48,595 nucleotides of DNA, taken from Guillardia theta CCMP2712 (lineage: Eukaryota; Protista; Cryptophyta). The stretch covers positions 1-48,595 of the forward strand of contig NW_005434499.1 of assembly GCF_000315625.1 (NCBI RefSeq), read 5' to 3'. Numbering within the stretch: the stretch's first letter is position 1; each line of letters begins with the position of its first letter. A program made the translations under genes and the position numbers. This document shows positions 1 to 48,595 of this stretch, piece by piece. Under the pieces are notes generated by a model. It made no database searches. It was not told the origin of the DNA and saw nothing but the letters and a program-made list of their open reading frames with translations.

Positions 1-102
1 CATCATCATCCTCATCGCCATCATCATCCTCATTGCCATCATCATCATCATCATCATCATCATCCTCATCGCCATCATCATCATCATCATCATCCTCATC
101 GC

Positions 103-134
<32 letters not shown>

Positions 135-200
135 CACATCATCATCATCATCCTCATCGTTATCATCTCCATCTCTATCTCCATCATAGTACATCATCAT
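1..200. repeat. (CAT)n imperfect trinucleotide microsatellite, probably intronic
   Basis: Direct catcatcat... array next to a minus-strand GT donor near 284. Confidence 0.9.
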
Positions 201-284
201 TATCACACTCATAATCCAAAATCAACACCACCATCCTTCTCTCGGACATCTACATGCATCCTATCATCTCATCCTTCAAATCAC

Positions 285-1191
285 CTTTCTGCGTGATTGC
301 TTGGGCTTTCAAACTTCTTCATGCTCTCCTGCATCGGTATCAAGAGCATCGCAACAGCGTCAAAGAAACCAACCAGACTCGTCCTCTCTCCGCCGACCTC
401 CAAACCCTCCTGACCCTGAGTACCTGCTCGGATCCTCACTCAGTCGCAGCAACCTTGCAGTCACTCAACACCCTACCTCCCCCGCGATACAGCACGGCCG
501 GTCTGCCGTCATGCGGGGAGAAAGTGCCTGCAAGGGAGTAGGAGGGTAAGGAGAACAGCAGGGAGGCTGCGGGAGGAGCGTAGAACTCACGGGTCATCTC
601 GTAGGGAGGAGACTTGGGTGTTGTGGAGCTCAGCTCCTCCTCTAGCTGCAGTCTGATGTGCTTCCTCACTAGGTTCTTCCTGGCCCCGCCTGCTCCCTCC
701 CTCCCTCCTCTCATCGGTTGTGCCATCGGGGCAGCAAGAGACGGAGGCTCCTCTGGTTCCTCCCGCTCGCTCCCCTTGTTGGAGGAGCTCTCGAGGGTGT
801 GCATGACCTCTGCTGCCCTGGCGTTGAACGAGCTTCGGATCGTCTTCCCCAGATTCCGCAGGTTCATCAGATCTTTTCTCATGCTCTCTATCCTCGCATC
901 GAACTGAACCTTGCTGACCGAGCTGTACGAGGGTGCCGGGCTCCCCTGCTGCTCGCTGCCATTCGTCGATGAGTAGAGCTCCGCCAAGTCGTCGGTCCCT
1001 TCAGTTTGGGGCTCGTCTGCCAACGAGTGGTTTTCTTCTCTGCTTGCCAATCGTTTCTCGATGTTGAGAGAGTTAGTCCTCTGAAGCTCACTGAGCTTGA
1101 CCAGCGACACAACGACCTTTGTCTTGCTATCAAACCCATCCATGTTGCTCAGGTGGTCTTTCTGCACGTGGGAAAGCTGAAGCTCGCTCAT
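285..1191 (-). CDS. Hypothetical protein, spliced, 3' end runs off the window
   Basis: Long ORF from ATG 1191 (MSELQLSHVQ...) to a GTGAG donor at 590. Further small exons at ~477-527 and ~285-424 read TQGQEGLEVGGERTSLVGFFDAVAMLL... No recognisable domain. Confidence 0.55.
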
Positions 1192-1920
1192 CTCCAAGGC
1201 AGCGGACAGCCCTGAATGCCGCTGTCGATGCCTGACTCGATTCGCCGAGGAAGCCGCAGGAGAAGATAGATGGTTTCTTGAAAGTCTATGACAGGCCAAG
1301 AAATCCCCCCGACCGATCACTTTGACTTTGCAATTATCGCTACTAAACCCTACCTCGCTCTGGATCGTCCGCGTCCCCCTTCCTCCATGGAAGCATCCCC
1401 TATCCCCTCCTTTCCAATCTTCTCGTTTCCAATCTCCCCTTTCCTCCTTCTCAAACTCTGTCCTCTTCTGTCTTCCTTCTCAGCTGCTATCCTCTCAGGC
1501 TCTCCTTCTCAGTTTCTATCCTCTTCTCTCCCTGCTCTGCCATCGTCACTTCCTCCCTCCCGCACTCTCATTTTCGACCCCATCGACCGACTCGGCGAGT
1601 CGATCGCCCCGGCATGGACTAAAACTTCAGTGACCCCAACAGGACCCCCTTCCGCTTCTCCTCCTACCCACCCTACTCTCCCCATCTCTATCACCCCCAC
1701 TTCTTATTATAGAATGCTACCCCCCTTGTGTTAGTGACGAGGACCGGGTACTACCGTGAGAAAGTAACCGCCCAAGTACCGGTACTCCCTGTGAATGGTC
1801 AGCCCGTGGTACCAGTACCCTCCTTTAGGAAGCAAGATCCGTGGCGATAGAGTGGGGTAGGGGTCCGGGACCCGAGTTGAAGTCTTCTCTGTCACTGAGG
1901 CTAGCCCGGTTTTTAACGGA

Positions 1921-2410
1921 CTCATTGAGACTCTCGGGCCACCGCCGGGGAGGCCGCGCCGCAGTGCCGGGCCTCAGGTAGCGGACAGAGGGCCCCGCGG
2001 TGCTGAGCCTTGGAGCCTACTCCGGGCGCGGGGCCCATGGCACCGTGACTCGGACGGCGGCCGGGCTGCCACTGAGCCTGGGCTCTCGGCGCCGGGGCCC
2101 GTGACTCCCCGGGATGAGTCGCTCCGACTTGAACCGGGGGCCGGGGCCCGGGCGCGGTGGCTGGCAATGACGCGGCTGGCTCAGTCAAGCCTTTCAAGTG
2201 ACTGCGGCAGCCCTGGCGCGGCCCGCCGGCCGGGGCCGGCCGGCCCCCCCCCCCCGCCGGACTCCGGTGACCGAGTCCCCGGATCTGATCATGATCCGAT
2301 GGTCCCCAAGGGCCCCGGGCCGGCGACTCCGCGGGGCGACTCTCGCCACTTAGTGACTGGTAGTATCGGCCACCCCAGGATTCTCTGAACCATTGAGGGG
2401 TGGTAGTCAT
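1921..2410. repeat. GC-rich, palindrome-rich intergenic island 1
   Basis: Dense ccgg/ggcc/cagtgac/actcgg words between divergent genes, with no credible coding frame. Confidence 0.6.
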
Positions 2411-2592
2411 CGGGGTCTAGAATCAGTGGGCCTTTCAGTTAAGTGACCGTGCCGGGGGTGATCAAGAGGAGCAGTACCGGTGTCCAAGCCAAGTAAAAGT
2501 ACTCTTTCAGGCGGGTGGGTGGTCAGAAAGGTTGGGTGGGGTATAGAGAGCGCGAAGGGTCGCGGTGGATTGGCTCAACCCTTCAGGGCGGC

Positions 2593-5500
2593 ATGCAGGA
2601 TGGGGAGCGGGAAGGGATGGCAGGCGGAAGGAGGTCGAGCCGTGCGAGGGAGAGGAACGGCCAAGTCCTGATCCTCGTCCTGTGCTGCTCAGCGCTGATC
2701 GGTCTGACTCTCCTGCACGTCGAGTCGGTGCTCAAGACGAGGACGACGCTCTACGGCAACAGCATCCCTGACCTCGACTCCGACTTAGAGGGCATCAAGA
2801 GTCTAGAGCGCCAAGTTCATAACGAACAGGCCGTGCAAAGTCGTCTCTCCTCCAACTACCACAAGACCTTCACGAGTGAGTCCAAGGCTCCTTGCACAGG
2901 GCTGCACTGTGCTCCACAATCGCCGGAGGAGTACAGGTCACAGCAGAACAAGTACGTGAGCGCCGTACAGTCTGGGCAGGAGGATGATAGTGACTGCTGC
3001 GGAGATTCAAACTCAGACTCTGCAAGTGCCTCACCCGATTTCTCGATCAGCTCGATTGTCAAAGCGCTCAAGAGGAAGTTCAAGAAGATGAAGCAGCACT
3101 TCCGTGAAGTGCGGGCAAGCTACCTGCATGGGGAGCCGAGGAGGATGAAGATCCTGGTAACTGTGCGAGATTGTTCTCCATGGAAACTCACTGCAGCTCG
3201 TGTTAGATCAATCCGAGGGGGCCCCGCGGCTTCACAGGTCCCCCCGGAGTAGCAGGAGGTCCAGGGGATGAGGGCGAGCCAGGTATGGGCGGGACAGCAG
3301 GATGGTGATGTTTCCTCTGACCGATGCGTGACTGCCAGGCTCGATCGGTCCCGTGGGTCCCAAAGGGCCGAGAGGATTTCCCGGTCCACCTGGACCAGCG
3401 GGGAGGAGAGGCAAGAAGGGCATGACAGGCTCCATCGGTGTGCTGAGCCCCGTCGCAGTGCCTTCACCTCGCTGACGACTTGCTGTACAGGAAAGCCCGG
3501 TGCCAAGGGGCCCACGGGCCTCCGAGGACCGCAAGGCCCTGAAGGCGATCAAGGTCCTCCTGGAGCTCGCGGCATCCCTGGTGCCGCAGGTGCTCCTGGA
3601 ACAAACGGGCCCGACGGACCTCCTGGCCCCCCAGGCCTGCCGGGAAGCGTCGGACCTCCCGGCCCTCCCGGTCCTGCGGGCCCTCCGGGTACGGCTGGAA
3701 CGCCAGGGAAAGCTGGAGCTCCTGGTCCTCAGGGCATCCGCGGAGACACTGGGGCGCCAGGAATCATAGGAAGTGTGGGGCAGCAAGGGCCCGCTGGGTT
3801 GAATGGGATCGGGCCGAGAAAGATTGAGGCACTAAAGGTTGAAGGAACGAATGGCTGGGGGTCTTGCTATAAGATGTCAAGGACGTGCAGAAAGTTGGGA
3901 GTTGAGATCAACTTCTGTGGAGAATGCAAACCGCTCTGTCCTGATTGCGACGCCACCGTTGGTTTCAAACTTGAGAACAAGGAAGGGTTGCGGTACAAAG
4001 ACTATGGGTTCGGTGACGCCAATACTCAAAGTGGCCGCAACGTCCCCATCAATGCCTGTCTGCTGGCAAGGTATGGAAACAAGGGGAAATATTCCGTCAT
4101 ACCCGGGAAGAAGAGCCGCTTTGTGAAGCTCCCTGGGAAGTCTGTCAAGGACCAATTCTACTGGTCTGAACTGTACCTGACGGATCAATGACTTTCTCAA
4201 GATGTTATTGCAGGCATAGCAACTGTACCGAAGGCGACAAATCGCAAGAATCTTGTTGCAGCAACTCGCGCGTCATTCCCTCGGGGTTTGACTGGTAAGC
4301 ATTCACAAGCCTCAGTCACGGAAATGATTTTTGACATGACGCAGGGAGTCATTCTCGAAAGGAAGTACATGCAAGGGAGATGACGACCAGGTATCTTCCC
4401 GCAAGTCATCTAAGTCCTGACCCTCAATCCAGCGACCACCTTTGGGAGAGCTGTTCTGCATGTTCGATGAAGAACTGTACAGGACGTATGCCATGTAAGA
4501 GATGCTTGTCTATTCGACGTAAACATGAGCTGAATGTTGTCGTTCAGGGGTCCGCCTCCAACTGAACCACCTCCGAACAAGCTCTCAACGTCCGAATCAC
4601 TGAAATCGAGTTCGGGTTTTGGCGGAAACTATCTGTTGTCAGCCAATGGCTTGTACACCGCTATCATGCAGACTGACGGGAACCTGGTGGTTTACCGACA
4701 AGGCGGATCAGCCTTGTGGAGTACAGCTACTTCCGGTGAAGTCTCAATTCCTTTAGTCTTATCTTGATCTTCCTTCAGGGCAAGGAACTGGCCAATATCG
4801 AGCAGTGATGCAGGGTGATGGAAACTTTGTGGTCTATGATTCCAAGAACAAAGCTCTTTGGAGCTCCGTCACATACAACAAGAAAGGATCTTACGTCATC
4901 ATGCAAAACGATGGAAACTTGGTATTGTACACCGCAGCGAACAAGGTAATTCAAAAGAAGATTTGCTTCGTACTGTCGTTAATCTTGAAAAGAAACAATC
5001 CTTGTATTCAAGTCTGAACCTCTTATCTTTTCCATATTCAGGCACTCTGGAGCTCTGGGACAGCTCAAACTAGTGAAGTTGCTTCAGACATCGAAGTTGC
5101 TCGTGGAGATGGCATCTGTGTCACCTCCATTTGCTTCGCAAGAGAGCAATGGACAGCTTTGAAAGCTTTGTCGCAGGTAGCACCCTTGCTGTGATTGCTT
5201 CGAGTGCTGTTGCATTACCTGACGCGAGAATCCAGTCTCATTTGGAAGCTGGGCATGTTGGATTCAATGTACAGAATCAAGTCTCGGAGAGCAAGGTCAT
5301 AACATTTCAAACCAAGTTCTCTCAAACTCCATACGTTTTCAACTCCATCACGTCGTTTGCTTCACACCCCACATACACAAGATGGGCCTACAACCTCCAA
5401 GCTACCGCGCGAAAGGGTTCGGTCAGTCTGATTTCGAGCAAAATATACGGAAGTGGCGGGCTGGAAGAAATTTCTCAAGATTACATAGTGCTCTCTTCAA

Positions 5501-7018
5501 AGCTTGCGGGGAAAGGTTCGCAGTTCTACGAGGCGCGGGAGCCACAGGATGGAGATAACAAGAAGATGATCCTGTGCCTGGGACGAGCATGCAGTGATGC
5601 GTCGATCTTTGAAAGGTTGTCTTACATGAGCAATGCACGGATGGAATCCGGGCGAGAGAAGTTCCAACAAAATCCAAGCTGTCAACAAAGTACTCAGTCT
5701 GTCTCTAGGTGGATACCTTTTAAGAATCGCTTTCATTCCACGCCAACTGTGATTTTGAGCATTTCGGAGCTTGACCTTTGTGGCCGATCGAACATCCGAA
5801 TGAGCGTTCATGTTGCCTCAGTCAACCAGAATGGTTTCACAATGCGTGTGCAATCTTGGGCAGATACATATTTCAAGTCTACCTCGGTCGACTTCCTGGC
5901 GATTTCAACTGAGCTGACCACGTACGCAAAACCTTTCCGTCCCTTGTTCCCAACTCCATTTGATTTGGTCGGCAAGTCAGCTTGCATCGGCGTTGAGTGT
6001 ATCGATGAAGACGATTTCGTCAACTTGATTCAAGTCTCCAACTGGAGGGTCGAGGTCGGAACACTGGCAGGAGGGTATTACTGTGGCTCGGGCGTTACCA
6101 CACGTGACGTGGTCTTCACCAATGCCTTCCCCGAGAAGCCGGAAGTGAAACTCTTTGCCCGACACATCGACTCGTGTATCGGCGGTTGGAACAGGGGCCA
6201 GCTGAGCGTGACGGTTCACTCCATCAGCACCAGTGGCTTCAAGTACACGCTGCGCGGTCAGAACCTGTGGTGGGCAACATACGATTATATCGCTATCTCG
6301 AAGCCCATGCTCAACCCCGCGAAAGAAAAAGAGAAACCAGCGCCTCAGGAGAGCGTGAAAGGTATGAGGATGCCTTTCTCACCCTCTCAACTCCCCCTCC
6401 CTCCCTCCCTCCCCTCCTCCTCTTCACAGGGGTTTCACACATGCCATGGCAGGGAAAGGAACGTGGGGAGAATGCTTCGAGTACGGGGAGCAGTGCAAAC
6501 AGCTTGGAATCACAGACAACCTGTGCGGGCAATGCCTGCCGCTATGCAAGCACTGCGACAAGCAGACTGGTTTTATCCTCAAGAATCTCGAAGGGCTCAG
6601 GTAGGGACACTGAAGTTCCTCGTCCTCGCCCTCATCGCTTCTCAGGTGGGGGAGGGAGCATCTCGGCTTCGACGACAACCGAAACTCCCAGGGCGAGTTC
6701 GCTCCTCGCAACTACTGCATGTTGGCGCGATACGGAAACAAGGGGTCCTTTTCTGCTGACGACTACCCGTCCGACAAGAGCTACACCACGAAATCCTTCA
6801 AGGTCCACGACCAGAAGCATGTGTACGCTAACTGCGGGAAGCACGCCCATGGCGAGTCCCAGTGCTGCGCGAACTCGCGACTGATCCCGTCCGGGTGGGA
6901 CTGGAACCGGTTCGCCCATGGGGACTCGTGCGGTGGCGACAGCGACCTTGACTACCCGTCGAAGGAGCTGTACTGCTACTTCGACTACGAAGACTACAAG
7001 GAGAAGAAGAAGATGTAA
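2593..7018 (+). CDS. Membrane-anchored collagen-lectin mosaic protein (TM, coiled coil, collagen, Cys-rich domain, B-type lectin, 3x H-type lectin, Cys-rich domain), ~1242 aa, 13 exons
   Basis: Hand-spliced exons: 2593-3156, 3207-3282, 3339-3437, 3491-4163, 4214-4294, 4345-4390, 4433-4485, 4548-4735, 4779-4945, 5042-5176, 5236-6361, 6453-6600, 6646-7018. All introns are GT-AG with compatible phase; total 3729 nt. Contains 53 Gly-X-Y triplets, three QxDxNxVxY motifs and an H-lectin pattern ([21 protein letters not shown]...[12 protein letters not shown]). Confidence 0.85.
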
Positions 7019-7059
7019 CAGTAAACCCCCGACGCTCTTGCTTTCTCCTCCTCCCCGTC

Positions 7060-10000
7060 TCACCTAGAGAGCTCAGGAGGTCTCCACCACAACACCCTGT
7101 TCTTCCCCTAGTCCACATGACAAGCGTGAGGCTCTTGTCGGAGCGAGGGGAGCTCACCTCGAAGTCAAGCACGTCCTCTTGTATGTTGGGGTCCTTGGCC
7201 TTGAGCCATTCCACCAGATCCTCGTATGTTCGCACCATCTTGCCGTCCCCTCTCTTCCTCCTCGGAAACTCCTGCTCATCCCCTGAGTTCCCATCCTCCT
7301 CCCACCGGCGGCCTCCCGCACCTTCCAGTACACACAGCAGGGGACACAAGCAAAGGGCTTGCGGAGGGCAAGAGCATAGTCCACCATGTCGCCGACAGCC
7401 TGGCAAGTGCAGATTTCATTTTCAGCAGCAACATAGACACTCGCCTCCTTTTTACCTGATCCGGATGCATGCCGACCAGGATGGAACAGGAGCGGAGAAC
7501 CCTTAGAGCCTCGGCTGCAGCACTTCTCAGCTCATCCTCTCCCTCTGCCTTCGCTGCTTCTCTACCAGCATCTTCGATCTCCTCTCCGTCTCCCGACTTG
7601 CTCGCCTCCTCCTGACTGCCTCCCTCCTCTCTGTTTCATCAAGGTCTCAGAAGGAGCCGGGGCATGTGCGAACGTTGGGACAGACGTCATCGACGGCGCG
7701 CCAGCGTCGTCTGGAGGAAGTCACACTACACAAGAGCCGATCTACTGGATCTGTATCACCCTCCTGCCTTGCCTTCTGCCTGGGGTACAAGTGATCCGCC
7801 GTCTCCTCGCTCGAGGGCTTCAATCCCTTGGTGGTCCACACAAACTGAAAGGAGGGAGAGCGTTGAGAGATTTCATCGCGATAGCAGAAGACGCCCACCT
7901 CCTTGCTCCTCCTCACAGAACTCGTGAAGAATTCCTGCCATTCCTGCCCCTCCTTCTCCTCTGTCGACAAAAGTTTAACTTTCACTTTCCCAGCAGGAGG
8001 AAGAGGGGCAGACCGTGTTGGAGGACGTGGGATAAGAGCGGCGCATCGAAGAACAATCGGAGGTGAGTGGGAGAGACAGGTTGGCTGTCAGCAGACACTG
8101 ACGGGTCGATGTACATGTGCATGAGCGGATTTCGCCAGTAGATGCTGAAGGAAGCTAGTCAACGCAGAGGAGAGGAAGGAGGAGAGGAAGGAGGAGAGGA
8201 AGGAGGAGAGGGAGGAGGAGAGGAAGGAGGAGAGGGAGGAGGAGAGGGAGGAGGAGAGGAAGGAGGAGAGGGAGGAGGAGGAGAAGGAGGAGGAGAGACC
8301 TATACAGCAGCTTCCTCCTATAGCTCGAGAGCTCCAATGGTCTCGGATCCACCACCGTCGTTGGGAGTCTGCCAGTATTTGAGGTCATCGTCAGCCTCCG
8401 CTAGCGACAAGAAGTGGCAGGAGAGGAGGGAGGGAGGGAGGGAAGGAGGGAGGAAGGGGAGAGGAGGAGGCGGGGGGGGGGGGGANNNNNNNNNNNNNNN
8501 NNNNNNNNNNNNNNNNNNNNNNNNNNNNNNNNNNNNNNNNNNNNNNNNNNNNNNNNNNNNNNNNNNNNNNNNNNNNNNNNNNNNNNNNNNNNNNNNNNNN
8601 NNNNNNNNNNNNNNNNNNNNNNNNNNNNNNNNNNNNNNNNNNNNNNNNNNNNNNNNNNNNNNNNNNNNNNNNNNNNNNNNNNNNNNNNNNNNNNNNNNNN
8701 NNNNNNNNNNNNNNNNNNNNNNNNNNNNNNNNNNNNNNNNNNNNNNNNNNNNNNNNNNNNNNNNNNNNNNNNNNNNNNNNNNNNNNNNNNNNNNNNNNNN
8801 NNNNNNNNNNNNNNNNNNNNNNNNNNNNNNNNNNNNNNNNNNNNNNNNNNNNNNNNNNNNNNNNNNNNNNNNNNNNNNNNNNNNNNNNNNNNNNNNNNNN
8901 NNNNNNNNNNNNNNNNNNNNNNNNNNNNNNNNNNNNNNNNNNNNNNNNNNNNNNNNNNNNNNNNNNNNNNNNNNNNNNNNNNNNNNNNNNNNNNNNNNNN
9001 NNNNNNNNNNNNNNNNNNNNNNNNNNNNNNNNNNNNNNNNNNNNNNNNNNNNNNNNNNNNNNNNNNNNNNNNNNNNNNNNNNNNNNNNNNNNNNNNNNNN
9101 NNNNNNNNNNNNNNNNNNNNNNNNNNNNNNNNNNNNNNNNNNNNNNNNNNNNNNNNNNNNNNNNNNNNNNNNNNNNNNNNNNNNNNNNNNNNNNNNNNNN
9201 NNNNNNNNNNNNNNNNNNNNNNNNNNNNNNNNNNNNNNNNNNNNNNNNNNNNNNNNNNNNNNNNNNNNNNNNNNNNNNNNNNNNNNNNNNNNNNNNNNNN
9301 NNNNNNNNNNNNNNNNNNNNNNNNNNNNNNNNNNNNNNNNNNNNNNNNNNNNNNNNNNNNNNNNNNNNNNNNNNNNNNNNNNNNNNNNNNNNNNNNNNNN
9401 NNNNNNNNNNNNNNNNNNNNNNNNNNNNNNNNNNNNNNNNNNNNNNGAGGGGGGGGAGAGGTGAGGGAAGAGGCAATGGGGGAGAAGCGGGGGGAGAGAG
9501 AAGGTATGGAGGGAGCAGGAAAGGAAGGAAGAGAGGCAGGAGGGATTTACTTGTTGAGGTTTGCAAGCTCAAAAGCGAGCTCTCCCTTTCCTCCCGCGAT
9601 GTCAAGGATGCCAGTCCCTGCTGCAAGCTCGTCTAGACTGAAGTGATCTAGGAGCCAGCGACGGAACGATCCCACCTTGCTGCTGTTCCTGAGTTTGCTC
9701 CTCTTCCATGAGCCTATCCTCTTCCTGTCCGGAAGCTGTTTCCTCAGTTCCTCTAACCCCTCCACTGGGTGCAGGTAAAAGCAGAGCTCCCCGTAGCCGC
9801 ACGATCCCTTCTTCAACCAGTGAGGACAGACAGGAGGAACAAGCTCTCCTCCTCCCACAGCGTCCTTGGCGCACTGTAGATGGCACCAGGCATGTGCTGA
9901 TACCTTCCTACCCCCAGGATTCAAGCTTGCCCCTCCCTGCTTGATGACGGGCCATATCTCCTCCCCCTGCTCGACTTTCCCTTGACAGAGGATGCAGTCA

Positions 10001-10651
10001 TGAGACAGAGCGGCGCGTTTGATCGGGATCTTAGTCAACGGACGATCGCTCAACGTCATCGACTTCATTCCTTTCTCTTGCGAGTTCCACTCGCCCACCT
10101 CTCCTTCAATATCGTGACCTTCGCTCTCCTCAAGCTCTGCTCTCTCTCCCCTCCTCCCCCCCTCTACTCTCTCTCCTGCTTCCTCCCTCCCTCTTCCTCC
10201 TTCGCTTCTCCTCCTCCTCTCCTCCGTCTCTCTCAGCATCTTCGCCTCCTCTTCCCGCATCCGCACGTCGAACACATGCGCCATCGGCCCCAACAAAATT
10301 CGCCCTCATACCCGCGCAAACCACAGCCATTGGACCACGCCCTGGACCACGCCACACTGCACGCCACAGACCACTGACAGACCACGCGCCCACATGCTGC
10401 AACCGTTGATACGGTAGCACCAGACCTTGAAGAAGCACCGTGAACGGCTCAGCTGCTCCAAGTCGACTCAGCTTGCTGAGGACCGACAGACTTCTCAGCT
10501 CAGGTGGGTTGGCTGTGCGAGGCGAGCTCCCGGGCGACTCGGACCCGGTACCGGGGCGGCTCCGAGCAACCGCCGCCGGAGCTGTTCGCGCCAACGTGGC
10601 AACCAGCTCCACGACTGATCCGATACACGCAAGTTGACTCAGTTCCATCAT
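7060..10651 (-). CDS. CCCH zinc-finger plus SAM-dependent methyltransferase-like protein, multi-exon, spans a gap; N-terminus uncertain
   Basis: CPHWLKKGSCGYGELCFYLH (C-x8-C-x5-C-x3-H); ILDIAGGKGELAFEL (SAM motif I-like); TVVDPRPL; VGMHPDQ; KPFACVPCCV; last exon GKNRVLWWRPPELSR*. Confidence 0.7.
8486..9446. other. Assembly gap (N run) inside a purine-rich intron
   Basis: N characters. Confidence 1.
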
Positions 10652-11034
10652 GAGTGCCGTTTATCGATCATGCCCACATATTCGGGGCATCATTCAGTCG
10701 CTTCTGAGACTGTTCAGGGACTGTTATCGAGCGGCGGCCACATTGTGGGAAAGATGATAGAGACTTAGTTTCAAGTTCTTCGAGGGCGAGAAGTTGCAGT
10801 ATGTTCCACCATCTATCAGAACGAAAGTTCAGCATGGTTTACTTAGCCGAGCCAGGAATATACAGCATAAACGAATAAAAACACTAAAAGACCTCGCAAA
10901 TCTCAGATTTGCAACAGACGAACGTAATCATCAAGTGGATCACGACGAAGTTTGAGGAAATCTTTAACTGTAATAGGACGATCTAGGCAAAGAGAAGACA
11001 ACATTGCCTTGCAAAGCGTCTGGCACAGCCTCAA

Positions 11035-11704
11035 TCAGCCTGTGTTGGAATGGCTTTCTCTGCAGAAGTCACACCACACAGATGGCGCGGGCATGATCTC
11101 GTCGTCAGTTCGATCAGCAATATGCACAAACCACCGCATCCATTCCCTGTCGAAAGAAGAGCTTCCTTGTGTTGATTGCTGCAGATCTTGATGGCCCCCT
11201 GCTCCCTTGAGGATAGCTGTGCTCCCACTTGTACCTGGTGAAAGTTTGTGATCTGACTCCTTCGCGGACTTGTCACTTGCTCCTTTATCGTCTCCCTCAT
11301 CCTCTTCATCCTGGTTTTGATCTGCTGGCCTTACTCTGGTGGTTGCGGAATCAGGATCGCTGCTCTCCGTCTCTTGGATCTGATTGCTTCCCCCCGATGC
11401 TTGGTTCGGCTTTTCGTAAGGCCATTTCTTGAGCCCCAGTCTTCTGCATACTCCTTTGAAGCATGTCAACGAGATACCCTGTGTAGACAGGACCAGTCAG
11501 ATTCTTCTGCAAAGAGCTCTGCAGCCGATTGCATACCAAAGATCTTGCCGCGCTTGACTGCTTCATTCCGAAGAGCCTCTGAAGGACCTCGAGATCAACC
11601 TCTACCTCATGCTGCTGTCGCTGGTTGACCTCAGCCCTTGGCATGTCTTGCAGTCTTTTTCTCCGTGGATACACCTTGACCTTCTGTACACCTTGATTGT
11701 TCAT
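11035..11704 (-). CDS. RWP-RK domain transcription factor, 2 exons, ~203 aa
   Basis: Exons 11704-11537 and 11478-11035 join in phase 0 to give VDLEVLQRLFGMKQSSAARSL|GISLTCFKGVCRRLGLKKWPY, the RWP-RK consensus. Confidence 0.9.
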
Positions 11705-12159
11705 CGCTGTGTGTCTTGTTCTTGTGACGAAAATTTGATGAGATTGAATGGGAGAACGAGCCTTTGATCTATTTTAGAAGCCGAGGACTGTCACAACCTT
11801 CTGCGTCCCTTTTGGTCACCCCGGTCCTGATAAGAACAAGGGCGGCTAGTAAACGACTTCCTCCCTGCCGCCCTCGGTAAGATCTCAAACCTCACTCGTT
11901 GGCGTCGGTCGGGATTCGTAAATGAGTCACACCTCTAGATTGCAGTCATACGGGGAGTATCCAGAAGGGGGTAGGGGGTAATCCAAGAGTGTTGCAAGGT
12001 GGGGTAAACTTCAGGCTTATGAGGGGTACGGGTTGACAGTTGTAGAGGTGGGGTTGTTTTGCCTTCTTAGACCAAAAGGACGCAAATGAGAATATCTGAA
12101 ATCGCGCATTTTCATGCCATTGAGAGGGTCAAAGAAGATTCTAGTACGTCATTCAAAGA

Positions 12160-13040
12160 CCATGACCGCCATGGCCCCGCCGTGACGCCGTGAGCTCTCG
12201 ACTCGCCGAGTCCGATCGGATCAAGTAATGCCGCTGATGATGCCATGATCACTGTCATCCGCCTCCCGGCCGCCGGGCGGCCCGGAACTTCAAGAACTCC
12301 GCGGCCGCGCGGAACTTCCCCGGGCGGCCCCTGCCGCTGCCACGGTGAGCCCGGGCCGGGGCCGGCCCGGGGGCCCGGCCGCCGCGGCGCGGCAGTGGAG
12401 TGACTTAACAGTCTGAGAGTCAGTGAGTCACGCGGAACTGCCGCCGGGGGAAAGTCACTGCAGTACGGTACCCGGGTAGCACCCGGGTCCTGCGGCCGGG
12501 GCACTGGGCATGATCAACGGTTGCAACCGGGTTGCCAGGACTCCGAGGGCCCATTGACCGACTCGTCACCCGCCGCCGGGCTCGCCGCCCGGCCGGGATG
12601 ATTCGACTCCGACTCTCAGTTCACTCGGCACGTAGGCCCAGTGTAGCCCCGTCAGTGAACGGTTGAAGTTTGAACTTGCGGCCTGGGTCATCATAGGGGC
12701 CGCTGAGTGAGCCTCGGAGACTCTAAACGGTCTCAGATCGGACCGTACTCGGCGAGTCACCGGGTCGGCCCGGCGGCGGGCCGGGCCGCAACTTAAGACG
12801 GTTCACTCGGCCCGGATGGACGGACTCAGGCAGTACGGTACGGTCGGATCCGATCAGAATTGGGCCCGGGCCCTGAGCCTCCGCATGCCGTTCAAGGCAC
12901 TGCCGTGATTGGACGGTGCCGGCCGCGGGCCGGCGGGAGCCGGGCCGGCTTGCGGCTATGCGGCAGCGCCGGCCCCGGCGCCGGACCCGGCCCGACTCGG
13001 GAGTCAGGGCAAGCCGCGCCTTCCGAAGTTCGGAGGACTT
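12160..13040. repeat. GC-rich, palindrome-rich intergenic island 2
   Basis: Same short-word vocabulary as island 1; lies between the divergent RWP-RK and USP genes. Confidence 0.6.
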
Positions 13041-14043
13041 GATGTTTCCTTTCACATTTTCGGCAGTTTATTTCAAATTATCCCCAAAAGATTCGAGAAG
13101 CATTCAGGTTATGAGCGATGAATTAGTTATTTTAAACTTATAAAAATTGTAATGATCATGTACCGCCACAAAGAACTTCTAGACCCCTGATCTGTCACCC
13201 ACCCACATATTAAACTAATTTTGTACCAGAATTCTGTACTTGTACCCCTACTTGTGCCATGTCGATACCAACAACTTGCACCCCCACCCCTTCGTTGTCT
13301 TTATAAAAACTTAATTATAAACTTACGGGGTGCTAACTACATAACCCTACCAATCATGTCAGTCATTCCATTATACCCCAATAATTGATCTCTTAACCAC
13401 CGGTAACGAGGTGCTCATCCACTACCCCTACCCTCGACTTGACATTCGATCGAAGTGGCCCCAGAACAACCCCCGTCATTCTCTCAATTTGGTGGAATTT
13501 GGGTACCATTTCACCCCTGTTTCGTCACCCCTGCAGGTACCCCACCCCTATGAAATTAAAAGTACCCACCTTTTGATAAATCAAAGTACGGGTAATGAAG
13601 CATGTTCTTGGAAAAGTACCCCTCAATTTCGAGCTCTGGTACCCACCCAGCATACGGGTACTATGTGGACCCCCGATTCCGTAGCCCCCTCTGATTCTAG
13701 GCTGCAATGATGCCACGCTACAGGGATGGAGCAGAGGAGGAGGGAAAGGAGTGAGGAGGGACGAGGACAGAGAGTGAAGGGAAGGAACATAGTAGAACGT
13801 GAAGAAACTTGAGACTGAATACTAGACAGAGCCAAAGTAGACAGACAGAGGGGAGGGGGCTCTTGGAAAAATATCTGCCTGGAGGTCATAACTTGGTCAG
13901 ACGCGTACAGGGACTTGTTCTTTGGTATACTCGTCCTGTACCTGGTGGCTCGCATCGGAGGTGAAGTGTAAATAACTTCCATTGAGCGGCAGGCATCAGA
14001 TTGTTTCAACAGCTCCGGACTTGGAGATCATACTGAAGTCGCA

Positions 14044-15456
14044 ATGGAAGTTGCGCCGACAGAGGATTTCGTATCCGATCCCAAACTCCAGACTAAGAGT
14101 AACAGGAAAGTTGCCATATGTCTAGATTGCAATGGAGACAATGATTTGCGAGCGGGAAGGATACACGAACTTTCATGGGCGAGGGACAACGTACTGCAGC
14201 AGAGCGACGAAGTGTGCATTATGCACTCTAGGGCTGCCTGCGACTTCTCGCTTTCAGGGTGGTGGGAGTATGCACGAGGAAGTCGAAGCCGCAATGTCCA
14301 CAACCCAGGAACTTTGCAACTTGATCTTTACAAGAAGTTGTTTGGACGAATCTCCAGTGCACGCGCACTAGAAGAGACTAAGTCAATGGAAGAGCTTGTC
14401 GATGAATTGCGACGGGGGGATTTCTCACTGGCAATCTGCTCAATGGGAAGGTCTCTTCGGCGCCTAGCTCGTTCGATCACCAAGATCTCTGCTGTCCAGG
14501 ACTGCAGCGATGTGAACATTCCAGTGATGGTTCTGAGAAACTGGGGTTCAAACGAGCCCCTCGTCAAGACGACTTGCATGTGCTGCGGGCGCATCGACTA
14601 CTGTGATAGCAACCTGAGGACCTGCGCAGAGTGTTTGACAGCAAGTGATTGCAGCTCAACATTCTCCCGTTGTTCTTCTAACCCCGGGGGTGTCTGCAGG
14701 AAGATTGCTGTGGGTGTGCACGCGTCGGACGAATGTTTCTATGCTTTCCAGTGGGCAGTGGATAACATCTTCCGTAAGGGAGATGAAATTATCTTGATAC
14801 ACGTGAAATGCAACAAGTCTTCGTCAGGTTGTGCTGCTCCGCTGCTCCCGACCTACTGCCATGACAGCGGTGGAGTGCTTCACACATTCGAGCAGTGGTG
14901 TCAGGCCAGAGGGCTCAAGTGCGTCAAGGTGGAGGCTGAGGGCGATCCGGCAAAACAGTTTGTTGCATGGGCCGAGATTCATATGGTCAACCTGGCTGTC
15001 GTTGGTTCACGGGGGATGAGCTGGTTGAAGAGGGCTCTGGGACGGTCTGTCTCATCATACGCCGTGAAATACTGCCACTGTCCAGTCTTGGTAGTTGGTA
15101 GGCCAGATCTAAGAGCGAATAGCAGGAGGATCTCGATCGCCAGCCATGCGATGTCAAGTGAATCCTTTCGCAAGTCATCAGACACAAAGCATGTGCAAGA
15201 AGGGAGCGAGAACGCTGCTATAGCTGTACGGGATGTCGAGATGTTGAACCTGACACGCTTTGAAGTCTCCAACTTCTCATTAGAGGATATTGAAGATGGA
15301 GATTCTAGTGACTCCAGTGAGTTGAATGAGAACAAGGACGTCAGTGACGATGCCGAAGAGAAACAGAAACTTTTTCACGATTTCCATCAAGATTTGAATC
15401 AAGATTTCCATCAAGATCTGAATCAAGCACGGCTACCAGAGTTGCTATCCTCATAA
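14044..15456 (+). CDS. Universal stress protein (USP) family protein with two USP-like domains, apparently intronless, 470 aa
   Basis: RKIAVGVHASDECFYAFQWAVDN...IILIHV and VVGSRGMSWLKRALGRSVSSYAVKYCHCPVLVV; degenerate N-terminal copy RKVAICLD...NIPVMVLR. Confidence 0.85.
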   Translation: MEVAPTEDFVSDPKLQTKSNRKVAICLDCNGDNDLRAGRIHELSWARDNVLQQSDEVCIMHSRAACDFSLSGWWEYARGSRSRNVHNPGTLQLDLYKKLFGRISSARALEETKSMEELVDELRRGDFSLAICSMGRSLRRLARSITKISAVQDCSDVNIPVMVLRNWGSNEPLVKTTCMCCGRIDYCDSNLRTCAECLTASDCSSTFSRCSSNPGGVCRKIAVGVHASDECFYAFQWAVDNIFRKGDEIILIHVKCNKSSSGCAAPLLPTYCHDSGGVLHTFEQWCQARGLKCVKVEAEGDPAKQFVAWAEIHMVNLAVVGSRGMSWLKRALGRSVSSYAVKYCHCPVLVVGRPDLRANSRRISIASHAMSSESFRKSSDTKHVQEGSENAAIAVRDVEMLNLTRFEVSNFSLEDIEDGDSSDSSELNENKDVSDDAEEKQKLFHDFHQDLNQDFHQDLNQARLPELLSS

Positions 15457-15662
15457 CGGGACTGAGATGAATTTACCCGAACGTTGTAAATTTGATATGT
15501 TGGGACCTCTACAGGCTCCACTGTACGACGATGAATAATGGAACAGATTCCAGTTTGAACAGGCTGATAACCGACAGTGTTGTGTTGAATTCGTTTGCCT
15601 AGTTAATTGCTCTAAGATCCTTTATTATGCTTTTGCTTTCAATAAAAGCTACCGACGAGCTG

Positions 15663-17474
15663 CTAGAAGGCTCTGAATGCCCATTCCATGCGAGCAGGAG
15701 TTGGCGAAGAAAGCTGAAGGACAAGTTTCATTACGCGGGTTAAACAAGGGGAGCAAACCTCAACGCCCTCCACAGACACGCGCTTGGAGTGTCTGAAGAA
15801 ACCGTCAAATCTTTATCATCGCATCTCATGCTTGCAGTACAAGGCGATTCCTTCCTGGCTCCACTCAAGTCCTCCATAGAGAGTATCCCCAACGATGCTG
15901 CAAGCCAATGAGGAAGGAGGGGACCCAACGGGGACGAGGAGAAGGGATATCAGAAAGGAAAGGAGGGAGTAGCAAAGAGGAGGAGAGGGAGCAGCAGAGA
16001 ACAAGACAAAGAGCATCGAGGAAGAGACTGAGATGGAGGAGGGAGGGCAGGGAACGAGGAGGGCAGGAGCACAAGGGAAGACAGGGTGGCTCGGTGAGCC
16101 GGGAAGAACAAGCATACGGATGTCCAAGGAAGGCAAAACCGGCACGGATCTGATGCCGCTGACCTCCTCCTACTAGATCGACTTCCACAGCACTAAGGAC
16201 AGGCGCTCGGGTGTATGCTAGGAAGGAGGGAGCAGATAATGTCTGCAGTCTCTTCCAGCTACATCTCCCCAGCTTTCCACGAGGCCCTGGGAGACTTGTA
16301 AGCCTCGAAGCTGCACGCGCAGAAGAGGAGGAGCAGGGAGAGAGAGGAAGAGCGCTACAAGAGCAGGAGGTTGGAGAAGGATGAAGGGGAGGGAGGAGGT
16401 GAGAGAGGGGGAGGCAGAACAAGAGCAGAGGCAGGGAATAAGATTCTGAGATTGAAAGTCGGAGTGGTGGACGTGAGTGAGAGAAAGAGAGTAGAAGAGT
16501 CAGAGATACAACCTCTTTTTTCCGTCACTGAGATCTTTTTGGATCGGTTGTAGCGGCTGTAGAAGTGAAGCTCGAAGGATCCATCTGCTTCGACCTGAGC
16601 ACAAGAAAACCTTCAAATGTGAGCAAATGGGGAAGGGAGAGAAAGGAGAAGGCGAGAGGAAAGAGATCAAGACAACAGACAGTGAGACGAGGAGAGGAGG
16701 AGGGAGAGGAGGAGAAGCTTTTCGTCTGTACCTCTCCCTCAAGGATGGCCCAGTAAGTCTTGAAGATCCTCCCGGACTGGACGCGAGCCAACATTTCTTC
16801 TACTGCCTCCTGTGTCTTGGCTACAACAACACAGCTGCAGCAGGGGGCCCAAGGTAAGCAGGAGCAGCTATTGGCGCACGGAAGGTACCCGGAGGTGACG
16901 AGGTCGAGCCTGTTTGCTAGCCCACCGTCCCTGACGTTTTTGAGATCCTTGGCTGATGAATGACAACCTTGCGGTTGCAAACCGCCTCCCTCCCCCCCCT
17001 CACCGGATAATGTTCTTGAAGCCAGTCTTCTAAGTTCCTCGATTCGCCTTCTGAGGCATCTGCTGCCCCTACCTCTGCCCCTGCTCTGACTTTCCTCGTA
17101 CTGTGCCACATGCTGGGTTTGTCGACGACCATCCAATCAGCTGAACCATAAGCGTCATCAGCATGGCAATCAGATTCAGCAGCAGCAAACATTCGATTCA
17201 TCTCCCTTCATCTCACCGGCTTCAAACAAGACTCTTGGTTTCTGCAGGCTCCCAACGCTGTCATGGTAACCTCTCCATTGTCTCCTTCCGATGCATCTCG
17301 CTCGCTGCGTGACAAGGCTCGTACACCTCTCGAGCATGTGGATGCTTCCCCCTAAGTTTCTCATCGGACTCTCGTCGTTGACCTTGGTACCTGTGTGAAT
17401 CAAAGGATCAAAACTTCTCAACCTATTTTAGCTCCTTTCCCCTCCCTCGACCTCGACCTCGACCTCGACCTCGA

Positions 17475-17521
<47 letters not shown>

Positions 17522-17575
17522 ACCTCGTCCTCGTCCTCGACCTCGTCCTCCCTACCCTCCCGCATCTCTAGTCAT
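15663..17575 (-). CDS. RluA-family RNA pseudouridine synthase, multi-exon
   Basis: VVDKPS, ANRLDLVTSG (catalytic Asp motif), KTYWAILEG, GQRHQIR, IVGDTLYG, and IAL|HS after splicing intron 15840-15793; exact ends approximate. Confidence 0.8.
17445..17550. repeat. (CTCGAC/CTCGTC)n hexamer microsatellite in first intron of the pseudouridine synthase gene
   Basis: Direct array. Confidence 0.9.
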
Positions 17576-17873
17576 GTTCGCCTGCCCTCTCGGTACTCGG
17601 ATTCTGCTGCCTCGGGATTTTTTCTAGTCTCATCTCGGCTTATGTCTGCTGTAGGTCTGAACAAAATTTATAGTAGATTTATAAAATATTCACATTTTGT
17701 TGCCAATTTTATGATAAATTCAGTTTTATGGTACATCTTTTTGTAGTTTAATGTCAATTTGTTTTGATTTTTGTGTTTGTCAGCACTGGAGCTCTTTTCC
17801 CGCGCTCCTCATGCGCTTTGGGGGACTCCAGGACAACACGAAAATGATCTCCTCCCTCCTCCTCCCCGCCAAG

Positions 17874-17874
<1 letters not shown>

Positions 17875-17920
<46 letters not shown>

Positions 17921-18060
17921 TCCCGCTCCTGCTTCCTGCTCCTGCTTCCTGCTCTCGCTTTTCTGCTCCTGCTTCCTGTTGATGCTCTTGCTTCCTGCTT
18001 CCTGCTTCCTGCTCCTGCTCCTGCTCCTGATCTTGCTTCCTGCTCCTGCTCCTGCTTCAG
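17875..18060. repeat. (CTCCTG)n imperfect hexamer microsatellite, intergenic
   Basis: Direct array. Confidence 0.85.
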
Positions 18061-18282
18061 CCCTTCGTCTTCCTCTTCGTCGTTGTCGCCTATACCCTCC
18101 TTTCCTCTCCGATCCCTTCCTCTGCTTCTGTTCTTAGTCATTTGCCAACTTTCAATGTGATTTGTTGGAGCTGGCTTTTGACTTGTTTTTTCAGATTTCG
18201 TTCACAATCTAAGAGTCTTCTATCTCCCGAAGAGGATTGAACTGAAATATCGGCCGCTGATCTCTCGATAGAGCTGAACATC

Positions 18283-21200
18283 ATGGCAGAAACATCCAAG
18301 GCTTCGGTCGGCACAGCAGAACTTGGGTTCCTCCTGGACCCAACAGTGGAGCAGCTTGTATTGGCGCTGCTCAGCAGGATTGATGTGCATTTCTTTGTGG
18401 AAGCAGTGCTGGTGATCGTGATTGGTTACCTGCTCTTTCAGAAGAGATACAAGCCGCTGCAAGGAACCGAGGGCCTCACGGAGGGGGAGATAGATGAACT
18501 TTGCGAGCAGTGGACCCCTGATCCCCTCGTTACCAAGGAGGCCATGGAGAGCGTGGTGAAGAGGTCGGAGAGGGTTGTTACCTCCCACCAGGGCTGCCGC
18601 GTCATCATCAACGGCAAGGAGTCCATCAACTTCGCCTCCTTCGACTTCCTCAACATGCTGAACGAAGAGTCGATCAAGGACGAATGCGAGCAGACGATCA
18701 GGAAGTATGGAGTTGGCTCCTGCGGTCCCCGTGGCTTCTACGGCACCATTGATGTGCACCTGGACCTGGAGAGGGAGCTGGCTGACTTCTACGGGGCGGA
18801 GGGAGGGATCATCTATTCGTATGATGCTGCAACAGCCTCGTCGATTATCCCAGCATTCCTCAAGCGAGGGGACTTGGTCATTCGAGACGAAGCCATCTCG
18901 TACTCTCTGCAGGCGGGTATCGACTTGTCACGAGCCTACGTGAAGGAGTTTCGCCACAACGACATGGCGGACCTGGTGAGCTCATCAAGCTGTTTGATGT
19001 TGCCGTCTATCTCACATCTGTGGATGTTGAAACTTGTGCCTACATGGCTCTCTACCTTCCTTCCTCTCTACCTTTCGTCAGTGTCTGTTCTCAGGTTCTG
19101 ACGCTGGCCTTGCAGGAGAGCATCCTAGAGATTGTCAAGCAAGCTGACGCGAAGAACCAGAAGCCATTGAATCGCAGGTTCATCGTGGTGGAAGGATTAT
19201 ATCAGGTCCACCCGCGACCGCTGCCGTTGCCTCTCTCTCCATCACTCACTCCATGGATCAGAACACAGGAATGATCTGCCCGCTGCAAGAGGTGGTGGAG
19301 CTAGCGAAGCAGTATAAGGTGTGCGGCCCTCCGCCCATGTCGCCGTGGCTGATCGCGCCCTGCAGTTCCGTGTGCTCCTGGACGAGTCGATGGCGTTGGG
19401 AACGTTGGGAGGTGAGGGGCATAGAGGTGACCTGAGGATGGTTGACCTTCTGCGTGCAGAGACCGGCAAAGGATCGCTGGAGCACTGGGGCATCCCAGCA
19501 TCGGATGTAGACCAGATTCATTGCCCTCTCTTCTCCACCTCACCCTCCTCCCCGCAGATAACCATCCGTTGCGGCTCCATGTCAAACTCTCTGGCCTCCA
19601 TTGGAGGCTTCGCCGTGGCAGATGGGCCGATCATTGCACATCAGGTGTGGGAGGATCCCCGTGTCCCCCCTCCCTCCCTCCTCTACATGCTCCTTCCTCC
19701 CTCGTCCCTTTCGCTGCTGTCCCTGCATGATTCATGGCACGGCAGAGACTGTCCAGCACTGGCTACGTGTTCTCCGCGTCTCTTCCTCCATTCAACGCGA
19801 CGGCAGCCATTGCAGCACTGCGGGTGGGTCTTGTCAAGTGACGAGGGGACGTAAGAGAGCGCAAGTGCTCTGTGGATGTTGAAAGCAATTGAGCGAGCAC
19901 GATTTGCAGCATCCTTCTTCTCTTCTTCCTCATAGTTCTTCCCCTCATCCTCTTCATCCTTCTCCCCGTCACTCCTCCCCACTCTTCTATTTCCTTCTTT
20001 CCTCCCCTTCTATCTCCCTCTCACGCTCTGAATCTTCCTCTCCTGCCCCTCAATCAACATCACTTAGCATATCGATGATGCCTGTTCCTCCTGTCTTGTG
20101 CTGCTTGCCTGACTGTCCGCTTTCTTCCGACCCCTCAGATCATCCGGCAAGACAAGGAGAGAATCTCAAAACTGCGCGAAAACTCAACCTTGGCTCATGA
20201 AGTCCTCAGAGACATGACCCTCAACTTGGATAAGGTGACGTCCTCTCCTTCTAGTTTTGTCCTTTCGCTTCCACTGCCCCTTCCCTTGTTCCTTGTATTG
20301 CTCTTGCTCTTGCTCTTGCTCTTGCTCTTCCAAGGAATTTTTTCTCCTCCCTCCCCTCTCTTCTTTCTCTTCATTCTCCCACTCATGTTACTGTTGAACA
20401 GAACGCCTGCGATACCCTGTGGCTCATGGGCGATGAAATTTCTCCAGTCAAGCATCTGCATCTTCAGCAGGGAAAAGGTAGAGAACATTCCCCTCTTGCA
20501 CCTTCGGTTGCTCTCTTCCAACTCCTTTCCTCACATTTCCTCCCCTTCCCTCCTCCCTTGTTGCTCTCCCTCCTTCCTCCCTTGAGATTTCGCAATGCCC
20601 CTCCTTGTTATTCTGCCCCTCCTCCTCTGTACCCCTGGTCGTTCCTCTTATCGCAAACGTCGCCAAGTCTCTTCAACCTCCTCCTCCACATCCCGTTTGT
20701 TCTGACTTGATGAATCAGGAACAAGACAGGCTGACGATGAAACTCTGCAGAAGGTCCTACTCGCTTCTCCTCTTCTTTACTTGCTCCCTGCTCCTTGCTT
20801 CCTCTACCACAACTACTATCCCTTCCTATTCTCACCTTCTATTTGATCCTCTTCTCCTCTCCTTCACATTTCCCTGCCTTTCATCGCAGCGACCTCCCTT
20901 CCTCGCTCTCTCCTCGCATGACTTCGTATCAGATCTGTGACGTCGTTCTCGACGAGTTCAACGTCTCGCTTGTCGTCGCCGACTATTCTCCTCTTCAAAA
21001 GATTGCTCCTCGTCCCTCTATCAGGATCACGGTGCTCCCGCCCCTCCCCTCCCCTCCTCCCTCTTCTCCCTCGCTTCCTCCATCCTCTTCCTCTCCCTCG
21101 GGCTCCCTGAGCTCAGCCTTGTTCTCTGTCACTGCTATCTTGCTTCCTCCTCTCCTCTGCTGTCCTCTTCGTCTTTCATGATCGATCCACCTCGTGCTCT

Positions 21201-21367
21201 TCTATGTTCCTCTCTCTTCGCTCTCAGCCCTCCTCCTCCTCCTCCTCCTTTATTTCTTCTCCTCATTGCACCTTCAGATCAATTCTGCTCAGACTCGGGA
21301 GGATATCGAGAAGTGCGCGGCAGCGATCGGCGAAGCAGCGAGGAAAGTGTTTGCAAGAGCTGCTTAG
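18283..21367 (+). CDS. LCB1: Serine palmitoyltransferase subunit 1 (LCB1/SPT1), about a dozen exons
   Basis: N-terminal TM; LTEGEIDELCEQWTPDPLV; KYGVGSCGPRGFYGTIDVHLDLE; FRHNDMADL; RRFIVVEGLY; GSMSNSLASIGGF (Asn where LCB2 has the PLP Lys); RPSIRIT; stop TAG at 21365-21367. Confidence 0.93.
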
Positions 21368-21639
21368 GAGAAGATTTTCCCCAGTAGAAGTTTTTTCTTC
21401 TCGAGGAGGAGGAGGAGGAGGAGGGAGGAGGAGACAAGACGGCGGCACTTCTTACTTGAAGAATTAACTCTTCTCCCTCATGCCGCTTTCATCGTACGAC
21501 GCTGTTCTCTGCATACATCATCAGTTCTTCCACTCCTCCGTGTTCCCCCACCCCGTGCACCATAACCGCTACCTCCCCACTATCTCCTTCTCCTCCTCCT
21601 CCTCCCCCCAACCCTCCAACCCCATCCTTCTCCTCCTCC

Positions 21640-23478
21640 TCACAAGATCGAGCGTGCCATGGGCATGTCTTCTGGAGTTGTGATCTTGATGTTGGTGTAC
21701 TCGCCAACCTGAGGCATCAACCAGGAATCATCATAGTAGTCAACTGTGTTGCAGGAGGGACAGAGGAGCAGGAGCAGGAGTAGGAGTAGGAGCAGGAGTA
21801 GGAGCAGTAGGAGCAGGGAGAAGGAGAAGGAGAAGCAGGGAGCAGGAGCAGGAGCAGGAGTAGGAGTAGGAGTAGTAGGAGCAGGGAGAAGGAGAAGGAG
21901 AAGCAGGGAGCAGGAGCAGGAGCTCACAGTGATCTTGACAGGAGCAGGAAGCTGCTCTATGATGGAGACATCATCCGTCACGGCAAGGTTGAGCTCCTTC
22001 ACTTTCTTGAATCCTTCGCGGAGAAGAGCAGGTCTTATAATCTGCACAATCGTCTTGACCAGACCTCGTCCTTGTCCTCCCCCGCTTGTCTTTATCCTCG
22101 TCCTCCTCCCTCCCTTGTCCTCGTCCATGTCCCCGTCCCCGTCCTCTACCTCCACCAATCTTCGACTCTCTCCCTTCCTCTGCCTTCCCAAACCTCGCCC
22201 TCCTCTCACTTGCTCCTTCTCCCTCACCTGTGGCGTGTGGATCTCCCACAGCCTCGACCTCTCGATCGTTCGCAACACAAACTTCCCATCCTCACTCTCC
22301 TTCACCTTCAGACCCACCAAGTCAGCTGAGAATCAGCTGGACAAGAGACAAGAAGCAGGCAAGCAGGGGATTGAGGCAGGTGACAAGGAGGTCAAAGATA
22401 GAGCTGTAACAGGAGCAGAGCAAGGAGTAGCAGGAAGAGAATGAGGAGGAGCTTAAGCGGGAGCAAGGGCAAGAAACAGGGATCATGAGCATCAGTAGGG
22501 AGCAGGAGCAGGAAGCAGGAGCAGGGAGCAGGAGAGCAGGAGAGCAGGAGAGCAGGAGCAGCAGGATCATTTCTGACCGTAGCCTTCATGGGAACTGCGA
22601 GGACAGCAGCGCCGTGCTCGAGCGCATCGTTCATACATGAAAGAATCTCCTGCTCGGTCACCAGCGGTCTGGCAGCGTCATGAATGCAGATCAGAGACGT
22701 GTCCAGCGCCGTCTCCTGAAGCCCGTTGAACACAGAGTCCTGGCGCTCCTTTCCTGGCTCCGCAAAGCAGATCCCTGGGAGGAGGGAGGTGAGGGAAACA
22801 AACGGGAAGGGGGAGGGAGAGGAGGGAGAGGAGGGAGAGGAGGGAGAGGAGGGAGAGGAGGGAGAGTAGAAGGGGGTGATAGGAGGAAGAGCAAAGGAGA
22901 GCTCACTGGCATCTTTCTTCGTTACATCAGCAAGAGAATCTCTGTACTCAGGCGCAATGACCTGAGAGTACGTAGGGAGCTCAGGACCCTCCCGCTTCTC
23001 TCCCCTCACCCGTTTCCCTTCCTCCTCCCCCTCCTCCTCCCCCTCCTCCTCCTCCTCTTACGATCACAATCCTTGTCACCCCCTGGATCTTCATGAAAAG
23101 CTCGAGGCTGTGTCGGAGGATCGGCTTTCCTTCGAGCTCCAGGAACTGTTTCGGTCTGTCGGCCTTCATTCGTGACCCCACGCCTCCTGCGAGGAGGATG
23201 ACGGAGACATCGTCGATCGCGCTCTCCTGCTTCTTCCCTGATGCTCGGAGACTGCTGGCTCCTCCTCTTCCCTTCCACTTTCCAACGCTCGGGACTACGA
23301 GACCCGGGCCAGATCCCTTGCGCAGGAAGGCTGGACAGACCCTGGAGGAGGAAGAGGAAGCGAGCTGAACGAAGCTGCTGGGTGAAGAAGGGAGTAAAAA
23401 TGCAGAGCATGTACTGATCGTCATCATCGTCATCATCGTCGTCATCATCATCGTCGTCGTCGGACAACGTAACGCCAT
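21640..23478 (-). CDS. ispD: 2-C-methyl-D-erythritol 4-phosphate cytidylyltransferase, plastid-targeted, multi-exon
   Basis: VILLAGGVGSRMKADRPKQFLEL, GKERQDSVFNGL, IHDAARPLV, LWEIHTPQ, VTDDVSIIE, NIKITTPED; bipartite leader with 'CSAF' boundary. Confidence 0.95.
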
Positions 23479-23545
23479 GGCCGCCGGCCGCTATGACCAC
23501 ATCCCCGCTCATACATGCTTTAGACCGGGCGGGCGCAGTGGGCGC

Positions 23546-25300
23546 ATGTCCAATCGCTGTTTCATGGTCCCGACCCTCCTCCTCCTCCTCCTCCTCTGCT
23601 CCATGACTCTAACTTCATCAGACTTCTCCTCCTCTTCGTCCTCCTCCTCATCATCTCTGTCGTTCTGCGCCTCCTCCTCCCTCTCCTCCTCGCCATTCTT
23701 TCCCCCTCCAGCTCCTGAGTTCTCCGCAAAAACTCAGCGAACCCGTGTTTTCTCATCTTCTCCTCTAGCTTCATGCCACTGCAACATCATGTCATCGCTC
23801 ATGGCATGTGCACATGATGGTGCTGCATGCTCGAGGACCCATTCCGTTCCTTCTCTCATGCGCATCAGAGGAGGAGAAGATGAGACGGGGGACAAGGAAG
23901 GGAACAAGAGCTACATTGACATGAAGCGATCTCAGCCTGCCTTTTCCCTCGTCCCGACTGAGTTCTATCACGAAAACTACATGTCAGATTCCAGAGAGGA
24001 GGAGGAAGACTTCGTCCTGCACCTACCCTGGTGAGCTGGAGGGGAAGAAGCAGAATCGTTCTTGTGCTTGCCTTGACTGAGCCGCGTTGTAAGCATGAAG
24101 CGAGGCAGTCGAGCAGGGAGAGATGCTGATGGAGAGAGAAACAACATCGAAGACGACCAAAGGTTTTACGGAGTATCCCCTGCATGGAAATACAGGTGGC
24201 CCCGAGGCAAGCAGCGTCTGCTTTCAGCAAGTGATGCGTGAGCAGGGGAGACATCGAGAGAGAAGGCGTCCAGGAGATCATCGCGCGTAGACGACTGTGA
24301 GGAATCCCCGCATGCCGCATGCCTTCTCTTGAGATCGCTCGTGATCGTGTGTAGCCGACGTGCAGCGTTCGAGTCCCTCGTGATCCCGTGGAACACGACG
24401 GACAGCGAGCTGGACGAGAGCATGCCGGCCTACTTGAAAGAGCTCAAGGTGGGCAGGCAGAGATCTTCTCTCTGCCATCGTTCGCGGTACCAGCAGCCAC
24501 CTTGACTACCTTGCTACCTTCAGAAAGTGGATCCCAGCATCGACAGGGAAGATCTAAGAGCAGCTTTGTTCAAAGTCAAGATGTGCCGTGAGCAGGTTTC
24601 ACTCCCTGCTCCCTGCTCCCTGCTCCCTGCTCCCTGCTCCCTGCTCCCTGCTCCCTGCTCCCTGCTCCCTGCTCCCTGCTCCCTCCTCCCTCCTCCCTCC
24701 TCGTTTCTCTTTTCACCCGTCAGCTGCAGATCAAGCACGTGAAGGAGAATGGTATCACCCATGGCTACCCGGTTGTCAAGAATGAAGGGGGTGAGAGGAT
24801 AGGTCTGGTTAGACCCAGGGGTTGACAACATGGCAGAATGATGGAGCATCGAGAGTTTCTCGTCGCCTCTGATATGCGTCGCCACATCATGGCAGAATGA
24901 TGGAGCATCGAGAGTTTCTCGTCGCCTCTGATATGCGTCGCCACATCATGGCAGAATGATGGAGCATCGAGAGTTTCTTGTCGCCTCTGATATGCGTCGC
25001 CACATCATGGCAGAATGATGGAGCATCGAGAGTTTCTTGTCGCCTCTGATATGCGTCGCCACAACATGGCAGAATGATGGAGCATCGACAGTTTCTCGTC
25101 GCCTCTGATATGCGTCGCCACATCACGTCGGTTCCGCTCGCCGTTCCAGCTTGTCAGTCATCGTACAGGTGGAACGCAGCCCAGCCCTGGACCGACAATA
25201 TTCCACGACTTTACGCATTGGCGGCCATTTGAAGCAGCCTGCGCATGCTCGTCGCCAGTCTCGTGCTGCAAAGGTTGTCGGAGGGAAGCAGAAAAATCTC
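23546..25300 (+). CDS. Hypothetical signal-peptide protein, multi-exon; 3' end uncertain
   Basis: Poly-Leu signal, Ser-rich linker ending RIRGG, then spliceable exons (…DESMPAYLKELK | KVDPSIDREDLRAALFKVKMCREQ | LQIKHVKENGITHGYPVVKNEG). Confidence 0.55.
24600..24685. repeat. (CCCTGCT)n heptamer microsatellite, intronic
   Basis: Direct array. Confidence 0.9.
24825..25125. repeat. 59-bp minisatellite, ~5 near-identical copies, intronic
   Basis: Unit catggcagaatgatggagcatcgagagtttctcgtcgcctctgatatgcgtcgccacat repeated head to tail. Confidence 0.95.
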
Positions 25301-25517
25301 AATTAGTCTTATTGCATCAAGTCTGCATGCTCGTAGAGAGGACGAGCGCTAGTGTACGACATACGCAGTAGCACAACTATGTGTCAGCTCCCCTTCAACT
25401 ACTCAAAAGACCAGGTATGAAGGCCCTTGTGAATTGCTGCTCATGTTCTAGATGAGTTTCAGCAATCAAGCTGAAGGATCAACAAGTGTGGACGAGGCGA
25501 GGTGAGGTCCAAAGAAG

Positions 25518-25643
25518 ATATAATCTAGAGCATCATCAGATGAATATGTCAATGTACATATATAATTTAGAGCATCATCAGATGAATATGTCAATGTACA
25601 TATATAATCTAGAGCATCATCAGATGAATATGTCAATGTACAT
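25518..25643. repeat. 42-bp AT-rich tandem repeat, 3 copies
   Basis: tataatctagagcatcatcagatgaatatgtcaatgtacata at 25519, 25561 and 25603. Confidence 0.95.
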
Positions 25644-25942
25644 GTTCCATCTACTTTCCCGTACATTCATCTCTCTTCTCCCTACTCCCTTCCCCCCTCC
25701 TTCGCTCGCTCATAGTTTCGTCGGAATCGAGGCGGGCCGAGTCCGTTCCCTTCATCACCCTACGTGACTGAAACCCCACCCCAATACGAAACATCACCAC
25801 CCACCCATGGGCACATAACGGTCTTTGTGCGGGTACTTTTCATATGCCTGTAGGGGAGACATGGTTCGGGTGAGGTGGGGGTAGGGTCCAAGTGGTACGC
25901 AAAGGGGGGGGTGGAGGCGGATTTGGTTCGATTTTGTAGGGA

Positions 25943-27755
25943 ATGGTGGATGGGGCGAGGCTGATGGAAGGGGGAGAGGAGGAGGCGAGAGAGGAGGCGA
26001 GAGAGGGAGAGAGGAGGGTAACAGATATAGAACCACCTCGAGGAAAACATGGCGAAGGTGACGAGGAGGACGAGAGCTTCGGAGCCAACGGGTTCTCCTT
26101 CAGAGAGCTTTGGAGGTATGTTGGTGGCTCGCAATGTCAACAGGTCATAACGAAGAAGATGACAGGTTCACAGGACCAGCATGGCTCATAAGCATTGCAT
26201 ACTTGGATCCAGGAAACTTAGAGACAGACCTACAAGCTGGCGCTCAGTTCGGATACAGCCTGTCTTGGGTGCTGCTGTGGTCATCAGTCTTGGGTCTCAT
26301 CATTCAGGTCCTTTCCCTCCGCCTCGGCATCGTCACGCACCGCCACCTAGCACAGCTCTGCCGATACGAGTACCCTCCCTTCATTCGCTACGTGCTCTGG
26401 GTCCTAAGCGAGCTGATGATCGTGGCCAGCGACGTCCCTGAGGTGATAGGAACCGCCTTCGCCATTCAGCTGCTTTCCAAGGGCATGATCCCGTTGTGGG
26501 GAGGGGTTCTGACGTGTGCAGCGAGCACTCTCGTCTTCCTCACCCTCTCCTACTTGGGGCTCTCCTACCTCACCGCGTTCGTTGGGGGGCTCGTCGGCAT
26601 CATGTCCTTCTGCTTCATGGCTGAGTGCTTCCTCAGCCCTCCTGACGGATGGTCGTCTGTGGTTGGAGCAGCAGTGCCCAACCTTCCTGCTGGGTCAGAG
26701 ATGATCGCTGTTGGCCTCCTTGGGGCAGTCGCGATGCCGCACAACCTCTTCTTGCAGTCCGCCCTCGTCCTGGCGAGGAAGACCAAGCGCGAGAAGACCT
26801 CCATCAGGTTTGCTTGCATCTACACCACCATAGAGACCGCGTTCGCGCTCGGTGTCAGCTTCCTGGTCAACTGGAGCGTCTTGTTGGTGGCAGCTTCGAG
26901 CTTTGCGCCGTACTGGTGCTCTCCTGTGCAAGAGGTCTGCGAGGTCAACACGCCCGAATGTAAAGAGACCAGCAACCTCGACAAGTGCTTTCCCGTCGGC
27001 CTTGAAACTGCCGGAAAGCTTCTCCAGACTACCGTTGGGGAGCAAGCAGGCATGTTCTGGGCAGTGGCGCTCTTGGCGTCGGGCCAGAGCTCCACCATCA
27101 CCGGCACGTATGCAGGGCAGTTCGTGATGGAGGGGTTCGTTGAGATGAGCCTGCCCTTGTGGCTGCGAAACCTGATCTCGAGAGGGATAGCCATTGTCCC
27201 CTCCCTCTGTGTCTCGATCATTGCTGGTCCACGTGGAGCAAACGATCTTTGCGTCATCGCCTCCATCGTGCTCGCCCTCCACCTGCCCCTGGCTCTTATC
27301 CCGCTCCTTAAGTTCACGGATAGCAGGGAGAGCATGGGCGACCATCGCAACAGCAGGATGCTGTCGGGCGTTTCTTGGATGCTGGCGCTGATGGTGATAG
27401 CAGCGAATTCATCGCTCACCTGGAATACAGTGATCGACCCCATGCTGCAGCAAGACGGCTACGGCTCTTGGAAGGTGAGGGCTGGACTTGACTGGTCTGC
27501 CCCTCGTTACTCACACTAACGGCCCTTTCATCGAACAGTTTGTCGTCGTTGTCATCATCGCTGCCCTTTACGTCGCCCTACTCGGTGAGCTTTTCCCGTG
27601 CGTTTGTTGGATTATTGGAGGTGCTGAACCAGACTTGAACACAGCCTATCTCATGTGGCGTCCAGTGCAGAAGCGAAACGGGGGAATACACGGTACCTGC
27701 TCTTCTCCTCTCCTGACCCCACCTTCGTCATTTCTGTTCCTCAGACTATAAGTGA
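25943..27755 (+). CDS. NRAMP: NRAMP-family divalent metal (Mn2+/Fe2+) transporter, 5 exons
   Basis: FSFRELWR|FTGPAWLISIAYLDPGN, AMPHNLFL, GQSSTITGTYAGQFVMEGF; exons approximately 25943-26115, 26166-27474, 27539-27584, 27645-27692, 27745-27755. Confidence 0.95.
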
Positions 27756-27899
27756 CGGACTGTTGGGCCAGGAACTCCAATTATTGTACATGCCAACGGG
27801 AACGGCGGCGGCGGCGGCGGCGGGCTGCTTCAGCCGCTGATGCTTGATGCTGCCTAGAAAGGCAACATCGTTTTCAGTCTATTCTTTCTCTCAACGGCA

Positions 27900-28930
27900 A
27901 AGCATCGTGATACGTTATCGTGAGAATCTTGACAGTGAACCCGCTACAACTTGCAGGCTCAGACGGCGGCGGTGACTCTCTCAGGCATTCCGAAGTTCAG
28001 GCTGCCAGCTCCGAAATCGGAAGTTCCGCTCACTGTCCGATCAGTGCTGCTGAGATGCCAGGGGCTGCTTCTGAAGGGCGGTGGGCGCCGTCGGACCGTC
28101 ACAGCCTCGGAGTCAGTCGCACTGGCCGCCGGGCAGTGCCATGGTGATCTGAACTCGGCCTGGCAGGGCCGTACGGTACTCATTGGCGTGAAGCCCGGGA
28201 ATCACTGATACCGTGCCGTACGGTCCGTAGTCAGTATTAGTAGCCGGGTGCCCGGCCCGGGCCCGGACTGAGTCGGAGTGAATGTATCGGTATCACTGTT
28301 GAACTTGCCCCTCCCCCGGAAGTAAACCTTTCCACTTCCGTTTGGGGCGGGGGGACAGCAGCCGAGTCGACCGTACAGTACGGTCGGCAGGGTGAGGTTT
28401 GATACCGGGGTGCCAGACCGGGGCCCGTTCCGAAGTTCACTTGAAGGGGCTGCCGCAGTGCCAGTCACGGTGAATGGTCAGGAATATCCGATGTATATAT
28501 ACCCAGACTCTGGGTCTTTGCCAAGTTGTGTGCCGCAGTGCGTCGACTGTGCCGACAGTGACGGTGGCACCGTCCCGGCGTTCTGATCGGATCAGTTGCG
28601 AAGCCTTCCACTGCTCAGTGTTGTTTGAGTCAAGAGCTGAGCCTGAGGCCCCCCACACGGCCGCGGCCGAGTCGGAGTGGAACAATCAACTGGATCGGAG
28701 GCTTCCGGCTAAAGTCTTTACTCAAAGTTAAGTTAAAAATCAGTACGAGGACAATCAGGAGAGTCGAGGAGGCTTCCGGCTATGGCAGCACTAGAGTAGT
28801 AGTAGTAATATGGCAGTACTAGAGTTAAGTTAAAAAATAGACTAGTAATATCTCCGAGATACACGGACCATCCCGGTCCGATCCGGTCGAGTTGACTGAA
28901 GTTAACGGCACAGCAGTATTTCGGAACTGA
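27900..28930. repeat. GC-rich, palindrome-rich intergenic island 3
   Basis: Same vocabulary (gcagtgcc, cagtacggt, ccgaagttc, gatcggatc). Confidence 0.6.
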
Positions 28931-30073
28931 TCAAGAGGCCAGGGTCAATTGAATGCTCGGAGCTCCGAAAAAATAACCTAGTAACTTCAAATCAAATGCA
29001 AGGATTTGAAACATTTCCACAGTTCTCCCCAAGTCCAGAAACGGGTTTGACTGTCTTCACACAGTCGGAGTCGATCCCACCACCCCTACCTAATACTGCC
29101 ACCACCCCACCACAGGACTAGATTAGTCTGCCAACTCAATTACGACGCCCCCTTGCCCAACTAGTAACCCCCTCTTGTTCCTCCTCTCCCTCCTTCCCAC
29201 CACCTTCCTCTTCCCTCGCTCGCTCAATCGCTTCCTTCCTCCTTCCTCCTTCCTCCTTCCTCCTTCCTCCTTCCTCCTCCCTCCTCCTTCCTCCCTCCTC
29301 CCTCCTCCCTCCTCCCTCCTCCCTCCTCCCTCCTTCCTCCTTCCTCCTTCCTTCCTCCTTCCTCCTTCCTCCTTCCTCTTTCCTTCACCCCCTTCCTTCC
29401 TCTCTCTCTCTTTCCTTCGCACTTCCTCTCACCCTCCATTCTCTTTGCCTCCCTGTCCTCCTTTCTTCTTCAGCCACCAATGAGCAGCTTTCGCCCTCGG
29501 GAATGCTTGGGGTTCGTGTGGACTTACTTCTCCTTGTTCTTGAATATTCTCCTTGACATGATGCTCAACGTCATGGACGACGATCAGTCGCAACCTTGTC
29601 CTAATCCGTCCCCCGAGGCCGAGGCCCGAAGTTCCAGGAGAGTACAAAAACTCCTGCAACCTTCCTTTGGAGAAACTTTCAAGGTTCCGAGACCGTCCCA
29701 GATGAAGAAGCGTCCTGCCCGCCTCCCACCTCAGAAACAACCCACTCACCTTGTGCATCAGAAACAACCTTCTGCCCACCACCTCGTACAACAGAAAAAC
29801 ATATTCTTGTGTAAGTGGGTCGATCGCCTTATTTCGATTATTCATAACATGTTGACATGATCAATGAGGATCTTTGTGCCTGGAAATTTGTATATCAGTG
29901 GGAATACCTGAACAGAAGTTACCTAATTTCGCGCTGGTTGCAAAAATGGGAGGATGCAAGGATTTGTCAACGATGAAGCCAGGAGTTGAAATGTGTTGAT
30001 GAACAGCTTTCGGTTGAAGTTCTTGTGAAGGACACGAATTGAGATCATCATGCAAGAACGAGACCTGCTGCTC

Positions 30074-30127
30074 TTCTCAGCACTCTCAGCACTCTCAGCA
30101 CTCTCAGCACTCTCAGCACTCTCAGCT
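30074..30127. repeat. 9-bp tandem repeat (CTCAGCACT)n, ~6 copies
   Basis: Direct array. Confidence 0.9.
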
Positions 30128-30459
30128 CCCAGGACTCTCAACCTCGATGCCTCGATGCCTGCACCAAGTTCCTGGTAAACAAAACAAGGGGAGGGCTGGC
30201 ACGTAAGATGCTGCGAGCAGGGACGAGAACATATGCTTGGGTCGTATGAACGTTGTAATATACCGTAATTTTACATGCCTGCTTGTTTGCAATTATCATC
30301 AGGTCTGAGAGCTCCACTCAGCTGTCACACCCCAAGAACTTGCCCTGGAATTTCTCTACTAAGAGGAAAGCAGTGTGACAGGAGGAGGTCTATCTCTCTT
30401 TATTCTCACACAACAAAGCAAACAAACCAACACACACTGGAGTGGCACAAGTAGACGTG

Positions 30460-31395
30460 GCCCACGCACGAAAGGGGAAGATGACCACCTGGTTCTGACG
30501 AGGATGATTCTTTTATACCTTCGAGGAAGAAGACTGGAGTACCCGTCTCTTGGCTGGAGAAAGTAGGGGTGTTCTCTCCTTGGAAAATGACAAGCTTTCC
30601 TCCTTAGATGTTGAATATCCCGTCAGCCCTTCGAGAGGAAACCGAGACAGCCAACTGTCCTTTCTTTTCAGTAAACCTTTGTCTGATTCGGACTCGGTTC
30701 CTATGAGCTCTGACACGCTCTTCTCTGCGCTTTCTCGCATCTGACAGGCTCCACTCAGCCTGACCTCCTCGAGGTCAAGATAACCTACCGACAAAGCCTT
30801 AGAAGCTTGTTGTCAGAGCTAATAGGAACCGAGCCCGAGTCAGACAAAGGCTTACTGAACAAGAAAGGACAGTTGGCTGTGTCGTACTCGTGTTCGAAAC
30901 TGACTTCTCCTGGATGACCCAGGATACTCTATTTCAGTGTGAATCTTGTGCTGAAAAGGACCCCTCTGAGGTTTTTGTACCAGGAACCGTTCACCCGTGG
31001 TGGCTTACAAGCTGAAGAGGACGGGGTTCTCTTCCCTACTGCGAGCGAGCAAGGTTTCCTCTCGAAGTGCTGATGGCATCACGGTTCAACATCCAAGGAG
31101 GGAAGCATGTCAACTTCTAAGCAGAGGACACCCCTGCTTCCTTCAGCAAGGAGCACTACCCCTAGTCCTTCCCTGAGTCACCAAGCCTTAATCATCAGGA
31201 TCAGCCTCTTCAGCTAGGTCTGCAACCGGTAACAGCCACGAGGGCTACTGGACCTCTGGAGTACAACCCCTGTGGGGCGACAGTGTGCCAAGTACGGGTG
31301 GTATCTCCTTTACTGGTACGGAGATGAACCTTTATAGAAGGATCGTCAACAACTGCTGAGGTGGTCTGTCCTTTCCCTTGCTGTGTGTGCTCGTG
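30460..31395. repeat. Degenerate inverted duplication (three nested arm pairs around a 95-bp loop)
   Basis: 30644-30715 is the reverse complement of 30811-30883; ~30550-30643 of 31053-31150; weaker match ~30460-30520 with ~31331-31395. Confidence 0.85.
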
Positions 31396-31544
31396 TTATC
31401 TGAATATCAAGGCTAAGCCTAGCCTTGAGTGCTAACCTCCCGTACAAGGTGAGGTTTCAGCACTACAGATACTGCTTCGACTCCACTCTATCGCGCCTGC
31501 TCCGTCCTTTCCTCCTCCTCCTCCTCCTCCTCCTCCTCCTCCTC

Positions 31545-31974
31545 NNNNNNNNNNNNNNNNNNNNNNNNNNNNNNNNNNNNNNNNNNNNNNNNNNNNNNNN
31601 NNNNNNNNNNNNNNNNNNNNNNNNNNNNNNNNNNNNNNNNNNNNNNNNNNNNNNNNNNNNNNNNNNNNNNNNNNNNNNNNNNNNNNNNNNNNNNNNNNNN
31701 NNNNNNNNNNNNNNNNNNNNNNNNNNNNNNNNNNNNNNNNNNNNNNNNNNNNNNNNNNNNNNNNNNNNNNNNNNNNNNNNNNNNNNNNNNNNNNNNNNNN
31801 NNNNNNNNNNNNNNNNNNNNNNNNNNNNNNNNNNNNNNNNNNNNNNNNNNNNNNNNNNNNNNNNNNNNNNNNNNNNNNNNNNNNNNNNNNNNNNNNNNNN
31901 NNNNNNNNNNNNNNNNNNNNNNNNNNNNNNNNNNNNNNNNNNNNNNNNNNNNNNNNNNNNNNNNNNNNNNNNNN
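31545..31974. other. Assembly gap (N run)
   Basis: N characters. Confidence 1.
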
Positions 31975-32437
31975 CTGTCTACATTCCCCTCCTCCCTTCT
32001 ACCCCATCTCGACCCATTTCTGTACCCCTATCTCCCTCCCGACTCCTCTACTTCTCCGCCACCCCTACCCCCATTCCGATTGTTCCTCCACTCTTGGTCC
32101 TAGGGGGCTCCTATGATTTCTAGGACCTAATCCTATCTAAATTCGGACGACCGTTCGGCCATGCAGTGTTGAGGCGCCGCTTCTCCTGCTTCCTCCTGCT
32201 CCTCCTGCTTCCTCCTGCTCCTCCTGCTCCTTCTTCCTCTTGCTCCTCCTTCTTCCTCTTACTCCTCCTGCTCCTCCTGCTCCTCCTCCTCCTTCCTCCT
32301 CCTTCCTCCTCCTTCCTCCTGCTCCTCCTTCCTTCTTCCTCCTGCTCATCCTGCTCATCCTACTGTTTCTCCTGCTTGTTACTGAACAGAATTTTTCTTG
32401 TCGCACATCAGCTCTTCCTTCCCCACCATTAACTGTT

Positions 32438-34705
32438 ATGTCTATGTCGTTGCATTTCATGTGCAGCTCTCTTTCCCGTGTTGTTGTACTCTTCTCGACC
32501 ATTCTCGTAATATCGGCGAATGCGGATAGCACACGACAAGCGCTGGAGAGCAGCCGGCAGACGTTGAGGAGAGTCATTCTACAAACTCTCGAGCACAAGG
32601 AGGGTAAGGTCCGAGGGTTGGAACGCGAGAGGTTCCATCGATCCCTGCGGGAGCAGCAGCTGGCGAGGGAAGTCAGACAGCTCAAACAGGCGTACCTTCC
32701 CTTTAAGATGGCGTCAGGGACAAGACTGGACGAAATGGCTGGAGCAGAGCTGGTGGGGGTGAACCCCTCGAGCCTCTTCGACGTAGGGGACGCCATAGGA
32801 GACGGAGGAGTGGTCATCGGAAACATCTCCGTGGATGGCGAGCATGTCCCAGTGTACGCGTACACAGCAGAAGGAAACAACAACACGATAGAAGTCATCG
32901 GGGTAGGAGAGATCGTCGTGGGAAACCTCTCTTCCTCCAGGAAGTACATCAGGACGCTAACTTGCGCACAAGTCGCTGCCGTGGCTAACGATGCGGCGGA
33001 TGATCCCGAGGCTGAGGTCAGGATCTGTCGCTTTGTGCAGCAGCACTGCGGTCCTCATGGAGGGCTCGTCAACTACCTGGTGAGAGCATGAGAGCCTGTG
33101 GGGCTGGCAACTGACCTTTCGCCTCAGGAGCTTCCATACTGCTTCCTCAGACGCGTCCCCCAGGCAGGAGCGGTGCTGCTGCTTGTTTGGCTGGCGATCC
33201 TCTTCGTGTGGTTGACCGCCCAGGTCAACTTCTTGATCCCAGCGTTGAACACGATCTCCGACCTCTGCCAACTCCGTCAGAGTGTCGCTGGAGTCACTTT
33301 TCTCGCCTTCGGCAACGGTTGTGCCGACCTCTTCAGCATGCTGGCGGCCACGTTGAGCGGGCCTTATGGAATGGAGCTGGCAGTCGGGGAGGTGCTGGGA
33401 AACGGCATGTTTGTGTTCTGCGCCGTTCAAGGCATCATCGCGATCCTGTCGCCCTTCAAGATGCACAGCGGGGAGTACGTGAGAGACTGTCTCTTCTACA
33501 CCATCTCAATCTTCTTCACCATGATCATCCTGGTGGACAAAAAGATCGACTTCTACGAAGGGGTCGCATGCATCCTCATCTACGTCTGCTACGTGCTCAC
33601 CGTCCTCTACTTTGATCACCTCCTCCCGCTCTTTGGCATGGAGCCCATCGGGAGGGAGGAGCAGGAGGTGGCGCCCCAAGACGCTGAGAGCAACGGAGAC
33701 AAGGGCAAAGTGAACTCTTCCGCTCACTCTGCGGACACGCAGAAGCGACTCACCTTCTATGAGCGGCTGCTGGACTCGTCTGACACTCCTTCCCAGCTCT
33801 TCTTTCGCTTCATGTGGCCCTTCGACGAGGATCTCTCCTCGGTGCCATGGTACAGGCTGGTCCTCGACCTCATCGCCGCTCCCATCGTCATCCTCCTCAA
33901 GCTGACTGTGCCGATAGTAGACAAGGAGCTTCCCAACCAGGGGTGGATCAGACCCGTGCTGTCGGTTCAGATGCTCTTCTTCCCGCTGATGCTCATCACC
34001 TTTGTCCTCTTCCAGGAGGGCCTTCCCAAGGAGATCTACCAGCCCTCCTCCCTCCTCCTCATCCTCTCCGTCGGTGCCTTCATCGGAGTCCTCCTCTCCC
34101 TGGCCACCTACATCGCCTCCTCAGACAGCTCTCCCCCTCCCTTCCATCGCTACATCGGCTTCGTTGGCTTCGGGGCATCTCTGGTGTGGATCTACATCAC
34201 AGCACGAGAGATCGTCAACGTCATCCTTGCCTTCGGCGTCGTCTTCGAGTTCGGCAGCCTCATCCTCGGCGTCACTATCCTCGCCGTCGGCATCGGCATG
34301 CAGGACCTCGTCACCTGCGTCGGGGTCGCTCAGGCGGGGCTGCCGGCCATGGCAGCTGGGGCCTGCGTGGGATGTTCGCTCATGAACATCCTGCTTGGGC
34401 TGGGGCTGTCGGGGATGATGGGGACGATGATGATCGAGAGCCCCTACAGGCTCTACATGTCTGTGCAGCTCCTCTGCTGCCTCTCCTTCATGCTCCTCTC
34501 CGTACTCCTCGCGGTTGCTCTCATGGCTCTCAACAGGTTCCAGGCTGGGAGGATCTTCGGAAGCTCGCTCCTCCTCCTCTACATCGTCTTCATCGCAACC
34601 TCCGTGGGCATCGACATGCTCGGGCAGAACTTCGCCGACAGTGACGTGTCGCAGCAGCTGCACCAGGCGGCAAGGAATACGATCCTCACGTACCGGAGAG
34701 GCTGA
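32438..34705 (+). CDS. Cation/Ca2+ exchanger (CaCA superfamily, CCX/NCLX-like), 2 exons
   Basis: Exons 32438-33079 and 33128-34705; CRFVQQHC...GLVNYL|ELPYC; alpha-1 AGVTFLAFGNGCADLFS; alpha-2 LGVTILAVGIGMQDLV; many TM segments. Confidence 0.88.
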
Positions 34706-34881
34706 AGGCAAGAAAGGAAAGGAGGAGAGACCAGCAGCAGCAGGAGGGCTGGGGGAGGTAGTAATTGAAGAATGAAATGAAGGTAAAGAATGTAGGTTAA
34801 GTTACATTTGAAACTCAATAACAAATCGCATAGTATCGCCATCATACATCGTCTTCCTCCCTCCCTTCCCTTCCTTGCGCG

Positions 34882-37800
34882 TCACTTCTTCTTCTTCCCC
34901 TTCTTCCCCTGTCCAATCATCAGCATAGTCTCATAAACTCTCCTCCCTTTTCCTCCTCCCATTACTCCTCCTACACTTCGCCCCATCCCTTCCCCATCCC
35001 CGCTCCCCTTCTCCTTTTCCTACTCGACTTCCCACCCACCTTCCTTCTCCTCCTCCTCCTCCTCCTCCTCCTCCTCCTCCTCCTCCTCCCTCTCCTCCTC
35101 CTCCTCCTCCTCCTCCTCCTCCTCCTCCTCCTCCTCACCTTGGTCTTCCCTCCTTTCTTCCCCTTAGTCGCCTTCTTCTTCTCTGCCAGCACCGGGTCGG
35201 GTATAAGGTTCCAACCGGGCCTGGGAAGCATCTCGAGACACTTGGCGTACGACCTGAGGTGGTTGTGAGGTGAGCGAAGCAGCCAAGAGGGAGGAGAAGA
35301 GGAGGAGAGGGGAAGGGGGAGGAGGCGGAGGAGGAGGATGAGGAGGATGAGGATGAGGAGGATGAGGATGAGGATGAGGATGAGGAGGGGGAGGAGGAGG
35401 AGGAGAATGAGGAGGATGAGGATGAGGAGGATGAGGATGAGGAGGAGGATGAGGAGGGGGAGGAGGAGGAGGAGGAGGAGGAGAACCTGTCTTCAGGCAC
35501 AACGAGAGCTTTCTCGATGACGTTGAGAGGACAGGAGATCTTGGTCTTGGCAAAGGCTCTCTTGATGCGATCGACTTCGGTGAGCTGAACAGCCCGAGAG
35601 GAGACGGCGGAGGAGGGGCGGTCAGTGCGAGGACGAGCCGAAAGCTGTCGGACTGTAGGCGCCTGCGACTGCCTGTAGCAAAGGTGAGACGAGCAGGGGG
35701 GGGCAAGAGAGACGAGCAAGGGAGTGAGGGGACAAGCATCAGGTAAGCTGATTGACAGCGAGTAGGTATACTTGAGCGGCGGAGGCAAGGGGGGAAGTAG
35801 GAGCGAGTGGTGGAGTGCAGGAGGAGAAGTAGAGGAACAGAGGTAGAGGAAGGGAGCAGGAGAAGTAGAGGAACAGAGGTAGAGGAAGGGAGGGAGGAGA
35901 AGGGCAAGAAAGGAGAACCTGTAGGACGAGGTAGGGCGAGAGCTGTGCGGAGAGAAGAAGCCATGCAGCTGGATGTGTTCCCCCTTGCCTTCCCCCTTGC
36001 TCTGCTGGGGGATGCCCTTGGCCTCGTCGTAGGCTGAGATGTGGGCGGCAACTCGGGCCCCAGCCGTGTGCGGTCTGGAGGAGGAAGAGAAGGTAAGGAG
36101 GTTCTTGTTGGAGGGCGAGCTAAAGAGGTGGTTCCCAGCTGGATCATGACCTGCCAGCCGAGCTGAGATGGGCCGAGCTAGTGAGTCCTGGGGCCAGCCC
36201 GCTGGTGTGTAGGCCTGGCGCAGCCCGTCGTAAGGGGATTTGAGCTGGGGGACCTTGAGGAACTTCTCCGGGAGGGGCTGTGCGGGGATGAGGTCTTCGA
36301 TGACCTCGACTCCCTCGTCGTCGGAATCCGAGTCGATGCCCGAGTAGACGGTCGGAGAAGAAGGAGGATGTGCGCTGGCCTTGGCCGAGGGCTGGAGGGA
36401 TGGAGGAAGCAGGAGGGAGGAGGAGGGAGGAGGAGAGGATGGATAGAGAGGAGGGAAGGGAGAGGGAAGAGGAGCGCGAAGAGAAGGGATTAGGAGCCCG
36501 GAGGGAAGGAGGAAGTTGAAGAACGAAGGAGGGGAGAGCGTCAGAACCTGGAAAGCAAAGGAAGAGATTCAGTCTCACCGCTGTGGAGGACGTGGGTCGG
36601 GCATGTAGGCTGGCCGTCTGGGAGGCAAATCGCACGGACTCCTGCCGTCGCGCAACCTCCTCCTCGATCTTGGCTCGGTTCATGGCCCACCAGGCCATCG
36701 CCTCCTGCACTTCCTTCTCGGACCTTCTCTCCATCTCCTCCTCCTCACGCTTCCTCAGCCACAGCTCGTGGACTGGAGGCACAGAGTTAACAGAAATGGC
36801 ACGACGAGAGAGACAGGAGAGCTGGACGAGAGAAAATGGAAGGAAGGAGGGCAGGGAAGGAAAAGGAGGGAGGGAGGGAGGGAGAGGGGAAAGAGAGAGC
36901 AGGAGAGAAGAGAGGAGAGAAGGGGAGAGAAGGAGAGGTAAAGAAAGGTATGCAAGGGAGGTGGGGAGAGTTGGCACGCACTCTTCTTGTCTTGCTCAGT
37001 GTCAATGAACAGCAGCCCGTCATCGAGCATGGGGCTCTTGTGCATCGCCGATCGCTTCTTCACCGCCTCCTCAGCTGCCCGGATGGAGGATAAAGGGATA
37101 CCCTGCCGCAGCATCTGAGACAGACGAAGGTTCCGCATCTTGAACTCTTTGATCCTCTCAGAGGGAGGGATCGCCTTTAGACCCTCTTGCGTGCTGTGAG
37201 GGGCTCGAGGGGAGTCGGTCTGCTGCAGCACCGCTGCTGCCTCTGTGGGCAGGAGCTCCTGCTCCTGAAAGCTGGAGAACCTCCGCTCCTTGACCCTCAT
37301 GGAGGGCGCAGAGGCAGTGGAAGGCTTCGGCCTGGTGGGGGAGGAGGAGGCAAGAGGTTTAGCCGCTGGTGTGCTATCCTTGAGGACGGCGAACGAATTG
37401 CCTTGAGGGTTCTTGGAGTTCTTTTCTTGATACCAGGAGTAGACTCGCTCGATCTGATTCTTCCGCATGCCAGCATTCTTGGTGAAGAGACACTCTCGAA
37501 GCATCGTCCTCACAGCAGCGAAGACAGCCTGGTCGTACTTGGACGGCACCTGACCCTCCCCGCGCATTGACGCGTCGAAGGTTTCCAGGGCGTGCAGCAT
37601 CTCCTGAAACATGGGGTTTGTCTCCAGGAACGCATCTTTGAGCGATCTCAGGTCTGGAGCAGCGGTGATGGCCTCGTCGGAGAGAACCTTCACGTTCTTG
37701 TTGGAGTTCTCTATCAGCTCGTCGAGCTTGTCCTTGCGAGCATCGGGGGCGACGCCGAAGGATGGCGTCGGAATGTTCTTCTGCAGGTACATGGCGACTT

Positions 37801-38137
37801 CTACTTCCTTGCCCAACTCGTGCTTGCAACAGTTGCTAACATCTGAGAGCAGGAGTTAGAGCAAGAAAGTCGTCTGGATCAGATGCTAGTTAGAGCAAGA
37901 AAGTCGTCTGGATCAGATGCTGTCTGCTCTGCTCGTCTCGCCCTCCTCGCATGCACCAGCATGAAATTCTACACATCTCAACGTTGCGCATCCTACCTGC
38001 CCAGCTATTTTCCTCCACACTTGGCTGTTTCTGCACCTCACGTTGCTACCTGATCCCACTTTCGGACATTGTCCTGAAGCTGCAGGTCCTTCTGTTCCAC
38101 GTATCATCCTCGTCGTATCATCCTCATCCTCCTGCAT
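34882..38137 (-). CDS. Hypothetical protein, multi-exon, Lys-rich C-terminus; start uncertain
   Basis: ~0.85 kb open exon near 36980-37840; further exons ELWLRKREEE...EAMAWWAMNRAKIEEEVARRQES and EVDRIKRAFAKTKISCPLNVIEKALVVPEDR|SYAKCLEMLPRPG; ends GKKGKKKK*. Confidence 0.6.
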
Positions 38138-38674
38138 GTTCTATCCATCCATCTCGCCCTCCTCATCCGTACACTCGCCCTCTCCACAAGTCCTCTCCAC
38201 CTCTCCTTCCCACTCCCCTTGCAAACGTCTCTCGTCCCTCCTCTATCCCCTCGCTCTCCCCTCTCTCCCCTCTCCTCTCTCCTCTCTCATCTTTCTTATC
38301 TCTCCTCTCTCCTCCTCTCCTCCTCTCCTCCTCTCCTCTCTCCTCCTCTCTCATCTGCCATCTCCCTCTCCCCTCCGCTCTCCTCTCCTCTCATCTCATC
38401 TCCTCTCATCTCAGGCTCGTTCCTCCCTGCATTCCTTCCGTTGCCGTTTCATGGCCCTCGTCCCCTACTTTCGGTTCCCCTACCAGTGACACCAGTACCC
38501 CTATTTTTCTCATTGAAAGTACCCCCTTTTGCCGATACCCCATCGAGGTCTGCGGTGCAAGTGTTTCCAGTAGGGTGGGGTACTTGAGTTGGAGGCGGGC
38601 CAACCACACGTTGTGACGGGGAGGCCGCCATGGCAAGAATGCGAGAAAAGCAAAGAAAGGAGGGAGAGGGAGAA

Positions 38675-38715
<41 letters not shown>

Positions 38716-39097
38716 AAGACAGGGACAGGGACAAAGACAGGGACAGGGTCGGGGACAGGGACAGAGACAGAGACAGCGCGAGGGCGAGGGCGAGGGCGAG
38801 GGCGAGGGCGAGGGGGGGGCGAGGGAGGAAGGGAGAGGGAATAAGCGATCATGGTGAGAACAGAGAATGGAGGTAGTGATGGAGATGGAAATGCTGTGTG
38901 AAATTAGCTTCGAACGATACTAACCACAAAACGTTTAAAAAAGTATGTTCATGCGGGTATGATAGAACAGGGCTATTGCCGTCAGAAAGACTGTCAACGA
39001 TAGCCTTTCCCTGGTCTATCGGAATTGCTTACCGCTGCTGACTTAGCTTGCAGTTCCCAAGGTGTACAAAGAGCCTTCTTGAGGAGAGGACGCAGCC

Positions 39098-40426
39098 ATG
39101 CAGACTGAGCTGCTTATAACCGGGGGTATCCTCTCAGTGGTGCTCTCTGCTGTGTTTGCTGCAGTCTTCAACCCTCTTCCTCCCAAGCCAGGCGTCGTCG
39201 GGATCGACTTAGGCACTACCTACTCTGTGATCGCTCTCTTCCATAATGGGTCTGTCGAGGTCGTGCCAGACAAGCAGGGCAGGAACTTGACCCCGAGCGT
39301 CGTCGCCTTCCGCAACCAGGAGGTGCTAGTGGGGTACGAGGCACGCGAGTACGGCAAGCTGCATCCTCGCTCTGTCATCTTTGACGCCAAGCGCTACATC
39401 GGGCATCGGTTCAACGAGGAGACGGTACAGCATGACCGCAAGCTCGTGCCCTTCGACGTGGTGGACGTGAACGGCAGCGCGTTCATCCAAGTGGAGGTCG
39501 GCAAGGAGAAGCGCGTGATGTCGCCGGAAGCCGTCGGAGCTCATGTCTTGCGCAAGATGAAGAAGCAGGTGGAGAACTACATCGGTCGCCCCGTGCTCAA
39601 GGCCGTGCTGGCCGTCCCAGCTGACTTCACGGAGGAGCAGAGAAACGCGACTATCGAAGCTGGACGGCAGGCGGGGCTGGACGTGCTCAGGATCATCAGC
39701 GAGCCCACGGCCGCGGCGCTCGCCTACGGGCTTCAACAGATGCCCGCAGCCAACATCCTGGTGTACGACTTCGGAGGAGGGACTCTAGACGTCAGCCTTC
39801 TGCGTTTGGAAGGAGGAGTGTTCGAGGTGGTCGCAGCCTGCGGGGACGAGCATCTTGGGGGCGAGGACTTCAACGGGGAGTTGCTGGAGTACCTGCTCGC
39901 TGAGTTCAAGGAGCAGTCCGGACTGTCGGCTATCGAGAACTCCGCGGCTGTGGACATGCTTCGGCACGAGGTGGAGCAGGCGAAGATCTCGCTCTCCTCT
40001 TCCTCCGAGGCCACAATTGCGATCCACAACTTCTTCCAAGGGCGCGAGTACAGGAGGACGCTGAGCCGGGTGGAGGCAGAGAAGATCTGGGGAACCTTGT
40101 TCCACAGAGCCATCTGGCCGGTCGAGCAGGTGCTGCAGCTGAGCGGGTACGAGAGGCATGAGGTCGACCAGATTGTGCTGGTCGGGGGGACGACGAGGGT
40201 CCCGCACATCCGGCAGATGATGAGAGACTTCTTCAGCAAGGAGCCCAACTGGGAGGTAGACCCCGACCAGGCGGTGGCGTGGGGGACGGCAGTGCAGGCT
40301 GGTATCCTAACGGATGCCAAGGGGATCAAGGTTGCGGCAACGGAGTACTGGGGGTCGGGAGCGAGGAAATGCGATCCTCTCTCACGGCCCATGGTGAAGG
40401 ACAAGGAGCAGGCAGTCGTGTCGTGA
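39098..40426 (+). CDS. HSPA13: Hsp70-family protein, HSPA13/STCH-like (signal/anchor plus ATPase domain, no substrate-binding domain), intronless, 442 aa
   Basis: Hydrophobic leader; PLPPKPGVVGIDLGTTYS; IISEPTAAALAYG; VYDFGGGTLDVSLL; LVGGTTRVP; ends shortly after VDPDQAVAWGTAVQAGI. Confidence 0.8.
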   Translation: MQTELLITGGILSVVLSAVFAAVFNPLPPKPGVVGIDLGTTYSVIALFHNGSVEVVPDKQGRNLTPSVVAFRNQEVLVGYEAREYGKLHPRSVIFDAKRYIGHRFNEETVQHDRKLVPFDVVDVNGSAFIQVEVGKEKRVMSPEAVGAHVLRKMKKQVENYIGRPVLKAVLAVPADFTEEQRNATIEAGRQAGLDVLRIISEPTAAALAYGLQQMPAANILVYDFGGGTLDVSLLRLEGGVFEVVAACGDEHLGGEDFNGELLEYLLAEFKEQSGLSAIENSAAVDMLRHEVEQAKISLSSSSEATIAIHNFFQGREYRRTLSRVEAEKIWGTLFHRAIWPVEQVLQLSGYERHEVDQIVLVGGTTRVPHIRQMMRDFFSKEPNWEVDPDQAVAWGTAVQAGILTDAKGIKVAATEYWGSGARKCDPLSRPMVKDKEQAVVS

Positions 40427-40557
40427 TGGACTACATGGCGAGCCCTTGTTTATGCTGCTGTGCTCCAACTCCTCCCCTCCTTCTCTCCCTCCTGTCAATG
40501 AAGCTTTCGTGCAATGCTTCTTCCCCGCGCCCAAACTTCTCACAGGCGGCAAGCTAG

Positions 40558-41160
40558 TCAGCCCTCGTACTCGTAGTCCATGGCAAGCGGAGGCTGCTCC
40601 ATGTTGGGCTTCAGGTCGTTGTTCAGAACCTCCACATGCTCTGGATGGGGCCCGTATGCCTTGATGGTTGTCATTTGAGAAGGAGAGCAACAGAGGGGGG
40701 GGGGGGGGAAGAGGGGAGGAGGAGCAGCAGCAGCAGCATAGGAGGAGGAAGAGGAGCAGCAGCAGAGGAGGAGGACGAGGAGCAGCAGCATAGCAGCAGC
40801 AGCAGCAGCAGTATGGAGCAGCAGCAGCAGAGGAGGAGGAGGAGCAGCGATCTTCTCATACCTGCAGTGCCTCCTTGTCCTTTAGGTCCACAACGAGGGC
40901 ATGGGTGAAGCCCTGCGCGCGGTCGGTGGTGAAGGTGGGCCCGAAGGAGATGGCGATGATTCCCGGGACCTTGCCTTACTCGCGCATTAGCCAGGAAGAG
41001 ACGTTGAGCTAGGTTTTCACCTTTCAGCGCCTCCAAGTTGCTCTTGACTCTCCCAGCCACTGCAATCGCCACTGAGTCAGTCCCTTTCCCTCCTCGTCCC
41101 TCGCGCTGTCTAGACCCACGTCAGCAAGGGTAACTACCTTCGTTGCTTCTTTCTGCTGCC
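40558..41160 (-). CDS. Stress-responsive A/B barrel (Dabb) domain protein; N-terminus probably in or beyond the gap
   Basis: Spliced reading VKSNLEALK|GKVPGIIAISFGPTFTTDRAQGFTHALVVDLKDKEALQ|AYGPHPEHVEVLNNDLKPNMEQPPLAMDYEYEG* (exons 40974-40862, 40659-40558); not visible as a single ORF. Confidence 0.82.
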
Positions 41161-41324
41161 CTGTCCTCCCATTCTACCCTGCCCCCCACTTCCCAACCGC
41201 CTTTCTCCTCCTCCTCCCCAGCCCTTTCACTTCCCCTCCCATCCTCCTCGTCCTCCTTTTCTTCTTCGTCTTCTTCGTCATCATCTTCTTCTTCTTCTTC
41301 TTCCTCCTCCTCCTCCTCTCTCTC

Positions 41325-41424
41325 NNNNNNNNNNNNNNNNNNNNNNNNNNNNNNNNNNNNNNNNNNNNNNNNNNNNNNNNNNNNNNNNNNNNNNNNNNNN
41401 NNNNNNNNNNNNNNNNNNNNNNNN
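41325..41424. other. Assembly gap (100 N, true size probably unknown)
   Basis: N characters. Confidence 1.
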
Positions 41425-42775
41425 GTACATGATGGACACCTGTGTTGACGGGTTGATGTCAATGCAGCCAAAGAGCTCAAGGAGAAGAAGAAGAAGGGCG
41501 TGAAGAGAACCACTTGCGGTTCACAAGCTGAAATTGTTAAGGCGACGGGTGGTTTGAAGCATCGTCATGTTGAAAATGTGTTTTATTCGGATTTTTCATT
41601 AAATGTGTTGAATTGTTCATTACAGGTCAGGCCACTCTTGGCTTCGTTAACCTCTGATCCCTGCGCAAAAAAATGAGATTCAGGAAGCTTTCAGAGCTAT
41701 AATGAAAGTGATCAAACAGCATGCAGTGTACAAACTTTCAAACAGGTAGCTCGGTACTCATGAATCAGAATCCATGCCAGAAAATGTTCATCACTGGTTT
41801 CAGTGAAGCAGAATTCGAAAAAGGATTCATCATCTTCATGAATTTGCAAGCCCCGGGTGTTCGAAACAGCGGACAGTTCGCATCACACAAGGATCATGTG
41901 AAATCAGGATTGTAAAGCACGGTTTCGCATAGTTTGCTGGAAGAAGGAAGACAAGAAATAGTTGGAAGAAGAAGAATTCACGGCATTTCAACACATTCCA
42001 TCGGCTTATCTTGCTCCTCCTCCTCCTCCTCCTCCTCCTCCTCCTCCTCCTCCTCCTCCTCCTCCTCCTCACCTGCTTCATCCATCTGCTTCATCTTGAA
42101 CAGCACGATATGTTTCACCACCATGGCGGCCCCTTACTACCCCCACCTCCTCCAATCCTAGCCTACCCTGGACTTTCAATACCCACCCTACTTTTAATAT
42201 TTGAAATACCCCACGTTCTTACACCACTTGAATAATTCGATTAACCCCCTACCCCAACATTTGATAAAAACTACCCTCTCCTGAGTTGGTTTGTCCGACT
42301 CTCTGGTCTACCAGGATCGCGGTCTGTCGGGGGGCCGCCATGGCGATAGACCACATGCAGCCATGTTGAGGAGAAGGAGGAGGAGGAGGAGGAGGAGGAG
42401 GAGGAGGAGGAGAGGGAGCCAGGGAGATCGGGAGAAGTAGTAAGATGAACTGAGAAAACAAGGGAATGGGAGCAATGAACGGTCGTTCAGTATCATTGAG
42501 CGAGAGAGAAATTTGGATACGAAATTCGAAAAAATGCAAGTTGGCATGTTTTGAGAGATGTCGTAAAGTATCTGAAGTGAATAAGTTTGTGGTTGATGAT
42601 AGTTATCGTATGCAAGAGGCGAATTATGTCGATGAAGAAAAAGTTGACAATGCTGTCCAGAAAAATCTCCACTATAAAACTTGGCTGATATTTTCACTTG
42701 CAGAATATGAAGGAGACGATGGGGGGTCTGTCAGCATGAGATCGAAGTCAAGAAAACGCAATTGAGATCCTCGGA

Positions 42776-43898
42776 ATGATGAAACTCGGTCCCCTTAGGT
42801 GCAGCAACAGCCTCGTTTCCATGCTCGCGCTCTTGTTCCTACTGCAGTCTACCGAAGAGTTGCGGGAGACTGCGAGCGGACTCTACGAACGCAGAGGAGT
42901 GAAATACTCGGCTCCTCTGCTTCAGCCTCCATCATGGGCTGTACTTGCATGCCTTGCTGCTCCTGCTCTCTCACTCTCCCTCCTTCCAGGTCGATCGGGA
43001 CACCAAGTGCTGGGCGGGAAAGTCGTTTTACAGCACCAGAGGGCTGGTAGCGAGGCTGCGGGGGGGATGGGGGATTGGAAATGAGAGATACTATGAACTT
43101 CTTGGATTGAAGAAGATGGATGTACCATCGCCGACGTGAGGGAGGAGGAGGAGGAGGAGGAGGAGGAGGAGGAGAGGGAGGGGGAGAGGGAGAGGGAATG
43201 GGAGGGGGCAGGATGGTGATGGTGATGGTGATGACTGATTATCACGATGCTTCACAAGATGTTGTGAGAAGCGATGAGGGAGAAGAATTTGTGCTGCCAT
43301 TGCTGCATGTAAAACCACGAGGTTCTGTGACTTTGTTTGTTTCATAACAGGGAGGTCAAGAAAGCGTATCACAAGATGGCGTTGAAATGGCATCCAGATC
43401 GCCATCCTTCCAAGTTTGTTTTGTTCTGCTCTTGACATTTCCGGATATCAAACATGTCGCAGCAAGGAACTCGCAGACAAGAAATTCAAAGAAATCCAAG
43501 AAGCCTATGATGTTCTCAGTGATCCGGCAAAACGAGATGCGTACGATGCTTATGGGGAAGGAGGAGTGAAGGGCCAGGCACAGGGGTGAGATTCTGATGA
43601 GTGATGATATGAGAGCTTGTATTGATACGAGATCTCGAACGATTGAAGGTGTTTGTGAAAGTTTTTAATGTTCGTCTTGCAATGGTGTTCATAATGATGA
43701 TGATCTGCTGACGATGACGACGACGACGATTTGGTGTTTGTTTCTTGCAGTGAGAATGGAGCAGGTCGGAGCAAGATCACGAGTATGAGGAGTTTGAGAC
43801 AAGCTTTGCTGAATTCGGTCGACGATTCAGGTGGAGAGGAGCAGCAGGAGCAGCAGGTGGAGGAGCAGGAGCAGGAGCAGGAGCAGGACGAGCAGGAG

Positions 43899-43976
<78 letters not shown>

Positions 43977-45477
43977 AGGTCTGATTCTTGGACCAGGCAT
44001 TCGTTCTCATCGCCAATGAACTTCCAGTTTAAACATCCTTGGAATGTCAAGAGGTATTAGACATTCCTCCTCTCCCTCCCTCCCTCCCTCCCTTCCTCCC
44101 TCCTCACCCTTCTGCTTGCCTCCCTCCCTTCCTCCCTCCTCCCCCTTCTGCTTGCCTCCCTCCCTCCCTCTCTCCTCTGCGTTTTGTTTTTGCTCACTTC
44201 ATCTCGCAGACTAGTGGAGAGAAAGTTGGTAGTCACCCTCGAAGAACTCTTCCACGGTATGTAGGAGGAGGATGGGGGATGCGGGAGCATGGAGGAGGAG
44301 GAGGAGGAGGAGGAGGAGGAGGAGGAGCGCGGAACTTTAGGACGACTTCGAGTCCTTCACTCAGTCTCTCCCTTGCTCTCCCATATTCCTCTTGCAGTCC
44401 TTTTGTCTCTCCTCACGGTTTATTAGGTGGGAAGCGAATGGAGAAAACTTCCGTTTATCATCTCGATCCTGTACTCCCCTTCCTCCTCTTCCTCCTCCTC
44501 TACTTACCACCTCCTCCTCTGTCTCCTCCTCAGCTACCTTCTCCTCCTCCTCCTCCCTTCTTTCTCTTCCCCTCTTCCTCCTCCTCTCCTTTTTCTCTCA
44601 TCTCGTTGCTCTCCCAGGGAACTGGTTTTGCTGTTCCCGTCGACAAAACATTCACAATCGACGTGAGGTTATGCGACCTAAGAAGCAAAGAGACTGACTC
44701 CTCCTCCTCCTCCTCCTTTTCTCTCCTCCTCCTCCTCCTCCTCCTCCTCCTCCTCCTCTTGTTTAACTCCATCTTCGTTTTCTACATGTTTTCCTCTATT
44801 TCTCTTCCTCTTTCCCTGTCCTTTCCTTTTGTACTTGCAGATCAAACGAGGATGGAAAGAAGGCACGCGAATAACATTTGAGGTACCTGCTGCTCATTCT
44901 CGTGCTCGTGCTCGTGCTCGTGCTCATGTTTGCCCTTCTCTTCTCCTCTCCTCTTCTTCTTGTCTGTCTTTCTCTTATCAAGTCGCAGGACGACGAAGGG
45001 CTGCAGAGCGTGTGTTTCGTGCTGAAAGAAAAGTCGCACGAGGTGAAGAAGCGAGGGAGAGGTGGAGGAGAGAGGGAGAGGTGGTGAAGAGTGGGGACGA
45101 AGGAAAGGGGTTGGGGAAAGGGGGGGGGAGAAGGTGGTGGAGGAGGAGATGGAGCAATTTGATAGGCGGGCAGTTTTTTAAGAGGATTGAGAATGATTTG
45201 ATCTACGTCTGTGAGCTCTCAAAGAAAGGTATCGATTCTTCCTCCCACTGCCTCTCCCTCTTTCCCTTCTCCTGCTATCCTCCCTCCCTCCCTCCCTCCC
45301 TCCCTCCCTCCCTCCCTCCCTCCCTCCCTCCCTCCCTCCCTCCCTCCCTCTTTCCCTCCCTCCCTGCCTCCCTCCCTCTTTCCCTCCCTCCCTGCCTCCC
45401 TCCCTACCTCCCTTCTCTCAACTAGATCTGCAGAGGCGAAGGAAGGAGTCAACGTCACCATCCCGACTATTGATGGG
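42776..45477 (+). CDS. Type II Hsp40/DnaJ (DNAJB-like) with N-terminal signal leader; many small exons, 3' end in gap
   Basis: YYELLGL; [18 protein letters not shown]; [29 protein letters not shown]; VTLEELFHG; [13 protein letters not shown]; [10 protein letters not shown]; VTIPTIDG. Confidence 0.88.
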
Positions 45478-45501
45478 GTACGAACAGTGATCATCCTCCT
45501 C

Positions 45502-45539
<38 letters not shown>

Positions 45540-45551
45540 CTCCTCCTCATC

Positions 45552-46347
45552 NNNNNNNNNNNNNNNNNNNNNNNNNNNNNNNNNNNNNNNNNNNNNNNNN
45601 NNNNNNNNNNNNNNNNNNNNNNNNNNNNNNNNNNNNNNNNNNNNNNNNNNNNNNNNNNNNNNNNNNNNNNNNNNNNNNNNNNNNNNNNNNNNNNNNNNNN
45701 NNNNNNNNNNNNNNNNNNNNNNNNNNNNNNNNNNNNNNNNNNNNNNNNNNNNNNNNNNNNNNNNNNNNNNNNNNNNNNNNNNNNNNNNNNNNNNNNNNNN
45801 NNNNNNNNNNNNNNNNNNNNNNNNNNNNNNNNNNNNNNNNNNNNNNNNNNNNNNNNNNNNNNNNNNNNNNNNNNNNNNNNNNNNNNNNNNNNNNNNNNNN
45901 NNNNNNNNNNNNNNNNNNNNNNNNNNNNNNNNNNNNNNNNNNNNNNNNNNNNNNNNNNNNNNNNNNNNNNNNNNNNNNNNNNNNNNNNNNNNNNNNNNNN
46001 NNNNNNNNNNNNNNNNNNNNNNNNNNNNNNNNNNNNNNNNNNNNNNNNNNNNNNNNNNNNNNNNNNNNNNNNNNNNNNNNNNNNNNNNNNNNNNNNNNNN
46101 NNNNNNNNNNNNNNNNNNNNNNNNNNNNNNNNNNNNNNNNNNNNNNNNNNNNNNNNNNNNNNNNNNNNNNNNNNNNNNNNNNNNNNNNNNNNNNNNNNNN
46201 NNNNNNNNNNNNNNNNNNNNNNNNNNNNNNNNNNNNNNNNNNNNNNNNNNNNNNNNNNNNNNNNNNNNNNNNNNNNNNNNNNNNNNNNNNNNNNNNNNNN
46301 NNNNNNNNNNNNNNNNNNNNNNNNNNNNNNNNNNNNNNNNNNNNNNN
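45552..46347. other. Assembly gap (N run)
   Basis: N characters. Confidence 1.
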
Positions 46348-46520
46348 ACAGAGAGAGAAGACGGGAGGAGCGAGGGAGCGAGGGAGCGAGGGAGGGGAGT
46401 GGGGGAGGGGCGGGAGGAGCGAGGAGCGAGGAGCGAGGAGCGAGGAGCGAGGAGCGAGGAGCGAGGAGCGAGGAGCGAGGGAGCGAGGGAGGGGAGTGGG
46501 GAGGGCGGAGGAGGGAGGAT

Positions 46521-47647
46521 CAGTGATCATTCGCTGTAGGTTCGCCGCAGCAGGAGGCATCTGCTTCCTGGTCCTCCGTCATCCCCTGCGAATTCTTCGC
46601 CTCCTCTGGATTTTGAGCACGCAGCTGCTCCTCATCTCAAGTCTCCTCAACCTCTACACGTGAAGTGCTGGAGGAGGAGGAGGAGAAGGAGGAGAGGAGG
46701 AGGAGTACGACGAGGGCCAAGGACGAGGACGAGGACGAGGATGAGGACGTGTCAGGAAGGGAGCATAGAGTGTAGTTGCGGGAGAAGGGAGGAGAGAAGA
46801 TGGGGATCAGGCATGAGGGTTTTGATTAAATGTTACACTTGTAGGGAGGGACAGAGAAGGAGAGGGAGAAGAAGGAAGGAAGTGGAGACAGAGGAGGAGG
46901 GAGTTGAGGAGGAGGAGGGAGGGGGAGGAGGGAGGGGGAGGGGGAGGAGAGTCAACGGACAGCCCTCAAGTTGCCGCTAGGAGATGAACAGCATCTCCTC
47001 TCTCCCTGCCGCTGCAGCTCCTTCTGCACCTGCACCAGCAGTCAGCAACGGAAGTGAAAGACGGTCCAGCACGGGCCCAGCAGACCCCTCGCTCACCTTC
47101 CGACCGGGGGGTCGGGCTGCCGCCCAGCTGACCCTGGCGACCTCCGAGCTGGTGAAAGAAGGCGTGAAGCTCGCTCCTGCTGGGGGGAGGCGACGACAGG
47201 GAAAGCTCTCCCCTCTCAGCCTCCGGCGGAGCCTTCAGGTCGGCCTGTAGCTCAGGTTCAGCTGTGCTTGAGGGAGGAGGGAAGGGACGGGTGAGGGGTT
47301 GGGTGGAGGGGGCATTTTCTCAGCTCTCACCCCGTTGGAGCGAGACAAGGAGAGGAAGAGCTCGTCCTCTAGGCTCGTCCTCCTCTCGTTGGAGCTGCTG
47401 CGGGGGGAGGGCGTGTTGGGGCCACCGTTGACTGCGGTTTTGAAGAGAGAGTCCTGCTGGTGGTCAGCTGGAGGAAGAGGAGGGGGGGGAGGAGGTACGT
47501 CGAGAAGAGGAGAGGAGGAAGGTGGGGTGACAGGATAGTCCGCAGAGAGAAGTCCCGAGCTGGAGAAGGCCTGCGTGGTAGAAAGTCAACTGAGAGGGCG
47601 GAGAAAGGAGGTGGAAGAGAAGGGGGTGAGGGACAAGGACGAGGACA

Positions 47648-47679
<32 letters not shown>

Positions 47680-48440
47680 TCACCTGCTGGCTGAGATCGA
47701 GGGAGTTTACGTGGGTAAGCATGGAGTGAGCTGTGGCGGCGATGAAAGACTTGAGGGCTCTGCAATGGCAATCAGAAGAGAGGACGACGATGGCAGGAGG
47801 CAGGAGGCAGGAGGCAGGAGAGAGGAACGAGGGAGAACGAGAGAGGAGAAAGGTAGGCAGGGGCATTAGAGGGAGGAAGGGAAGCAGGGGGGGAGGGGAA
47901 GGGAAGGGGAAGGGGAAGGGAGGGGTTCACGAGCTCACATAATCCTCTTGTCATGAGCATCTTGCAAGTTAAGGAGGAGAAGTCTCTTCTGCTGGAAGAA
48001 TTTTCTCCGCTGAGGATTAACAGGTCAGAAGCAGAAAGAGGGTCAGGTCGGGAGCAGGAGCAGGAGAAGGAGCAGAGGGCAGAGAAAGAGGAGGCGACAG
48101 CAGCAGCGGCATCGAAGGGGGTTCAAGGGTAGAGGGGAAGGGAGAGAACGAGGGAGAGAGGAGGGAAAAGATGAATCGCAAACATCACCTCCTCTTCGAG
48201 CTCGTTCTATAAAAGAAAAAATCAGAAGCAAGAAAACAAGGAGAAGCGAAGGAGAATGAGAAAGGTGGAGTGAACGAGAAGAATTGGGTAGAGGAAGAAG
48301 TGGTGGGAAAGGAGGAGGAGGAGGAGGAGGAGCAGCAGCAGCAGCAGCAGCACAGGCAAGGGATTTAACCTGAGCTTTGATCTCGTCTCTTCGTTTCTCC
48401 TGCTCAAGTTCCTCAATCGCCTCCATCAGCTCCGCGATCT
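46521..48440 (-). CDS. Hypothetical protein, 3' part of a multi-exon gene entering from the right edge
   Basis: Short GT-AG-bounded exons between low-complexity introns (IAELMEAIEELEQEKRRDEIKAQ; RRKFFQQKRLLLLNLQDAHDKRI; DHQQDSLFKTAVNGGPNTPSPR). Confidence 0.45.
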
Positions 48441-48595
48441 GCAAGCCCGAACGAGTCAAGAGCCCAGTAGCCCTTCACCCCCACCTCCTAATCCCTTACC
48501 CCCTTCCCCATCCCCACCCTCACCCCTCGCACCTTCCTCCTCCTTCCTCCCGTCCCCTCTCCCCTCCCTTCCTGCACGACCACCACCAACCACCC

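Follow-up and report, generated by a model that had tools for sequence, protein, structure and literature searches.

A predicted collagen-stalked, multi-lectin surface protein of the cryptophyte Guillardia theta with a layout like that of collectins and class A scavenger receptors

Lectins and scavenger receptors on collagen stalks are commonly regarded as inventions of animal innate immunity. The class A scavenger receptors (SCARA1-5, including CL-P1/COLEC12) consist of a type II anchor, a spacer or helical segment, a collagen domain that contains a conserved Lys/Arg cluster, and C-terminal recognition heads of the SRCR or C-type lectin kind. The SR-A proteins are type II homotrimers, and class A receptors as homotrimers bind microbial and polyanionic surfaces multivalently (PMC8353498). 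Collectins (MBL, SP-A, SP-D) and ficolins likewise have a collagen stalk, on which the sugar-binding heads are clustered as trimers; the collectins are soluble proteins in which a Cys-rich region at the N terminus and an alpha-helical neck accompany C-type CRDs that depend on Ca. The known H-type and GNA-type lectins are small soluble proteins or bacteriocins, and the canonical H-type lectins are single-domain homotrimers. The B-lectin bacteriocins pyocin L and putidacin bind sugars of bacterial LPS, the coral H-type lectin SLL-2 binds algal cells, and a feeding receptor of Oxyrrhis is a mannose-binding lectin.

The window analysed here is a stretch of 48,595 nucleotides from G. theta CCMP2712 (contig NW_005434499.1), and its positions 2593-7018 on the plus strand hold one gene with a CDS of 3738 nt. 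The model rebuilt from the sequence contains 13 exons and 12 introns of 42-96 nt, and encodes 1245 amino acids followed by a stop codon (Table 1). An earlier interpretation from the letters alone (the sequence-only reading) had joined five ORFs, by GT-AG introns throughout, into one protein of about 1242 residues; the single spliced protein and the intron borders (12 of 12 GT-AG) were confirmed, while the number of parts and the length had to be corrected. All 12 splice joints were observed in transcript contigs of X1 and X8, which are independent runs, whereas the DNA run X14 has none of them, its contigs being colinear with the genome. A single 5065-nt contig of X1, starting at 2588, spans the entire CDS and crosses all junctions, and thus the transcripts neither end at the stop at 4189-4191 nor represent separate genes. 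Mapping had been proposed across 4163-4214, 4485-4548 and 5176-5236, and the introns confirmed there were 4164-4213, 4495-4547 and 5177-5235. Beyond the introns named first, two (4295-4344 and 4391-4432) interrupt the first Cys-rich domain, and three more lie around or within the collagen region. The 5' end of the mRNA is at or upstream of 2578-2588, and the poly(A) ends of raw 3' reads (X21) fall at about 7040. The homologue searches did not recover an annotated G. theta protein except as fragments, P0001 and P0078; the latter, an independent gene call of the C-terminal 723 aa, exactly matches residues 523-1245 of the model. Transcript contigs with the gene came from vegetative cultures under ordinary conditions in at least five studies, and contig depth was high in all transcriptomes containing it. 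The neighbouring gene is a spliced cellular gene. These results show that 2593-7018 is a single expressed nuclear gene of this cryptophyte.

Table 1. Features of the G. theta gene at positions 2593-7018 of the window
Feature	Position (nt)	Strand	Details
Exons 1-4	2593-3156, 3207-3282, 3339-3437, 3491-4163	+	Model from sequence
Exons 5-8	4214-4294, 4345-4390, 4433-4494, 4548-4735	+	Model from sequence
Exons 9-13	4779-4945, 5042-5176, 5236-6361, 6453-6600, 6646-7018	+	Model from sequence
Basic N-terminal tail and single TM/signal-anchor helix (predicted)	2593-2721	+	aa 1-24 (six Arg); TM aa 25-43, nt 2665-2721
Extracellular linker (predicted)	2722-3218	+	Conserved Cys C101, C106, C135/136
Conserved basic segment ending the linker	3040-3218		aa 150-192; intron 3157-3206; abuts collagen
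Collagen triple-helix region	3219-3813	+	54 uninterrupted Gly-X-Y triplets, aa 193-354; introns 3283-3338, 3438-3490
Conserved basic cluster GRRGKKG in stalk	3401-3421
Neck	3814-3843		10 aa
First 12-Cys domain (D1)	3844-4492	+	aa 365-533; introns 4164-4213, 4295-4344, 4391-4432
Proline-rich hinge	4493-4590	+	aa 534-548; intron 4495-4547; PAGPP..P segment kept in orthologues
B-type (GNA-like, bulb-type) lectin	4612-5065	+	aa 556-660; introns 4736-4778, 4946-5041
QxDxNxVxY motifs (three)	4669-4695, 4811-4837, 4904-4930	+	aa 575, 608, 639; all intact
H-type lectin repeats R1, R2, R3	5099-5559, 5560-5964, 5965-6315	+	About 133-136 aa each; total 5099-6315; intron 5177-5235 in R1
Lys/Pro-rich linker before D2	6316-6360
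Second 12-Cys domain (D2)	6361-7015	+	aa 1073-1245; introns 6362-6452, 6601-6645
Stop codon	7016-7018

The N-terminal part of the protein has the layout of a type II membrane protein, as had been proposed. Over 19 residues, hydropathy is highest (2.63) in the segment beginning at aa 25, and aa 25-43 form the sole strong hydrophobic peak. Because this single peak follows an Arg-rich tail and all domains after it belong to extracellular kinds rich in disulfides, the helix is read as a signal anchor, which would place everything after aa 43 outside the cell. The orthologues have the TM helix in the equivalent place and unrelated tails, and the length of the cytoplasmic tail ranges from 24 aa in G. 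theta to about 5 aa in Teleaulax. The tails of SR-A, MARCO and CL-P1 are far longer, and, unlike them, the 24-aa tail contains no endocytic motif. So short and unconserved a tail speaks against a role in signalling or endocytosis like that of the animal receptors. The linker that follows has no Pfam match. In the basic segment at its end, the alignment columns D..I...KAL..K...M.Q.FRE.RA...G...I.V.PRGPRG are kept in seven relatives, and this stretch of about 40 aa directly before the collagen may serve as a trimerisation or nucleation helix.

The stalk, in which 53 triplets had been counted before and 54 were found, contains 23% Pro and eight GPP triplets, and matched Pfam Collagen (PF01391) with an E-value of 3e-18. 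Its length is invariant, with zero indels, across all aligned relatives, including between paralogous subfamilies. The GRRGKKG cluster is a further likeness to the class A scavenger receptors. So long an uninterrupted, Pro-rich run of triplets predicts a triple-helical trimer. An AlphaFold-type trimer had also been suggested as a check, and a three-copy model was built on the Teleaulax orthologue (P0091, residues 296-525), the stalk and head of the window itself being without a single reference. The model scored 0.44, against 0.00 for the best control; the mark was attained by 21 of 30 proteins whose solved structures are pairs of one chain, and by 0 of 23 whose structures are single chains. 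Between runs, at least 67% of the contacts agreed, with a partner pLDDT of 35, and the interface was confined to residues 296-343, that is, to the collagen, where it was staggered over the triplets. The check thus passed its controls for the stalk, but the head was poorly folded (pLDDT 35) and head-head contacts were unreadable. The pass may also simply reflect a memory of collagen structures. In the G. theta genome, a prolyl-hydroxylase-type domain (PF13640) is present at 15 or more loci, and collagen repeats gave at least 137 matches.

Collagen, B_lectin and three H_lectin domains had been expected from a domain scan, and Pfam detected all of them. The B-type lectin scored 43.5 bits (cut-off 32.4; 4.7e-11) with PF01453, and its sequence matched PDB entries of SCAfet (2e-26), pyocin L1/L2 (about 1e-22) and the garlic and snowdrop agglutinins. 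It keeps all three canonical mannose-site motifs, and its specificity is likely to be of the mannose type. The H-type region scored 102.5 bits (cut-off 24; 1.3e-29) with PF09458 in three stretches. In each repeat, a C-x-x-x-x-C hairpin and a helix come first and the beta-sandwich after them, and the motif recurs with a periodicity of 133/136 in G. theta and 136/135 in Teleaulax. The PDB matches, to HPA (9e-7) and the coral lectin 3wmp (2e-6), were aligned to R2. When the repeats were compared with the HPA-type site (Asp26, Arg63, Trp83, His84 and Tyr89), only R2 was found to keep the Arg and Trp (R885, W905); in R2 the equivalents of Asp26 and His84 differ, and the position of Tyr89 differs or shifts. 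R1 is divergent in sequence. From their family, the repeats would be of the Gal/GalNAc type. In the AF2 model of aa 672-1072 (mean pLDDT 62.6, pTM 0.53), R2 and R3 were confident and R1 was poor. As to an intrachain pseudo-trimer of the three repeats, the arrangement was unreadable from this model, and MAFFT mis-registered the repeats. By these Pfam and PDB matches the protein shares its lectin families with HPA, the discoidins, SLL-2, the snowdrop and garlic agglutinins, pyocin L and putidacin, but it carries them on a collagen stalk, with three tandem H-type repeats per chain and the site residues only partly kept. H_lectin occurs at just one further G. theta locus.

The two 12-Cys domains and the proline hinge of the sequence-only reading were recovered, with 12 cysteines in each domain of about 170 aa. 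An HMM was built from D1 and D2. The domain belongs to a family of 76 representative proteins and occurs in bacterial proteins too, and in the tree D2 groups with D1 and the D1 orthologues with support of 95/91. The AF2 model of D2 was confident (pLDDT 94.7, pTM 0.91). No Pfam family was found in a scan of 29 members, nor in D1, and comparison with the PDB by sequence and by profile gave no match. The best Foldseek hit in the PDB had an E-value of 1.3, and searches of BFVD, and of the ESM Atlas with both shape and features as queries, returned none. Alignment to the G. theta SRCR alignment by hhalign gave a probability of 0.4%; a kinship with SRCR, based on VIA-align, is a weak lead.

Judged from sequence comparison, the architecture is not a one-off, being conserved in Teleaulax and environmental relatives as part of a wider cryptophyte repertoire of collagen-stalked proteins. 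The Teleaulax amphioxeia orthologue P0091 is colinear, with 40.6% identity over 1016 columns, and lacks the last Cys domain. The pre-collagen segment, stalk and first Cys domain also occur in P0101 (Teleaulax), P0061 and the minimal G. theta paralogue C5, and environmental relatives have the stalk in common, some with a true SRCR head. In C5, P0091, P0101 and the collagen-SRCR(-PA14) proteins alike, anchor, linker and collagen are followed by a variable head, and relatives exchange heads (SRCR, additional Cys domains). G. theta itself has many collagen-SRCR genes, but their stalks and heads differ from those described here, and within this genome only the 2593-7018 gene has a B-lectin together with three H-lectins and a second Cys domain at the C terminus. 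In the literature searched on Guillardia, Teleaulax, cryptophytes or the periplast in combination with lectin, collagen, SRCR or scavenger receptor, no description of the family was found. The sequence-only reading knew of no described protein with this domain combination, and no paper on the combination was found in these searches either. The layout is not unique to G. theta. A homologue search with P0078 returned mostly bacterial multi-B-lectin proteins, and the only new additions were P0166 and P0181.

The analogy to the class A scavenger receptors and CL-P1 drawn in the sequence-only reading was appropriate with respect to anchor, collagen and head. The G. theta protein has the type II topology and the Gly-X-Y domain of the class, but no SRCR or C-type lectin head; their place is taken by a B-lectin, by H-lectins and by the new 12-Cys domain. 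Outside the Gly-X-Y region, no match to a PDB chain or Pfam family of the SCARA group was detected. Since no similarity extends beyond the triplets and the organism is a unicellular alga, convergence would explain the layout better than descent from, or membership in, the animal families. Compared with collectins, the protein is predicted to be membrane-anchored, with a neck of about 10 aa and lectins of unrelated folds, and neither a Lectin_C domain nor a cleaved signal peptide is present.

We tentatively favour, at slightly less than even confidence, a surface-displayed trimeric lectin for the capture or agglutination of foreign glycans, or for defence, convergent with collectins and class A scavenger receptors. 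Three chains would wind together into a collagen triple helix of about 46 nm, probably nucleated by the conserved segment N-terminal to it and probably stapled by the linker cysteines, and the stalk would keep three head arrays well off the membrane. Each trimer would present up to nine mannose-type sites, up to nine H-lectin domains and six Cys-rich domains, and so many sites suggest a high-avidity binder of repetitive glycan surfaces. The preferred ligands would be foreign (bacteria, viruses or other particles), and the role would be passive, as in collectins, CL-P1 and class A scavenger receptors; given the short unconserved tail, the protein would not signal by itself. Selection on the layout is supported by the colinearity with P0091, the identical stalk length and the conserved motifs in relatives. 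We infer the surface location, the trimeric state and the specificity for Man versus Gal/GalNAc from sequence. To our knowledge, G. theta is not an established phagotroph, which counts against this reading. The tail without an endocytic motif, the partly kept H-lectin site residues and the divergent R1 count against it too.

Rather less likely, but the strongest alternative, is a structural role as a tether or spacer in the cell covering, in which the trimeric stalked lectin would bind glycoproteins of the alga itself and hold the surface periplast component, or a glycocalyx, at a set distance from the plasma membrane. Cryptophytes have an extracellular periplast layer made of glycoprotein, and the stalk of 54 triplets without an indel, even across paralogous subfamilies, suggests a structural ruler; the exactly conserved length fits a spacer as well as a receptor. 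The short, unconserved tail, the very many collagen-repeat loci and a contig depth that fits an abundant structural protein also favour a tether. On the other hand, multivalent GNA-type and H-type heads are typical of non-self recognition, heads are swapped among relatives (SRCR, extra Cys domains) as in immune-type receptors, and we know of no periplast protein identified at the gene level for comparison.

Recognition between cells of the same species, such as gamete or morph adhesion by binding of partner-cell glycans, is improbable. In other algae, mating cells adhere through lectin-glycan pairs, and a multivalent protein projecting far from the cell would suit such a role, but the transcripts occur in ordinary vegetative cultures, no sign of a partner-specific paralogue pair was found, and we know of no observation of sex in G. 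theta. A fibre protein of an endogenous polinton-like virus (PLV) has a precedent in cryptophyte PLVs, which encode collagen-repeat fibre proteins and, in one case, an H_lectin (PMC12220804), but twelve spliceosomal introns, the N-terminal membrane anchor, colinear orthologues in another genus, a spliced cellular neighbour and the lack of endosialidase-chaperone or phage-tail domains leave this origin close to refuted. The idea of several distinct genes, or of an artefact of the assembly, which the stops in the genomic ORFs had made conceivable, is refuted by the transcript contigs crossing all junctions, and the exact independent gene call and the colinear orthologue speak against it too.

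On the reading as a surface-displayed lectin, a photosynthetic protist would have arrived at the same engineering as animals, that is, an anchor, a rigid triple-helical spacer and multivalent heads, from unrelated parts, in a protein that is expressed and conserved across cryptophyte genera. It would also provide a natural non-animal collagen of strictly conserved length, and a newly defined Cys-rich domain of about 170 residues with a confident model and no known fold match. A bolder and more doubtful proposal is that cryptophytes independently evolved a family of trimeric collagen-stalked pattern-recognition proteins with interchangeable heads (B-lectin, H-lectin, SRCR, PA14 and the new 12-Cys fold), a unicellular counterpart of collectins and scavenger receptors against bacteria and viruses; the 12-Cys domain would then be a new ligand- or glycan-binding fold, possibly a greatly enlarged SRCR derivative, and shared with bacterial surface proteins. 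The protein gives a concrete starting point for studying how cryptophytes respond to bacteria and viruses, or how their cell covering, so far poorly understood, is built.

In a six-frame ORF view, the region 2500-7100 looks fragmented, and a clean model was obtained by GT..AG joining of three forward frames. The model has 12 introns of 42-96 nt and a CDS of 3738 nt, which encodes a protein of 1245 aa. The acceptor of intron 11 was placed at 6452, where the frame remains intact and the start of the first Cys domain is reproduced; an acceptor at 6429 broke the frame and was rejected. In a search of public sequencing runs, about 0.99 of the sampled gene words were present in DNA runs. In probable RNA runs, which come from at least five studies, the fraction was about 0.75, the share expected after intron removal. 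Over 2300-7400, the contigs from the RNA runs X1 and X8 showed GT..AG joints at 12 of the 12 predicted junctions, while the DNA run X14 gave no splice joint of this gene, its three contigs being colinear with the genome. A single X1 contig of 5065 nt starts at 2588 and spans the entire CDS. Residues 523-1245 of the model are matched exactly by P0078 (723 aa), a gene call made independently on a public 5162-nt contig. A check for transcripts stopping at 4189-4191, as separate genes had been expected to produce, did not find them. These results confirm the single spliced gene claimed in the sequence-only reading, with small corrections, and make it barely conceivable that the region consists of separate genes.

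Raw 3'-biased RNA reads of run X21 lie on the + strand, and 11 of them enter poly(A) after ~7040, so that the 3' UTR of the lectin mRNA is only ~22 nt. A convergent spliced gene was observed on the - strand at 7040-8000, with introns at 7107-7156 and 7271-7320 (CT..AC on the + strand), and the 3' ends of the two genes abut within ~70 nt. The X1 and X8 transcript contigs bridge both genes; the run of the X1 contig into the - strand gene is an assembly bridge of two abutting 3' ends and not a single transcript. Purine-rich simple repeats are also present, e.g., GAGGAGAGGAAG (a 12-mer repeated ~10.5 times) at 8167-8292, directly 3' of the neighbouring gene. AT-rich islands occupy 8001-10000, 31001-32000 and 45001-47000 (GC 0.29-0.32 versus ~0.55 elsewhere).

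Layout of the lectin gene (nucleotides of the window) and of its protein (aa)
Feature	Position	Remarks
13 exons	2593-3156, 3207-3282, 3339-3437, 3491-4163, 4214-4294, 4345-4390, 4433-4494, 4548-4735, 4779-4945, 5042-5176, 5236-6361, 6453-6600, 6646-7018	+ strand; GT..AG joining
Arg-rich tail	aa 1-24	
Sole strong hydrophobic segment	aa 25-43	
Linker	aa 44-192	conserved cysteines; terminal conserved basic segment leads directly into PRGPRG
Collagen	aa 193-354	54 uninterrupted Gly-X-Y triplets; Pro 23%; 8 GPP; Pro in 18 of 54 Y positions
Short neck	aa 355-364	
12-Cys domain D1	aa 365-533	
Proline hinge	aa 534-548	
B_lectin	aa 556-660	
Three H_lectin repeats	aa 672-1057	Cys-x4-Cys hairpin and helix before each; period 133/136 aa
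Lys/Pro linker	aa 1058-1072	
12-Cys domain D2	aa 1073-1245	

All three families expected from a domain search were detected by Pfam, i.e., Collagen (3e-18), B_lectin (43.5 bits; cut-off 32.4) and H_lectin (102.5 bits, in three stretches), and the lectin domains truly belong to PF01453 and PF09458. Among solved structures, the B-lectin matched those of monocot lectins and of LlpA-type bacteriocins, with values as low as 2e-26. The QxDxNxVxY motif is intact in all three of its subdomains, which is the strongest sign, at the level of sequence, that it is a functional mannose-type lectin. Repeat 2 of the H-lectins aligned without gaps to Helix pomatia agglutinin (9e-7), keeping the equivalents of Arg63 and Trp83 (R885 and W905) and not those of Asp26 and His84. 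Therefore, Gal/GalNAc binding is a family-level expectation and not a demonstrated property.

The 12-Cys domain is a new, small domain family. It has no Pfam model, and neither a sequence nor a profile match to it was found in the PDB. With the last exon as a query, HMMER collected 76 proteins at E <= 1e-3 from all 1.84 billion representatives, and the alignment A1 of 29 copies showed the conserved core GLRF..SFDDN....G....RN.C.LARYGN.G ... HWYGNC ... CCSN ... G.DW..FA.GN.C.GD.D.D ... C.F. AlphaFold2 produced a very confident model from this alignment (pLDDT 94.7, pTM 0.91). Foldseek searches with the model against PDB, BFVD and ESM Atlas found nothing, and a profile-profile test against the SRCR domains of the G. 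theta genome was negative (probability 0.4%); for these reasons, an enlarged SRCR-like fold is a tentative lead and not a finding. The core was also found at the C-terminal end of P0030, an 802-aa bacterial protein, after fn3 and Ig-like domains. Its gene lies at 10001-12409 of an 85-kb JGI metagenome contig (L004) and adjoins an Rnf operon. The family therefore spans bacteria and cryptophytes. In the Cys-domain tree, D2 groups with D1 and its orthologues (support 95/91), and hence D2 is a duplicate of the post-collagen domain.

The orthologue P0091 from Teleaulax amphioxeia (EukProt, 1059 aa) shares 40.6% identity with the lectin protein over the colinear aa 61-1069. Its modules follow in the same order, from the TM and linker through collagen, Cys domain and Pro hinge to B_lectin and three H_lectin repeats, and the protein ends without D2. 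The environmental proteins P0166 and P0181 have the same layout as the lectin protein. One expressed gene with the tabulated domain order is shown, and it is conserved across genera. The architecture and the animal analogy proposed from sequence were right, while the implied uniqueness did not hold. In the environmental P0002, tandem Cys domains follow the last H-lectin. A true SRCR (4.5e-19) follows the lectins in P0008 and P0123, to be taken with caution since these gene calls apparently read in part through introns. In a minimal G. theta paralogue (L002, G000:C5:255603-258815, - strand), the basic tail is followed by a TM, a helical linker, collagen and one 12-Cys domain, without lectins, which suggests that the lectins are additions to a core module of stalk and Cys domain. 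The stalk has exactly 54 triplets, without an indel, in every relative whose N-terminal half was aligned (P0091, P0166, P0181, P0123, P0101 and P0061), including the paralogous groups P0101 and P0061. Its strongly conserved islands, such as PRGPRG, GR(K/R)GKKG..GSIG and PGKAG, are possible partner-binding sites; alternatively, the stalk could serve as a length ruler.

The Collagen HMM matches at least 137 places in the G. theta genome and SRCR at least 30, and a collagen match lies just upstream of SRCR matches on the same strand at no fewer than nine loci. One of these, L019 (G000:C33:28800-35000, - strand), encodes a TM and a coiled-coil-like segment, followed by collagen and two SRCR domains, a layout that resembles MARCO/SR-A and here occurs in an alga; others are on C165, C188 (three loci), C72, C94, C113 and C32. 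A prolyl-hydroxylase-type domain was found at 15 or more loci. H_lectin is present only in the lectin gene and at one other locus, L021 (G000:C2:312000-318500), where the ORF 2719-4569 (+) encodes several H-lectin-like repeats in 616 aa and has no collagen in its vicinity.

From family knowledge, the TM would be a signal anchor, placing the collagen and the disulfide-rich heads outside the cell. The 54 uninterrupted triplets would form a homotrimeric triple helix of ~46 nm (162 residues x ~0.286 nm), and folding would be nucleated by the conserved segment that immediately precedes them, as in membrane collagens and SR-A. Modelled in three copies, the last 16 triplets and D1 of P0091 passed the controls, with a score of 0.44 versus 0.00 for the best control; among proteins of solved structure, 21 of 30 pairs of one chain reached the mark, and 0 of 23 single chains did. 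Contacts agree between the runs to at least 67%, the partner pLDDT is 35, and the interface is limited to residues 296-343, where the chains touch with a one-residue stagger. The model supports a triple helix, possibly through memory of collagen, and is uninformative on the heads. On its rigid stalk, such a trimer would present as many as 9 mannose-type sites together with 9 H-lectin domains and 6 Cys domains, a multivalent geometry expected to give avidity for repetitive glycan surfaces.

The ligands could well be foreign, i.e., bacteria, viruses or particles, a reading to which we give slightly less than an even chance; it is favoured because the lectin families are typically non-self binders and the relatives exchange heads like recognition molecules. 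The main rival, a structural role as a tether of the alga's own surface layer, is less likely; the invariant stalk length, the short and unconserved cytoplasmic tail, and the apparently high and constitutive transcript abundance point to it. A role in mating adhesion is improbable, and a viral fibre gene is scarcely credible. The nearest systems in function and architecture are the class A scavenger receptors, including CL-P1, and the collectins. The protein falls outside them at the defining head, having neither SRCR nor C-type lectin by sequence, and the resemblance is probably convergence, with no sign of common descent in Pfam or PDB matches outside the Gly-X-Y region. Our literature search found no published description of this domain combination or of the Cys domain. 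What is new is a known kind of system in a variant form, carrying a new domain family.
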